Positions 1 through 64,000 of a DNA stretch of 64,000 bases are shown one piece after another. Origin of the DNA: an uncultured Chloroflexia bacterium (lineage in GTDB: Bacteria > Chloroflexota > Dehalococcoidia > DSTF01 > JALHUB01); the NCBI GenBank assembly GCA_963726245.1, contig CAVSBT010000025.1:71076-135075 (forward strand), in the 5' to 3' direction. The stretch's first letter is position 1; each line of letters opens with the position of its first letter. The notes under the pieces are model-generated. The model saw only the letters and a list, made by a program, of their open reading frames with translations. It searched no databases and had not been told where the DNA came from. The position numbers and the translations under genes were made by a program.

Positions 1-305
1 AGGTCTGAGATGCGCCGTATCTCCTCCAGGCGGTCCAGGTCGCCCTTCTCGCGCAGGGTTTGCTCCAGCTCCAGAGAGCGGTCGAAGTGGTCCTCGACGG
101 CGCGTTTGCCGGAGGCGGTGACGATGATCACCTGCTTGAGGCCGGAGGCGGCTGCTTCTTCAACCGTGTACTGGATGATGGGCTTGTCCACCAGAGGCAG
201 CGCCTCTTTGGGTTGTGCCTTGGTGGCGGGCAGGAGACGGGTGCCGTAGCCGGCGGCGAGGACCACCGCCTTGCGGACCTGTTGACGGCGGGGGTTTGGG
301 GGCAA
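1..305 (-). CDS. galU: UTP-glucose-1-phosphate uridylyltransferase, N-terminal part (runs off the window)
   Basis: Not in the ORF track. Manual minus-strand translation from TTG at 305 (RBS AGGAGA at 310-315) gives [55 protein letters not shown]...KRAVEDHFD, the GalU signature. Confidence 0.93.
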
Positions 306-427
306 CGCTTCTCCTAACTGAACCTGCAAGAACGGCGTTCTGAGTCGATGTCGCCGCTCATTCTACATCAGCCTCTTCGGAGCCAGCAAGAAAGCAGTGG
401 CGATCGCTAGCCGCAGCCAAACGGCTC

Positions 428-457
428 TTGACAGAGGTATGTCGCTATGTATAGCAT
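428..457 (+). promoter_or_regulatory. sigma70-type promoter of the SRP RNA
   Basis: TTGACA (428-433), 18 nt, TAGCAT (452-457), about 7 nt before the RNA 5' helix. Confidence 0.7.
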
Positions 458-464
458 GTCCGGC

Positions 465-732
465 GGTCGTGCTAGACGGGGAGCTAGCGGTGCCCTGAAC
501 CCGCAATCCGCTACAGCGGGGTCGAACTCCCGCTCGAGGCCTAGGCACCCGGGGACTGGCACCGATGGCCGGCGTTGAAGGCCTGGTCCTGCGCGACGAA
601 GCTCTACGAACCCCGTCAGGTCCGGAAGGAAGCAGCGGTAAGTAGCCGTCTTCGGGCGCCGCGGGGCTACCGGACCAGAGCCGGTCGACGGAGGCCAAGC
701 CCGGATTCCGGGTCGACGGCGGGTGCACGACC
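465..732 (+). ncRNA. ffs: Signal recognition particle RNA, large (Bacillus-type, Alu-domain) form
   Basis: Helix-8 motif CCGTCAGGTCCGGAAGGAAGCAGCGG (612-637); 5' Alu-like segment GTGCTAGACGGGGAGCTAGCGGTGCCCTG...GCAATCCGCT; terminal pairing GGTCGTGC (465-472) / GCACGACC (725-732). Confidence 0.95.
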
Positions 733-760
733 ACTGATCTAGTGTATACTCAAGTTACTG

Positions 761-2302
761 TTGCCCGCCCAGAAGGGAGGCTGTTTGCGAGAAGCCCCAA
801 AGGGGGCGCGAAAAGGCCGCGAAGCGCTGGCTAAAGGCCATGTCCGGAAGTCTGCGGTAGCACTCATCTCTAGTCATCTTACTCATCACCGCTTTCGGAA
901 CCACGCCGGCGTCCTCGCTGCCCTCGCGCTCATCAGTGTTCTCACGTTCTTGCTCTTCCCTCTTCGCCACGTCCGCGTAGAGTCTGACGGCTCTGAGAGG
1001 ACGATGGTCAGCCGTCAGGGGGGCACCGACGCCCTTCTGCGGCAGGCCGGCGTGCAACTTCAGGCGGGCGACCGCGTGGCGCGGCAAGACAGCGCCTCGG
1101 ACAGTACAGCCCTCTCCGTGCAGCGGGCCGTGCCTGTCGTGCTGGAGGCGGATGGTCGAGTGCTCACCTGGCACACACGCGCCCACACCGTTGCCGGCGC
1201 TCTTAGTGAAGCCGGCGTGACCCTGGGCCCCTTCGACAGCGTTCTCCGCAACGGTCTGCGAGCAAACGATAACGAAAAGTTGGACATGCCTGCCCTGCTC
1301 GTCGCGGCCCAGGCGTTCGGGCTGCGGGTGGCCGAAGGCGCCGCCCCCGTCTCCGTCTCTCCTAACCAGGTTAGCCTAACGGTCCGCCGTGCCGTCCCCT
1401 TCACCGTCGTAGAAGGCGACCAGCCCAAATCGCTGCTTTCGAGTGAGCCCACGCTTGACCAGGCACTGCGGGAGTGGGACATCCGCCTGGGACCGGGAGA
1501 TGAGGTGGAGCCGGCGGTTGGTTCCGCCCTGACACCTGGGCTCCAGGTCGTCATCCGGCGCGCGCTGCGAGTCACCCTCTCCGTCGGCGGGACAGACACC
1601 GTTATCTACACTCAGGCGCACACGGTAGCTGGGCTGCTTGAGAAGGCGGGGGTAGTCCTTGGGGAAACGGATCGTGTGGAGCCGTCCTCCGAAACGGCCC
1701 TTTCTCCAGACCTCGGGGTGCGGGTCTACTCCTACGCCGAGGACCGCCTCGCAGAGTCGGAAACGGTCGACCACGGCACCGTCTACCGTCTGGACCCTGA
1801 GCTGTCGGAAGGGGAAACGCGGCGCGTCGTCGGCGCGGATGGCGTCCACCACCGCGAATATGCCGTCGCCTATGAGGATGGAGTCGAGGTCTCCCGGCAA
1901 CTAGTCAGAGAGTGGGACGACCCAGAGGCCGTCGACACGATTGTCTACTTCGGGAGCCCGGAACACGTGCAGGCCGCCCAGACCCTGCCCGATGGCCTGA
2001 ACGTGGTGCGAGTGATGAGCGTCTACGCCACCTGGTATTGCCCGGCCAGCGCCGGGCGCGACGACAGCGACCCCAGCTACGGCATCACCAGCACCGGAGT
2101 GTCGGTCAGCAAGGGCATTGTGGCCGTCGATCCGAGCGTGATACCATACGGCACGCGGATGTACATCCCAGGTTACGGCTATGGTGAGGCCGCCGACACC
2201 GGCGGCGCCATCGTCGGCAACATCATCGATCTGGGATATCCGGACGGGATAAGCCCCGGCTGGCAGCCGCGCTGGCTTGACATCTACATCCTCGGCCCCT
2301 AG
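761..2302 (+). CDS. YabE/RpfB-like cell-wall protein: TM anchor, several DUF348 (ubiquitin-like) repeats, G5 domain, C-terminal 3D domain
   Basis: Repeated T.A.TVAG.L..AGV.LG..D.V.P units; 3D motif VAVDPSVIPYGTRMYIPGYG...AADTGGAI.GN.IDL; conserved position upstream of rsmA. Start codon uncertain. Confidence 0.85.
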   Translation: MPAQKGGCLREAPKGARKGREALAKGHVRKSAVALISSHLTHHRFRNHAGVLAALALISVLTFLLFPLRHVRVESDGSERTMVSRQGGTDALLRQAGVQLQAGDRVARQDSASDSTALSVQRAVPVVLEADGRVLTWHTRAHTVAGALSEAGVTLGPFDSVLRNGLRANDNEKLDMPALLVAAQAFGLRVAEGAAPVSVSPNQVSLTVRRAVPFTVVEGDQPKSLLSSEPTLDQALREWDIRLGPGDEVEPAVGSALTPGLQVVIRRALRVTLSVGGTDTVIYTQAHTVAGLLEKAGVVLGETDRVEPSSETALSPDLGVRVYSYAEDRLAESETVDHGTVYRLDPELSEGETRRVVGADGVHHREYAVAYEDGVEVSRQLVREWDDPEAVDTIVYFGSPEHVQAAQTLPDGLNVVRVMSVYATWYCPASAGRDDSDPSYGITSTGVSVSKGIVAVDPSVIPYGTRMYIPGYGYGEAADTGGAIVGNIIDLGYPDGISPGWQPRWLDIYILGP

Positions 2303-2372
2303 TTCCAGCGGACAGCCTCGTAACCGGACCCGCGCGTCTCGGTCCGCCAGGGCGGACGGCCGGCGCGACCAG

Positions 2373-3227
2373 GTGACCCGGCGCAAGAGACGGCGCCCAC
2401 CACCACCTCCGGAACTGCGCGATGCGGGCCTGCGGGCGCGCAAGAGCCTCGCCCAGCACTTCTTGGTCGACCAGCGCGTCCTGTCAGGCATCGTGGCTGC
2501 CGCCGACGTGTCGCCAACGGAGACGATCGTCGAGATCGGGGCCGGACTGGGCGTTCTTACCCGCGAGCTGGCGGCCAGAGCCCGCGCTGTGGTGGCGGTG
2601 GAGGTGGACGAGAAGCTCTGCCTTCACCTGCGGCAGAGCCTTCAGGCCTACCCGAACGTCGCCGTCGTCTGCGCCGACGTCCTCAGCCTGAGCCCGGCCC
2701 GCCTTCTGGACGAGGCGGGAGCTCACGCCCCCTACGCGGTTGTCGCCAACCTGCCGTACTACATTGCGGCGCCTGTGCTGCGCCACTTCCTGGAGGGCGA
2801 CCCGCCCCCGACGCGCCTGGTCGTGATGCTGCAGAGGGAGGTGGCAGAGAGCATAGCCGCCGGCCCGGGAAGAATGAGCCTGCTGGGAGTGGCCGTGCAG
2901 TTCTACGGGCGGCCCCACCTTCTCTTCGGTGTGCCACCACAGGCCTTCTATCCGCCGCCCAAGGTGCGGTCGGCCGTCCTGCGTATAGATGTGGCCGATG
3001 GTCCAAGGGTCGAGGTGCCCGACACGCCCGCCTTCTTCGAGGTGGTGCGAGCCGGCTTCAGCGCGCCGCGCAAGCAGTTGCGCAACTCCCTGGCCCAGGG
3101 CTTGGGCCTACCGCCTGCCGAGGCGGAGGCTCTCTTGGCCGCCGCCGGCATCGACGTGCGCCGGCGTCCGCAGGAGCTCTCCATCGAGGAGTGGGCTGCC
3201 CTCTGCCGGGCCCGACTTGCAGGCTGA
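2373..3227 (+). CDS. rsmA: 16S rRNA (adenine1518/1519-N6)-dimethyltransferase
   Basis: KSLAQHFL, VEIGAGLGVLT, VANLPYYI, MLQREVA and FYPPPKVRSA motifs; GTG at 2373 preferred over the ORF-track start 2277. Confidence 0.95.
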   Translation: MTRRKRRRPPPPPELRDAGLRARKSLAQHFLVDQRVLSGIVAAADVSPTETIVEIGAGLGVLTRELAARARAVVAVEVDEKLCLHLRQSLQAYPNVAVVCADVLSLSPARLLDEAGAHAPYAVVANLPYYIAAPVLRHFLEGDPPPTRLVVMLQREVAESIAAGPGRMSLLGVAVQFYGRPHLLFGVPPQAFYPPPKVRSAVLRIDVADGPRVEVPDTPAFFEVVRAGFSAPRKQLRNSLAQGLGLPPAEAEALLAAAGIDVRRRPQELSIEEWAALCRARLAG

Positions 3228-3239
3228 GGGAGGCCGGGC

Positions 3240-4142
3240 GTGAGGTTGAGCACCCTCGCGCCGGCCAAGATCAACTGGACCCTGGAGGTCCTGGGTCGCC
3301 GCCCCGACGGCTACCACGAGGTCCGGACGGTGTTTCAGACCGTCGACCTCTGCGACCGGGTGAGGGTTTCGCCCGCCGCGGACCTGGAGCTGGTGCTGAC
3401 CGGTCCTAGTAGGCAGGTGCCCCCGCCTGAGGTGCCTTCGACCGAGAACCTGGCCTACCGGGCGGCGGCGCTGCTTCGGGATCGGGCAGGCGGTCAGGCC
3501 TTGGGCGCTCGCATCGAGCTCGAGAAGGCGATACCCGTCGGCGCGGGCCTGGGCGGTGGCAGCAGCGATGCAGCGGCCACATTGCGAGCGCTCGACCGCC
3601 TATGGGGGCTGGGCCTGCCACCGGACGAGCTGGCCCGCTTGGGCGCTCAACTGGGGGCCGACGTGCCCTTCTTCGTCTTCGGGGGGACGGCCCTGGGCCG
3701 CGGCCGCGGCGACGAGGTGACGCCGCTGCCGGACGTGCCGTCGAAGCGCCTACTGCTAGTCGTTCCCAGGGGTCGCCTGGAGGGGAAGACGGCCGCGATG
3801 TACGCCCGCCTGCGCGCGGAGCACTTCAGCGGCGGCGAGGCCAGCGAGCGGCTGGCCGCGGCCATCAGAGCGGGCGTGCCCCCCGGCGACGATGACGTCG
3901 TCAATACCTTCGAGGCCATTGCGGGCGAGGTGCTGCCGGAGGCGGCCGCCGCCGCGGACCTGTGCCGGAGCCTCGGGCTGAGGCCGCACCTGGCGGGCAG
4001 CGGCCCCGCCCAGTTCGTCCTCCTGCCGCCCGACGCCGAGAGCGCGTCCTTGCGGGAGGTGCTGTCCGCCGCCGGCCTGGACGTGTTCGAGGCCGCGACT
4101 ATGACGGCCTCGGTGGCCACGGCCGTGGTGGAGGAGCTGTGA
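3240..4142 (+). CDS. ispE: 4-diphosphocytidyl-2-C-methyl-D-erythritol kinase
   Basis: APAKINWTLEVLGRRPDGYHE; GHMP motif IPVGAGLGGGSSDAA; LGADVPFF. Confidence 0.95.
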   Translation: MRLSTLAPAKINWTLEVLGRRPDGYHEVRTVFQTVDLCDRVRVSPAADLELVLTGPSRQVPPPEVPSTENLAYRAAALLRDRAGGQALGARIELEKAIPVGAGLGGGSSDAAATLRALDRLWGLGLPPDELARLGAQLGADVPFFVFGGTALGRGRGDEVTPLPDVPSKRLLLVVPRGRLEGKTAAMYARLRAEHFSGGEASERLAAAIRAGVPPGDDDVVNTFEAIAGEVLPEAAAAADLCRSLGLRPHLAGSGPAQFVLLPPDAESASLREVLSAAGLDVFEAATMTASVATAVVEEL

Positions 4143-4146
4143 TCCG

Positions 4147-4581
4147 ATGAGCGAGGTCTTCGCCGGCTTCATCTGTGGCTATGTACTGGCGCTGGTATCG
4201 GCGCCGCTTGCCGCCATCCTCTTGGTGCGCGCGCGTCCGCGAGCGCCGGTTGTGGCGCGCGCCGTCCCGGAGCAGACGCCCGTCGTGGCTCTGATCGTGG
4301 TCCTGTTCTGGTTCGCTTTCCTCCTCTGCACGGCGCTGGGCATGATCCTCGGACTGATCCTGATGGGCTTCGAGGACCGGGCACCCGAGGGCGGCCTGGG
4401 CAGCCCCAGCCTCGCCTTCACTCTCTTCATCATCTTCTGGTCGGCGGTGGCCTTCACGCCCCTGGCGGTGCTGCTGAGACCAGCACGGCGCCACGTGATC
4501 GTCGCGGCGGTCGTGTTCCTGGGCGTCTTCGGCTGGCTGATGCCCTACCTGGCGCAGTGGAGCCCCATCGGCTCATCCTAG
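4147..4581 (+). CDS. Hypothetical membrane protein (about 4 TM helices)
   Basis: Four hydrophobic segments; directly follows ispE on the same strand. Confidence 0.7.
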   Translation: MSEVFAGFICGYVLALVSAPLAAILLVRARPRAPVVARAVPEQTPVVALIVVLFWFAFLLCTALGMILGLILMGFEDRAPEGGLGSPSLAFTLFIIFWSAVAFTPLAVLLRPARRHVIVAAVVFLGVFGWLMPYLAQWSPIGSS

Positions 4582-4660
4582 GCAGCGCGTGCTATACTGA
4601 CTGGACTCCAGCCCTGTCTTGCCGGCAGGCGCACCAGAGAGAAAGTCCCCCTGCCAACCC

Positions 4661-5401
4661 ATGGGCGCCATCATAGACATGCACCTGCACACCATCAGGG
4701 GCGCCTCGGACAGCAACCTGCGGCCCGAGGAGCTTGCCGCAGAGGCGCTGCGCCTGGGGCTAACCGGCGTCCACCTCAGCGAGCACGACCGCCTCTGGGA
4801 CGCCTCCGAACTGGAGCGCTACCGCCGGAAGCACGGCTTCTTCGTCGCCAACGGGATGGAGGTGTCGACGGACCTGGGCCACATCCTCACGCTGGGGTTG
4901 GACCGCTACGTGCCGGGCATCCGCCGCGCCGACGAGCTGCGGCGCGTGGTACGGGAGGCCGGCGGCTACATGATCGTGGCTCATCCCTTCCGGCACTTCT
5001 TCGACCCCGCTCACCACCGGCGAATGGGAGGCGAGCCGTTCAACCTGACCCCTGAGCAGGCGGCAGAGCTGCCTGTCTTCGGGCTGGTGGACGCGGTGGA
5101 GGCGCTCAACGGCTGCAACAACCTCGAGGAGAACCTCTTCGCCCTTCGGGTGGCGCAGGTGCTGGGGAAGCCGGTCACCGGCGGCAGCGACGCCCACTCG
5201 AACCAGGGCATCGGCATCTACGTCACCGTCTTCGAGCGCGACGTCGAGTCGGAGAAGGAGATGCTGGAGGAGTTGCACGCCGGCCGCTTCCACGCCGCCT
5301 ACGGCCTCCGTCGGGGCGTCCTCACCCTCTTCAGCGAGGAGTCGGCCGCCCGGCTGCCGGAGGTGGAGGCGGCGGGCATCCCCCTAGAAGGAATGTGCTA
5401 G
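4661..5401 (+). CDS. PHP-domain metal-dependent phosphoesterase
   Basis: DMHLHT, SEHD, GMEVST, AHPFR, VEALNG and GGSDAH motifs; TGCTATACT extended -10 at about 4590-4598. Confidence 0.88.
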   Translation: MGAIIDMHLHTIRGASDSNLRPEELAAEALRLGLTGVHLSEHDRLWDASELERYRRKHGFFVANGMEVSTDLGHILTLGLDRYVPGIRRADELRRVVREAGGYMIVAHPFRHFFDPAHHRRMGGEPFNLTPEQAAELPVFGLVDAVEALNGCNNLEENLFALRVAQVLGKPVTGGSDAHSNQGIGIYVTVFERDVESEKEMLEELHAGRFHAAYGLRRGVLTLFSEESAARLPEVEAAGIPLEGMC

Positions 5402-5443
5402 AATGAGGGCGCATCTGCTTCGCCGGCGTGCGCGAGGGAACCC

Positions 5444-8359
5444 GTGAGCAGCACCTTCGTGGCCCTGGACCTGGAGACCACGGGCCTGGACCCCGAGAAG
5501 GACGAGATCACTGAGGTGGCGGCCATCAGGTTCGAGGATGGCCGCCCTGGTGAGGTCTTCCACACCCTCGTAAACCCCCACCGCGAGCTGCCGTATCGCA
5601 TCCAGCTTATGACCGGCCTTTCGGGCCCCGAGCTGCGGCGGGCGCCCTCCTTCGCCGAGGTTGCGTCGGACCTGGAGCGCTTCCTCGGCCTGCACCCCGT
5701 GGTGGGGCAGAACGTGGCCTTCGACCTCTCATTTCTGTCGCGCTGGGGCGTGCGGCCCGCGGGCCCGCCCTTCGACACCTGGGACCTGGCCCGCCTCCTC
5801 CTGTTCGACCTCTCCGACTACAGCCTGCGCTCGCTCGCCCATCACCTGGGGGTGGAGCATACGACGCAGCACCGTGCCACAGCCGACGCCGAGGCTGCCG
5901 GTCGCGTCTTCGTCGCCCTCCGCGGGAGGCTGGCCCTCACGCCTCCCGCCGTCCTGGCCGAGCTGGAGCGCCTGGCCGAACTGGCCGAGTGGCCCCTGCG
6001 CCACCTCTTCCACGAGCTGCTGGCGGAAGCCACGGCGGACGCGGAGGGACGTGGCGCTCAGCCCGCAATCGGCGTGGGCGGCCTGGAGGAGTCCGCGCTG
6101 GTGGTGGCGAAGGCTCGGCGGGAGCCGGGCGCCTCCCTGGGCGCCCTCGGCGAGGGGCGGGCGGTGCGCCCTGAGGAAGTCGAAACGCTACTCGAGGGGC
6201 TGGCTGCCCGTCCGGAGGCGCTACCCGACTTCGAGAGGCGGCCGGAGCAGGCGGCGATGGCCCGCGCCGTGGCCGCGGCCCTCAGCGGCGGCGAGCACCT
6301 TGTCGTCGAGGCGGGCACAGGCGTGGGCAAGTCGCTGGCCTACCTGCTGCCCTCGGCCTGCTTCGCGCTGCTCAACCGCACCCGCGTCGTCGTCTCCACC
6401 AACACCATCAGCCTCCAGGAGCAGCTTCTGGGACAGGACATCCCCATCGTGCGGCGGGCCCTGGAGGGCTGGGGGCCTCGCGGCCTGGGCGATAACCTGC
6501 GGGTGGCCCAGCTCAAGGGCCGGCGGAACTACCTCTGCCTCCTGCGTTGGGCGGGCCAGCGGCGGGCGGCCGCGCTCCCGCCGGCGGAGGCGAAGCTCAT
6601 GGCCCGCCTCCTTCTCTGGCTGCCCCACACTGAGACCGGCGACCGCGCCGAGCTCAACCTGACGCCGGAGGAGGAGACAGTCTGGAGCCGTCTGAGCGCT
6701 CAGAACGAGGCCTGTCTCGCCTCGACGTGTCGCTACGTGCGGGAAGGGACCTGCTTCCTCGATCGGGCCCGTCGCCGCGCCGAGACGGCTCACATCCTCA
6801 TCGTCAACCACGCCCTGCTCCTGTCCGACCTGGCGGCCGGCGGCCAGGTGCTGCCATCCTACTCCTACCTGGTGATCGACGAGGCGCAGCACCTGGAGGA
6901 CGAGGCTACCCAGCAGTTCGGCTTCCAGACTTCGGAGCCGGACATCGTCTCCTTCTTGGACCGTGTGCAGCAGCGGGTCGGCCGCGACCGCGACGGCGGT
7001 CTCGCCGGCAACCTGCGTCAGGCCGCCCGCGGCGTCACCGCGCCGCTTGGGCGGGCCGCTATGAGCTCACTGGCGGCCTCCCTGGCGACGGCTGTGGAGC
7101 GCGTGCGCGGGCGCCTGCCGGAGCTCGTTGGGCTTCTGCCCGACTTCGTGCGCCACCACACATCTGAGGAGGGTGACTACGACCAGCGCCTCCTCCTCAG
7201 CCGGGCGATGCGGATCCAGCCCGACTGGTCGGTGGTGGAGGCGGCCTGGGAGAACCTGGACCTGGCCCTCCAGCAGGTCGAGGTCGCCCTGACGAACGTG
7301 CAGGAGGCTCTGGACGGGGGCGAGGCGCAGGGCCTCCTAGACTATGAGGCGCTGGCGGCGGAGACCGGAGACCTCCTCCAGGGCGTGCAGTTGCTGCGGG
7401 AGGGGATTGCCGGCGTCATCGCCCACGAGGACCCAGGCCGGATAGCCTGGCTCAGCCTCTCGCGCTGGAACAGCTCCGCACGGCCGGCGCGCGAATCTGG
7501 TCGGGGCGCGGGAGGACGCATCGGCCTGGCCTCGGCGCCGCTGCAGGTGGCCGAAGCCCTGCGCACGGGACTCTTCGATACCAAGGAGAACGTTGTCCTC
7601 ACCAGCGCAACGCTCAGTACCGAGGGGCACTTCCAGTACCTGCGGCAGCGGGTAGGGCCGGAGGAGTCGGAAGAGCTCCTGCTGGGCTCACCCTTCGACT
7701 ACGCCCGCTCTACCCTCGTGCTGGTGCCCCAGGACATGCCGGAGCCGGGGGAGAGAGGCTATCAGGCGGCGCTGGCGGAGGCGTTGCTGGACCTCTGCCG
7801 CGCCAGCGAAGGCCGGGCGCTGGTCCTCTTCACCTCATACGCCGCCCTGCGGGCCACCCACGCCGCCGTCAGAGCGCCCCTGGAGGAGGACGGCATCCTG
7901 GTGCTGGGCCACGGCATCGACGGGTCGCCGAAGCAGCTCCTCCGGACCCTGCGCGAGAACCCCCGCACAGTTCTCCTCGGCACCGCCAGCTTCTGGGAGG
8001 GCGTCGACGTGGTGGGCGAGGCCCTTTCCCTGCTGGTGATAGCGCGGCTGCCCTTCACGGTGCCCACGGACCCCGTCTTCGTGGCCCGCTCTGAGCTCTA
8101 CGACCAGCCCTTCAACCAGTACGCCCTGCCCCAGGCGGTGCTGCGCTTCAAGCAGGGCTTCGGGCGCCTCATCCGCCGCAAGACTGACCGGGGCGTTGTC
8201 GCCGTGCTCGACCGGCGGGTCAGGAGCAAGGGCTACGGCGGCGTCTTTCTGCGCTCGCTGCCGCCGTGCACGGTGCGAGAGGAGCCCCTGCGGAACCTGC
8301 CACGGGCCGTGGCCGGCTGGCTGGCGGCGCCTATCGAAGAGGCGGCGGGGGCACCATGA
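5444..8359 (+). CDS. dinG: DinG-family helicase with N-terminal DEDDh 3'-5' exonuclease
   Basis: VALDLETTG...HRATADA exonuclease; EAGTGVGKS, IDEAQH, LTSATL, SFWEGVD and QGFGRLIR helicase motifs. Confidence 0.93.
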   Translation: MSSTFVALDLETTGLDPEKDEITEVAAIRFEDGRPGEVFHTLVNPHRELPYRIQLMTGLSGPELRRAPSFAEVASDLERFLGLHPVVGQNVAFDLSFLSRWGVRPAGPPFDTWDLARLLLFDLSDYSLRSLAHHLGVEHTTQHRATADAEAAGRVFVALRGRLALTPPAVLAELERLAELAEWPLRHLFHELLAEATADAEGRGAQPAIGVGGLEESALVVAKARREPGASLGALGEGRAVRPEEVETLLEGLAARPEALPDFERRPEQAAMARAVAAALSGGEHLVVEAGTGVGKSLAYLLPSACFALLNRTRVVVSTNTISLQEQLLGQDIPIVRRALEGWGPRGLGDNLRVAQLKGRRNYLCLLRWAGQRRAAALPPAEAKLMARLLLWLPHTETGDRAELNLTPEEETVWSRLSAQNEACLASTCRYVREGTCFLDRARRRAETAHILIVNHALLLSDLAAGGQVLPSYSYLVIDEAQHLEDEATQQFGFQTSEPDIVSFLDRVQQRVGRDRDGGLAGNLRQAARGVTAPLGRAAMSSLAASLATAVERVRGRLPELVGLLPDFVRHHTSEEGDYDQRLLLSRAMRIQPDWSVVEAAWENLDLALQQVEVALTNVQEALDGGEAQGLLDYEALAAETGDLLQGVQLLREGIAGVIAHEDPGRIAWLSLSRWNSSARPARESGRGAGGRIGLASAPLQVAEALRTGLFDTKENVVLTSATLSTEGHFQYLRQRVGPEESEELLLGSPFDYARSTLVLVPQDMPEPGERGYQAALAEALLDLCRASEGRALVLFTSYAALRATHAAVRAPLEEDGILVLGHGIDGSPKQLLRTLRENPRTVLLGTASFWEGVDVVGEALSLLVIARLPFTVPTDPVFVARSELYDQPFNQYALPQAVLRFKQGFGRLIRRKTDRGVVAVLDRRVRSKGYGGVFLRSLPPCTVREEPLRNLPRAVAGWLAAPIEEAAGAP

Positions 8360-8401
8360 GCCAGGCTCGGCAAGCTGTGGCAACCAAACTGTAACGACAC
8401 A

Positions 8402-8499
8402 ACTGCTTCGTCATTGGTGGGAGAATGCTCGACCCCCGCCTGAAGGTGGGGGCATGGATTTGCCTCGCGATGCCTCAGCCTTCAGGCTGAGGTGATGTC
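8402..8499. mobile_element. 98-bp double-palindrome (REP-doublet / IS200-IS605-type miniature) element, copy 1
   Basis: Ungapped 81/98 match (counted by eye) to 57317-57414; hairpins CCCCCGCC-TGAA-GGTGGGGG and CCTCAGCC-TTCA-GGCTGAGG. Confidence 0.65.
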
Positions 8500-9800
8500 A
8501 TAAGGGCCCTCGCCTCATCTCGCCACCCCGGCCGCCATCCAGACCTCGGACCAGCGCCACCTCATCCGCGCGACTTTGGGCCTCGCCGTCCAGCCTGGCG
8601 GCGCGGAGGCGCGCCAGCATCTGGCCCATGGCGGGCCCGGGCGCCACGCCCAGCGCCAGGAGGTCCCGCCCGCGCAGCGAGGGCCGCCGATAGCGCCAGT
8701 GCTCAAGGTACTGCCACAGCCGCCTCTGCACGCTGCCTGAAGGCTCCAGCAGGGCGTGGGCGCACACGGCGGCGGCGCTGAAGGGCTCCAGGATAGCCAC
8801 CACCTGGCTCGGCCGCAGGCCTGGCGCCTCCAACTGCGACGCCTCCTCGCGCAGGCGGACGCCATCGCGCAGGGCGCGCTCCCAGGCGCCGTGCAGAGCG
8901 AGACGGAGGACCGCGCTCTCGACTTGGGCCGGCGTGGCGCCGGCGGCCAGCAGACAGAGGTACACCTCAGACAAAGGCGCGATGGGCCGGCCGCGCGCGG
9001 CGACGAAGGCAGCGGCCCGCCGCCGGTCGAAGGAGAGGGCAGGGTGAAGAGCAGCCAGCACGCCCAGTGCCTGAGCGCGGGCCAGGATGCGTTCCAGGCA
9101 GTCCTCGGCCAAGATCGCGAGCAGCTCGCGGCGCAGGCGGGCGCCGCTGATGGTGTCCAGATAGGAGAGGTCGCGGCACAGCAGGCGTTGCGTCCCGGGC
9201 TCGAGCCGGAAGCCAAGACGGCCCTCATAGCGCAGGCCGCGGAGGATGCGTGTCGCATCATCCTGGAAGCTGCGCTCGTGGAGCACGCTCAGGCGTCGAG
9301 CCGCAATGTCTCGCCGCCCGCCGTGGGGGTCCAGCAGTCGACCGGCCTGCCTCACCAGCGAGGCACAGGGCAAGGGCGTTGACCGTGAAGTCGCGGCGGG
9401 CCAGGTCCTGAGCGATGGCGGCGGGACGGACGGAGGGCAGGGCGCCCGGCCGCTCGTAGTGCTCGTCGCGGGTCCGAGCCAGGTCGAGGCTGATGTCCGG
9501 GCCGCCCGCCTGTCCGGCAGGCAGGCGCAGGCTGGCTGTCCCGAAGCGCTGGTGGACGGTTAGCCGCGCCCCGACGGCAACCGCCACCTCCTCCGCCAGC
9601 GAGGCGGCGTCTCCTTCCACCGCCAGGTCCACGTCCAGGTGAGGCCGCTCCAGCAGGAGATCGCGGACGCCGCCTCCCACAAGGTAGAGCGACAGGCCAC
9701 GCTGGCGCGCCACCTTGATAGTCTCGGCTACGGCGGATGCCATCGGCCCCGAAAGGCGCGAGAGGAGCTTCGCGACCAGCGTGGTTTCCTGTATGGACAT
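8498..9800 (-). CDS. cca: tRNA nucleotidyltransferase (CCA/A-adding class II), split by one frameshift near 9360
   Basis: ORF 9258-9800 carries VGGGVRDLLL..DVDL, ARTRDEHY..PGALP.V and DLARRDFTVNALA; ORF 8498-9373 continues with LLDPHGGRRD, LHERSFQDDATRILRGLRY and LRGRDLLALG. Confidence 0.88.
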
Positions 9801-9876
9801 GTCGAGCCAGATTGCCCGCGAGTGGAATTAAGCGGAGACCGGCGCTTAGATTGATGATCAAGCCGTTGGCGCCGCC

Positions 9877-9885
9877 ATTATAGCA
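9877..9885 (-). promoter_or_regulatory. Extended -10 promoter for cca
   Basis: Minus-strand TGCTATAAT about 75 nt upstream of the ATG. Confidence 0.6.
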
Positions 9886-9892
9886 TGTCTCC

Positions 9893-9922
9893 TTGACAAA
9901 CTCAGGGAGCCATTCCTATCAT
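9893..9922 (+). promoter_or_regulatory. sigma70-type promoter for the ncRNA/rnc leader
   Basis: TTGACA (9893-9898), 18 nt, TATCAT (9917-9922). Confidence 0.75.
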
Positions 9923-9928
9923 GGCCGT

Positions 9929-10165
9929 GGCCTGTGACAGGCGGAGGCGGGGCCGCCGTCTCAATAGCTGCTTCGAGTACGGAGCGCCGTCTGGCAGCGG
10001 TGAGCCGTTCGCCAGGCGCAAGCCGCGGCGGGCTTAGCCGATGGGCTGACCGGGGGTCGTCTAACGTCATCGGCCTTATTGAAGTCGCTACGGCGGATTC
10101 GTAAGGCTGTCCCCGGAGTCTGAGTTCGAATCAGGCAGACCGCCCGCAGGCGGTCTTATCGTTTT
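9929..10165 (+). ncRNA. Unassigned structured RNA (6S-like rod or rnc leader) with a T-loop hairpin and terminator
   Basis: Own promoter; helices 9953-59/10090-96, 9988-95/10011-18 and 10037-43/10068-74; GTCTGA-GTTCGAA-TCAGGC hairpin; no credible ORF. Confidence 0.6.
10137..10165 (+). terminator. Intrinsic terminator/attenuator upstream of rnc
   Basis: AGACCGCC-CGCA-GGCGGTCT followed by TATCGTTTT. Confidence 0.6.
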
Positions 10166-10202
10166 CGCGTCCGGTGCGACGCGTCGCCATGGAGGTCGGG
10201 CG

Positions 10203-10898
10203 TTGGTCGACTGGAAGGAACTGCAAAGCCGCCTAGGCATTACCTTTCAGAACCCATCCCTCTTGCACCAGGCCTTCGTCCATCGCTCCTACCTTAACGA
10301 GAACCCCGAAGCCAAGCTCGTCTCGAACGAGCGGCTTGAGTTCCTGGGTGACGCCGCGTTGGGGCTCGTTGTAGCTCAGCGACTCTATGAGCTCTTCCCC
10401 ACCCATGAGGAGGGTCTGCTAACGGAATTGAGAGCCCATCTGGTGCGACGCGACACGCTGGCCCACGCTGCCGGACGGCTGGGGCTCGGAGACTGCCTGC
10501 AGGTCGGACGGGGCGAGGAGTCGGCCGGGGGACGCCGCCGTCCCAGCAATCTCGCTGCTGTGTTCGAGGCCGTCGCCGGCTCGATCCTTGTGGACCAGGG
10601 ACTGGCAGGCGTCGACAGCTTCGTCACCTCAGCCCTGGCCGAGGAGCTGGAGGGCGTGCGATCGGGCGTCGCGCCGGCGGACCCCAAGTCGCGGCTCCAG
10701 GTTCTGGTGCAGTCTCAGGGGCAGCCTCTGCCCGAGTACCGTACATCAAGAGTGGAGGGACCGGAACACGCCCGCCTCTTCACCGTCGAGGTGTGCCTGG
10801 ACGGTAAGATCCTGGGTGTGGGCCAGGGCAAGACCAAGCGCCAGGCTGAGCGGGAGGCCGCCCGTCACGCCCTGGTCGAACTGGAGGTCCCTTCTTAG
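10203..10898 (+). CDS. rnc: Ribonuclease III
   Basis: AFVHRSY, NERLEFLGDA, FEAVAG and a dsRBD (DPKSRLQ...GPEHARLF...GKTKRQAE); RBS GGAGG. Confidence 0.97.
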   Translation: MVDWKELQSRLGITFQNPSLLHQAFVHRSYLNENPEAKLVSNERLEFLGDAALGLVVAQRLYELFPTHEEGLLTELRAHLVRRDTLAHAAGRLGLGDCLQVGRGEESAGGRRRPSNLAAVFEAVAGSILVDQGLAGVDSFVTSALAEELEGVRSGVAPADPKSRLQVLVQSQGQPLPEYRTSRVEGPEHARLFTVEVCLDGKILGVGQGKTKRQAEREAARHALVELEVPS

Positions 10899-10967
10899 CC
10901 AGCCCCAACCAGCCCGTGGGCCCGCCTTTGGCGGGCCAGCCCGCCGACAGGCAGGCAGGGAGAAGAG

Positions 10968-13900
10968 ATGTACCTGAAGAGGCTGGAACTGCTGGGGTTC
11001 AAGAGCTTCGCCACACGCACCCAGTTTGAGTTTGGGCCGGGCGTCACGGCCGTCGTCGGACCCAACGGCTCCGGCAAGACCAACGTGGCCGAAGCCATGC
11101 GCTGGGTCCTGGGCGAGCAGAGCAGTCGCCAGCTCCGGGCCCGCAAGCTCGAAGACGTCATCTTCGCCGGCAGCTCCCAGCGCGCGCCCCTCGGCATGGC
11201 CGAGGTCAGCATTACCCTCGACAACAGCGACAAGTGGCTCCCCATCGACTTCGGCGAGGTCGTGGTCACCCGTCGCGCCTACCGCGACGGCGATAGCGAG
11301 TACTTAATCAACCGCGGCCGCGTCCGGCTGAAGGATGTGGTGGACCTCTTCCTGCGGGCTCAGGTTGGGCAGAATAGCTACGCCTTCATGGGCCAGGGCC
11401 TGGTGGAGGCTGTCCTCGGTCTGCGACCCGAAGAGCGGCGCGGCCTGGTGGAGGAGGCGGCCGACGTCCGCCGCCACCGCCTGAAGCTCGAAGATGCCCA
11501 TAACAAGCTCGCCGCCACGCACGAGAACCTGGAGCGCGTCCGCCTGCTGGTCGGCGAGCTGGGGCCGCGCCTGGCCCAGTTGGAGCGCCAGGCTGAGCGG
11601 GCCGCTTCCCACGTGCGCCTCACGCAGGATCTGGCGCAGGCCCTTCAGACCTGGTACGAGCACCAGTGGCGCGATGCCCAAGAACTGCTGGCAGCGGCCC
11701 GTGCCGCCTGCGACCAGCGCCAGGAGGGATTTCAGGGCGCTCAGACGCAGGTGACCGCCTGTGATGACGGGCTGCGCGCCCTGGAGGCCGCCCTGGAGGA
11801 GCGGCGGCGCGAGATCAGCGGCAGCGAAGAGGCCCTGGCCGCCCTTAGCGAGCGGCAGCGGCGCGTCGAGCAGAGCATCGCGGTCGACTCGGAGCGCCTC
11901 TCCCTCCTGGAGTCGCGAGGCCAGGAACTGACGGCCGAGCGCAGCGAGCTCCAGGCGGAGCGAGATTCGCCTGGCCTCTGAGTCTGAGGATACGGCCCGC
12001 CGGCTGGAGTCGCTTGAGTCAGAGCTGACGGAAGCCCGCTCCGGCCTGGCTGCCCAGGAGTCGGATCTGGAGGCGGCGGAGCGTGAGCTCGCCATGGCGA
12101 GAGAGACGGCCCTGGAGGCGGAAGGCGATGCGATACGCGCCAACGCCTCCCTCCAGGGGGTCGAGGGCCGCGTCGAGCGGCTGCGGGCGGGCGCGCCTAT
12201 CGGACAGGCAGGCAGCGAAGCGCCGCGTCGATCCGAGGAGCGGGCGGCGCGCCGAAAAGCACTGTTGACAGAGCTGGCCGGCCTCGGCGAGCGCTATCGC
12301 CAGGCTCGCGGCGAGGAAGGGGCGGCCGCCATCGAGGCGGAGGCCATGGCCCGCGAGGCCGAAGGACTGCGCCATCAGCAGGAAGAGGACCAGCGGGCCC
12401 TGGCCGCAGCCCGGGAGCGTCTGCGCGTCATCGCGGTGCGCCGCGAGCAGTTGGAGACGCGGCTTGGCGCCCTCAAGGCCGCCCACGAGCAGCAGGTGGG
12501 CTTCGACGCCGCCATACGAGCCGTCCTGACGGCGGGTGGCGTCCTGGAGGCGGAGGAGGGTCTGGGCGCAGAGCTGAGGCTGGAAGGCATCATCGGCCTA
12601 GTTGGCCGGCTGCTGCGGGTGCCGCCCGGCCTGGAACGCGCCATCGAGGCCGCCCTGGCCGAGAACATCCAGGCTGTCGTCGCCGAATGCCAGGCCGACG
12701 CCCTGGCCGCCGTCGACCTGCTCTCGCGGCGAGAAGTGGGGCGGGTCACCATCTACCCCCTGGACACCCTACGCGAGACACACCCTCTGGCCCTGCTAAA
12801 GGACAAGGGCATCCTGGGTGTAGCATCACAGCTTGTGCGCTGCGACCGCCGCTACCGTCCTCTGATCGACACCCTCCTGGGGCGCGTCATTGTCGTCGAG
12901 GACCTGGAGCTGGCGCAGCGGGTGCTCAAGCGAGGCCTGGGCAGCGTGGTCACCCTGGACGGGGTGCTGCTGAAGCCCGTCGGCTCTGTGAGCGGCGGCA
13001 CTTCGGCACGGGCCAAGGAGGCGCTGACGCTGGGGCGCGACCTGGAGGAGATCCCTGAGGAGCTGGCGGGACTGGAGACAAACTGGCAGGACCTGGAAGC
13101 TCAGGTCCAAGCACTCGCTGGCTCACGGTCAGCCGCCGAAGAGGCCCTGGCCGATCGCGCGCGGCGTCGCCATGACGCGGAGGCGCGTCGGGCTGCCGCG
13201 CAGCAGAGGCTGACGGAGGTGCGAGGTGAGCTGAGCGCCCTACGCGGCGAGGCGCGCTGGCTGCACGAGGACATCCTGCGCGAGCAGGCTCTGCTGGCCG
13301 CCGCCGAACAGGAGCGGCTGGAGCTCCAGGAGGAGAAGCAGCGTCTGACCCGCGAGGCCGCGACCGCAGGCACCGAGCTGCAACGGGCGCGAGAGGCGGT
13401 CGAAGAAGCGACCGGCCGCCGCCGTTCGCTGGCCGCAGCCTCGGCCGAGGCGGCGCGCGAGGTCTCGGTCCTGGCAGGGCAGCAGGAGGCGCTGGCCAGG
13501 CGTCGCCAGGCGGACGGGGGCGCCCTCCAGCGGCTGGAGAGCCAGTTGGAGACGCGTGGCGCCCAGGCGTCCCGCCTCGAGGCCGAGCTCTCCGCCGTCC
13601 GGGAGCGCCTGCAGCTTGAGCGAGCAGCAGCGGGACGTGGGGGCGCAGGAGCTAATTGCTCTCGAGCGGGACCTTGAGCCCGCACGACAGGAGCGGGCCC
13701 AGCTCGAATCGCGTGAACGCAGCCTGCGCGGCGAGCTGGCCGCCGGCCAGCAGCGGCTCCTGGCCGCCGAGCGTGCGCTGATGGAGGCGGAATCGGAGGT
13801 GCGCCTGCGCTCCGAGGAGTTGGACGCCCTTCGCCAGACCATCGAGGCTGAGGGGCTGGTGCCCACGGACTCCGGCGAGGTCAGGGCGGGCGCCGGCGCC

Positions 13901-14647
13901 GAGTCTGCGCTGCCCGCCTGGCTGACGTCTCGGGAGGACGGCGGCGCCGAAGAGTCGTTGCCGCCAATGCGGGGCGGCGCCCAGGTCGACCCCGTTCGTC
14001 TCAAGGAGCGCATCGCCGAGCTGCGGGGGCAGTTGCGGTCGATGGGGCCCGTCAACGCCCAGGCCCAGGTCGACTACAGCGAGAACAAGGAGCGCCACGA
14101 CTTCCTGCGCGGCCAGATGGAAGATCTTCGAGAGGCGGAGACATCGCTGCGGGCCGCCATCAGCGAGCTGGAGGGGCTGATCAAGAAGCGCTTCCAGTCC
14201 ACCTTCAAGCAGGTGAACAAGGAGTTCCAGAGCAACTTCGCTGCCTTCTTCGGCGGCGGCAGCGCCGAGCTGGTTCTGACGCGCGCTCAAGACGGCGGCG
14301 CCGGCATCGAGATCGTGGCGCAGCCGCCGGGCAAGCGCCTGGGCAGCCTGGCCATGATGTCGGGCGGCGAGAGGGCGCTCACCGCGGCGGCCCTCCTCTT
14401 CGCCCTCCTCCAGACCCATCCCTCGCCCATGTGCGTTCTCGACGAGGTGGACGCCATGCTGGACGAAGCAAACGTGAGCCGCTTCGTCGAGGCTCTGCGC
14501 CGGCTGGCCCAGCGAACGCAGTTCATCATCATCACCCACAACCGCCGCACCATCGAGGTGGCCGACGCCATCTACGGCGTCTCCATGGGCCGCGACAGCA
14601 CCTCCAACGTCCTTTCCCTCCGCCTGGCAGACGTGGCCGCTGGCTAG
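10968..14647 (+). CDS. smc: Chromosome segregation protein SMC, interrupted by frameshifts near 11960 and 13615
   Basis: N-terminal GFKSFA and VGPNGSGKTN; hinge region AIEAAL...GRVTIYPL...LLGRVIVV; C-terminal MSGGERAL, LDEVDAMLD and IITHN, spread over three consecutive ORFs. Confidence 0.92.
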
Positions 14648-14766
14648 GGGCGATTTGTCAGGTTGACCGCTCTGCGTTGGGCGCTCGCCCTCGAACAAGT
14701 TCCCTTTCTTGACCCCCTTCCGGCGCCGATGTACGATGGCCTGCGAGAACGAAGGGAGTAACGCCC

Positions 14767-15748
14767 CTGGTAGGCCTCTTTCGCCGCGCCTCCAAGAGCG
14801 AGGAGCACACCGAACAACCGCCCTCGGCTGAGCTCACGGCCGAGGCTCTTGAGCGCACCCGCCGCTCCTGGTTCAGCCGCGTCACCCGCCTTTTCGACCG
14901 TCCTTCTTTCGACGAGGACCTCTGGCTGGAGCTGGAGGAGCTCCTCATCGGCGCCGACACGGGCGTCACTACCACCCAGAAGGTGCTGGACCGCCTGCGG
15001 GAGCGCGTGGCGTCGGAGCGCCTGCGGGAGCCCGCCGCCGTGCAGGCCGCACTCAAGGAGGAGACTGGTCGCCATCCTGCGGGCCACCGAGCCACGCGGC
15101 CGCCTCTGGCGCACGGACGGCACCGAGGCGCCTCCTCGACCGGCCATCATCCTGGTGGTTGGCGTCAACGGCAGCGGCAAGACCACCACCATCGCCAAGC
15201 TGGCGCATGCCTCCCGCGCCGAAGGCGGCCGGGTCGTGGTGGCTGCCGCCGATACCTTCCGCGCCGCCGCCATCGACCAGATGCGCCTCTGGGGGGAGCG
15301 CGTCGGCGCCGACGTGGTCGCTCACCGGCCGGGCGCCGACCCCAGCGCCGTGGTGTTCGACGCCCTGGCGGCCGCGCAGAGCCGCGCCGCCGACGCCGTC
15401 ATCATCGACACGGCGGGCCGCCTGCACACCAAGACCAACCTCATGGAGGAGCTGCGCAAGATCCGCCGCGTCATCCAGCGTCACGATGCCACCGGCCCGC
15501 ACGAGGTGCTCCTGGTCCTGGACGCCACGACGGGCCAAAACGCTCTCATCCAGGCGCAGGCCTTCTCGGAGGCGGTGGAGGTGACGGCTATCTGCCTCAC
15601 CAAGCTGGACGGGACCTCTAAGGGAGGCATCGTCTTCGCGATCTGCGACCAGTTGGGGCTGCCGGTGCTCTTCGTGGGCACCGGGGAGCAGCCCGAGGAC
15701 CTGAGCCCCTTCTCGCCTGAGGAGTTCGTTGAGGCTCTTTTTGCCTGA
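14767..15748 (+). CDS. ftsY: SRP receptor FtsY (NG domain only), frameshift near 15063; apparent CTG start
   Basis: Frame-1 N domain LERTRRSWFSRV...WLELEELLIGADTG; then GVNGSGKTTT, DTFRAAA, DTAGR and TKLDGTSKGG; RBS AAGGGAG at 14752-14758. Confidence 0.9.
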
Positions 15749-15840
15749 GCATCCGGCGCGTCGACTTCTTCCGGTGGAACCCGTGCACCACGGTCCACGT
15801 ATCGATGGAGAGAAGCGCCGGCTGCCCGGCGCCTGCCACG

Positions 15841-18306
15841 ATGATTGAGGCTCTATCCTGGTGGTTCGTTATCCAGCTCGTGGGGCTGGCGGCCTTCCCG
15901 CTGGCCTACGGCTTCTTTCGCCGCCTTCCCGATCGGGGGTGGGCCCTTAGCAAGCCATTTGGCATCCTCTTCCTTGTCTATCTCTTCTGGATCCTCAACA
16001 GCGCTCACGTCTTGCCCAACAGTCAACGGGGCGTAATCTGGGCCCTCTTCCTGCTGGCACTGCCCGCGGCCTGGGTCCTCTGGCGCCGCCGCGAGGAGGC
16101 GTGGCGCTTTCTGGAGGAGCGCTGGCGGTACATCCTGGTGGTGGAGGGGCTCTTCACCCTGGTCTTCGTCGTGGGTGGGTTCCTGCGCTCCTATGTGCCC
16201 GAGATCGACGGCACTGAGAAACCCATGGACTTCGCCTTCATCAACGCCATCAGCCGCGCCGACAACTTCCCGCCCGCGGACCCCTGGCTCTCGGGCCACT
16301 CCATCAGCTACTACTACTTCGGTCACTTGATGGTGTCGACCCTGGGCAAGCTGTCGGCGGTGCCGACCAGCTTCGCCTTCAACCTGGGTCTGATGACAGT
16401 GGCGGGGCTGGCTGCCACCTCCGCCTTCGCCATCGCCTACAACCTGGTCGCGATGCGCCACGACGCCGGCGGCAGCCCGTCCTCCCCGGCGAAGTCGTCT
16501 CCCGCACCAGAGGCTGATCCGCCGCCAGCGAAGCCGGAGAAGGAGAAGCGGCCGGCGACGATCGCTGCCCGCCTCCTGCGCACACCCTATCTGTATGGGC
16601 TGGCCGCGGCTGCCTTGGTGGTGCTGTTCGCCAACCTGGAGGGCGTCCTCGAGATGCTGGCCGCCCACGGCATCGGCGGCAGCGGCTTCTACAACTGGAT
16701 CGGCATTCAGGACCTGAGCGCCGGTAAGACGACCACGGCGTGGTACCCCACCGAGCACTGGTTCTGGTGGCGAGCCACGCGCATCATCCCGAATACGATC
16801 ACCGAGTTCCCCTTCTTCAGCTTCCTGCTGGGCGACATGCACCCCCACGTCATGGCCATGCCCTTCGTGCTGATGACGGTGGCGACGGCGTTTCTTCTCT
16901 TTCGCCAGGAGGAGCGATTGGACGCCGCCTTCTGGGTGCGACACCCCTTCATGCTGCTGGCGACGGGCGTGATGGTGGGCGGCCTCCTCTTCCTCAACAC
17001 CTGGGACATGCCGACCTTCGCCTTCCTGGTAGTGGCGTTCGCCTTCCTGCGAAATCGCCTGGCGCTGGGAGGCTGGAGCTGGCGCCCACTGGTCGCCACG
17101 ACCCTCGGCTTCGCCCTGCCCTTGCTGTTCGTCGCGGTAGCCGCCTACATCCCCTTCTACGGCAACTTCAGCAGCCAGGCGTCGGGCATCACACCGGTCG
17201 TGGACACAAGCACCCGTCCCCTGCATGCCCTGCTGATCTGGGGGCCTCTGGCAGTACTGCTCATCCCCTTCCTTTGGCAAAGGCTGGCCACTCCTGAGGG
17301 GCCCGCCATTCGGGCCCGCCACCTCCGGCTGGCCCTGGCGCCGGGAGCCCTGATCCTGCTGGTCTGGGCCTTCTGGGTGCTGTGGCTCAACGGCCTCGGA
17401 GGCTTGGGCGACCAGATCGCCGACCGGCGCGGCGGCTGGATCACGGCGGCGGTGCTTATTGGTCTTCTGGCAGCCCTTCTCCTCGCCCTCTGGCGTGAGA
17501 TAGAGACGGAGCGAACGTCGGAACAGGGGAGACTGCCGGTGCTCTTCGCCCTGGGGCTGGCCGCCATCGCTGTGCTGCTGGTGCTGGGCGCCGAGTTCTT
17601 CTACGTTGAAGACGTCTTCGGCAATCGCATGAACACCGTCTTCAAGCTGTATTACCAGGCCTGGCTGCTGCTGGCGGTAGCCGGAAGCTTCGCGCTTTAC
17701 CGGCTGGCCTCGTCCTCCTGGGGCGAGAGCTGGGGCCCTCGCCGCTGGCGGGTCTCCTGGTTGAGTGCGATAGGGTTTGTCCTGGCGGCATCCCTGGTCT
17801 ATCCTTTGGCCGCTACGTTCAACCGGACGAACGGCTTCGATGCCCCCCGAACGCTGGATGGGCTGGCCTTTGCCCGGTCCGGCGCGGATTTCGGGGCTGT
17901 CAACTGGCTGATGGCGCACGTGGACGACACAGCGGTGGTGGCAGAGGCGGTGGGCAACTCCTACGGGCCAGCCGCCCGCGTGGCGGCCTGGACAGGTCTG
18001 ACCACCCCTATCGGTTGGCCCGGCCACGAGAGCCAGTGGCGCTGCAAGCCGGGCGACGCCTGTCAAGTACTGGATGGACGCTACGACGACATGGAGCGCC
18101 TGTACCGCACGACCGACGAGAAGGAGGCGCGGGCCATTCTCGACAAGTACGGCGTCACTTTCGTCTTCGTCGGCTCCGTCGAGAAGGAGAGTTACCCCGC
18201 GGAGGGACTCGCGAAGTTTGACAGCATGCTGCCGGTGGCCTACCAGGACGGCGGCGCCACAGTCTACCGGGCGGCCCGCGCGCTGGCCCTGGGGGGCGGG
18301 CAGTGA
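15841..18306 (+). CDS. Chlor_Arch_YYY / DUF2298 polytopic membrane protein (putative GT-C glycosyltransferase)
   Basis: EKPMDFAFINA, DPWLSG..ISYYYFG, ITEFPFFSFLLGDMHPH, NTWD, RMNTVFKLYYQAW and GWPGHE.QWR motifs. Confidence 0.88.
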   Translation: MIEALSWWFVIQLVGLAAFPLAYGFFRRLPDRGWALSKPFGILFLVYLFWILNSAHVLPNSQRGVIWALFLLALPAAWVLWRRREEAWRFLEERWRYILVVEGLFTLVFVVGGFLRSYVPEIDGTEKPMDFAFINAISRADNFPPADPWLSGHSISYYYFGHLMVSTLGKLSAVPTSFAFNLGLMTVAGLAATSAFAIAYNLVAMRHDAGGSPSSPAKSSPAPEADPPPAKPEKEKRPATIAARLLRTPYLYGLAAAALVVLFANLEGVLEMLAAHGIGGSGFYNWIGIQDLSAGKTTTAWYPTEHWFWWRATRIIPNTITEFPFFSFLLGDMHPHVMAMPFVLMTVATAFLLFRQEERLDAAFWVRHPFMLLATGVMVGGLLFLNTWDMPTFAFLVVAFAFLRNRLALGGWSWRPLVATTLGFALPLLFVAVAAYIPFYGNFSSQASGITPVVDTSTRPLHALLIWGPLAVLLIPFLWQRLATPEGPAIRARHLRLALAPGALILLVWAFWVLWLNGLGGLGDQIADRRGGWITAAVLIGLLAALLLALWREIETERTSEQGRLPVLFALGLAAIAVLLVLGAEFFYVEDVFGNRMNTVFKLYYQAWLLLAVAGSFALYRLASSSWGESWGPRRWRVSWLSAIGFVLAASLVYPLAATFNRTNGFDAPRTLDGLAFARSGADFGAVNWLMAHVDDTAVVAEAVGNSYGPAARVAAWTGLTTPIGWPGHESQWRCKPGDACQVLDGRYDDMERLYRTTDEKEARAILDKYGVTFVFVGSVEKESYPAEGLAKFDSMLPVAYQDGGATVYRAARALALGGGQ

Positions 18307-21300
18307 CACGAAGCCGGACGCGCCCCGAGCGCGTAGTATCCAGGAAGAGGATGAACAAGCCTGTCGAGGGCGACCTGTCTCGGGCCCTCAAGGAGCGGAG
18401 GGCCCAAGCGGGTCGTTTCCTGGGTTGCGTGCGCGCGAATCTGCCAGGGCGATGGGAGCTGGTGGTCTGGGGGATCATCCTCTCGCTGGCCCTGGCCCTG
18501 CGTCTCTGGGACCTGGGCGGCCGCGCCCTCCACCACGACGAGAGCCTGCACGCCACCTATAGCTGGTACCTCTATGGCGGTGACGGCTACACCCACGATC
18601 CCATGATGCACGGCCCGTTCCAGTTCTTCGCCGGGGCTACGGCCTTCAAGCTCTTCGGTCCCAGCAACTTCGTGGCGCGGGTACCGGCGGCCCTCTTCGG
18701 GACGGGCATCGTAGCGCTGGTGTGGCTGCTGCGGGGCCATTTGGGACGCCTGGGCGCCATGGCCGCCGCCGGCTTCATCGCCGTCTCGCCGACTCTCCTC
18801 TACTTCAGCCGCTTCGACCGAGAAGATATCTACACAGCCTTCTGGACGCTGGCGCTGGTGGTCGCCATCTGGCGCTACCTGGCCGAGAGGCGGGACCTCT
18901 GGCTCTACCTGGGGGCGGCGTTCATGGCCTTCAGCTTCGCCACCAAGGAGAGCACCTACATGATGGTGGCCATCTTCCTCACCTTCCTGGAGGTGCTGGT
19001 GGCGCTGGACTTCCTGGAACAGATGCGCCGGCAAAGGTCTGACGGCCGAGCGCCACGCGCTCGACGCGGCTCTGCGTCTGCGTCCCCGCGGGAGATGGAC
19101 AAACTGGAGGCGGGTTCCATCCTCGTCTGGTTGCTGGTGTTCTCCTGGCTGCTGGTCATCCTCTGGCCGCTGCTGACCTCCGTCCGACGGCGCTTTGGCC
19201 TCCAGAAGTTGCCCGCCGCCGGCGCCCCCCTGCTGGTGCTGGGGACCCTGGCGGCGCCCCAGTATGCCGGCATGCTACAGCTCATAGGAGACCATGTGCC
19301 GCTCATCCCCGGCAACTCGGGCTACCAGTCCGCCGCCGAGCTGGGGCTGCGCAACGGCAGCGTCACCGTCCTCCTCATCCTGAGCCTCTACATCGGCCTG
19401 CTCTGGAATCCCAGGGTGTGGCTGATCTGCGCCGCCGCCTTCTACGGCATCTACGTCCTGCTCTTTACCACCTTCTTCACCAATCCAGCCGGTTTCTGGA
19501 CGGGCATCTGGGGCTCCACCGACTACTGGATCGAACAGCAGTCAGTGCGACGTGGTGAGCAGCCCATCTTCTACTACTTCATGCTCCTGCCCGTGTACGA
19601 GTTCCTGACCCTGCTCCTGGCTATCGGGGGCGCTATCTGGCTTGCCTTCCGGCGCAACTCCTTCACCCTCTTTCTCATCTTCTGGACCGTCGGCGCCATA
19701 CTGGCCTTGACCGTGGCCGGCGAGAAGATGCCCTGGCTCACCGTGCACATGGCGCTGCCCATCGCTCTCCTGGCCGGCAAGACGGTGAACGAGCTCTACA
19801 GCCGGGTGACCTTGCCTCGAGATGTGAGACTGCCGGAGGCGCTACGGATGGTCGTGCCATCGCTGGATACCAAGGTGGCGGTGGCCCTGAGTGTGGGCTC
19901 CGCCGCCCTGGCCGTTATCATCCTCATCGTCATGTCGGCGTCGATGGCGGCGGTCGTGCTGGCTATCCTGCTGGCGCTGGTGGCGGCGGGCGCCGCTGCC
20001 CTCGTCGGGCAGGGCGGCCGGCGGGCCTTCATCCAGACTGCGACGGCTTCGGTGGTGGCCGGACTCCTGGTCTTCTCCATCCGCACGGCCGGCGTCGCCA
20101 GCTTTGAGCACGGCGACATACCGGTGGAGCTGCTTGTCTACACTCAGACCTCGCCCGACGTTCCGCGCCTCATGAACGCCATCGACGAGGTGGGCAAGGC
20201 CACGGGCCTGGGCCACGACCTGCCCATTCTCGTTGACTCGGAGTTCACATGGCCTTGGGTATGGTACTTGCGTGACTACAATGCCGTGACCTACCGCTCG
20301 GCCACAGACGGGGCGCCGCCGCCGGGCGCCATTCTCCTCGTCGAGTCGGCGAACGTGGGCAGCCTGCAACTTGACCCCGCATTGTACGACAGCGGCCAGC
20401 CCTTCAAGCTGCGCTGGTGGTTCCCGGAGGACTACCGCGTGCTCAATCGTGGCAACTTCAAGGAAGTGCTGTTCAGTCCCAGCACCTGGAACGTGTGGCG
20501 CAACTACTACGTGTCGCGGACGCCGCCGGGACCCCTGGGCTCTTTGGACGGCGTGGCCTACTTCCCGAAGAGCTACGCCGCTGCCACTGGCGGTAACGCC
20601 TTCGAGCAGCCGCCTACGACGCCCGTAGCGGGCCCGGACGGTCAGGTGATCGTGGGCAATCCCGGTCCCGGCCGTGGCCAGTTCGCGTCCCCCGCCGGCC
20701 TGGCCGTCGATGGCCAAGGGAACCTCTACGTGGCCGACACGGACAACAACCGCATCCAGAAGTTCGACGGCGATGGCAACTTCCAGGGCGCGTTCGGCAG
20801 CGCGGGGGGCCAGGACGGCCAGTTCAACGGCCCCTGGGGCGTCGCGGTGGACCGCGATGGCAACATATACGTGGCCGACACCTGGAACCACCGTATCCAG
20901 AAGTTCAACTCAAGCTTCCAGTTTCAGAAGGCCTGGGGCACGGCCTTCTTGGAGGTGGGGAAACGCGAGCCGGGTCCGCTGGAGCTCTTCGGCCCGCGGT
21001 CGGTCGCCGTCGATGCCAGCGGCAACGTGTGGGTCACGGACACCGGCAACAAGCGCGTGTTGAAGTTTGACTCGGATGGCAACTTCACGGCCCAGTACGG
21101 CGGGTCGGGCAGCGGCCCCAGCCAGTTCGAGGAGCCGGTGGGCATAACCATCGCCCCCAACGGCGAGATCCTGGTCGCCGACACATGGAACCGCCGTATC
21201 CAGCGCTTCAGCCCCGAGTTCGAGTACCTGGGCGAAATCTCGGTGGAGAGCTGGGGCAGCCAGAACGTAACCGATAAGCCCTACCTGGCGGTCCTCAGCG

Positions 21301-21515
21301 ACGGCCGCGTTGTGGCGAGCGACCCAGCCAACGGCGTCGTGCTTGTCTTCGACAGCGACGGCCGGAAGGTGGCCAGCTGGAAAGCCTCCGTCTCGGCAAC
21401 AGAGGTGAGCCGCCCGGTGGGAGTGGCCGCTGGCAGCACGGGCGATGTTTGGGTTTCCGATGGTAGCACCGGCCAGGTGCGCCGTGTCCCCTCGACGAGC
21501 CTGACGGGCCCATAG
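18303..21515 (+). CDS. TIGR03663-family PMT-like GT-C membrane protein fused to a C-terminal NHL-repeat beta-propeller
   Basis: ALHHDESLH, DPMMHGP, YFSRFDRED, TKE, AGEKMPWL, LVYTQTS and WPWVWYLRDY motifs; repeated F..P.G.AVD..GN.YVADT.N.RIQKF units. Confidence 0.87.
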   Translation: MTRSRTRPERVVSRKRMNKPVEGDLSRALKERRAQAGRFLGCVRANLPGRWELVVWGIILSLALALRLWDLGGRALHHDESLHATYSWYLYGGDGYTHDPMMHGPFQFFAGATAFKLFGPSNFVARVPAALFGTGIVALVWLLRGHLGRLGAMAAAGFIAVSPTLLYFSRFDREDIYTAFWTLALVVAIWRYLAERRDLWLYLGAAFMAFSFATKESTYMMVAIFLTFLEVLVALDFLEQMRRQRSDGRAPRARRGSASASPREMDKLEAGSILVWLLVFSWLLVILWPLLTSVRRRFGLQKLPAAGAPLLVLGTLAAPQYAGMLQLIGDHVPLIPGNSGYQSAAELGLRNGSVTVLLILSLYIGLLWNPRVWLICAAAFYGIYVLLFTTFFTNPAGFWTGIWGSTDYWIEQQSVRRGEQPIFYYFMLLPVYEFLTLLLAIGGAIWLAFRRNSFTLFLIFWTVGAILALTVAGEKMPWLTVHMALPIALLAGKTVNELYSRVTLPRDVRLPEALRMVVPSLDTKVAVALSVGSAALAVIILIVMSASMAAVVLAILLALVAAGAAALVGQGGRRAFIQTATASVVAGLLVFSIRTAGVASFEHGDIPVELLVYTQTSPDVPRLMNAIDEVGKATGLGHDLPILVDSEFTWPWVWYLRDYNAVTYRSATDGAPPPGAILLVESANVGSLQLDPALYDSGQPFKLRWWFPEDYRVLNRGNFKEVLFSPSTWNVWRNYYVSRTPPGPLGSLDGVAYFPKSYAAATGGNAFEQPPTTPVAGPDGQVIVGNPGPGRGQFASPAGLAVDGQGNLYVADTDNNRIQKFDGDGNFQGAFGSAGGQDGQFNGPWGVAVDRDGNIYVADTWNHRIQKFNSSFQFQKAWGTAFLEVGKREPGPLELFGPRSVAVDASGNVWVTDTGNKRVLKFDSDGNFTAQYGGSGSGPSQFEEPVGITIAPNGEILVADTWNRRIQRFSPEFEYLGEISVESWGSQNVTDKPYLAVLSDGRVVASDPANGVVLVFDSDGRKVASWKASVSATEVSRPVGVAAGSTGDVWVSDGSTGQVRRVPSTSLTGP

Positions 21516-21655
21516 CAAGACAGATGTAACGAAAGGCTTGCGGCCGGGGTGGACTTCTTCCGGGAATTCGCCGACGCCGCCCTTTCGTTGACCCCCTCGC
21601 GCAGGCGAACCTATAATGTGTCGCGCTCGCCCGCCGAATATGGCGGCGACGACGG

Positions 21656-22752
21656 GTGGCATCGATTCTGAACGGAGCACGGGCGGCCTCGGGGACTTCC
21701 TTGTGGCGCAGCCGGCGGATATGGATCGGGCTGGCCTTCAGCCTGATCCTTATTGTTCTCTTCCTCCACGGCACGAACTTCCGGGACATCGGGCGGGCCT
21801 TCGGCGACGCCAACTACCTCCTCGCGTTCCTCTCGCTGCCCGTCTACTTTCTGGCCGCCTGGTTCCGCACCCTGCGCTGGAAGTACCTGCTGCGGCCCAC
21901 GAAGGCCGTAAGCACCGCCCGCCTCTACCCTGTGGTCATCATCGGCTTCATGGCCAACAACGTCATCCCGGCCCGCGTCGGCGAGCTGGTGCGGGCCTAC
22001 ATCCTGCGCGAGCGGGAAGGGGTGAGCATGTCGACCGGCCTGGGCACCATCGTGGTGGACCGCGTCTTCGACGGCCTCACTCTGCTGCTGTTCCTCATCC
22101 TGGCCGGCTTGTTCGCCACGGTAAGCACCCAGGTCCGTACCCTCGCCATCGTGATGGCGGCGCTGTTCGGTGTCGGCGTGGTCATCATGTACGTGCTGGT
22201 CACCTCGGAGAGCCGGAGCAAGCGGGCCGTGGACGTTGTCGTCCATCTGCTGCCTGGGCGTTTGAAGGGCCGCGCCCAGGGGCTGGCCGACTCGTTCTTG
22301 GAGGGACTGCAATCGTTGCGCAGTCCGGCGGCCATGGCAGGCGCCTGGGTCGCTTCGGTCGTGTCGTGGCTGCTGGAAGCCACGATGTACTACATGGTCG
22401 GCGAAGCCTTTGGGTTGGGATTAGGGTTTCACGTCTACTTGCTGGTGACGGCGGCGGCCAACCTGGCCATTACTTTGCCCACGCCGGGGGGCGTCGGCCC
22501 CTTCGAGCTGGGCACGCGATGGGCCCTCGCGCCGTTCGCTGTCGCCACTGACACCGTGCGTGCCTACGCCATAGCCCTGCATGCCCTCCTCCTCTTCCCC
22601 GTTATCGCTCTGGGGCTCATCTTCCTCTGGTCGATCAACCTCTCGCTGGGCGACATGCTGAGGCGGCCGGCGGCGGAGCAAGCCTCGACAGCCCCCGCGG
22701 GGCCGGCCCCCAGCCGGGCGTCCGGGCACAGAAGGGCGGCGGTCGCGAATGA
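21656..22752 (+). CDS. Lysylphosphatidylglycerol-synthase-TM / UPF0104 flippase-like membrane protein
   Basis: RTLRWKYLL, GFMANNVIPARVGELVRA, VVDRVFD and PTPGGVGPFE. The ORF-track read-through to 23233 is probably a frameshift; the TGA at 22750-22752 overlaps the next ATG (ATGA). Confidence 0.8.
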
Positions 22753-24071
22753 AGGTCGCCGTCGTCGGGGGAGGCGTCGCCGGCCTGGCCGCCGCCTATC
22801 GGGTCCTCCAGAAAGGCCACCAGGTGTCGCTGTTCGAGGCGGGCCCCAGCCTGGGCGGCCTCGTGCGCACCGTCGAAGTGGGCGGCGGGCGCCTGGAGGC
22901 CTTCTACCACCACCTCTTCCGGAGCGACACCACCATCATCCGCCTCATCGACGAGCTGGGCCTCGGCGACCGCATGACCTGGCGCGACTCAAAGGTCGGG
23001 TTCTTCCAGGGCGGCCGCATCTACGACTTCGTCACGCCAGTCGACCTGCTGCGCTTCCGCCCTCTGCCTCCGCTCGACCGCGTGCGGCTGGGCCTGATGG
23101 CTCTGCGCCTGCGCCGGCAGGAGAGCTGGGAGCAGTTCGAAAACGTCACCGCCCGCCAATGGATCGAGACGAACGTGAGCCGCCGCGTCTTCGACGTGGT
23201 CTGGGGGCCGCTGCTGAAGGGCAAGTTCGGTGAGGCGGCCGATGAGGTCTCGATGGCCTGGCTGTGGAGCAAGATCCACCTGCGCTTCGCCTCCCGGCGG
23301 GGCGGACCGATGCAGAACGAGCAGCTCGGCTACCTGATGGGCAGCTTCGGCGTCTACATCGACGAGCTGGGGCGGCGTCTGCGCGACGGCGGCGCCGACG
23401 TGCGGGTCGGGACGCCGGTGCAGGAGGTGACGGTGGAGGACGGCCGCGCCAGCGGACTCCTACTGGCCGGCGGCGAACGCGTCCCCGCCGACGCCGTCGT
23501 CGCCGCCATGCCCTCGCACGCCTTCGAGCGGCTGGTGCCCGCCCTCCCTGAGGACTACCGGAGCAAGCTGACGGCGGTGCGCTGGCAGTGGGCCCTCTGC
23601 ATGGTCCTGGCGCTGCGCGAGTCCCTCTCCCCCATCTACTGGCTGAACATCGCCGAGCCGGGGATGCCCTTCCTCGCCGTCATCGAGCACACGAACTACA
23701 TCGAGCGGGAGCAGTACGGGGGCCAGCACGTCGTCTACATCTCCAACTACCTGCGGCCCGATCACCCCTACTTCGACCTGAGCGAGGAGCAGCTCTGGGA
23801 GCTCTTTCTGCCTGCCCTCCAGCGCATCAACCCGCGCTTCTCGGCCGACTGGGTGAGGGAGCGCTGGCTCTTCAAGGGCCCCTACGCGCAGCCCATCGTC
23901 ACCACCGGCTATCGCCGCCTCATCCCCGAGCACCGCACGCCCATCCCCGGCCTCTACCTGGCGACGATGAGCCAGATCTACCCGGAGGACCGCGGCCAGA
24001 ACTACAGCGTCCTCATGGGCGAACGGGTGGCGGACATGGCGATGGAGGACCTGGCGAAGGGGCAAGGGTAG
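22749..24071 (+). CDS. FAD-dependent oxidoreductase (amine oxidase/protoporphyrinogen oxidase-like fold)
   Basis: VVGGGVAGLAAA dinucleotide motif, FYHHLF, WGPLLKGKFG and QIYPEDRGQN; typical of glycosylation-locus oxidoreductases. Confidence 0.85.
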   Translation: MKVAVVGGGVAGLAAAYRVLQKGHQVSLFEAGPSLGGLVRTVEVGGGRLEAFYHHLFRSDTTIIRLIDELGLGDRMTWRDSKVGFFQGGRIYDFVTPVDLLRFRPLPPLDRVRLGLMALRLRRQESWEQFENVTARQWIETNVSRRVFDVVWGPLLKGKFGEAADEVSMAWLWSKIHLRFASRRGGPMQNEQLGYLMGSFGVYIDELGRRLRDGGADVRVGTPVQEVTVEDGRASGLLLAGGERVPADAVVAAMPSHAFERLVPALPEDYRSKLTAVRWQWALCMVLALRESLSPIYWLNIAEPGMPFLAVIEHTNYIEREQYGGQHVVYISNYLRPDHPYFDLSEEQLWELFLPALQRINPRFSADWVRERWLFKGPYAQPIVTTGYRRLIPEHRTPIPGLYLATMSQIYPEDRGQNYSVLMGERVADMAMEDLAKGQG

Positions 24072-24170
24072 GGGCGCAGCCCCTACAGGTGTTGAACAAC
24101 CCTCGTGTAGAATAGGGCGAGCTCATCCGCCAAAGGCGGACTGGTCTGCCTCAGGCGGACGGAGGCGCCC

Positions 24171-26845
<2,675 letters not shown>

Positions 26846-26857
26846 CTTGGAGGCGTG

Positions 26858-28264
26858 CTAGTTCCTCGCTACGCCCGCCGCCCCGATCTTGAACAAGATC
26901 GCATCCAGGGCGTGTCGCATTCGGATGCGCCCGGCCCCGGCCCAACCGGGCGTGTCGTCGTCGGGCAGCGGCTGCGCTGAGGCTCTGATGACAAACTGAA
27001 GCTCATAGGTGCTGAGGGCAGGGCTGTGGGAGCGGATGAGGGCTGCCAATGCGGCGACCTGGGCGACGGCGAATGAGGTCCCGCTGGCCACGGAGTACGG
27101 CTGGTCTCCCGCGCAAAACCAGCTTCCGCCGCAGAGGGCCTGAGGAACGGTGCTCACCAGATCCACCCCTGGCGCCACAACATCCACTTCCGGGCCCCAG
27201 TTGCTAAATGAGGCGCGCGCATCCGGGGAATCGCGGTCCGAAGCGCCAACAGCGACCACCTGCGTGTAGCGGGCGGGATAGGTGACGCCCTCAATGCCCT
27301 GGTTGCCGGAAGCCGCGACGACCAGGGCTCCGAAAGTGCCCGTGGCAGTGGCTATCGCGTCCTGAAGAGTCTTCGAGGGATCGACGCCGCCGAAGCTGAG
27401 ATTAATGACCTGCGCACCCATGCGGGCCGCGTAGAGGACGCCGGCAGCGGCGTCGGCCGTCGTTCCCGCGCCGGTACAGTCCAGGACCTTGACAGGCAGG
27501 AGCGTAACCCCCGGGGCCGCTCCGATGACGCCCGTGCCGTTGTTGCCGGTGGCGCCGATGATGCCGGCCACGAAGGTGCCGTGGCCGCTGTCATCGGTCA
27601 CCTGGTTCGAGGGCGAGGGCGGCTGCAGTCCGCAGGAGGGGTCGGCTTCCTTCGGGTCCACGAAGTTGCACCCGTGGACGTCGTCGATGCACCCGTTCTT
27701 GTCGTCGTCGATGCCGTTGGGTATGCCCTCGCCGGGGTTCCGCCAGATGCGGTCGCGCAGGTCGGGATGGGTGATGTCCACGCCGGAATCCAGCACTCCG
27801 ACGATGACCGACGGCTTCCCAAGCTCCAAGTCCCAGGCCTGTGGAGCCTCGATGAGGTTGTAGTACCAGCGCTGGGCCGGGTAGAGCGGGTCGTTGGGGA
27901 CGAAGTCGGCCTTCAGACGGTAGTTGGGCTCGACATAACGGACGCCGGGTAGGCCGCTGTACAGCTCCAGGCCTTTCTCCACGGAGAGGCCTTCGCGCAG
28001 GCGGAGGCGAATCACTCCCAGCCCTTCCAACCCGCCTTCCTCCTGACCGCCGACGCCAATCATGACGTGCTGGGCCAGGGCGCCAACCACCGGGTCGACG
28101 CGGAGCAGCAGCTCGCCGGGCACGGCCTCGCCCGCCTTGGGGGCGGTCTGCGGTTGCATCCCAGGCTGCGGGCGGTCGCCGCGGGCCGGGGACGCAGCGA
28201 AGGCGCCCAGCGCAGCAGCCAGGAGCAGCACTCCGATGAGGCCCCTCACGTTTCGCACATCCAT
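26858..28264 (-). CDS. Secreted S8 (subtilisin-family) serine peptidase with pro-domain
   Basis: Signal peptide; YVEPNY pro-domain end; catalytic VLDSG, GHGTFVAG and SGTSFA; AASGN oxyanion motif. Confidence 0.92.
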   Translation of the reverse strand: MDVRNVRGLIGVLLLAAALGAFAASPARGDRPQPGMQPQTAPKAGEAVPGELLLRVDPVVGALAQHVMIGVGGQEEGGLEGLGVIRLRLREGLSVEKGLELYSGLPGVRYVEPNYRLKADFVPNDPLYPAQRWYYNLIEAPQAWDLELGKPSVIVGVLDSGVDITHPDLRDRIWRNPGEGIPNGIDDDKNGCIDDVHGCNFVDPKEADPSCGLQPPSPSNQVTDDSGHGTFVAGIIGATGNNGTGVIGAAPGVTLLPVKVLDCTGAGTTADAAAGVLYAARMGAQVINLSFGGVDPSKTLQDAIATATGTFGALVVAASGNQGIEGVTYPARYTQVVAVGASDRDSPDARASFSNWGPEVDVVAPGVDLVSTVPQALCGGSWFCAGDQPYSVASGTSFAVAQVAALAALIRSHSPALSTYELQFVIRASAQPLPDDDTPGWAGAGRIRMRHALDAILFKIGAAGVARN

Positions 28265-28345
28265 TTCCTTGGGTCGCGACATACGATACATCCGGCCTGG
28301 CAGTGCTGCAAGCTCCGCCTGTACAATGCGTCACGGAGGTCCAAT

Positions 28346-30088
28346 TTGCCCATTCAGCGCCTACCGCCGGACCTGGTGGCCAAGATCGCGGCCGGCGAGG
28401 TCATTGAGCGACCCGCCTCTGTTGTGAAAGAGCTGGTTGAGAACGCCTTGGACGCCGGGGCGACCAAGATCGCTGTTGAGGCCACGCAGGGTGGACTGGG
28501 CGTCATGCGCGTCAGCGACAACGGCGTCGGCATCCCGAGCGATGAGCTTTCCCTGGCTTTAGAGCGCCACGCCACCAGCAAGCTCCTTTCGGAGAATGAC
28601 CTGCCGCGGGTGGCGAGCCTCGGCTTTAGAGGCGAGGCGCTGCCCAGCATCGCGGCCGCCGCCGACGTGGAGATAGTCTCCCGGCCTGTCGAGGCAGCGG
28701 CGGGCGCCTACCTGAAGCTGCAAAACGGCGCCACCGTCGCCAGCGGGCCGCGCGGCGCGCCCCATGGCACCACCGTCACGGTGCGAGGCCTGTTTCGCCG
28801 CCAGCCGGCGCGTCTCAAGTTCCTGCGCTCCGAGACCTCTGAGAGCACGCAGATCGCCATCGTCGTCAGTCACTATGCCCTGGCCTACGCCGAGGTCGCC
28901 TTCACCCTGCGGGTCGACGGGCGGCTGTCCTTGCAGACGCCGGGTAGCGGCGATGCGCTCGAGGCGGCGGCGGCCGTCTATGGGGCGTCCGTGGCCTCGG
29001 CGCTGCTGCCCCTGCCCGACTCCGAGGGCAGCGAGTACGCGAACGTCAGCGGTCTCGTGAGCCAGCCCAGCCTCACGAGGGCTAACCGAACCTACATCAG
29101 CCTCTTCATCAACCGGCGCTGGGTCCGCAGCCGCACCCTCACATTCGCGACCGAGGAGGCCTATCGTGGCCTCGTGATGAGCGGCCGATTCCCCATCGCC
29201 ATCCTCGAGATCACGGTGCCGCCGGAGGAGGTGGACGTCAACGTCCACCCCACGAAGGCCGAGGTGCGCCTGCGACGCGAGCGAGAGGTCTTCGCCGTCC
29301 TCCAGCGTCGCGTGCGCCGCGCCCTGGTCGACCAGGCGCCCGTGTTGCAGGGCGGAACGGCCGCCTGGGCGGTTCCCGGCGCGGCACCGGGGGCCACCCT
29401 GCGTATGCCGGCCGTCTCGCCCGCGCCGGACCGCCGTCTCGCCTCGTCGCGCTCAACCGACAGCCAGCCCACCCCTGCCGGCGAGTCCGAGCCGCAGGAG
29501 GCGGCCCCTCTCCTGTCCCATCTGCCCCTTCTGCGGGCCGTGGGCCAGGTGGGCGCCACCTACATCGTCGCCGAAGGGCCGGAGGGGATGTACCTCATCG
29601 ACCAGCACGCCGCCCACGAGCGCATCCTCTACGAGCGCCTCCTATCAAAGCCCGCCGGCCAGACGGAGGTGCAAGGCTTCCTGCAACCGGTGCCTGTGGA
29701 GCTGGCCCCGCACCAGGAGCAGGCCCTCCGGGCCGCCGCCGAGGCCCTCGCCGAGCAGGGCTTCTCGCTGGAGCCCTTCGGTGATCGGACCTATCTCCTG
29801 CGGGCCGCGCCCTCGCTACTGGCGGGCCAGGACGCAGGCCGGGCCCTGGTGGAGCTCCTGGACATGCTGTCGCGCGAAGAGGGCCCCGCCAGCCCTCGCG
29901 AGCGGGTCGCCGCCTCCCTCGCCTGCCACGCCGCCATCCGGGCCGGCCAGACGCTGAGTCAGGAGGAGATGCGGGAGCTGGTGAAGCAGCTCGAAGAGAC
30001 GCAGGCGGCGGGCACCTGCCCCCACGGCCGCCCGACCATGATCCACCTCAGCGCCGAAGCCCTGGCGAAGGAGTTCAAGCGCCGCTAG
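28346..30088 (+). CDS. mutL: DNA mismatch repair endonuclease MutL
   Basis: IAAGEVIERPASVVKELVENALDAGA, SLGFRGEAL, VDVNVHPTK, DQHAAHER and CPHGRP; TTG start after GGAGGT. Confidence 0.96.
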   Translation: MPIQRLPPDLVAKIAAGEVIERPASVVKELVENALDAGATKIAVEATQGGLGVMRVSDNGVGIPSDELSLALERHATSKLLSENDLPRVASLGFRGEALPSIAAAADVEIVSRPVEAAAGAYLKLQNGATVASGPRGAPHGTTVTVRGLFRRQPARLKFLRSETSESTQIAIVVSHYALAYAEVAFTLRVDGRLSLQTPGSGDALEAAAAVYGASVASALLPLPDSEGSEYANVSGLVSQPSLTRANRTYISLFINRRWVRSRTLTFATEEAYRGLVMSGRFPIAILEITVPPEEVDVNVHPTKAEVRLRREREVFAVLQRRVRRALVDQAPVLQGGTAAWAVPGAAPGATLRMPAVSPAPDRRLASSRSTDSQPTPAGESEPQEAAPLLSHLPLLRAVGQVGATYIVAEGPEGMYLIDQHAAHERILYERLLSKPAGQTEVQGFLQPVPVELAPHQEQALRAAAEALAEQGFSLEPFGDRTYLLRAAPSLLAGQDAGRALVELLDMLSREEGPASPRERVAASLACHAAIRAGQTLSQEEMRELVKQLEETQAAGTCPHGRPTMIHLSAEALAKEFKRR

Positions 30089-30096
30089 GGTCGGTT

Positions 30097-31087
30097 TCAG
30101 GGGTGGCCGTTCAGGCCCAGCTCCTGCTTCACCTCGCGGACGGCCTGCACCATGACCCGCAGCTTCGCCTCGGCCTGCTGCCAGGTGCGGGTCTTGAGGC
30201 CGCAGTCGGGGTCGATGTAGAGGCGCTCCGGCGGCAGCACCTTCAGTCCCCTCTTGATGCCCGCCTTCACCTGCTCCACGCTCTCCGTCACGTGTGAGTG
30301 GACGTCCACGACCCCCATCGCCAGCTCCTTGTGGAATTCGTCCTTGTGCTGGCTTATGAGGTCCAGGAGGTCGAAGTCGCTGTTGGTCATCTCCAGGTCC
30401 AGTTGGTCGACGGGCAGGTTGGCGATATGGTCGAAGACGCGCGCGAAGTCGCCGTAGCAGATGTGAGTGATCGTCTTCGCGCCCAGGCCCTTGGGTCACG
30501 ATGCCGAGCGCCTCAGAGACCAGCTCCATCTCATCCGGTCGGGTGGAGGCTGCCGGCTCGTCCACCTGCACGAACTTGGCGCCCGCCTTCACCAGCTCCT
30601 CCGCCTCGCGGCGAACCACCCGCGCCATGTCCAGCATCGCTTCCCGGCGCGAGTCGTAGTACTCGTCGAAGGACCAGTCCACCATGGTGTAGGGCCCGGT
30701 GAGCATCCCCTTTACCGGCCTATCCGTGAGCCCCTGGGCGAACCGCCACATCTCCACCGTCATGGGCTCCTGCCAGCGCAGCTTGCCGGTGATGACCGGC
30801 TTGTGGTAGTAACGGTTGCCGTAGGAGCGCACCAGGCCGCCGATCTTCATGCTGTCCAACTGCTCGGCGAAGAAGACGACCATGTCGCCGCGCTCCATCT
30901 CCCCGTGCACCAGGATATCGATGCCCAGCTCCTCCTGGAGGGCGATCACTTCGCGGGTGGCGCGACGCTCCAGCTCCGACAGCTCGTCCCGCGAGAGGCG
31001 GCCGGCGGCGTGCTGGTTGCGGGCCTGCTGGAGATAGTCGGGCTTGGGGAAGCTGCCGACGCTGGTGGTCAGGAGGACGTCGCTCAT
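30097..31087 (-). CDS. metE: Cobalamin-independent methionine synthase, catalytic (C-terminal-type) half; frameshift near 30485
   Basis: TTSVGSFPKP, HGEMERGDMV, VRSYGNRYY, KGMLTGPYT and QVDEPA, then THICYG, LE and IDPDCGLKTR (Zn ligands H, C, E, C). Confidence 0.85.
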
Positions 31088-32064
31088 ACCAGCACCTCCT
31101 GGGCCCGGCGGGCGCCCTCCACCATGCGCGCCAGCTTGGCCTGAGCGACCTCACGAGGGAGGAACTCGAGGCCGCAGCTAGGGCTGAGGTGCACCCGGTC
31201 GAGAGAGACAATCTCCTGGGCCCGCCGCAGGCCCTCCACGATTCGTTCGACGCTTTCCATCCTCGTGTTCCGAGCGTCGACAAGGCCCAAGCCCAGCTCT
31301 TTGGTGAACGGCGCCGTCTTCAGCACCTCGAAGTTGCGGGTGCCTGTGACGAAGTCCATCCCCAGCACGTCGATGGGCAGGTCCAGGAGCTGCGGGTAGA
31401 GGCCGTCCACGTCGCCGAAGTAGACGTAGAGAGCGCGCTTGGCGGTCACCCCTTTCAGCGCCTGTTGGATGGCCTGCTGGAAGAGCGGAAGGTCCGTCTT
31501 GTGCTTGACGATGGCTGGTTCGTTGAGCTGGATAAACGCCGCCCCGGCCTCCTGGAGAGCCAGGGCCTCCTGGTTCAGGGCCTCGGCGTAGGCCATGACG
31601 CACTTCTCCAGGGAGCGGTAGTGCTCGTCACGCGAGAGGCGGGCCAGCGTGTATGGGCCGGGCAGCACCGCCTTCACCGGTTTCGAGCTGTATCCGGCGG
31701 CAAAGCCGTAGTCGGCGACGGTGATGGGTCCGGTCCAGGCCAGGGGCCCTTCGACGACCGGCTCTCGATAGTAGGTGTTGGCGTCGAAGAAGCGGATGAG
31801 GCCGTTGATCGAGACACCGCTCAGGCGGCGGGCGACGTAGGTCTGCTCGTCCTCCCAGCGGATCTGGCCGTCGGTGATGAGGTCAAGGCCGGCCTCTACC
31901 TGTTCGTCGATGACCTCGCGGGTGACGTCGTCCTCCACGGCCCGCAGCTCCTCAGCGGTCATCTCGCCGCGGTCGAAGCGGTTGATGGCGTTGCGGAGCC
32001 TGGCAGGGCGCGGCCGGTTAGGGATCTTAGGGTAGTTACCCACCACAGTGGTCAGCATAGGCAA
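31084..32064 (-). CDS. MetE N-terminal-like (non-catalytic) half of a split methionine synthase
   Basis: Same barrel fold (TTVVGNYPK, ITDGQIRWED, RFFDANTYYREP, LPGPYTL, QLNEP, SPSCGLEFLP) but HxC is replaced by YVYF; overlaps the next gene. Confidence 0.75.
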   Translation of the reverse strand: MPMLTTVVGNYPKIPNRPRPARLRNAINRFDRGEMTAEELRAVEDDVTREVIDEQVEAGLDLITDGQIRWEDEQTYVARRLSGVSINGLIRFFDANTYYREPVVEGPLAWTGPITVADYGFAAGYSSKPVKAVLPGPYTLARLSRDEHYRSLEKCVMAYAEALNQEALALQEAGAAFIQLNEPAIVKHKTDLPLFQQAIQQALKGVTAKRALYVYFGDVDGLYPQLLDLPIDVLGMDFVTGTRNFEVLKTAPFTKELGLGLVDARNTRMESVERIVEGLRRAQEIVSLDRVHLSPSCGLEFLPREVAQAKLARMVEGARRAQEVLV

Positions 32065-32174
32065 CGGTTCTCCCCTGACCTCAGCTCGCTGAGAGCGCCC
32101 CAGACATCAAGAAGGGCCGGGCGGCCCGCTCCCTTGCGTCTCGACGGAGCGGCCGTGGGGCCCTAGCACTGCTT

Positions 32175-32204
32175 AGTCTAGCATCCCCTCTTCTAGCGCG
32201 TCAA
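32175..32204 (-). promoter_or_regulatory. sigma70-type promoter of the split-metE operon
   Basis: Minus-strand TTGACG, 18 nt, (TGc)TAGACT. Confidence 0.65.
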
Positions 32205-32262
32205 CGCGAAGCCGCCTATCAGGGCGGCCGACGGCCACAATCGGGGCCGGCCCCCAGCCGAT

Positions 32263-32290
32263 TAAAGGAATTCGCCAGATACGCCGAATC
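32263..32290 (+). promoter_or_regulatory. sigma28 (FliA/WhiG)-like promoter candidate
   Basis: TAAA-N16-GCCGAATC upstream of the CAP gene. Confidence 0.4.
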
Positions 32291-32362
32291 TCTCTTGGTC
32301 GACATAGTGTGTGGGGCAGTCTGCTCGGACTCTCTCCAAGCTCTACCGACCAACAGGTCGCC

Positions 32363-33406
32363 ATGGCTCTCGAACCTCTCCCGACAAGTGGAAGCTCCGC
32401 AGACCGGGACCCATCCCGCCGCGCACGCAGGCGCGTCTGGGCCCGGCGTGGCCTGCTCGTGGCCATTGGCATTACTTCCCTGGCGATGGGGGCATTCCTC
32501 ATTATGGGAGGCGGCCCTTCCGCCGGCCAGTCGGCCGGGACGGGCGCCACGGCGGCGCCGGCAAGTCCCGGCGCTCTCGCCCTTGGTGCAGGCGGCTACC
32601 TGACGCCGGACAGCATCGTCGGCGCGGAGCTGGGCGTAGGGCCGGCGGAGCCATACTCGGGCTCCGCAAGCGACGGCTCGCCGTCGGCGGGTCTTGCGGA
32701 GGGCGGTGCGCCCCCTTCGAGCGGCGGCCAGTCAGCCGCACCGGCAGCGCCCACGGAGGCAGCGCCGGCTTCGGCGCCGCCACCGCCTGCATCACCGACA
32801 GCCGCGCCGCCGGCGCCCACGCCTGTTCCGCCCACGCCGGTCCCGCCTGAGCCGCCCACGCCCGTTCTACTGACCGCTGTCGAGCCCCCGACGTCCACAC
32901 CTGTCCCGCCGACAGCGGTTCCCCCGCTACTGACGCCCACGCCACCGCCGCCGCCGCCGATTTCCCCGCCACCAGCATCGGCATCTCCGGCGGCGGTGGC
33001 AGGGGTAAGCCTGTCGCCGCTGGAGGCCGACTTCACCCGCCGTCTCAACGCGGAGCGCGCCGCCGCCGGCTTGCCGGCGCTTGCCGTCGACGGAGAGCTG
33101 GTCTCTATCGCCCGCGTCCGGTCCAACGACATGGCGAGCCGAGACTACTTCAGCCACACTAGTCCCGACGGTCAGACCGCCTTCACTCTCATTGACCAGC
33201 GGGGTATCTCTTACTCGTGGGCGGGCGAGAACCTGGCCCGCAACAACTACCCCCTGGCGGAAACCATAGCGGTCGCCGTCCGCGATCTGATGGCCAGCCC
33301 ACCTCACCGGGACAACATCCTCAGCCCCAACTACACGCGGCTGGGAGTGGGCTACGCGGACGACGGCAGCGGCATGCACTATTTCACCATGATCTTCGTG
33401 GGATAG
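32363..33406 (+). CDS. Membrane-anchored CAP (SCP/YkwD-like) domain protein with Pro/Thr-rich linker
   Basis: N-terminal TM, PTPVPP-rich linker, LNAERAAAGL..L, DMASRDYFSH, AGENLA and MASPPHRDNIL. Confidence 0.85.
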   Translation: MALEPLPTSGSSADRDPSRRARRRVWARRGLLVAIGITSLAMGAFLIMGGGPSAGQSAGTGATAAPASPGALALGAGGYLTPDSIVGAELGVGPAEPYSGSASDGSPSAGLAEGGAPPSSGGQSAAPAAPTEAAPASAPPPPASPTAAPPAPTPVPPTPVPPEPPTPVLLTAVEPPTSTPVPPTAVPPLLTPTPPPPPPISPPPASASPAAVAGVSLSPLEADFTRRLNAERAAAGLPALAVDGELVSIARVRSNDMASRDYFSHTSPDGQTAFTLIDQRGISYSWAGENLARNNYPLAETIAVAVRDLMASPPHRDNILSPNYTRLGVGYADDGSGMHYFTMIFVG

Positions 33407-33494
33407 GCGCATCTCTTCCCACAAGCCGGCCCGGGCCAGCCGTTAGCCAGCGGCTTCCTTCTCTCGTGGTGGAAAACGGGTTCTCTGAGTCTCT

Positions 33495-34853
33495 CTAGAG
33501 GTCGACGAAGTAGGATTCGCAGGCCTGGTCGATGAGGCCGGGTTCGAGAGCCGGCGCGCGGCCCCCGTAGCGCGCGATATCGTCTACTAACTCCACCAGG
33601 TCCCGCGGATGGCAGCCTCTCAGAGGCCGGCCGGTCTGCACGTAGTGGTGCTCCACGAGGTATGTTGCCCCCTCCTCGGAGAAGGGAATGCCTCTCTCCT
33701 GGCAGGCCCACTCCAAGATCCGGAGGAATTCCTCTTGGGTCGGGTTGGGGATCTCTATCTTGTGGCGGATGCGACGGAAGAAGGCCTCGTCGCCCAACTG
33801 GGCAGGCGGCAGGTTGGTGGAGAAGACCAGAAGCACGTCGAACGGGCTCTCGATACTCTCGCCTGTTTGCAGCACGAGGTGGTCTATGCCCTTGTCCATA
33901 GGCACGATCCAGCGGTTCAGGAGCTCCCGGGGCTGCACGATCTGGCGACCAAAGTCGTCGATGACCAGGGCACCGCCGTTGGCTTTCACCTGGAGGGGCG
34001 CCACGTAGAACTTAGAGACGGCATCGTACCGGAGCTCGAGGTCACGAAGGGTGAGCTCGCCGCCGGCCATAACGACTGGACGGCGGACGATGGCCCAGCG
34101 GCGGTCGCGGCGTCGCTCCAGCCCGTTCGGCATCGCGTTGTTCTCGTCGTCGTTGTTGCGACGCTCGAGCGGCGGAAAGGGCTCGGCTTCCTGGTGAGTC
34201 CGGGCGTCGAACACCTTGATGATCTGGCCGTTTATTTCAATTGCGTAAGGCACCAGTATTTGGCCGTCCAGCATCTCACCGATGGCTCTCGCCATGGTGC
34301 TCTTGCCGTTGCCGGAGCCGCCGTAGATGAGAATGGCCTTGCCGGAGTTGACGGCGGGGCCGATGCACCTTAGCGTGCGCTCGCTGAGAACAAGCGTGGA
34401 TAGAACTCTCTCAACGTCCTCCCTGCTCACGGAGAGGCGCCTGACAGACTGTCTGTCCAGGATCTCCAGATACGCCTGGAAGGGAACGGGCGCCGGGCCC
34501 ACATAGCGGTTCCGGGCCAGCACCTCATCCGCTTTTTCGGCGCCTTTGGTGGTGAGGGTGTACTGGTAGTTCTGCTCTCCAATGCCAGGGCTGGCGACAA
34601 CCTCGCAGAACTGCTCTCGCTTGAGAAAGGTGAGGACCTCCTGAACGATGTGGAAGCTCAGTGCTAGCTGCGAGGAGACGACGCGCGCCTTCGGACGGCC
34701 GCCGTAGTACAGCGCCTTGACACACAAATCGACCAGAAGGCCGTAATCGAGGCCGGTCTCCTCGACCGTTTGCGGCTGCGGAACGAATGGCGCCTCGCGA
34801 GGGTCCTCTTCTTCCTCTTCGATGCGAACTACGGCGCCGGTCACGTTGGTCAC
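33495..34853 (-). CDS. Uncharacterised AAA+ family ATPase
   Basis: Walker A GGSGNGKST, Walker B-like LVIDDFGRQ, FSTNL and DEAFFRRI; N-terminal P.TVEETGL winged-helix-like part. Confidence 0.8.
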   Translation of the reverse strand: MTNVTGAVVRIEEEEEDPREAPFVPQPQTVEETGLDYGLLVDLCVKALYYGGRPKARVVSSQLALSFHIVQEVLTFLKREQFCEVVASPGIGEQNYQYTLTTKGAEKADEVLARNRYVGPAPVPFQAYLEILDRQSVRRLSVSREDVERVLSTLVLSERTLRCIGPAVNSGKAILIYGGSGNGKSTMARAIGEMLDGQILVPYAIEINGQIIKVFDARTHQEAEPFPPLERRNNDDENNAMPNGLERRRDRRWAIVRRPVVMAGGELTLRDLELRYDAVSKFYVAPLQVKANGGALVIDDFGRQIVQPRELLNRWIVPMDKGIDHLVLQTGESIESPFDVLLVFSTNLPPAQLGDEAFFRRIRHKIEIPNPTQEEFLRILEWACQERGIPFSEEGATYLVEHHYVQTGRPLRGCHPRDLVELVDDIARYGGRAPALEPGLIDQACESYFVDL

Positions 34854-34978
34854 GGGCTAGTCCTCTTTAGGGGAGAGCGACAGCGCTGGCCGGGGGCCTG
34901 CCACCGCGTTCCGCCGCTGGCATTCAGTAGGCTCGTCGTTCCGGCGCCTCTTTCCTGAAGGCGCCGCCCCACGCCCCC

Positions 34979-35419
34979 TCATCCCGCCAGCAAAAGCTCC
35001 CGGGCCAGGTCCCCCCAACTGAAGAGGACTGCCGAAAGCTTAAAGGACCGGAAGGAGGTGAGGACGCCTTCCTCGTACCAGCGGTCTATAACCTCGCGCA
35101 GACGGGCGGTTACGTCGCCCTCGCCATAGAAGTCCTGCGGCCGCAGCACTCCGAAACCAAGTGTAGCGACCTCCTGGTTCTCGGGGCCCACGACCGCCAG
35201 CACCAGGGTCACGTAGTCCAGGCCATAGGGCTTGCGCATTCGCGCCAGGGACTCGTGGCACCACTCCAGGATCCGCTCCGAAAGGGCCGGCCTTCCCAGC
35301 TCAACCTGGGTTGGCAGGTCCCAGTACCCATTGTAGACTCCGACGCCCGCGTCGATGGCCTGCCGTACCTTCGAACGAATGCTGCCTTTTCGCAGCCGGC
35401 GCACCAGGGGCTGGAGCAT
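34979..35419 (-). CDS. Hypothetical protein
   Basis: Globular-looking ORF (MLQPLVRRLRKG...) after RBS-like GGAGG, upstream of the ATPase on the same strand. Confidence 0.6.
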   Translation of the reverse strand: MLQPLVRRLRKGSIRSKVRQAIDAGVGVYNGYWDLPTQVELGRPALSERILEWCHESLARMRKPYGLDYVTLVLAVVGPENQEVATLGFGVLRPQDFYGEGDVTARLREVIDRWYEEGVLTSFRSFKLSAVLFSWGDLARELLLAG

Positions 35420-35469
35420 GGCTGCCGCCTCCGTTGGCTTTGCACCAGATGCCGCACTTCTCAACAGGA

Positions 35470-35496
35470 TTATCGGCACGGAGAGACCGGCCTTTC
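35470..35496 (-). promoter_or_regulatory. sigma28-like promoter candidate
   Basis: Minus-strand GAAA-N15-GCCGATAA (perfect -10). Confidence 0.5.
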
Positions 35497-35541
35497 AGGA
35501 GACGGTCGAAAGGCAGGCGCAGGCCAGGCGCCGGTGACACA

Positions 35542-35574
35542 AGAAGGGCGACGGTTGAAACCGTCGCCCCTTCT
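35542..35574 (-). terminator. Intrinsic terminator downstream of the Thr/Pro-repeat gene
   Basis: GGGCGACGGT-TTCA-ACCGTCGCCC followed by TTCTTGTGT on the minus strand. Confidence 0.65.
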
Positions 35575-35596
35575 ATCTAGCGCTTGTCGAACGCTG

Positions 35597-37445
35597 TTAC
35601 CGGTCTATGTCCGAGGGTCGGGTGTGAAGACCGCCGAAGAGGAGAATCAGGCCGGCCGCTGCGAAGAGGCCTCCCAAGACTGTCGGCCAGGGGAACGAGC
35701 CATCGCCGGGCCCGCTACCGGCCCTGGGCAGCGCCCTTACCACGGGCGTGGCCACGGGCAGCACCTGCGAGAAGGGGGTGCGCGTCGGCGTCGCCGCCCT
35801 GGCAGTGGGAAGCACGACGCTGCTCCGAGTCGCTGTCGCTGTCGGCGTGTCGCTCGGCGTCGCGGTCTTGGTCGGCGTCGCCGTGTTGGTCGGCGTGTTG
35901 GTCACCGTCGCCGTGTTGGTAGGCGTGTTCGTCACCGTCGGCGTGTTGGTGGGCGTGTTCGTCACCGTCGCCGTCTCCGTAGGCGTCCTCGTCTTGGTAG
36001 GCGTGTTCGTCGGTGTAGCCGTGTCAGTCGGCGTGCTCGTCGGCGTAGCCGTGTCAGTCGGCGTGCTCGTCGGCGTAGCCGTGTCGGTAGGCGTGCTCGT
36101 GGGCGTAGCCGTGTCGGTAGGCGTGCTCGTCGGCGTAGCCGTGTCAGTCGGCGTGCTCGTCGGCGTAGCCGTGTCGGTCGGCGTGCTCGTGGGCGTAGCC
36201 GTGTCAGTCGGCGTGCTCGTCGGCGTAGCCGTGTCGGTCGGCGTGCTCGTGGGCGTAGCCGTGTCGGTAGGCGTGCTCGTCGGCGTAGCCGTGTCAGTCG
36301 GCGTGCTCGTGGGCGTAGCCGTGTCGGTAGGCGTGCTCGTCGGCGTAGCCGTGTCGGTAGGCGTGCTCGTCGGCGTAGCCGTGTCAGTCGGCGTGCTCGT
36401 CGGCGTAGCCGTGTCGGTAGGCGTGCTCGTCGGCGTAGCCGTGTCGGTCGGCGTGCTCGTCGGCGTAGCCGTGTCAGTGGCGTGCTGGTCGGCGTGTTGT
36501 GGCGTGGCGTGCTCGTGGGCGTGTTCGTGGCCGTCGGCGTCCTGGTCGGCGTATTCGTAGCCGTTGGCGTCCTGGTCGGCGTAGGCGTCTTCGTGTGACA
36601 CGGTGGCGTCGGCGTCTTGGTTGGCGTCTTAGTAGCCGGCGTGGCGTCGGCGTCTGGTGGGCGTGTTCGTGGCCGTGGGCGTCGGCGTGGGAGTGGGTGT
36701 CTTGTGACACGGTGGCGTCGGCGTCGGCGTATTCTCCGGGCAGTGATGCTGCGAGGTGTGGCCAAGGAATGTGATCGGGAGAATGCTCTCCGACTCGACG
36801 CACTCCTGGGGCGTCGGCGTGGGCGTGGGAGTGTCGGTCGACGTGCTGGTAGGAGTCGGCGTCTTTGTGCGTGTGCTGGTCGGCGTTCTTGTGCGCGTCG
36901 GCGTGCTGGTGGCCGTGAGCGTCGGCGTGCTCGTGCTCGTAGCCGTCGGCGTACTGGTGGCGGTGGGCGTCGGCGTGCTTGTGGCCGTCGGCGTGGGAGT
37001 GTTGGTAGCCGTCGGCGTTGGCGTGCTCGTGGCCGTTGGCGTCGGCGTGTTGACGGCGGTCGGAGTGGGTGTGTTGGTGGCCGTCGCCGTCGGCGTGTCG
37101 GTGGGTGTCGGCGTGGGCGTTGGCGTGTCGGTGGCTGTGGCCGTCGGCGTACTGGTTGAGCGTCGGCGTGCTGGTGCTGTCGGCGTCGGCGTGCTGCTAG
37201 ACCGGATGGCGGGCAGCCGGGGTGATCGTGGCCGATCACCCGTGGGAGCGCAGTGGACACCGTTCTCGACGTTCGGGGGCGTGTGATCCGTCGCCTGGGC
37301 CTGATTCGCCGGAGAGAGCCACCGCTACCCCCAGGCTCAGGGCCAGGGCCAGCGCCATGCCCACGCCGGTGAGGAGGCGCGCCCGGCCCCTGTCCTCGCT
37401 CAGTAGCCTCTGAAGTCTCCGAATGACGTTAGTTCCGCTGCTCAT
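35597..37445 (-). CDS. Thr/Pro tandem-repeat (mucin-like) surface protein with N-terminal TM/leader and C-terminal LPRAG+TM anchor; several frameshifts
   Basis: N-terminal ORF 37236-37445 (basic leader plus hydrophobic helix); TPT repeats on the minus strand from about 37200 to 35800; C-terminus [38 protein letters not shown]. Confidence 0.75.
36001..36480. repeat. About 16 tandem copies of a 30-bp unit encoding [10 protein letters not shown]
   Basis: GCGTGCTCGTSGGCGTAGCCGTGTCRGTMG repeated head-to-tail, with variation at synonymous positions. Confidence 0.95.
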
Positions 37446-37471
37446 TTAATGGCTGCCTGTCGATGCGCTAC

Positions 37472-37519
37472 AAATAAAACGCCGCCGCCTTCACCGCCTA
37501 CCGGTAAGAAGGCCGCGGC
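37472..37519 (-). terminator. Expression-platform terminator of the gene-proximal riboswitch
   Basis: GCCGCGGCCTTC...GAAGGCGGCGGC followed by GTTTTATTT on the minus strand. Confidence 0.7.
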
Positions 37520-37539
37520 TGAAGACTCTCCGAGAGCGC

Positions 37540-37695
37540 TCTCTTCGGCAGCCCGGCTGTCGTAGCCCCCCACCTCCGCCTTGCGGCGGGCCCCGCCGGG
37601 GGCGGCAGACTGTAGACCCGTGGCTTTGCGCCCGCTCATCGCGGGTCCCCGTCCCTGGGGGTAACGCGGTTTCCCGCGTCTCGCCTTTTCGGAGA
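37540..37695 (-). ncRNA. c-di-GMP-I (GEMM) riboswitch-like aptamer A, with a 30-nt P2 insertion and an enlarged P3
   Basis: Minus strand: CCGAAAAGGCGAG-ACGCGG-GAAA-CCGCGT...GGCGCAAAGCCACGGGTCTAC...CTACGACAGCCGGGCTGCCGAAGAG. Confidence 0.82.
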
Positions 37696-37796
37696 TCTTT
37701 ATTCAGTTGTCCAGGATTACGATATGTATCCTAGGGGTCCCAGGGCCCCGTCTCAGGGCCCCGCCTTCCCCTTGCCGGGCCCCGAGACCCCTAGAA

Positions 37797-37833
37797 TCGT
37801 CAACCCGCTGCCTTCAGTCTGGAAAGCGGCGGG
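37797..37833 (-). terminator. Putative terminator hairpin after the distal riboswitch
   Basis: CCCGCCGCTTTC-CAGACT-GAAGGCAGCGGG followed by a weak U tract (TTGACGATT). Confidence 0.5.
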
Positions 37834-37853
37834 CTGAAGACTCACCGATGGCC

Positions 37854-38009
37854 TCTCTTCGGTAGCCCGGCGGTCGTAGCGCATTGGCCGTAGACCCGTG
37901 GCTTTGCGTCCTCCAACCGCTAAGGATTGGAGGGGCGGGCGACCCGTTCGGTAGCTGTGCCTATGGGCCTCTCGCCAGTACGGTTTCCCGTACCTTGCCC
38001 TTTCGGAGA
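37854..38009 (-). ncRNA. c-di-GMP-I (GEMM) riboswitch-like aptamer B, with a 66-nt P2 insertion
   Basis: Minus strand: CCGAAAGGGCAAG-GTACGG-GAAA-CCGTAC...GACGCAAAGCCACGGGTCTAC...CTACGACCGCCGGGCTACCGAAGAG. Confidence 0.82.
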
Positions 38010-38237
38010 CGTATTCTTGATGTCCAGGTTCAGGGCTCGAGGCTTGGCCATCTTCCTTTCGGCCGCTGCCTCCGCCTTCAACCCGGTCTTCGCCTCCTTG
38101 CGGGTTACGGACCGGAGAAAAGACTGACGATATTTAGGGATGAGGTTAGCTTGACACCATTGGCTGGCTCAATGCGCCTGCAGTCTGCCACAGCCGATAG
38201 AAGAATGTCAAGTAACTATGCCTTCTCCTATGAAACT

Positions 38238-38265
38238 GTAACGCCCGCTTGGGACGTTTGTTACA
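38238..38265 (-). promoter_or_regulatory. ECF (BldN-like) promoter candidate for the riboswitch leader
   Basis: Minus-strand TGTAAC-N16-CGTTAC; a sigma70-like TTGACA (38206-38211)...CAGACT also lies on this strand. Confidence 0.45.
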
Positions 38266-38440
38266 TGCCGTGAACCAAGACGAAGCCTCCATGCAACTCG
38301 TGCGGGCGACACATCAGCAAGAGCCGAGACTACCATGCTCCGAAAAGCGGATGGGTGACGGCCGCTCGCCGGTTTCGTGCCGCGCAGCGACTAAACCGCC
38401 GCCGGACGGAACCGAAACTAGAGTCAGAGGGACCCACAGC

Positions 38441-40379
38441 ATGATGCTAAGGCGCTGGCTCTCAGCAGCGTTCATAACCCTTGTCTGCACTTCCAGGGCG
38501 ATAGCGGCCGCGGGCAGTGGTGAGCTCGGTGTAGATATCGCCAGCCTCGAAACCGGCAGCGCCGGCGACGTGACAGCCGTGGTCAGCGTCTTAGACGCTT
38601 CGGGGCGGCCCGTCCTCGGCCTCACGAAGGACAACTTCGTCGTACGCATCGGCGTCGAGGGTGCCGGACAGGCAGGATCACCGGCCCCTATCAGCCAGGT
38701 GACGGCCGCCGTCAACTCCAATATTGGTGTCGCGGTGGTGCTGGCCGTGGACGTCAGTGGAAGCATGGAGGGCGATCCGCTGGTCCAGGCCCGGGCAGCG
38801 GCGCGCACCTTCGTGGAGGGACTGGCGCCCACGGATAGTGCAGCTCTGGTTACGTTCGGCGACGCCGTGACGCCTGTCCTTGACTTCACCACCGATCGAG
38901 GCGCCGTCTTCGCGGGTCTGGACTCGCTTCAGGGCGCCGGCAACACTGCCCTCTACCAGGCGACGAGTGTCAGCTCCTACATCGCGGCCTCCGCACAGAC
39001 CCAGCGCAAGGCCGTCATTCTCCTTAGCGATGGCGTGGACTACGGAAACCGCAGCAGCATCAGTCGGGAGGCTTCCCTGCAACAAGCGGCGGCGGTGGGG
39101 GCCCCCTTCTTCACCATCGGGCTGGGCAGCGACATCGATCGCGCCTATCTTGAGGCCCTGGCTCAGGGTACGGGCGGCCGCTTTCTGGAGACGCCGACGC
39201 CCCAGGGCCTGAGCGAGCTCTATCGTGCCATTGGCGATTTCCTGCGCAGCCAGTATGTCGTCACACTGAGCGCCGGGACCGTGGACCGGGCGCAGCCCCT
39301 AACGCTGGAGATCGAGGCGACGGTGGGCAGCGCTTCCGGCCTAGCCCACAAGACGCTGGCTGCCGCGGCGACGCCGCCCGCAACCGAGCCTACCATGATA
39401 ACGGTACAGGGCCTGGCATCCGGCGCGAAGATCGACGCACCCGTAAGGCTCTCACTCCAGGTCGCGGGCCAGCCGCCGCCAAGCACATTGCGCGTCACAG
39501 TGGATGGCTCTCCTCTTGCCGAGCTGGCGTCGCCGCCCTATGAGGTGAGCCTGGACCCAGCAGCCTATGCCGCTGGGCATCACGTATTGCGGGTGGAGGC
39601 CGTCGACGCGGCCCCTGGCGTAGGAGCTGTCGAGCTGGGCTTCCTGGCAGCGAGGCCCTCCGGAGGCGGCCCGTCGCCCGCTCTCTTGGCGATGGGAGCG
39701 GTCCTGCTGCTGTTGGCTGCTGCGGGGGCGTTGGGCCTGCTGGTGCTCGCCCGTCGAGCGCCGCCGGCGCCCGCGCTGGCGGGCCGCGTCCGCCCCTGGT
39801 CCTCGCGTCGCAACGGAGAGCCCGAGCCCTGGGAGTCACACTCCGGCGAGGCTCCTACTCTGAGCGACGAGCCTCTGGGCCGTCTGGTCATGGCCTCTGG
39901 TCTGCGGCAAGGAGAGGCGATCGAGATTGGCGCCCGTCCGCGGCGCCTGGGCTCCTCGCCCTCCTGCGACCTGGTGCTGGCAAGCGACGACGGGAGCATC
40001 GCCCCGGAAGAGGCCCGCGTGTGGGTTAGCGAGGGGCGGCTCATGTACCACAAGCTTACCCGCCTCGCCACCTTCGCCACCGATAGTCCCCCCGGTGGCT
40101 GGTTTGTGCTTCAGCCCGGCGAGGAGATGCGAGTGGGCCCGTACAGACCTCATCTTTGAGCTGCTGTTGCCAAGCGACGGTGTTGAGGAAGCGCTCGCGG
40201 CGCTAGAGCAATCGAAGACAGTGCAGTCGTCAGGCCAGAAGGAAGAAGCGAGCCGGCTCGCCGGGTGACCCGGAAGATCAGCCGAGGACGAACAGACGCC
40301 TGCGCCTGAGCCTGCGCCTGCGCCCGAGCCCGAAGCGGCGCCAGAGGACGACTTTGATACTGGCGGCGAAGGTGACTGA
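38441..40379 (+). CDS. vWA domain + Ig-like domain + TM + degenerate FHA-like domain protein; 3' end frameshifted near 40150
   Basis: Signal peptide; MIDAS DVSGSM, GNTALY and LLSDG; TM LLAMGAVLLLLAAAGALGLLVL; FHA-like RLGSSPSCDLVL; acidic PAPEP tail in the shifted frame. Confidence 0.75.
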
Positions 40380-40456
40380 CGGCGCATCATCGACCGGCCC
40401 ATCCCGGCAAGGTTCCAAGGTTCTAAGATTCTAACGTTCCATCACCTGAAATCCCC

Positions 40457-40483
40457 TCAACTCGTGTCTTCTGCTGCCGATCC
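40457..40483 (+). promoter_or_regulatory. sigma28-like promoter candidate upstream of the ECF sigma
   Basis: TCAA-N15-GCCGATCC. Confidence 0.45.
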
Positions 40484-40484
40484 T

Positions 40485-40546
40485 ACATAAGGGAACACCC
40501 TAACGGCGGCGCGGGGAAACCCTAACGACGGTCCCGCAGAACCCTA
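40485..40546 (+). promoter_or_regulatory. Phased operator array (ACCCTA x3 at 22-bp intervals)
   Basis: ACCCTA at 40497, 40519 and 40541; first site ACATAAGGGAACACCCTAAC is 18/20 identical to 42636-42655. Confidence 0.6.
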
Positions 40547-40575
40547 TGTAACGATTCGACCACCAGGGTCGTTTG
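40547..40575 (+). promoter_or_regulatory. Autoregulatory ECF promoter candidate
   Basis: TGTAAC-N17-CGTTTG just upstream of the ECF sigma start. Confidence 0.55.
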
Positions 40576-40592
40576 TAGTACGCGAGAACTGG

Positions 40593-41159
40593 ATGCTGAA
40601 GCTCGACCTTCGGCGCGTCGACGACGAGCGGCTGCTCATCGAAAGGGCGACTGGGCGGGATGCCGAGGCCTTCGGCGAGCTTTACGACATGCACGTCGTG
40701 CGCGTCTACCGCCACATCTACTACCTCGTCAATAGCGTTAGCGAAGCGGAAGACCTGACCGCCCAGACTTTCCTTCAGGCCTGGGAGGCCGTGGACCGGT
40801 ACGAGGACCGAGGGGTACCTTTTGCATCCTGGCTGCTGCGCATCGCCCACAACCTGGCCATCAGCCACCTGCGGTCGCGGCGTGAGGGCAACCAGTTGCA
40901 CGAAGGGTTGGAGGACCACGACCGCTTCCGCAACCCGGAGAAAGTGGCCGAAAGACAGGCTGACGAGCAGCGTGTCCGACAGGCCATTCTCCAGTTGGGC
41001 AATGAACAGCGACAGGTGATTATCCTGCGCTTCGTAGAGGACCTGGAGTATCGCGAGGTGGCCCTAATCACCGGCAAGAGCGTGGCCGCGGTGCGCGTCA
41101 TCCAGCACCGCGCGCTCTGCGCCCTTCGCAAGCTGATGAAAGCAGAAAGCGTTGGTTAG
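40593..41159 (+). CDS. ECF RNA polymerase sigma factor
   Basis: AFGELYD..V.RVYRHIYY, AEDLTAQTFLQAW and FASWLLRIAHN; region 4 QRQVIILRF...EVA.ITGKSVAAVRVIQHRAL. Confidence 0.93.
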   Translation: MLKLDLRRVDDERLLIERATGRDAEAFGELYDMHVVRVYRHIYYLVNSVSEAEDLTAQTFLQAWEAVDRYEDRGVPFASWLLRIAHNLAISHLRSRREGNQLHEGLEDHDRFRNPEKVAERQADEQRVRQAILQLGNEQRQVIILRFVEDLEYREVALITGKSVAAVRVIQHRALCALRKLMKAESVG

Positions 41160-41397
41160 CATCGTGCAAGCACTGGCTGATTGCCTGGAGGCCCTGCGTC
41201 AGGGCTCCGACCTGGACAGGGCCCTGCAAAGGTACCCGGAATATCGCAGCCAACTGGAGGCCCTCCTGAAGGTGGCATCCCTCATCCGGCCCCTGGCAGA
41301 GGACGTGGCGCCCTCTCCCGCCGCGCGAGAGGACATCCGCGCCCTTTTGCTGGGCCTGCAGGCACTCGCCCCGGGGATGGAGCCGTCAGGCTGCTAA
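41152..41397 (+). CDS. Short soluble putative anti-sigma domain protein
   Basis: Overlaps the sigma stop; LADCLEAL..G..L...L.RYPE....L..LL..A...PSP pattern; no TM helix. Confidence 0.6.
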   Translation: MVSIVQALADCLEALRQGSDLDRALQRYPEYRSQLEALLKVASLIRPLAEDVAPSPAAREDIRALLLGLQALAPGMEPSGC

Positions 41398-41504
41398 CCG
41401 GATTCTAGCCGGGAGGGGGACTGGTGTACTTCCAAACTCAACTCCCGCACAGAGCGGCTGATCGCCCCCCCAACTCACGCTGGCATTGAGGTCGGAACCG
41501 CGTA

Positions 41505-42560
41505 ATGCATAAGGTGCCGGCGTGGGCCTCCATGGATTTCAACAGATCCCTGAACCCGTTGTTCTCAAACCCAAGTGCCCAAGTAGGCCTGTCTCATGCT
41601 AGCCGCCTGATATGGGCGACAGTTGTTGGCTTAAGGAACGTCGCCTATTTCCTCGCCGCTGTGATGGTCATCCGCTACTTGGAGAGCCTCCTCCCCGTTT
41701 ATGCCTTCATCGCTCTCACACTGGCGGCGATAGTGAGCGTTTACTGGCAGGTCCTCAGCAGGGACCGAAGCGGCCAGGAGGTCAGTAGGCCTCTCCTACT
41801 TGCCGTGTTCGGCCTGGTGTTCGTCCTCCTGGCATATCTCAGGTCGCTAGCGGACCAGGCGGGCTTCCAGACCCGATACGACTATGTAATCGGGCTGGAC
41901 AAGGTCCTGTTCCACGGCAACGTGCCAGCGGTGTGGCTTCAGGACCACCTGTATTCAGTGGGCCGCGTTAGCCCTCTCGATATCTACTGTTCGGTGGTCT
42001 ATTTCAGCTACTTCGCCGTGCCTTTCATCGCCGCCGTGGCGCTCTGGCACCTCAGGCCTTTCGGATTTCGCCTCTATCTCTCTGCCACCCTGGTGACCAT
42101 GTGTTTGAGCGCCGCTTGGTTCACGTTGGTGCCCACAGCTCCACCCTGGCTCGCGGGGCTGGACGGACATCTGCCACAACTCACGCGTACCGCCGCCGCG
42201 GTCGTAGACAGTTTTTGGTCTGGCTTCTATGAGCGCAACTATCAAGTGGTGGGTATCAACGACGTCGCAGCCTTTCCTTCTTTGCACGTGGCCCAGACCA
42301 TTCTCGTCGTCCTTGCGAGCTGGCGCTTTGGCCGCTGGATGCGCATCCTCGGCCCGGTGTACGTAGCTTCCATGGGCTTCAGCCTCGTCTATCTCGGCGA
42401 GCACTACGTTTCGGATGTTCTTGCCGGCCTGGTCCTCGGTGGTTTCTCCTGGGCTGTCGCCGTCAGGCTGACACCGTCGATGCGCCAGGCCCAAGAGGAG
42501 GGCGAGTGCGTTTCCGTGTCTTCCACGATCGTGAGTGACAGCGCCCGTCGCGCCGCTTGA
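41505..42560 (+). CDS. PAP2/AUR1-like (inositol-phosphorylceramide synthase-type) membrane phosphotransferase
   Basis: Multi-TM; PTAPPW, AAFPSLHVA and VYLGEHYVSDV motifs. Confidence 0.8.
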   Translation: MHKVPAWASMDFNRSLNPLFSNPSAQVGLSHASRLIWATVVGLRNVAYFLAAVMVIRYLESLLPVYAFIALTLAAIVSVYWQVLSRDRSGQEVSRPLLLAVFGLVFVLLAYLRSLADQAGFQTRYDYVIGLDKVLFHGNVPAVWLQDHLYSVGRVSPLDIYCSVVYFSYFAVPFIAAVALWHLRPFGFRLYLSATLVTMCLSAAWFTLVPTAPPWLAGLDGHLPQLTRTAAAVVDSFWSGFYERNYQVVGINDVAAFPSLHVAQTILVVLASWRFGRWMRILGPVYVASMGFSLVYLGEHYVSDVLAGLVLGGFSWAVAVRLTPSMRQAQEEGECVSVSSTIVSDSARRAA

Positions 42561-42635
42561 TGTTTCAGCAACTGGTGAGCCCCACCCAGGTAGATCGCTT
42601 CAGGTTTCCTGAGGGGCGCCGATACTGTAGTGGTC

Positions 42636-42677
42636 ACATAAGGAAAAACCCTAACAAACAGGAGGTGAAACCCGAAC
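42636..42677 (+). promoter_or_regulatory. Phased operator pair upstream of flp1, preceded by a sigma28-like element (42599-42625)
   Basis: ACATAAGGAAAAACCCTAAC, then ACCCGAAC 22 bp later; TTCA-N15-GCCGATAC upstream. Confidence 0.55.
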
Positions 42678-42837
42678 AGAAGGCGTCGGAATAGGGAGTC
42701 CCTGCCACGGATACCGCCGTCCAGGGAGGGAGGCGGAAGCAGGGTAACAAACGTCACGAAGCCGGCTGCGTGGCCGGTGAGGGGACAAAGGGGGGCCGGT
42801 GGGTGCTCGCCCCCGGGATCAGGAGAAGGAGGAGAAC

Positions 42838-43014
42838 ATGCGGCTACTCAACGGAGTGATGAACTGGCTGCGCCGCGAGGATGGCCAGACCCTGATCGAG
42901 TACGGCCTGATCGCCGCCTTGATTAGCATCGTCATCGTCGGCGCCTTTGCGCTCGGCCTGACTGGTGCCTTCACGGGCCTGGTCACTCGAATTACCAGCG
43001 CGTTGGCCGGCTAG
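42838..43014 (+). CDS. flp: Flp type IVc pilin (probable major pilin)
   Basis: RREDG/QTLIEYGLIAALISIV Flp motif; strong RBS AAGGAGG. Confidence 0.92.
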   Translation: MRLLNGVMNWLRREDGQTLIEYGLIAALISIVIVGAFALGLTGAFTGLVTRITSALAG

Positions 43015-43025
43015 TTATCGGCGCG

Positions 43026-43067
43026 CTTGGCGGTGGGCGGGCCTGACCAGGTCCGCCCACCGCCAAG
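43026..43067 (+). terminator. 20-bp inverted repeat after the first pilin (attenuator/stabiliser)
   Basis: CTTGGCGGTGGGCGGGCCTG-AC-CAGGTCCGCCCACCGCCAAG. Confidence 0.65.
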
Positions 43068-43088
43068 GCTTTGACAAGGCGGTGGTCT

Positions 43089-43277
43089 ATGGACAAAAGG
43101 CAGGAAGTGAAACCGCCTGAGCCGGACAGGAAGCGGACGGGGGAGCGAGGGCAGACCCTGATCGAGTACGGCCTCATTATTCTCTTGATATCCCTGGCGG
43201 CAATTCCCGCGTTCTACGCGCTGGTGCCCGCGGTGGGGTCGCTCGTCCACACGATTGTCGACGCGCTCGCCGTCTAG
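43089..43277 (+). CDS. flp: Second Flp pilin
   Basis: GERG/QTLIEYGLIILLISL. Confidence 0.85.
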   Translation: MDKRQEVKPPEPDRKRTGERGQTLIEYGLIILLISLAAIPAFYALVPAVGSLVHTIVDALAV

Positions 43278-43356
43278 TCCGCCGGGTTATGTGCGTTGGA
43301 CACGAAGTCACAGCCTCTGGCAGAGAGTAGAGCGCAAAGGGCAAGGTCGGATCGTG

Positions 43357-43788
43357 ATGAGTGGTAGGTGCAGTCACAGCAGACCCGGCAACGGTCAACG
43401 CGGCCAGTCGGCTGTTGAGTTTGCCCTGGTCATGCCCATCCTCTTAATCCTGCTTTTCAGCATTGTCGACTTCGGCATGGGCCTCAGGGCCTGGATCACT
43501 GTCACCAACTCCGCCCGGGAAGGGGCGCGCCTCGGCGCCGTCAGCGCTGGCTGTGCCGCCATCAAGAACAAGACCGTTTCTACCTCCGCTGGCCTTCTGA
43601 CCACAAGCGATGTGACTGTGTCGGTCAGTCCGCACGACCTCGGGAACTGCACGGGCAACTCCGGCGATCAACTGACGGTTACCGTCACATACGACTACCA
43701 CTACATCACGCCGCTGGGCAACTTCGTTGAAGGATTCGCTGGCGGGCCCCTCCACATGACGGCCGTTTCCAGCATGAGGCTTGAGTGA
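43357..43788 (+). CDS. tadE: TadE-like minor pilin
   Basis: RG/QSAVEFALVMPILLILLFSIVDFG...NSAREGARLGAV. Confidence 0.9.
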   Translation: MSGRCSHSRPGNGQRGQSAVEFALVMPILLILLFSIVDFGMGLRAWITVTNSAREGARLGAVSAGCAAIKNKTVSTSAGLLTTSDVTVSVSPHDLGNCTGNSGDQLTVTVTYDYHYITPLGNFVEGFAGGPLHMTAVSSMRLE

Positions 43789-45161
43789 TGAGTACCAGAT
43801 CCTGGCATCGCCGTATTCTGCGTGCGTTCCGCGGGCGCGAGAAGGGCCAGATCATCATCGTGGCCGCCTTCTTCGTGGTGATTGGCCTGAGCTTCGCCGC
43901 CATCGTCATCGACATGGGGCGCTTCATGCACGGCCGGGAGGAGACCCAGAACGCCGTGGACGCCGCCGCCCTGGCTGCCGCCCAGGAGCTCCCCAATAAC
44001 GGGACAGCGGCCCAGACCAAAGCCAACCAGTACCTTAGTGCTAATGACCCTCACTCCCACTTGAGCGGGCAGAACGTCACCTTTCGCTGCATAGTGGGCG
44101 ACCGCGATCACGACCACCACGCGGACTCCGGGGATGTCCCGGCGGCCTGCGATCCCGGCTCACATACCTTCACGTGCAGCAGCAGTACCTGGACCTGCTC
44201 CGCCCAGTGCGTCCCCTCGCAAGGCAACAAATGCAACACCGTGGTGGTAGGGGCCAGCGAGGACGTGACCTTTCTTATCGCGCCGATCTTTGACATGTTC
44301 CATCATTCCACCGGGGACATCCGCGCGGCCGCCTGCCGCGGGGCCTGCGGAGGTCCGCCCACGGGGCCTGTCGACCTGCTGATACTCATCGACCGGACCA
44401 GCAGCATGAGTTCAGCGGACGTGACGAACGCTCAGAATGCGGCAAATGCAATACTGGGACTGTACAACCCGGCGCAGCAGTGGGTCGGCCTTGGCCTACT
44501 GGGCCGCAGCAGCAACACCAGCACATGCAGCGGGTCACCCACCGGAGTACACGTAGTGGCCGCCGCCACTAGGACCCCGACCAGCAACTGGGTCCCGATT
44601 GGTCTGAGCGGAACCGGAAACGCAACCGCAACCCCCCCCGGATACAACGAGGCGTACGTGAATGCCAGTAAGACGCCCCTCGCGAGCAGCCATCTCGAGA
44701 AGGGCATCACCTGCTTCGACACGTCCAGCACCGGCACCGACCTCGCATCGCCGGTAACGGCTGCCGCCACCTATCTGCACAGCAACGGACGTTCCAATGC
44801 CGTGAAGGGGATAATCCTCGAGACAGACGGTTCGCCGAATGGCTCGACCTGTCTGGCTGCGTACAACGCGGCTCAGGCGGCGAAGACCGGCTCACCGCCT
44901 ATAGAGATATTCACTGTCGGCTTTGGCTTGACGTCCTCCGACATGTGTCCGGACACGTCCGGCATCTACCATAACAAGACAGTCATCCAGTTGCTCGCGG
45001 ACATGGCGACGAGTTCGACCAACAACGGATGTGTCACCGCCGAAAACACAGACGGTGACCACTTCTTCTGCCTGCCGAAGACCAGTGATCTGGCCTCGAT
45101 CTTTCAGATAGCGGCGGCGAATCTCGCCACCGGCGCGCGGCTGATCCAGCTTCCGGACTGA
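43785..45161 (+). CDS. tadG: TadG-like pilus tip protein with Cys-rich insert and vWA domain
   Basis: KG/QIIIV, IDMGR...QNAVDAAALAAAQEL; vWA IDRTSSM, GTDL, ETDG and IFTVGFG. Confidence 0.82.
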   Translation: MMSTRSWHRRILRAFRGREKGQIIIVAAFFVVIGLSFAAIVIDMGRFMHGREETQNAVDAAALAAAQELPNNGTAAQTKANQYLSANDPHSHLSGQNVTFRCIVGDRDHDHHADSGDVPAACDPGSHTFTCSSSTWTCSAQCVPSQGNKCNTVVVGASEDVTFLIAPIFDMFHHSTGDIRAAACRGACGGPPTGPVDLLILIDRTSSMSSADVTNAQNAANAILGLYNPAQQWVGLGLLGRSSNTSTCSGSPTGVHVVAAATRTPTSNWVPIGLSGTGNATATPPGYNEAYVNASKTPLASSHLEKGITCFDTSSTGTDLASPVTAAATYLHSNGRSNAVKGIILETDGSPNGSTCLAAYNAAQAAKTGSPPIEIFTVGFGLTSSDMCPDTSGIYHNKTVIQLLADMATSSTNNGCVTAENTDGDHFFCLPKTSDLASIFQIAAANLATGARLIQLPD

Positions 45162-45260
45162 CCGTATGTTCGTGGCGTTTGGCGCCGCCTCCTCAAGAGG
45201 ACAACATCAAGTGCCGTTACTACACTTGCAGAGAGAACGGTAACTCAGGAGGGGACTCCC

Positions 45261-46130
45261 ATGGCCAGACCGATAACATTAGCCGGCAACAGGACCAACC
45301 GCAGGCTTCTGCTGCTCGGCCTCGCCGCAGGCATCGTGGCCGCTATCCTGGTGTACGCCGCCGTCAGCCGCGGGTCGGAGAGCACCGGTGCCAGCGGTGC
45401 CGCGTCGATGGTGCCGGCGGTGGTGGCGAAGCAGGACATCCCGGCCCGCACCAAGGTCACGACGAGCATGGTGGAGGTGCGACAGGTGCCGACGGATGCC
45501 CACAGCGAGCTGGCCTACACCGACCTGAGCCAGGTCGTGGGCCAGGTCACACGCTATCCCGTCGCCACGGGCGAGGAAGTGCTCTCCACCAAGGTGGTGT
45601 CCCTGGAGAGTGTCGCCACGACCGGCGATAGCCTGTCGTACATCATCCCGGAGGGCAAACGCGGCATTTCCATCCAGGTGAGCGAGGTCACCAGCAGCGG
45701 CGGGCTAGTACTTCCCGGCGACTACGTGGACGTCATCGGCGTCTTCGATGTCACCTTCGGCAACGGCGACCAGCAGATAGTGAAGAACAAGTATTTCTCC
45801 CGCATCATCCTCCAGAACATCGAGGTGCTGGCTGTGGCCCAGACTGTGGTCGACACGGCACCGGAAGTGGGGACAACCACCGGCGATACGACCACCACCG
45901 GGACGGACGCGCAGAGGGCCCGCAACACTGACGTAGCACCCGAGCCGAAGGCCTCCACCATCACGCTGTCGGTGACTCCGCAGGAGGCGCAACTCCTCTT
46001 CCTGGCTGAAGAGAACGGGGTCCTCCGGCTGGCCGAGCGCCCCTACGGCGACTCGAGCGTCCAGGACATCCCGATCGTGGCAGAAGCGGAGCTGATCCCA
46101 ACCAACCTGCCGCCGCCGGCCGTGAGGTAG
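45261..46130 (+). CDS. cpaB: Flp pilus assembly protein CpaB (SAF domain)
   Basis: VVAKQDIPART, IPEGKRGISI, GGLVLPGDYVDVI, LQNIEVLAV and TLSVTPQEAQ. Confidence 0.92.
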   Translation: MARPITLAGNRTNRRLLLLGLAAGIVAAILVYAAVSRGSESTGASGAASMVPAVVAKQDIPARTKVTTSMVEVRQVPTDAHSELAYTDLSQVVGQVTRYPVATGEEVLSTKVVSLESVATTGDSLSYIIPEGKRGISIQVSEVTSSGGLVLPGDYVDVIGVFDVTFGNGDQQIVKNKYFSRIILQNIEVLAVAQTVVDTAPEVGTTTGDTTTTGTDAQRARNTDVAPEPKASTITLSVTPQEAQLLFLAEENGVLRLAERPYGDSSVQDIPIVAEAELIPTNLPPPAVR

Positions 46131-46167
46131 GTGGAAACCCTAATGGGAGAGGCAGCCACGTCGATAA
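46128..46167 (+). promoter_or_regulatory. Internal operator plus sigma28-like promoter upstream of cpaE
   Basis: TAGGTGGAAACCCTA overlapping TAAT-N15-GTCGATAA. Confidence 0.5.
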
Positions 46168-46205
46168 TTCTCTAGGAGACCTGATTCTCGCCGGGAGCAG
46201 GGTTT

Positions 46206-47393
46206 ATGGCTCAAACGCCAGAAGTGGTCACGGTCGACCCCGACCTCAGCAGCCGCGCCGATATGAAGCGGGTCCTGCAGATTGCCCACCTCACGGTGGC
46301 GGGCGAGGCGGGGTACGGCATTGAAGCCGTCACCGTAGCCCAGGAGAGATTGCCTGACCTCTTTCTGGTCTCCGTCGAAGAGCCCGTAGCCCGCGCCCTC
46401 CAGACTATCGAGTCGCTGGCCGATGCCATGCCCGGCGCTCCCACCATCGTCTACTCTGCCATGGCCGATGCTGCCGCCGTGCGGCGCGCCATGGTAGCCG
46501 GTGCCCGCGACTACCTGATCAAGCCCGTCAAGCCAGAGGAGCTCGTCCGCTCGATTCATGGCGTCTTGGAGCAGGAGGAGCGCAAGCGCATGCGCATGAC
46601 GGGCCAGACGCAGGAGACGGCGGCGCGCGGCACGATTATTACCGTCTTCGGCGCCAAGGGGGGTATCGGCAAGACTACGATCGCCACCAACCTGGCCACC
46701 TCCCTGCAGCGCACGACCAACTCTACGGTCGTGCTGGTGGACATGGACACTCGTTTCGGGGACGTGGCCATCATGATGGACGTGCCCGTCGAGCAGAGCA
46801 TCGCCGACGTGGGCCGCCACCTGGACGAGATGGACCGCGACAAGGTGCGCGACTACCTGGTGCAGCATCACAGCGGCGTCTTCGTCCTGCCGGCGCCCCT
46901 GCATCCCAACGAGTGGCGGAACCTGACCCCTCAGCATATCGAGAAGATCCTTGACCTGCTGGCTCAGAGCTTCGACTACGTGATCATTGACACGCCGGGC
47001 ACCTTCAACGAAATCATCGCCACCACCCTGGAGCACGCGAGCCTTATCCTGCTCATCACCAGCATGGACATCGCCAGTATCAAGGACACGGCGCTGGCCC
47101 TGGAGATGCTGCGCGCGGCCTCGATCTCCCCGGACAAGGTGAAGCTGACTATCAACCACTGCACCTCCGCCAACAGTCTGCGCGAGGATGACGTTCAGCG
47201 GGTGCTGGAGTACGAGGTGTTCTGGCGCATACCGCATGACCTGGCCGTGACCAGCAGCACCCAGCTCGGGCAGCCCATCGTGCTCACCCGGCCCTATGCC
47301 CGCGTGTCGCGCAGCATCAACGACCTGGCATACGTCTTGAGCGGCACCCGGCCAGAGTCCAAGGGCTTCCTGGATCGCATCCTGGGTCGCTAG
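46206..47393 (+). CDS. cpaE: CpaE/TadZ: atypical receiver domain plus MinD-like ATPase
   Basis: Receiver-like AMVAGARDYLIKP; GAKGGIGKTT, VDMDTRFGDV and IIDTP. Confidence 0.9.
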   Translation: MAQTPEVVTVDPDLSSRADMKRVLQIAHLTVAGEAGYGIEAVTVAQERLPDLFLVSVEEPVARALQTIESLADAMPGAPTIVYSAMADAAAVRRAMVAGARDYLIKPVKPEELVRSIHGVLEQEERKRMRMTGQTQETAARGTIITVFGAKGGIGKTTIATNLATSLQRTTNSTVVLVDMDTRFGDVAIMMDVPVEQSIADVGRHLDEMDRDKVRDYLVQHHSGVFVLPAPLHPNEWRNLTPQHIEKILDLLAQSFDYVIIDTPGTFNEIIATTLEHASLILLITSMDIASIKDTALALEMLRAASISPDKVKLTINHCTSANSLREDDVQRVLEYEVFWRIPHDLAVTSSTQLGQPIVLTRPYARVSRSINDLAYVLSGTRPESKGFLDRILGR

Positions 47394-47448
47394 GCAAGGG
47401 GAAATGGACGAGAGCAACGGCACACCAGCGTAAGAGGACGAGCGTACC

Positions 47449-48810
47449 ATGAGTCAGTTCGGCTGGCAAAGCACGAAAAGCACCACGGGCGGCGACGGAT
47501 TCGGTCGTCGCCCCTCTTCAGGAGGAGCGCCGGTCCGCTCCAGCGAGGCTGTCAATGAGCTGACCTACAAGCTCCACCAGCGCCTCATCGAGGAGCTGGA
47601 TCCCTCCAAATTGGAGGGTCTGGAGCCCGAGAAGGCGCGCGCCGCGGTTGAGACGGCAGCCCGTGCGCTCATCGCGCAGGAGATGCCGGGCATCGTCGGA
47701 GTGACGCGCGACGAACTGGTGACCGCCGTAGCGGACGAGGTGCTGGGCTTGGGACCCATCGAGGGGTTGGTGAGAGAGAGCACCGTCTCTGAAATAATGG
47801 TCAACGCTCCTGACACGGTCTACTACGAGAAAGAAGGGCGTCTCTACCTGAGCCCCATCCGTTTCCGGGACGCCAACCACATCATGCGAGTCGTAGAGCG
47901 CATCATCGCTCCCCTGGGCCGGCGGGTAGACGAGTCCTCGCCCATGGTGGACGCGCGCCTCGCCGACGGCTCGCGTGTCAACGTGATCATCCCGCCGGTG
48001 GCCACCAAAAGCCCCACGATCACCATCCGTAAGTTCCGACAGGACAAGCTGACGATCGAGGACCTCATCGCCACCGGCACCATAACGCGCGAGATGGCGG
48101 AGTTCTGTCGCGCCTGTGTGCAGGTCAAGCTAAACATACTCCTCTCCGGTGGTACTGGCACCGGAAAGACGACGCTCCTCAACGCGCTTTCCGCCTTCAT
48201 TCCGGACACGGAGCGTATCGTCACCGTCGAGGATCCCACCGAGCTCAAGCTCCAGCAGGGGCACGTGGTGAGCCTGGAGGCGCGTCCAGCCAGCCTGGAG
48301 GGCAAGGGAGAGGTAACGCAGCGCGACCTGGTGCGGAACTGCCTCCGCATGCGCCCGGACCGCATCCTGGTGGGCGAGGTGCGCGGGCCGGAGGCCTTCG
48401 ACATGATGCAGGCCATGAACACCGGTCACGAAGGCTCTCTAAGCACCGTCCACTCCAACTCGCCCCGTGACTGCCTCGCCCGCGTGGAGAACATGATCCT
48501 GATGGCCGGTCTGGAGCTGCCGGTGCGGGCCATCCGCGAACAGCTAGCCTCCGCTATCCACATGGTGATCCAGATCTCCCGCCTCTCGGATGGCAGCCGG
48601 CGGATAACCCACCTCACCGAGGTCTCGGGCCTGGAGGGACAAGTGATTACCATGCAGGACCTCTTCCGGTTTGAGCAGGAGGGAATCGACCCCGAAGGCC
48701 GGGTGGTGGGCCACTTCCGCTCCACTGGCATCCGGCCTCAATTCGCCGACCGCTTCGAGGTGGCAGGCATCAGCATCCCGGCGGACATGTTCAGCGGTGC
48801 AAGGATCTAG
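47449..48810 (+). CDS. cpaF: CpaF/TadA pilus assembly ATPase
   Basis: GLGPIE, RVDESSPMVDARL, SGGTGTGKTT, LRMRPDRILVGEVRG and AMNTGHEG. Confidence 0.96.
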   Translation: MSQFGWQSTKSTTGGDGFGRRPSSGGAPVRSSEAVNELTYKLHQRLIEELDPSKLEGLEPEKARAAVETAARALIAQEMPGIVGVTRDELVTAVADEVLGLGPIEGLVRESTVSEIMVNAPDTVYYEKEGRLYLSPIRFRDANHIMRVVERIIAPLGRRVDESSPMVDARLADGSRVNVIIPPVATKSPTITIRKFRQDKLTIEDLIATGTITREMAEFCRACVQVKLNILLSGGTGTGKTTLLNALSAFIPDTERIVTVEDPTELKLQQGHVVSLEARPASLEGKGEVTQRDLVRNCLRMRPDRILVGEVRGPEAFDMMQAMNTGHEGSLSTVHSNSPRDCLARVENMILMAGLELPVRAIREQLASAIHMVIQISRLSDGSRRITHLTEVSGLEGQVITMQDLFRFEQEGIDPEGRVVGHFRSTGIRPQFADRFEVAGISIPADMFSGARI

Positions 48811-48813
48811 ACC

Positions 48814-49797
48814 ATGGACCCGCTTGCTCTGACCGCTGCCCTTGCCGTGCTGGTGGCCATTACGCTGCTTGTGATTGCTGTGGGCTTGGCGGCCACGAGC
48901 ACTGCCGGCAACGTGACTCGCGATCGTCTCCAGAATCTGATCTTTGCACCTGCGCTCGACCACTCTGCGGCGGGCTCCGCCCTGCGCGAGAAGCGGTCCG
49001 GAGCGTTCCTAGGGTTGGGGCAGCTCTTTATCGGGCGAGAATGGGCCGCCGACGCTGCCCTAAGCCTGGACCAGGCAGACCTGCGCCTAAGGGTGGGGGA
49101 ATACGTGGTCCTGCGTTTCTGCATGGCCCTTCTCTTCTTTGCCCTGGGCCTGGTGCTCATCCCGTCGCGACCGGTAGCGTTGGTGGTAGGGGCAGTGCTG
49201 GCGTTGGTGGGCTACCTTGCACCCGCGTTCTTTGTGCGCTATCGGAAGCGGAAGCGGCTCAGTAAGCTGGAAGGCCAACTCGAAGAGGCCCTGACGATGG
49301 TGGCCAACTCCTTGAAGGCGGGCTTTGGCCTGCTACAAAGCCTGGATGTGACCGCCCAGCAGCTCAAACATCCTCTCGCCACGGAGCTGCGGCGCACCCT
49401 CCACGACATCAATGTCGGGTCCTCCACCGAAGAGGCCCTGCTGGCCCTTAGCGAGCGCGCCAGCAGCTATGACCTCGAAATTGTCATAACGGCCATCTTG
49501 ATCCAGCGAACCGTGGGTGGGAACCTGGCGGAAATCCTCGACACGGTGGCTCACACCATGCGTGAACGCGTCCGTCTCCGCGGCCACATCAAATCTGTGA
49601 CGTCTCAACAGCGGATGACGGGCTACATCTTAGGCGGCTTGCCCGTTGCCATCATGGGCATGCTTACCCTGGTGGCCAGCGGCTACATGGCTCCACTCTT
49701 CACCACCGTCGCGGGGCTGGTCACGCTGGCTGCGGCCGGCATGATGGAGCTCATCGGCATACTGCTCATCCAGCGCATATTAGCCATAGAGGCGTAG
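48814..49797 (+). CDS. tadB: TadB membrane platform protein
   Basis: QLEEAL..VANSLKAG, IQRTVGGNLAEIL and TMRER. Confidence 0.92.
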   Translation: MDPLALTAALAVLVAITLLVIAVGLAATSTAGNVTRDRLQNLIFAPALDHSAAGSALREKRSGAFLGLGQLFIGREWAADAALSLDQADLRLRVGEYVVLRFCMALLFFALGLVLIPSRPVALVVGAVLALVGYLAPAFFVRYRKRKRLSKLEGQLEEALTMVANSLKAGFGLLQSLDVTAQQLKHPLATELRRTLHDINVGSSTEEALLALSERASSYDLEIVITAILIQRTVGGNLAEILDTVAHTMRERVRLRGHIKSVTSQQRMTGYILGGLPVAIMGMLTLVASGYMAPLFTTVAGLVTLAAAGMMELIGILLIQRILAIEA

Positions 49798-49801
49798 GGT
49801 A

Positions 49802-50722
49802 GTGATGGACCAGAATTTGTTGGCATTGCTGGCGGCCGGGTTCATGATGCTGGCAGTGTTCCTGCTCGTAACGGCCTTCTTCTGGCGCGGCGAGAACCTG
49901 GTACAGTCGCGGATAGACTCGCTGACCTCGGGGGCCAACCGGCAGGAAATGCCCGACCTTGCGCGCCCGCTTAGCGAGCGCGTCCTGGGACCGGCGGTCG
50001 ACGCCGTGGCGGACCGTATCCTCGCCATCCTGCCTCAGAGCATCCTGGACGGGTTGAAGAAGAAGCTGATCCTGGCCGGGGAACCCTTGAACCTGGGCGG
50101 CTTTCTTACGGTCATGGCCGCCGTCGGAGGGCTCTTCCTGGCCCTAGCGTTCGCCGTGATGGTGTCGGGCGGCGGCGGCTTCCAGACCACCCATCTACTG
50201 ATGCTGGCGGCCATGGGCGGCTTGGGGTTGGCGCTGCCTTACTTCTGGCTGATCAACCGCGTCCGCCGTCGCCAGACCGTCATCATGAAGAGCCTGCCGG
50301 ACTCTTTTGACCTGATAACCACCTGCGTGGAAGCAGGACTCGGTCTCGATGCCGCCCTCGCGCGGGTAGCGGAGAAGGTGCAGGGTCCCTTCGCCGAGGA
50401 GCTCTCGCGCACTCTGCGCGAGGTGGGCATGGGCCGCATGCGCCGCGAAGCCCTGCGCGACCTGGGCGAGCGCATCGGGGTGCCAGACCTCATCACCTTC
50501 GTCAACGCGGTAACTCAGGCCGAGCAGATGGGCACCGGCATAAGCCAGGTGCTCCGAATACAGTCTGACCAGTTGCGCATGCGACGTCGTCAGCGGGCGG
50601 AGGAGCTGGCCAACCAGGCGCCGGTGAAGATGGTCTTCCCGCTGGTGCTCTGCATCTTCCCTACACTCTTTATGGTTATCCTGGGGCCTGCCGTGATTAG
50701 CATCTTTCAGACCTTCTCGTAA
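49802..50722 (+). CDS. tadC: TadC membrane platform protein
   Basis: LPDSFDLITTCVEAGLGLDAAL, QAEQMGT and RAEELANQAPVKMVFPLVLCIFP. Confidence 0.93.
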   Translation: MMDQNLLALLAAGFMMLAVFLLVTAFFWRGENLVQSRIDSLTSGANRQEMPDLARPLSERVLGPAVDAVADRILAILPQSILDGLKKKLILAGEPLNLGGFLTVMAAVGGLFLALAFAVMVSGGGGFQTTHLLMLAAMGGLGLALPYFWLINRVRRRQTVIMKSLPDSFDLITTCVEAGLGLDAALARVAEKVQGPFAEELSRTLREVGMGRMRREALRDLGERIGVPDLITFVNAVTQAEQMGTGISQVLRIQSDQLRMRRRQRAEELANQAPVKMVFPLVLCIFPTLFMVILGPAVISIFQTFS

Positions 50723-51084
50723 TGAGCCGGAAGATGTTGGAGGTCCGAAACCTTACGCGCGAAAGCGAGGTCGCCGCTCGCGTGCGGCCAGCCGACCGGG
50801 TCTGGTCCCGCTTGGTTGGGCTCCTGGGACGCCGCAGGCTTGCCAGGGATGAAGGGCTCCTTCTGACGCCGTGCACCTCCATCCACACCTTGTTCATGTT
50901 CTTCCCAATAGACGTCCTCTACCTCAACCGAGAGCATGTGGTCGTCAAGGCGGTGAGTGCACTCCGGCCCTTCCGCCTCTCGGGCTGCCTGAGAAGCGGC
51001 CACTCCACCCTCGAGCTGCCTGCGGGGACCATCGAGGCCAGCGGCACCCAGGTGGGAGACCGCCTGGCCGTCACCCCCGCCTAA
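50722..51084 (+). CDS. DUF192 domain protein
   Basis: RLVGLLGR, IHTLFMFFPIDVLYL and LELPAG. Confidence 0.85.
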   Translation: MSRKMLEVRNLTRESEVAARVRPADRVWSRLVGLLGRRRLARDEGLLLTPCTSIHTLFMFFPIDVLYLNREHVVVKAVSALRPFRLSGCLRSGHSTLELPAGTIEASGTQVGDRLAVTPA

Positions 51085-51177
51085 TCGTCGGCCGACCGGC
51101 CCGGTCGGTCAGCGTTCCCTTCCTTTCCGGGGTTCTCCCTCGCTGACGCAGCGGCGGCCGCCTGATACGATGGCCTC

Positions 51178-51792
51178 ATGGCCGAGGCAGCCCTCTGGAT
51201 ATGCGCTGCGCTGGCGCTCTCCTTCGTCATCAACCTGGTGCCGGCCCTCATGCCGTCCACCTGGATGGTGCTGGCCTTCTTCTACATCAAGTTCGACCTG
51301 CCGCTCCTGCTCCTAACCGTCCCTGGAGCTATCGTCTCCGGGTTGGGGCGCCTCCTGCTGGCCAAGGCGAGCACTCTCTTCAAGCGCCGCTTGCTCAAGG
51401 GCCAGGAGCCGCATCTTGCGGAGCTGGGCCGCTTCCTGGACAAACGCCGCCGCTACGTGGGGCCGGCGGTGTTCCTCTATGCGCTCTCCCCGTTTCCGAC
51501 AAACAACCTGTTCATAGCCGCCGGCATGGCCGAAGTGAGTATGGCGCGGGTGCTGGTAGCCTTCTGTTGCGCGCGCATTCTGGCTAACACCTTCTGGGTC
51601 TGGACGACGCATCGCGTCGTCGAATCCTTGGGCGGTCTGTTCCAGGCGACCTTCGGAAGCTGGGTGGCCCTGGTTCTCCAGGCCATGAGCCTTTTGAGCG
51701 TGGTTCTGCTCTACAAGCTGCCCTGGGCACACTGGCTCAACCGCTTCACCGGCGGCACGTCCGATGAGCACCCGAAGGCTGCACCTCGGTGA
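51178..51792 (+). CDS. Hypothetical membrane protein (DedA/VTT-like), probably leaderless
   Basis: Multi-TM, ALSPFP...IAAG; TGaTACGAT -10 ends 6 nt before the ATG. Confidence 0.65.
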   Translation: MAEAALWICAALALSFVINLVPALMPSTWMVLAFFYIKFDLPLLLLTVPGAIVSGLGRLLLAKASTLFKRRLLKGQEPHLAELGRFLDKRRRYVGPAVFLYALSPFPTNNLFIAAGMAEVSMARVLVAFCCARILANTFWVWTTHRVVESLGGLFQATFGSWVALVLQAMSLLSVVLLYKLPWAHWLNRFTGGTSDEHPKAAPR

Positions 51793-52932
51793 GCCTGCGG
51801 CCTGTGCCCGTGACGACGAAGAGAAACCCCGCCATGCCGACTGCCCTGAACCGCCGCCACAAGCTGCGCCTCGCCGCGCTGGCCGCCGCCCTCGTCCTCT
51901 CGGCCGCCTGTGGCGCGCAGCGAAGCCAGGAATCGACGCTTGCTGTCACAACCGTGCCGCCCCTGGCGACATCGCCAGCATCGCCCGCATCCGCGCCGGA
52001 CGGCGCCATCAGCCTCGTGGCAGTTGGCGACCTCATGCTGGCCCGGGACATCGCCACCCTCATGGACGACTACGGCGCCACCTATCCTTTCGAGCACGTG
52101 GCGCCCATACTGGCTGACGCCGACGTCACCATCGCCAATCTGGAGGGGACGTTCACGGAGCGCGGGACGGCCGCCGACAAGAAGTACACCTTTCGTACGC
52201 CGCCCCGCGATGCGGCCGGGCTGGCGCTGGCCGGGATCGACGTGGTGTCAATGGCCAACAACCACGCGCTCGATTTCGGGCCGGAGGGGCTCCACGACAC
52301 CATCGCGGCCCTGGACTCGGCGGGTATCGCCCACTCCGGGGCCGGTGAGAATGACGCGGCGGCAAGGCAACCGGCCATCCTGGAAGCGCGGGGGCTGCGC
52401 GTCGCCTTCCTCTCCTTTGCGGCGACCTCCGATGCCGTCGCGGCGACGCCGGACGCCGACGGCGTGGCCTGGGGAAGCGTCGACACGATAAGCGAGGACG
52501 TGAGGCGGGCGAGGGCGCAGGCCGATGTGGTGGTGGTCTCGCTGCACGCTGGCAACGAGTATGCGGATGAGCCATCGGACACGCAGCGGCTCCTGGCGCA
52601 GGCCGCCGTCGACGCGGGCGCCACGCTGGTCCTCGGCCACCATCCTCACGTGCTTCAGCGCTGGGAATTCAGCGGCCCCTCGTTCATAGCCTACAGCCTC
52701 GGCAACTTCGTCTTCGACCTGGACGAGGACGACCTGGCGCAGCTCGGCCCGGCGCCGTTCGAGACGGTCGCGCTCAAGATAACCCTGTCCGCGAGCGGCG
52801 TGGAGAAGGTAGAGCCCATTCCCGTCTACATAGACCCCCTAGAGGACCGGCCCAGGCCGGCAGCGCCCCGCGGAGGCCGCGGCCATCCTTGATCGTATCC
52901 GGCAGCTCGGCGGGGAGCTGGAGGCGCCGTAG
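51789..52932 (+). CDS. CapA-family (PGA_cap) metallophosphoesterase lipoprotein; frameshift near 52868
   Basis: Lipobox LSAAC; AVGDLM, ANLEG, MANNHALDFG, SLHAG.EY, GHHPHVLQ and YSLGNFVFD. Confidence 0.88.
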
Positions 52933-53167
52933 GGGGAGGCTACCCGCGGCCGCTCGGCGCCTTTAGGGTCACCGCGCTTGTCATAATGGCGTATCGTGGG
53001 GAAGGGCCATGCCGGGACAGAAAGCAGTGGACACGCTAGGTCTTGACACGAGGAGCGGGGGAAGGCATACGATGCGGGCGTTGTGCCAATCAGCACAGTG
53101 ACCTGGTACTCCCACACGCGTGTCGGCGGGGTAGGGAAACCGGTCGCGGTGATTTGGGAGGTGCCAA

Positions 53168-53839
53168 GTGAAACGTACAAGGATCGTAAGGTACGGGCCC
53201 TGGATACTGGCCCCCCTCATCGGTGCGGCGGCCATGCTGGCGTTTCTCTTTCTCCACGACCGCGGCGGTGAGAGCTTCACGCCGCCCGCCGCCGTAGGCG
53301 AGCAGGGCCTGCCGGGCACGCCTGTGGCGCCCGACAAGCTTCAGGAGGCCCGTGACTTCAAGGACTGGCCCCTCTGGTGGCTGGGGGAGAGTTTCGACTC
53401 CCTTAATCTGACATACGTCAGCGAACGGACCCCCCGGCGGGGCTTCGCCGACATGAACATGGTCGCCTTCGTATACGGCGACTGCACACTGCAGCCCAGC
53501 GGCGAGGGCTGCGGTCCCCCTCTACAGATACAGATAAGCCCGCTGTGCTGGAACCCACCGGAAAGATTTGGAATACCGCTGGATCATCTCGTCGACTTCC
53601 GGGGGGCGAAAGCGTTTTGGGGGGAGAGCGGCACTGTTCGCATCTGGACGGGTGACTCCGCTATCCTCATTGGAGCCTCCAGGGAGAGGCTCCAGAAGGC
53701 GGCCGAGGAGATCGTCCCTCTGGGCAACGTCGGGGTGGCCCTCACCGACTCTAAGCTGCCGCCGCCCAACTTTGAGAGCTGCCCGAAGACGCCAGTCTAC
53801 CCGTTCCCGACCCTCGTTCCACCAACGCGAAGTCCTTAG
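53168..53839 (+). CDS. Hypothetical membrane-anchored/secreted protein
   Basis: RBS GGAGG; N-terminal hydrophobic helix; four Cys. Confidence 0.6.
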   Translation: MKRTRIVRYGPWILAPLIGAAAMLAFLFLHDRGGESFTPPAAVGEQGLPGTPVAPDKLQEARDFKDWPLWWLGESFDSLNLTYVSERTPRRGFADMNMVAFVYGDCTLQPSGEGCGPPLQIQISPLCWNPPERFGIPLDHLVDFRGAKAFWGESGTVRIWTGDSAILIGASRERLQKAAEEIVPLGNVGVALTDSKLPPPNFESCPKTPVYPFPTLVPPTRSP

Positions 53840-53877
53840 CAGCCGAAGGGGTTCGCCAATCGGCTCGGCCGAGCGGG

Positions 53878-55305
53878 CTACTCTTCGGCCACGGCCTCCG
53901 GCGGCTCGGTGTGGACGACGATGCGGCCGAGGTTGGGGATCACCTCGCGCAGACGCTTCTCGAGGCGCTCGCTCATACGGTGCGCGTCCACCACCGGGGT
54001 CTCGTACGGCACCAGCAGGTGCAGCGACACGTGCCACTCGTCGTCGACCAGCCACACCTCGATGCGGTGGATGTCCAGCGTCTGGGCCCTCGCGACGTCT
54101 TCCACCTGACGGGTGATGGCTTCGACCTCGCCGGACTCAGGCGCGGCGGGCCGTGTCTCCTCCATCGGCTCGATATGGCTGTTGACGCTGGCCAGCTCCG
54201 GCGCCTCGGACATCACCGCCGCCTCGAACTCCGTAGCCAATCGATGCGCCTCGCCGAGGCTGAGCGCCGCCGGCACCTCTACGTGCAGCTCCAGGCTTAG
54301 GGAGCCGCCGCTGTTGCGCAGACGCAGGCCGTGGGCGCGCAGCCCGCGCACGGAGGCCGCCGCCAAGACGGTATCGGCGAGGGTTTCGCCGACCTCCACC
54401 ATCGGGTCCACGTGCACCACCACGTCGCAGCGGGGAACCGCGCCGCGCACGGCGTCGACGACGGCCTCGGCTATCGCGTGCGCTTCCTGGAAGTGGGCGC
54501 GGCGGCTCACGGCGATGGTCAGGTCTACGAAGGAGGCCGCCCCGCTGCGCCTCACCCGCGTCTGCCGCACTTCACGCACGCCGGGCACGTGTTCCGCCGT
54601 CCTGTTGATCTTGTCGGCGAGGCCTTGCGGCGCCACGTCGAGGAGAGCGGAGATGGCGGCTCGACCAAGGCGCAGGCTGATGACGATCACTATGCCCGCG
54701 ACGCCGAGAGCCGCGATGGCGTCGGCCCTCTCCAGCATCGGCACATCCAGGATCACAGCCAGGCGCACGAACACGAGGCCGGTGAGCACGACGATCGAGC
54801 TCAGGATGTCGGTGCTGAAGTGCAGGGCGTCGGCCTCCAGCGCCTGGCTGTCGTAGCGCTTCGCGGCCCGCATCAGCGCCCGCGAGCGCCCGAAATCGAC
54901 GACGATCGATACAATCACTACCCCGAAGGCCCACAGGTTAGCATCGACCTCGGTGACTGCGCCAGTGAGTCGCCCTATCGCCGCGTAGACTATCCAGACG
55001 CAGGTGGCGAGCAGGAGCACGGTCTCCGAGAGCGCGCCGAGGTTCTCGGCTTTCCCGTAGCCGAAGGGGTGCACCGTGTCGGCCGGCCGCCCGGCGACGC
55101 GAACGACGAAGAGGGTGATAATGGCCGCGAGCAGGTCGAGGCTGGAGTGTGCGGCTTCGGAGAGGATACCAAGGCTGCCTGTCGTGATGCCGACGACGAT
55201 CTTGAGAGTGGTGAGGAGCATCGCCGCCAGCACAGAGGATAGGGCGACGACCTGCTTCTCGTGGCGGCCCTCTTCGAACACGGCGTCCGTCACACCAGGC
55301 GGCAT
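53878..55305 (-). CDS. Cation diffusion facilitator transporter with three C-terminal ZT-dimer-like domains
   Basis: SEAAHSSLD, HPFGYGKAE and ALEADALHFSTD; repeated EAH...H.E/DP cytoplasmic domains. Confidence 0.88.
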   Translation of the reverse strand: MPPGVTDAVFEEGRHEKQVVALSSVLAAMLLTTLKIVVGITTGSLGILSEAAHSSLDLLAAIITLFVVRVAGRPADTVHPFGYGKAENLGALSETVLLLATCVWIVYAAIGRLTGAVTEVDANLWAFGVVIVSIVVDFGRSRALMRAAKRYDSQALEADALHFSTDILSSIVVLTGLVFVRLAVILDVPMLERADAIAALGVAGIVIVISLRLGRAAISALLDVAPQGLADKINRTAEHVPGVREVRQTRVRRSGAASFVDLTIAVSRRAHFQEAHAIAEAVVDAVRGAVPRCDVVVHVDPMVEVGETLADTVLAAASVRGLRAHGLRLRNSGGSLSLELHVEVPAALSLGEAHRLATEFEAAVMSEAPELASVNSHIEPMEETRPAAPESGEVEAITRQVEDVARAQTLDIHRIEVWLVDDEWHVSLHLLVPYETPVVDAHRMSERLEKRLREVIPNLGRIVVHTEPPEAVAEE

Positions 55306-55380
55306 CTTCCTCTCAACTCGAATGTCACGCCCATACCATCCGCGAGCCGCGTGCCCGGCAGTGGACGACGCCGGCTTCGC

Positions 55381-56250
55381 TCAAGCCGTGATGTCCCGCC
55401 GTCGGTAGGCGAGAAACGCGAGCGCGACGAAGACAACCGAGTAGGCGGCCAGGATGAGCATCGCCTCGAGCGTCCCGTTCAAGTGGTTCCTGGCAAGATC
55501 CTGGGAGCTCGGGCCGAACCGAATCACATCAGGGACCTTGTTCTGGAGGATGACCACGTCGGTGTTGGAGTTGATCAGGTAGTTTGGGATCTCTTTCCAG
55601 GGATTGCCGGCCAGCCGCATCAGCCCGTTGATCAGCGGCTCGATGAAGGCGATGCCTATGCCCGCGCCGACGCCGGCCAGCGTCGAGCGGCCGATGGCTG
55701 CTACAGCGAAGGCCAATGTGACATAAGGTGTCATGACGAACAGCGTCCGCCCAAACGATTCTGCCTGGTCGCGGATGAAGCCGGGAGTAACAAAACCGAA
55801 ATCGGCGCCGCCGGTGGTGAAGGTTATGATGGAGCTGTAGATGAGGCCGACGGCAACCGCCAGGAGGGTGCCGGCAGCGACGAGTCCGCAGACCACCAGC
55901 AGCTTGGCAGCCATCAGCCGGACCCGCCCGCTGGCCGCCGTCGCCATCAGGCGGACCGTCCCCCAACTATACTCGCTGCCCACGGCCCCGGCTGCCAGGA
56001 TCATGGCGAAGATCGTTCCGAACGATGCCACCACCTGGAGTGAGAACGGCACCGACGTCTGGAGGAAGAGCGCCCTTCGCAGGTCTTCGCCGCTGAACTG
56101 GGAGTTCTCGCCGAAAGTTGCGACGTGCCCGCTGACGCTCCAGAGGATAGAGTAGAGCAGGATCACCAGCCCGACAACCAGGATGGCCAGAACCCAGGTC
56201 ATCATCCGCTTGCGCAGCTTGAAGAACTCGGCGGCCATCAGGTTGGTCAC
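55381..56250 (-). CDS. ABC transporter permease
   Basis: AEFFKLRKR, GSEYSWGTVR and RRRDI; overlaps the ATPase stop. Confidence 0.88.
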   Translation of the reverse strand: MTNLMAAEFFKLRKRMMTWVLAILVVGLVILLYSILWSVSGHVATFGENSQFSGEDLRRALFLQTSVPFSLQVVASFGTIFAMILAAGAVGSEYSWGTVRLMATAASGRVRLMAAKLLVVCGLVAAGTLLAVAVGLIYSSIITFTTGGADFGFVTPGFIRDQAESFGRTLFVMTPYVTLAFAVAAIGRSTLAGVGAGIGIAFIEPLINGLMRLAGNPWKEIPNYLINSNTDVVILQNKVPDVIRFGPSSQDLARNHLNGTLEAMLILAAYSVVFVALAFLAYRRRDITA

Positions 56251-57167
56251 GGCGCAGCCTCCTCGCCGGTCAGCTCCAGGAACACCTTCTCCAGCTCCGT
56301 CTCCCACGGCGCCAGCTCCGACACGTACACCCCCTGCGAGGCGAGCGCCTGGTTCAGCTCCGCGGCTTTCGTGATGGGCACGTCAACCCGGAGATAGCCG
56401 TCGCGCTGCTCCGATCCTTCCACCCAGGGGACGTTGCCCAGGGCGCGCAGCAGGGCGGCCTGATCATCGGCGCGCAGCCGGAGGTAGCGGCCGCGGCCCA
56501 GCAGTTCACCGACCGACCCCTGCGCCACCAGCGAGCCTTTCTTGAGGATGGCGACGCGGTCGCTCACCGCCTCCACCTCGTGCAGAAGGTGGCTGCAGAG
56601 GAAGACGGCGCGGCCCTCCTGCGCCAGCCGCGGGATGAGCTCGCGCACCTCTCGTGTGCCGGCGGGGTCGAGGCCGTTCGTCGGCTCGTCCAGGATCACG
56701 AGGTCAGGGTCGCGCAGCAGCGTGGAGGCGATGCCCAGCCGCTGCTTCATCCCGAGTGAGTAGGTCTTGTACGGGTCGCGGCCCCGTTCCAGAAGACCCA
56801 CCGTCTCGAGAACGGCGTCGATGCGCGCAGCGGGGATGTCGCCGAGCGCGATGGCCAGCGCTCGCAGGTTATCGCGGCCCGACAGGTAGGGGTAGAATGC
56901 CGGCGTTTCGATGACGGCGCCAATGCGCTTGAGGGTCGGCCAGGGGTGGGTCGCCATGTCAGCGCCAAAGACGAGGGCGCGGCCCCGCGTCGGCCGCACC
57001 AGGCCAAGGAGCATGCCCACAGTCGTGCTCTTCCCCGAGCCGTTGGGGCCGAGAAAGCTGAAGACCTCGCCATCGAACACCTGGAGGCTCATGTCGGCGA
57101 CGGCGATGATTCGCCCGTACCGCTTCCAGAGACCCTCCGTGCGCAGTACCTCGCGCCCTTCAGACAT
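56247..57167 (-). CDS. ABC transporter ATP-binding protein (BcrA-like)
   Basis: GPNGSGKST, YSLGMKQRL, LDEPTNGLDP and SHLLHEV. Confidence 0.93.
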   Translation of the reverse strand: MSEGREVLRTEGLWKRYGRIIAVADMSLQVFDGEVFSFLGPNGSGKSTTVGMLLGLVRPTRGRALVFGADMATHPWPTLKRIGAVIETPAFYPYLSGRDNLRALAIALGDIPAARIDAVLETVGLLERGRDPYKTYSLGMKQRLGIASTLLRDPDLVILDEPTNGLDPAGTREVRELIPRLAQEGRAVFLCSHLLHEVEAVSDRVAILKKGSLVAQGSVGELLGRGRYLRLRADDQAALLRALGNVPWVEGSEQRDGYLRVDVPITKAAELNQALASQGVYVSELAPWETELEKVFLELTGEEAAP

Positions 57168-57316
57168 TCGTCCTGTACTCGCTCTCACCTACCGCTGCAA
57201 GTCCGTCTGTCTACCTGTGCCCGGCCAATCCCTTGTTGGAGCGAGCAGGCCGGGAACCCTGTACAGCTATTCTCGCACGAACAGGCCAACTTTATCATCC
57301 TCTCACATTCCATGTG

Positions 57317-57414
57317 ACTGGTTCGGCATTGGCGGCAGAATACTCGACCCCCGCCTGAAGGCGGGGGCATAGATTCGCCTTCTGATGCCCCAGCGTTCAC
57401 GCTGGGGTCGTGTC
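57317..57414. mobile_element. 98-bp double-palindrome element, copy 2
   Basis: Hairpins CCCCCGCC-TGAA-GGCGGGGG and CCCCAGCG-TTCA-CGCTGGGG; matches 8402-8499. Confidence 0.65.
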
Positions 57415-57473
57415 GGCCGCCAACTCACAGCCTGGCTTGCGCATTGGACGGCCGTCTGGCACAATACCAGACG

Positions 57474-57986
57474 ATGCGGCGCTTTCTTATCTTCGTTGCC
57501 CTGATCGCCAGCCTGGCAGTCGTCGTCGCCTGTAGTAGCGACAACGAGAAGACGTCCACCCCCAGCGCGACTGCCCCGTCCAGCGCCAGCGTCACCCCGA
57601 AGGCCACGGCGCAGACCGGTGGCGGCCCGCCGCCCGTATCGGCGCAGCCCACCGTCACCGCCAGCGGACTGAAGATCATCGAGATCAAGGCGGGGACCGG
57701 TGCTGCCGCGCAGAAGGGGCAGACCGTCAGCATGAACTACACGGGCTGGCTCGCCGACGGTACCAAGTTTGACAGCTCTCTGGACCGGGGCCAGCCAATC
57801 TCTTTCGTCCTGGGCGCAGGGCAGTTGATCCCTGGCTTCGACGAAGGGGCGACCGGGATGCAGGTCGGTGAACAGCGGCGCCTCATTATTCCGCCCGCTC
57901 TGGCCTACGGCGCTCAGGGCCGCTCTCCTGTGATCCCTCCCAACGCCGAGCTGACCTTTGACATCGAGCTCATGAGCGTGCAGTAG
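57474..57986 (+). CDS. FKBP-type peptidyl-prolyl isomerase lipoprotein, probably leaderless
   Basis: Lipobox VVAC; YTGWLADGTKFDSS, LIPGFDEG and IPPALAYG; promoter TTGCGC-N17-CACAAT ends 8 nt before the ATG. Confidence 0.92.
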   Translation: MRRFLIFVALIASLAVVVACSSDNEKTSTPSATAPSSASVTPKATAQTGGGPPPVSAQPTVTASGLKIIEIKAGTGAAAQKGQTVSMNYTGWLADGTKFDSSLDRGQPISFVLGAGQLIPGFDEGATGMQVGEQRRLIIPPALAYGAQGRSPVIPPNAELTFDIELMSVQ

Positions 57987-58014
57987 CCCAGAACGATCTA
58001 CACCTCGACACCGG

Positions 58015-58042
58015 AAAAGGGGCTCGAACTCGAGCCCCTTTT
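58015..58042. terminator. Bidirectional intrinsic terminator
   Basis: AAAAGGGGCTCGA-AC-TCGAGCCCCTTTT between convergent genes. Confidence 0.8.
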
Positions 58043-58164
58043 GCTGTGCCGGCTGGTGGTGGCGGAGTTCGACGGGAAGCCCCCGCCAGGCCTTGGCCCA
58101 AGCAGGCGCTCGGCCGCGGCACGAGAGGGCTTGCAGATGAGGAATCAGGAACCAGGAGCCGCGC

Positions 58165-59436
58165 CTATGCCTTTGCCCGGCGGCTCCAAAGGGTGCCACC
58201 GCCCAGCGCGAGGACGACGAACAGCGAGATCACGCGATGCGCCAGCAAGGTCACCCGGGCGGCGTCCATCATCATGTCGGCGGGCCGCCACGCCAGCGAT
58301 AGCGTATACGGCGCCAGCAGGAACGGCCTCAGCAGCGTTGGGAACTCCCAGGCCGCGAACCCGGCGAGGAAGATGCCCGCGGCCGCAGCGCCCCAGAGCA
58401 TGGCGGCAGGAACGAAACGCAGCCACTGCAGCCGCCGCGGCAGCAGCAGCGAGGGGATGCCATCCGGCGAGAAAGCGGCCACAACCGCCAGCGCCGTGGC
58501 CAGCAGACCGGTCTGATAGACGAGGAAGCTGTCTTCCCAGGAGGTGGGACCGAACTTCTTCTTGAAGTGGTTCAGCGAGCGGAAGCCGTAGATGAAGTTG
58601 GCCCGGCTGTAGCAGACGCCGACGAGCGCGCGCACCAGCCGGAACCGGCCATACGGCTGTCGCCCTGCGCCCTGCAAGGGTGATACGCCGAGACTGAACA
58701 GGGAGTAGCCGTCGCGGCGGGCCGCTTCCCGCGCTGCGTCGATCAGCAACTCGCTGGTACCGTAGGGGGCGTCCCGCCGGCGCACCAGTTCCTCTACCAG
58801 CAGCAACCTCCGGGCCGGCGCCGGCGAGCACGTAATGACGCCTACGATGCGCTCCCCCTGGCTGGCGATAAAGGTCCGCTTCTGATCACGCAGAGCCAGC
58901 GGCCGCGAGCGCAGCAGGAAGGCCATCGGCGGGCCCTTCCGTGTCTGCAGCCACTCAGCCGCCACCTCCTCGATCTCGGCGTCCACGGCCGGCGACGGCT
59001 GTCGGTACTCTTCGACCACGATACCGCTCCGCCGCGCCAGGTTGATCGCGGAACGCGCCTTCTTGGCAGCCCGGCCACGCAGCGAGGGTCGCGACAGGTC
59101 GAACAGCGCTTCCTCGCCGATCTTCACCGGCTTCAGGCCCAGTTCCGCCGCCACGTCGCCAACCCGGGCAGTCGCCCCCACGAAGGTGAAGCGCCATCCG
59201 TGTGTGCCGCAGTACTCGGCGAAGCGAGTCAGCAGCGCCCGCAGGTCCTCCTGGGCGCAGACGGGGTCGCCGCAGGCGACGGCCACCCGCCGATGTAGCT
59301 CGTAGGCGATGAACCCTTCGATGCCCGGGCACTCGAAGTAACGCCATCCGTCGTACAGCGTGAGGAGAGCGAGGCCGTTGTAGGCGTGCTGCCGGACCAG
59401 GCGGAGGCGAAGGTCAGCGGCTGATTCGGTCACCAT
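58165..59436 (-). CDS. DUF2156 / MprF-synthase-like aminoacyltransferase domain with C-terminal TM helices
   Basis: ACGDPV, KIGEEA.FDL, R.AIN.ARR.G, APYGTSELLI, SLGVSPL and YGFRSLNHFKKKF.P..WE. Confidence 0.82.
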   Translation of the reverse strand: MVTESAADLRLRLVRQHAYNGLALLTLYDGWRYFECPGIEGFIAYELHRRVAVACGDPVCAQEDLRALLTRFAEYCGTHGWRFTFVGATARVGDVAAELGLKPVKIGEEALFDLSRPSLRGRAAKKARSAINLARRSGIVVEEYRQPSPAVDAEIEEVAAEWLQTRKGPPMAFLLRSRPLALRDQKRTFIASQGERIVGVITCSPAPARRLLLVEELVRRRDAPYGTSELLIDAAREAARRDGYSLFSLGVSPLQGAGRQPYGRFRLVRALVGVCYSRANFIYGFRSLNHFKKKFGPTSWEDSFLVYQTGLLATALAVVAAFSPDGIPSLLLPRRLQWLRFVPAAMLWGAAAAGIFLAGFAAWEFPTLLRPFLLAPYTLSLAWRPADMMMDAARVTLLAHRVISLFVVLALGGGTLWSRRAKA

Positions 59437-59483
59437 TGCTGACTGTCATGGTACCACATCTCGCATCGATTCCTCGCTTCGAT

Positions 59484-60296
59484 CTATTCCTCGTCTTCCC
59501 ATATGGCAGAGACGAGCAAGGCGCCGCCATCGATCAGAATCTCCGCTCCCGTGGTATAGCTGGAGGCATCAGAAGCCAGGTAGATCGCCGCACCGGCTAT
59601 CTCGTCGGGAACGCCTATGCGTCCCATGGGCGTCGCCTTGGCCATAGCCGCCTTCTCCTTCTGGGCCTCTTCGGGTGGAAGATGGAACCAGTGCGAATCC
59701 AACATCTTGGTACTGATCGCCCCAGGTGCGATGGTGTTGACCTGAATGTTGAAGGGCGCGAGCTCCATGGCGAACGCCTTCGTTATCATACGGACGCCTG
59801 CCTTGGAGATGCTGTAGACGCTCACCCCAGGTTCCGGCTTGTAGCCATCGATGGAAGAGATGTTGATTATCTTGCCGTTGCCCTGCTCTTTCATGATCCG
59901 GGCGACAGACTGGCTCGTGAAGTACAGCCCTTTCAGGTTCAGGTTCATGATGGTTTCCCAGAGCCGTTCGTCAGATTCCAGTACGCTCCCCATGGCCGGG
60001 CTCGCGCCTGCATTGTTGACCAGGATATCGACCCTGCCGAACTTGCCTGCCACCGTATTGACCATCTTCTCTATCTCTTCCATCTTGCCGAGGTGGGACT
60101 GGACTGGAAACGCGACGCCCCCAAACGCTTCGATTTCTGCAGCGGTGGCCTCGAGGTCGTTCATCTTGCGGCTGGTGATCGCAACCCTTGCGCCGGCTTT
60201 GGCAAAGCACTGAGCGATGGCCTTCCCTATCCCCCGGCCACCGCCGGTTACTATGGCTACCCTGCCCTCAAGTGAGAATCTCGAAAGCTCAAACAT
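59484..60296 (-). CDS. SDR-family oxidoreductase
   Basis: TGGGRGIG, LVNNAG, YSISK and PMGRIG; RBS AAGGAGG. Confidence 0.92.
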   Translation of the reverse strand: MFELSRFSLEGRVAIVTGGGRGIGKAIAQCFAKAGARVAITSRKMNDLEATAAEIEAFGGVAFPVQSHLGKMEEIEKMVNTVAGKFGRVDILVNNAGASPAMGSVLESDERLWETIMNLNLKGLYFTSQSVARIMKEQGNGKIINISSIDGYKPEPGVSVYSISKAGVRMITKAFAMELAPFNIQVNTIAPGAISTKMLDSHWFHLPPEEAQKEKAAMAKATPMGRIGVPDEIAGAAIYLASDASSYTTGAEILIDGGALLVSAIWEDEE

Positions 60297-60582
60297 ACGC
60301 TCCAACCTCCTTGGCTCCGACGTAGTCCCACCTTCCCGAACGACCGACCTGACCTCCAACGAAAGCCACGCCGCTGTCCCTTACGGTACACCTCAGACCA
60401 CGTTTCCCGCACCCCTAGCCACCGCACACAGCGGACTGCGGTTTCCGTGAGCAGAGACGCGGACGTTGACGCGACATGGGGCCAGAGGTAGGATGCAGTC
60501 CGGCGTAGGAGGAAGCCATTTCGGGGTCGTAACGGTATACTGAAGTGGTGCATCATGAAGCCTGGTTGAAAGGAGCCAGATT

Positions 60583-60897
60583 ATGCCTGGATTGTTTTCT
60601 AAAGCAACGGACGGCATCCGCAAAGGGATCACTGTCGCGGGTGTCAAGGGAAAAGAAGCGGTTGATGTTCAGAAGATCAAGGGGCAGATAAAGAAACTCG
60701 AGGAAGAGAAGAGTGCTGCCCTCGAGGCGCTAGGCAGCAGAGTCTGCGAGATGACCGAAGCGGGGTCCTTCGACCAGGAGGACATCAAGACGCGGTGCGT
60801 CGCCATCACGGACCTGGCGAGCCGGATAAAGGGACTGGAAGAGGAAGTACAACAGGTTCACTCAAAGGCCCAGGAGTCGCTCGAGAGCAAGGAATGA
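60583..60897 (+). CDS. Hypothetical coiled-coil protein
   Basis: RBS AAGGAG; Lys/Glu-rich heptads. Confidence 0.7.
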   Translation: MPGLFSKATDGIRKGITVAGVKGKEAVDVQKIKGQIKKLEEEKSAALEALGSRVCEMTEAGSFDQEDIKTRCVAITDLASRIKGLEEEVQQVHSKAQESLESKE

Positions 60898-60986
60898 CCG
60901 GCCCGTTGCCGCGGGAAGCGCCGGTGCAGTCATCGTGGGAACTGGAGGCACGCTAGGTTGCGCGTGACGCAGCGCCACGAGGAGAG

Positions 60987-61571
60987 ATGATGGTCAGGTT
61001 CAACGGTGTCAACCACCTAGCGATGGCCACTGGCGACATGGACGCTACTATCCGCTTCTGGAGAGACCTGCTTGGGATGCGGCTCGTCGCCGGCCTGGGA
61101 CAGCCTGGCTACCGGCACTACTTCTTCCAGATCTCTGACCACGACCTGATCGCGTTCTTCGAGTGGTCAGGAGTGACGCCGGTCGTGCCCAAGGACCACG
61201 GCCGGCCGGTGCGCGGGCCATTCATCTTCGACCACGTGTCCTTTGGCGTCGAGGACGAGGACCACCTGTGGGAGCTAAAGGCCAAGCTGGAAGCCGCTGG
61301 GTTTGAGGTCTCCGACGTCATTGACCACGGCTTCATACATTCGATCTACAGCTTCGACCCCAACGGCATTCCGGTCGAGTTCAGCCACAACGTGGAGAGC
61401 ATCGATATCCGCCAGAACCCCAGTATGGAAGACTTCGCGCCTTCTCAGGTGACCCGCGAGGGCCCGGAGCCCCAGGCAGCCAAGTGGCCAGAGGCGAAAC
61501 CGCCAGTCCCCAGGGCTCAACGCATCGTCTACCCTGGAGCCGGGAGCGAGCTCTTCCACGGGAAAAGGTAA
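60987..61571 (+). CDS. VOC/glyoxalase-family protein
   Basis: GVNHLAM, FWRDLLGM, DHVSF and SIYSFDPNGIPVE. Confidence 0.88.
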   Translation: MMVRFNGVNHLAMATGDMDATIRFWRDLLGMRLVAGLGQPGYRHYFFQISDHDLIAFFEWSGVTPVVPKDHGRPVRGPFIFDHVSFGVEDEDHLWELKAKLEAAGFEVSDVIDHGFIHSIYSFDPNGIPVEFSHNVESIDIRQNPSMEDFAPSQVTREGPEPQAAKWPEAKPPVPRAQRIVYPGAGSELFHGKR

Positions 61572-61700
61572 CCCGCCGCTCGGACGGACCTATCCCTCGG
61601 TCTGCATTCCGCCACCGCCGGCGGGCCAGCGGCGATTCACGCCATGGGTGGATGGTGTACGCCGGGAGCAGTCAAGCATGGGGCCAGACGGGCTGGTCCA

Positions 61701-62906
61701 CTAGGTTCTAAAAGCGAAGCGCCTCTGGCTGAACCGTCGGCGCGAGCGCAAGGCGCGTGCCGCCATAGGCGCTGCTACCTCTGGCACTGGCTCCCCTTGC
61801 GGCGTGACACGCGGGAGCTTTCTCCCGAGGCCCCTCTCGATCTCATGCCACTTCGGGAGGTCCACCGGGCCAAGCAGCGTGATAGCACGCCCCGCACGTC
61901 CCATGCGGCCGGTACGGCCGACGCGATGCGTGAAGAGCTCATGGGTCTCTGGAAGCTCGTAGTTGATCACGCGGTCGATGTGCAACACGTCCAGCCCGCG
62001 TGCCGCGACATTCGTGGCGACCAGGATCGGCGTGGTGCCATCCCGGAATCTCCTGGTCACCTGGTCACGCTGGGGCTGCGAGAGATTGCCCTGTAGCACG
62101 TCGACGGGGTAGCCCAGGCGGGCCAGCTTCTCGCCCAGGTTGCGGACTCCGTGCTTTGTGCGTCCGAAGACAAGAGTGGCCCCCTCAGTTGCCTGATCGA
62201 GCAGCGTGCGGAGCACGTTGAACTTGTCGCCATCCCACACTTCACAGACCTCATGTTCGATGCTCAGCCCCCCGTCAGTGCCGTCCAAGCTCATCTGAAT
62301 CACTAGAGGGTTCTTCAGGTACTGCGCTGCCACCTTCTGCACCCATTGAGGTGTTGTGGCGGAGAAGAGGCTGGTCTGTCGCTCCTTGGCGGTAGCGGCG
62401 ATTATGCGCTCCACGTCGGGCGCAAACCCGCGGTCGAGCATCTCGTCGGCCTCGTCGAGGACCAGGTAGCTTACGGCATCGGGCTGGAGCGACCGCCGAG
62501 CCATGTGGTCAAGGATGCGGCCAGGCGTACCGACGACAATCTGACAGCCCTGTCGAAGGGCTTCCTGCTGTGGCCCGATGGGTTGCCCGCCGTAGACGAC
62601 AGCCAGGCGGATTCCCGTACCGGCCGTAATCTGCCTGATCACGGCGCCAACCTGCTGTGCGAGCTCGCGGGTCGGAACCAGAACGAGCGCCTGTAGCGTC
62701 CTGCTCTGCTCGCCGATGCTCTCGACAAGCGGGAGCCCGAATGCGAGCGTCTTACCTGACCCCGTGCACGCCTGCCCGATGACGTCCCGTCCCTCCAAGA
62801 GTGGGGGTATGGCGGCAGTCTGGATCGGCGTCGGCTGTGTTATGTGCAATGCCTCCAGCGCCTTCAGAGAGGAGGCGCGGAGCGTGAAGTCACGAAATGA
62901 TGTCAA
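61701..62906 (-). CDS. DEAD-box RNA helicase
   Basis: PTPIQ, TGSGKT, PTRELA, TPGR, DEAD, SAT, ARGLD and HRVGRTGR. Confidence 0.95.
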   Translation of the reverse strand: MTSFRDFTLRASSLKALEALHITQPTPIQTAAIPPLLEGRDVIGQACTGSGKTLAFGLPLVESIGEQSRTLQALVLVPTRELAQQVGAVIRQITAGTGIRLAVVYGGQPIGPQQEALRQGCQIVVGTPGRILDHMARRSLQPDAVSYLVLDEADEMLDRGFAPDVERIIAATAKERQTSLFSATTPQWVQKVAAQYLKNPLVIQMSLDGTDGGLSIEHEVCEVWDGDKFNVLRTLLDQATEGATLVFGRTKHGVRNLGEKLARLGYPVDVLQGNLSQPQRDQVTRRFRDGTTPILVATNVAARGLDVLHIDRVINYELPETHELFTHRVGRTGRMGRAGRAITLLGPVDLPKWHEIERGLGRKLPRVTPQGEPVPEVAAPMAARALRSRRRFSQRRFAFRT

Positions 62907-62921
62907 GAGTCTAGCCTTTCG

Positions 62922-63074
62922 TTAGTCCGTTGGTGGTTTGTGGCTTGGCGGCAGCGGCTGTAGGCGCCGCCACATTCGTGGAGGGGTGACTTGCGTGGTC
63001 TCCCGATTCTCTATCGAAAACCTGACCTCTGCTCAACAATAGACGCACGCAAGCGTTTTCGAGGTATATGGCAC
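62922..63074 (-). pseudogene. Degenerate CxxC zinc-ribbon (zf-trcl-like) gene remnant or leader ORF upstream of the helicase
   Basis: AAGGAGG RBS + GTG: MPYTSKTLACVYC*AEVRFSIENRE...; in-frame TGA at 63033-63035. Confidence 0.45.
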
Positions 63075-63266
63075 TGACGACCTCCTTGGTCTCGGTTCCA
63101 AGTCGTCTAGTGCGGTACGAATGAGGGGCTTCGCTGCAGTAAGAAGACGAGGAATGAAGTTACGTGGATTCTAGCACAATATGCTGGGAGATAGCAAATT
63201 CGCCCCCCGCGCTGCTTGACGGGCCGCCGCTGTCAACGGACCCTTCACCCGCGACGCCGCGAGCAG

Positions 63267-63734
63267 CTATGGGCCCCCGGCTGAGCTGAGCGGATACCCC
63301 GCTTGCTGCCAGGCTATCATGCCGCCTTCCAGGTTCCAGACGTTGCTGTAGCCGAGTCGCACGAGTTCGCGAGCCGCTTGCGCGCTCGTTGAACCGCTGC
63401 GGCAATACACCACGATCTTCGCGTCGCGCTGCGGAAGCTCGTTCAGGCGCGCTTCGATGTCGTTGAGCGGGATGAACTCGTCCGTGGACTCGATCTCCCC
63501 CACGTAGGAAGCGAGCACGTTCACGAGCAGGAAGTCTTTGTCGCTCAGCCACGACTTGAGGGTCTGCGGCGTGATGTCGAAGTACGCGCCGTCTCCTACT
63601 TGGACGCGTGTCCCGACCGTGCCGTCGCTGACGTTGGTCGTCGTCGAGCCGCCGCCGCCGCAGGCCACGAGAGCCAGTGCCCAGGCCATGGCTACAGCCA
63701 CGAGAATTGACCTCGTTAGACGCGTGTTCAGCAT
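63267..63734 (-). CDS. Rhodanese-like domain lipoprotein
   Basis: Lipobox LVAC; VVYCRSG and LGYSNVWNLEGGMIAW; RBS AAGGAG. Confidence 0.85.
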   Translation of the reverse strand: MLNTRLTRSILVAVAMAWALALVACGGGGSTTTNVSDGTVGTRVQVGDGAYFDITPQTLKSWLSDKDFLLVNVLASYVGEIESTDEFIPLNDIEARLNELPQRDAKIVVYCRSGSTSAQAARELVRLGYSNVWNLEGGMIAWQQAGYPLSSAGGP

Positions 63735-63973
63735 GCCTACTCCTTTCGCCACAACCCCTTCGGCCCATGACCCGGCGACCCGAACCGCGGTGCAGGCGGG
63801 CCTCCTGTAATAGACCCCCGGTCCACTCGTTATCAGTGTAGAGGCCACGCACCCCAACCTGCGAACGATTGTAGCGCACACCGGGGTTAGCGCGGCCCTA
63901 CTCTTTGTCCCTTCGGCGCACGGAAATGCAACCGCTCCGACGTTGTCCTCATCGCCGGAGCGGATCTATATCT

Positions 63974-64000
63974 TGGTGGAGACGGGGGAGAATTGAACTC
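63974..64000 (-). ncRNA. 3' end of tmRNA (or tRNA-Ala), partial at the window edge
   Basis: Minus strand GAG-TTCAATT-CTCCCCCGTCTCCACCA: T-loop, Ala-type acceptor (U70, A73) and encoded CCA. Confidence 0.65.

Follow-up and report, generated by a model that had tools for sequence, protein, structure and literature searches.

The class I c-di-GMP (GEMM-I) riboswitches are among the best studied riboswitch classes, and the internal loop of their P2 arm is described as highly conserved. In the original description of GEMM, the P2 arm consists of a 2-bp and a 6-bp stem around a highly conserved 3-nt internal loop, and the arm as given there carries no insert (PMC1950547), in agreement with the initial annotation of this DNA, which took the canonical P2 to be uninterrupted. 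The roles of G20, C92 and the C44-G83 pair have been described, and Vc2 depends on the C44-G83 tertiary pair to reach its docked, ligand-bound fold, a G83C change abolishing folding (PMC11705072). Position 20 is the site of specificity, G or A, for c-di-GMP versus 3',3'-cGAMP (PMC9481103). Tandem copies were already remarked upon in the original GEMM paper (PMC1950547), and tandem GEMM-I is the commonest tandem arrangement, with 347 doublets and 12 triplets reported (PMC9481103); the Bc3-5 triplet of Bacillus thuringiensis is a tested tandem c-di-GMP-I system (PMC9481103, PMC4759541). Variant families of c-di-GMP-I (RF03167 and relatives), which belong to the same clan, are defined by changes in the pocket.

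Here we describe a leader in a Dehalococcoidia MAG (host genome G000; 2.68 Mb, 83% complete) in which two GEMM-I aptamers share these features and add another. Compared with canonical GEMM-I (RF01051; Vibrio cholerae Vc2), both have P1, P2 with a GAAA loop and P3 with its receptor, the landmarks GGC...GCAAAGCC...GCCGGGCURCCGAA, the equivalents of G20, A47, C92 and C44/G83, a position in the 5'-UTR and a terminator-type platform (PMC1950547, PMC11705072). Unlike it, the variant carries 30-73 nt, folded as two abutting hairpins, between the distal 3' end of P2 and C44, and 10-17 nt separate CCGAAG from the P1 3' strand, which in the canonical form adjoins it. The riboswitch class, the tandem layout and the control of surface proteins are already known; the new element is the conserved two-hairpin insert, which makes P2 a four-way junction. 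A literature search returned no description of such P2 inserts, which may nonetheless stand uncommented in the Rfam seed or in the supplementary alignments of PMC1950547.

Leader layout and aptamer anatomy

The window, the 64,000-nt stretch of DNA analysed here and the frame for all coordinates below, has a gene on the minus strand that begins at ATG 37445 and, diverging from it, a VWA-domain gene on the plus strand (38249-40159). The leader lies in the 800 nt that separate the two. Reading the sequence over 37300-38300, we find on the minus strand at 37544-38007 two class I c-di-GMP aptamers with a hairpin after each, the first termed aptamer B (37858-38007) and the second aptamer A (37544-37693). 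Counted from UCCGA to CCGAA, each is 150 nt long; the initial annotation had them correctly as equal in length, and its figure of 156 nt includes flanks.

Aptamer B opens with UCCGA (38007-38003), followed by G20-G21-C22 (37999-37997, G20 being G37999), the 7-bp P2b hairpin GGUACGG/GAAA/CCGUACU with its GAAA cap (37994-37977), an insert of 67 extra nt (37976-37910), A-C44 (37909-37908) and GCAAAGCC, which holds the AAA linker A47-A49 (37907-37900); GGCUACCGAA (37867-37858), with C92 at C37862, comes after the receptor-type P3. The corresponding elements of aptamer A, also on the minus strand, are UCCGA (37693-37689), G20-C22 (37685-37683, G20 being G37685), P2b with GAAA (37679-37664), an insert of 31 extra nt (37661-37631), C44 (37630), GCAAAGCC with the same AAA linker A47-A49 (37629-37622) and C92 (37548). 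G20 and C92 of both aptamers were placed by alignment to the consensus. Insert borders are accurate to 1-2 nt. By fold and sequence, aptamer A also has a long branched P3 tip.

In both aptamers the P2 arm is GC/GC plus a stem of 6-7 bp with GAAA, and the insert sits on the 3' side of the loop. The strand order of the variant is thus P2a 5' (GC), AA, the P2b hairpin, 1-2 nt, the first inserted hairpin (H1), 0-1 nt, the second inserted hairpin (H2), (A)C, P2a 3' (GC) and AAA. The pocket landmarks are kept in A and B alike (G20, C44, A47-A49, G83, C92, and the GAAA loop with its receptor, whose columns are matched by CGGGUCUA...UACGAC in the alignment to the Rfam model). The G21-C46 and C22-G45 pairs are present in both, as are the partners of the C44-G83 tertiary pair, the C just 5' of GCAAAG standing for C44 and the G of (C/A)GCCGGG for G83. 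Although the insert breaks into the strand beside C44, C44 itself stays in place; since the C44-G83 pair is needed for the docked Vc2 fold, the insert adjoins a critical residue without displacing it. P1 is formed by CUCCGA(A) with (U)UCGGAG, is found in all units read, and in one relative (G019) shows a compensatory change from A-U to U-A (CCGAU / AUCGG).

Two further hairpins belong to the minus-strand leader, and together with the P2 inserts they set it apart from described tandem c-di-GMP-I systems. The upstream one, a conserved hairpin CCGGUC / loop CGUAACCCGCAAGGAGGCGAA / GACCGG (38083-38115), stands about 75 nt 5' of aptamer B; it has no Rfam match in a scan of 37300-38300, and all 16 of the 16 family loci examined have a motif, GUAAYNCGCANGGA, upstream of their first aptamer. 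The other is a folded, conserved, G+C-rich hairpin between the switches, CUAGGGGUC...GACCCCUAG (37731-37794), present ahead of the second aptamer in the loci read from f1, f3 and f5, with a U-rich stretch behind it in many relatives. In other respects the leader resembles the described tandem systems, where complete switches, every one of them equipped with a platform, follow one another before a surface- or adhesion-type gene (PMC9481103, PMC4759541). The tandem had been pointed out before; there are indeed two complete switches, and P1, a Y box and a hairpin belong to either of them, but such doublets are ordinary for the class, as the published counts indicate (PMC9481103).

Class membership and scoring by Rfam

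By every sequence feature that could be tested, A and B are members of the c-di-GMP-I class. The reading of two minus-strand GEMM-I aptamers with G20 holds from the landmarks. RF01051 gives aptamer B 43.0 bits over 37858-37971, above its gathering cut-off of 35 bits, and aptamer A 27.3 bits, below it. In neither case does the alignment follow the true P2 arm: for A, 22 model positions including P2 are deleted, and for B the true P2 hairpin is skipped and a chance AGGCACAG inside the insert is used. We rejected this AGGCACAG, which lies inside the H1 loop, as the G20 region of B, as the relatives G001 and G007 are without it while the upstream GAAA hairpin is found in all relatives. Three further GEMM-I aptamers in the host genome are of canonical length and score 64-75 bits.

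It had been suggested that standard models may miss this variant. That is so for aptamer A, but the RF01051 cut-off is passed by 14 of 19 insert-bearing aptamers with an intact pocket (13 of 17 when relatives alone are counted). Those that pass score 39-50 bits, compared with 55-77 bits for canonical second aptamers at the same loci, and the range for insert-bearing aptamers overall is 27-50 bits. The variant family RF03167 (c-di-GMP-I-GGC) is the best match for two insert-bearing relatives, at 40.9 and 32.1 bits, where its cut-off is 59. Unlike the families defined by pocket changes, this leader keeps a canonical pocket and adds peripheral structure. Since that pocket is kept in both sensors, both aptamers would be expected still to bind c-di-GMP.

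The pocket also bears on the proposal that the insert adds a second function, whether a protein site, a second ligand or an altered ligand specificity, which we regard as unlikely. Outside genus g2 and genome G006, every insert-bearing aptamer keeps G20, C92 and A47, the loops of H1 and H2 are otherwise variable, and no partner gene is evident. What speaks for such a function is that H1 and the strands of H2 are conserved in g2, where the c-di-GMP pocket letters are gone, and that five of the six A-type inserts in the first set read have a purine-rich (AGGGA-like) H1 loop.

Structure of the inserted hairpins

In both aptamers H1 and H2 abut in the 3' side of the P2 internal loop and turn it into a four-way junction, in keeping with the earlier reading of inserts at the same P2 loop. 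In the MFE fold, H1 of aptamer B (37934-37976, minus strand) is a 43-nt arm made of GGCG/CGCC, a G-C pair and GGCCC/GGGUC, and H2 (37910-37933) is CCUCCAAUC / CUUAGC / GGUUGGAGG. The initial annotation had likewise seen two hairpins in B, but drew the first as GGCGA/UCGCC with a 4-nt linker; a 43-nt H1 set directly against H2, with no linker, fits the relatives better. In aptamer A, where the fold is joined by the alignment of relatives, H1 is CCCC / CAGGGAC / GGGG (37647-37661) and H2 is CCCGC / GAUGA / GCGGG (37631-37645). Single-sequence folds of B and A are no better than those of shuffled sequences (z of -1.17 for B and -1.26 for A). As these folds alone are unconvincing, support for the structure of the insert was taken from relatives.

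For this purpose a model, R1, was built from nine aligned first-position aptamers with a hand-written structure for P2a, P2b, H1 and H2, and all matches were then re-aligned by the model. Only B-type aptamers were used to build it, because a joint MAFFT alignment of A-type and B-type P2 domains set H1 and H2 out of register. The final R1 set comprises 37 matches in 36 distinct rows, 27 of them insert-bearing; aptamer B scores 72.1 bits over 37899-38007 and aptamer A 52.5 bits over 37621-37693. Covariation of the inserted arms, which had been proposed as the check, is found: in the R1 alignment of relatives, 97.0% of H1 cells are paired, with changes on both sides at five of six pairs, and 94.7% of H2 cells are paired, with such changes at all five, these counts coming from an alignment fitted to the model and from sequences that are kin, many H1 and H2 sequences of family f1 being near-identical. 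In the P2 stems, the 36 distinct rows show 100% pairing for P2a and 92.5% for P2b, where each of the seven pairs has double changes. None of 500 shuffles matched the observed H1 and H2 values, partners slid out of place were only 32-45% paired, and an earlier alignment set gave comparable pairing for H1 and H2.

Because the R1 alignment is model-fitted and its sequences are related, alignment-free folding was added. Folded alone, every one of the 27 distinct inserts forms exactly two exterior helices, which lie 0-1 nt apart and 0-2 nt from each end. Against dinucleotide shuffles the median z is -2.87, and 23 of the 27 fall below -2. Public DNA data include a contig of a related strain in which three helix positions of insert B are changed, with pairing kept at all three (U.G to C-G and A-U to G.U in H2, and G.U to G-C in the inner helix of H1); the other insert B changes listed for this contig are in loops. 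The inserts are thus a genuine structure, conserved and covarying in H1 and H2, as P1 is too. An origin of the B insert from a dispersed repeat was ruled out, its only match in the host genome being to itself.

Outside the helices the inserts are free in form: the H1 and H2 loops vary in length and sequence, the overall length ranges over 30-73 nt, and the one tendency in H2 is for a C-rich 5' arm and a G-rich 3' arm. This freedom is what would be expected if the insert were a neutral, tolerated expansion, in which the site by C44 is merely permissive and H1-H2 is ballast, paired only so as to spare the aptamer. Such an expansion is a possibility we take seriously without favouring it. Set against it are the retention of the insert across four families of the order with many compensatory changes, the survival of H1 and the strands of H2 in g2 despite the loss of the pocket there, and the position of the insert next to C44, part of the tertiary pair needed for docking (PMC11705072). 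As we read it, selection keeps H1-H2 paired.

Distribution in Dehalococcoidia and Omnitrophota

A DNA search of 61 related genomes recovered the same leader, with 82% identity in the congener G001 and 74% in G007, most of the family matching in pieces. In family f1, R1 matches were found in 16 of 18 genomes, all but two canonical-length matches being at this one leader. Across the order, 23 of 93 genomes gave R1 matches (by family, f1 15/17, f3 2/2, f4 1/36, f5 4/16 and f2 0/21), and 25 of the 38 matches listed in that search are at least 70 nt long; the unpublished genome G045 is counted only in the 61-genome and 93-genome tallies. Across the class (151 genomes), only two R1 matches fell outside the order, both of canonical length; the larger searches ran with stricter filters, which may have cost some weak matches. 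When 185,579 species, each represented by one genome, were scanned for an exact pattern, 14 loci came up, among them nine Dehalococcoidia/Chloroflexota MAGs with true inserts and one Omnitrophica MAG with a true two-hairpin insert. The remaining four were discarded as spurious, L078, L082 and L084 being canonical aptamers with a chance match upstream and L083 looking like chance. Within Dehalococcoidia the design is essentially a property of a single orthologous leader in one order, ahead of PT-rich, LPXTG-like surface proteins.

Within that leader the insert is unevenly distributed over the two positions. Both aptamers bear it in the host genome, G001 and G007; the orthologous second aptamer is canonical in its P2 in at least four genera of the family, and g2, g3, g5, g6 and g8 have the insert at the first position only. 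As orthologous aptamers without an insert persist at the second position of the same leader, the insert is not essential, and their persistence in these genera is a further point for neutral expansion. In g2 and in G006 the first element has lost its pocket letters and P3, so this locus is subject to decay, and in g2 H1 and the strands of H2 are kept nonetheless.

The initial annotation had offered cooperativity as one role for the inserts. Coupling of the two aptamers through their inserts would fit the three genomes in which both carry one, but we consider it most improbable. At least five loci (L066, L067, L069, L072 and L086) have an insert-bearing aptamer with no second match within about 1.5 kb on each side, the genera with a plain second P2 have the insert on one partner only, and each aptamer has its own P1 and hairpin.

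Similar inserts occur in Omnitrophota. A second model, R2, matches 24 of 151 sampled Omnitrophota genomes, and two-hairpin inserts are present in five of the 151. Like those in Dehalococcoidia, they are two abutting hairpins on the same strand of the same loop in an aptamer that is otherwise intact; unlike them, they have hairpin sequences unrelated to the Dehalococcoidia ones, and in four of the five genomes the insert comes after C44 (GAC | GCAAAG), whereas in Dehalococcoidia it comes before (A)C44. As the hairpin sequences are unrelated, the two sets of inserts probably arose independently, and we read this as the same loop strand having been extended more than once. That inserts have arisen on either side of C44 in Omnitrophota again suits a neutral expansion at a permissive site.

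Expression platforms

The platform of aptamer B (37804-37848, minus strand) consists of the P1 3' strand UCGGUGAG (37848-37841), the Y box UCUUCAGCC (37840-37832) and a terminator-like hairpin, CCCGCCGC...GCAGCGGG (37833-37804), which has X' (CUGAAGG, 37817-37811) in its loop. That of aptamer A (37471-37533, minus strand) has the P1 3' strand UCGGAGA (37533-37527), the Y box UCUUCAGCC (37525-37517) and, by folding, the terminator stem GCCGCGGCCUUC / GAAGGCGGCGGC (37519-37481), directly followed by the U tract GUUUUAUUUG (37480-37471). A terminator-like hairpin for each aptamer had been noted before, and a hairpin does follow both; in this genome the one after B lacks a U tract, which some relatives do have there. 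A simple promoter and terminator scan found nothing, at neither hairpin nor elsewhere, the loop of the A hairpin, at about 15 nt, exceeding the limit of 8 set in the scan.

The Y box UCUUCAGCC is conserved, stands directly behind the P1 3' strand and is complementary to three segments. Its duplex with X' (GCUGAAGA, in the terminator loop and 3' arm) has a predicted energy of -10.7 to -15.5 kcal/mol in 11 of 11 units, that with X (GGCUGCCGAAGA, the aptamer's own 3' strand) of -7.2 to -12.3 kcal/mol and that with X0 (the purine-rich 5' flank) of -2.1 to -7.5 kcal/mol, the latter two over the same number of units. When the RNA is cut off at X', five of eight units have Y:X' pairing in their MFE structure. 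At full length, again in five of eight, the MFE structure combines the aptamer, P1, the X0:Y extension and the terminator; there Y pairs with the 5' flank through its 5' part, while its 3' part belongs to the terminator stem. For two of 11 units the Y:X state has the lowest energy or equals the antiterminator state, and Y:X would fit an ON switch.

These pairings suggest that both switches would act by termination control, with Y:X' as a candidate antiterminator and X0:Y as an extension of P1. Under an OFF model, ligand would lock P1 and its extension, Y would be held and the terminator would form; under an ON model, ligand would lock X in P3, leaving Y free, and the antiterminator would form. 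Prefix and constrained folds do not decide between the two. We lean slightly towards c-di-GMP promoting termination (OFF), because the 5' flank may extend P1 over part of the Y box, which would otherwise serve as antiterminator, and because the terminator is clear of the aptamer and Y lies directly against P1. Metatranscriptome contigs of relatives (two runs; 37541-37803 and 38081-38115) were rejected as evidence of transcription, since one extends upstream of the likely -10 box and DNA carry-over is possible.

Downstream gene, probably regulated

The gene downstream (35597-37445, minus strand) encodes a signal anchor, PT-rich tandem repeats and a C-terminal LPRAG followed by a hydrophobic stretch and a basic tail. 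Its frame is broken three times in this assembly. An intact orthologue in the complete genome G011 encodes 518 aa and ends in LPSTG, a membrane span and a basic tail; the genes that follow encode another PT-rich protein, with LPSSG... at its end, then one of about 170 aa and an AAA-type ATPase of about 450 aa, and the last two are also found downstream in the window. The host genome has three sortase-family matches above cut-off. No model in Pfam or NCBIfam matches the PT proteins or the sorting-signal tail, so that 'sortase substrate' is a reading by eye; on that reading the regulated gene product is probably a sortase-anchored surface protein. Both switches would then control transcription into the PT-rich surface-protein gene and the genes behind it.

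The broken frame raises the question of whether these are decaying, non-functional aptamers in front of a pseudogene. Aptamer A falls below the Rfam cut-off and the first elements of g2 have decayed, which would agree with such a history, but we think it very unlikely. The pocket letters, P1, Y box and terminators are conserved in the closest relatives (82% and 74% DNA identity) and the orthologous genes are intact in complete genomes. Assembly errors may account for the breaks, since the sequence there is repetitive and G+C-rich and comes from a MAG; contigs from public runs include none over 37230-37334, the region of the first break.

Proposed role of the insert and its significance

Taken as a whole, we consider it quite probable that the leader holds two class I c-di-GMP riboswitches in series, in each of which H1-H2 is a paired rod that tunes folding or docking by C44. 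H1-H2 would be a self-contained peripheral rod, probably stacked coaxially, that leaves the P2a-P2b stack and C44 free to dock on P3, and tuning of folding or docking next to C44 is the role we prefer for it. A more far-reaching version, in which the rod is itself the functional module, either a docking or recognition platform by which the folding pathway of the pocket next to C44 is set or a recruiter of a factor, strikes us as doubtful. If it were true, Dehalococcoidia and Omnitrophota would represent at least two separate origins of the same solution, and the retention of H1 and the strands of H2 in g2 after loss of the pocket would amount to re-use of the module for a new regulatory RNA.

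For GEMM-I as a class, the leader indicates that the strand by C44 can be opened and extended with the pocket kept, which is useful for structural work and for the engineering of sensors. Homology models give such aptamers lower scores and at times miss them, so c-di-GMP regulons may be under-counted in uncultured phyla. For Dehalococcoidia, a group in which little is known of regulation, the leader would tie c-di-GMP signalling to the expression of surface proteins.

Structured elements around the two switches

The orthologous leader in genus g2, and in part in the genome G006, has a changed first element, which lies at L011:1745-1920 (-), L016:1747-1932 (-), L017:1749-1937 (-), L018:1210-1392 (+) and L021 and L022:1731-1915 (both -), with a further locus at L023:461-665 (+). 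The GGC landmark of the c-di-GMP-I aptamer is gone, CGUAAGCC replaces CGCAAAGCC, both P3 and the C92 strand are absent, and the tetraloop has become variable (GUAA, GCAA and others). The hairpin of the distal stem P2b is retained, and of the two abutting hairpins inserted in P2, H1 is kept together with the strands of H2. In the RNAalifold prediction, the 3' strand of H2 and the junction (GGGGGGCGUAA) pair instead with a downstream UUGCGCCCCC. This element could be an aptamer that has decayed, or else a regulatory RNA that has been remodelled.

Two further hairpins are conserved in the leader. The first lies upstream of the first aptamer (38083-38115, minus strand), carries the loop CGUAACCCGCAAGGAGGCGAA and had no match in Rfam. 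Together with a further structured stretch in the following ~75 nt, it was found in all 16 family loci examined, and its 35-nt core is present in short contigs from relatives in two metatranscriptome runs. The second, which is G+C-rich, is found between the two switches (37731-37794, minus strand), and its internal GGAGGCGGGGCC is a repeat of its 5' arm. It stands before the insert-bearing or second aptamer in families f1, f3 and f5, and because a U-rich run follows it in many relatives, it may act as a second terminator or as an alternative-pairing element.

Insert-bearing aptamers in tandem are also present in another phylum, the Omnitrophota, where genome G247 has two c-di-GMP-I aptamers (L094:1501-1584 and 1656-1738, both +) with nearly identical two-hairpin inserts located 3' of C44. 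Elsewhere in the window, a full-length bacterial large SRP RNA was identified at 467-730 (+; 184.9 bits).

Neighbouring genes for surface and likely surface proteins

The PT-rich surface-protein gene downstream of the leader (35597-37445, minus strand) has three frame changes, near 37290, 36650 and 36500, which fall inside or adjoin tandem repeats. The repeats have periods of 30 nt (35996-36588) and 24 nt (36891-37196). Either the gene has become a pseudogene or the frame breaks stem from an error in the assembly. The divergent neighbour (38249-40159, plus strand) encodes a 636-aa protein with VWA and bacterial Ig-like (Big_7) domains, and this product, adjoining the c-di-GMP leader, is likely to be another surface or adhesion protein.
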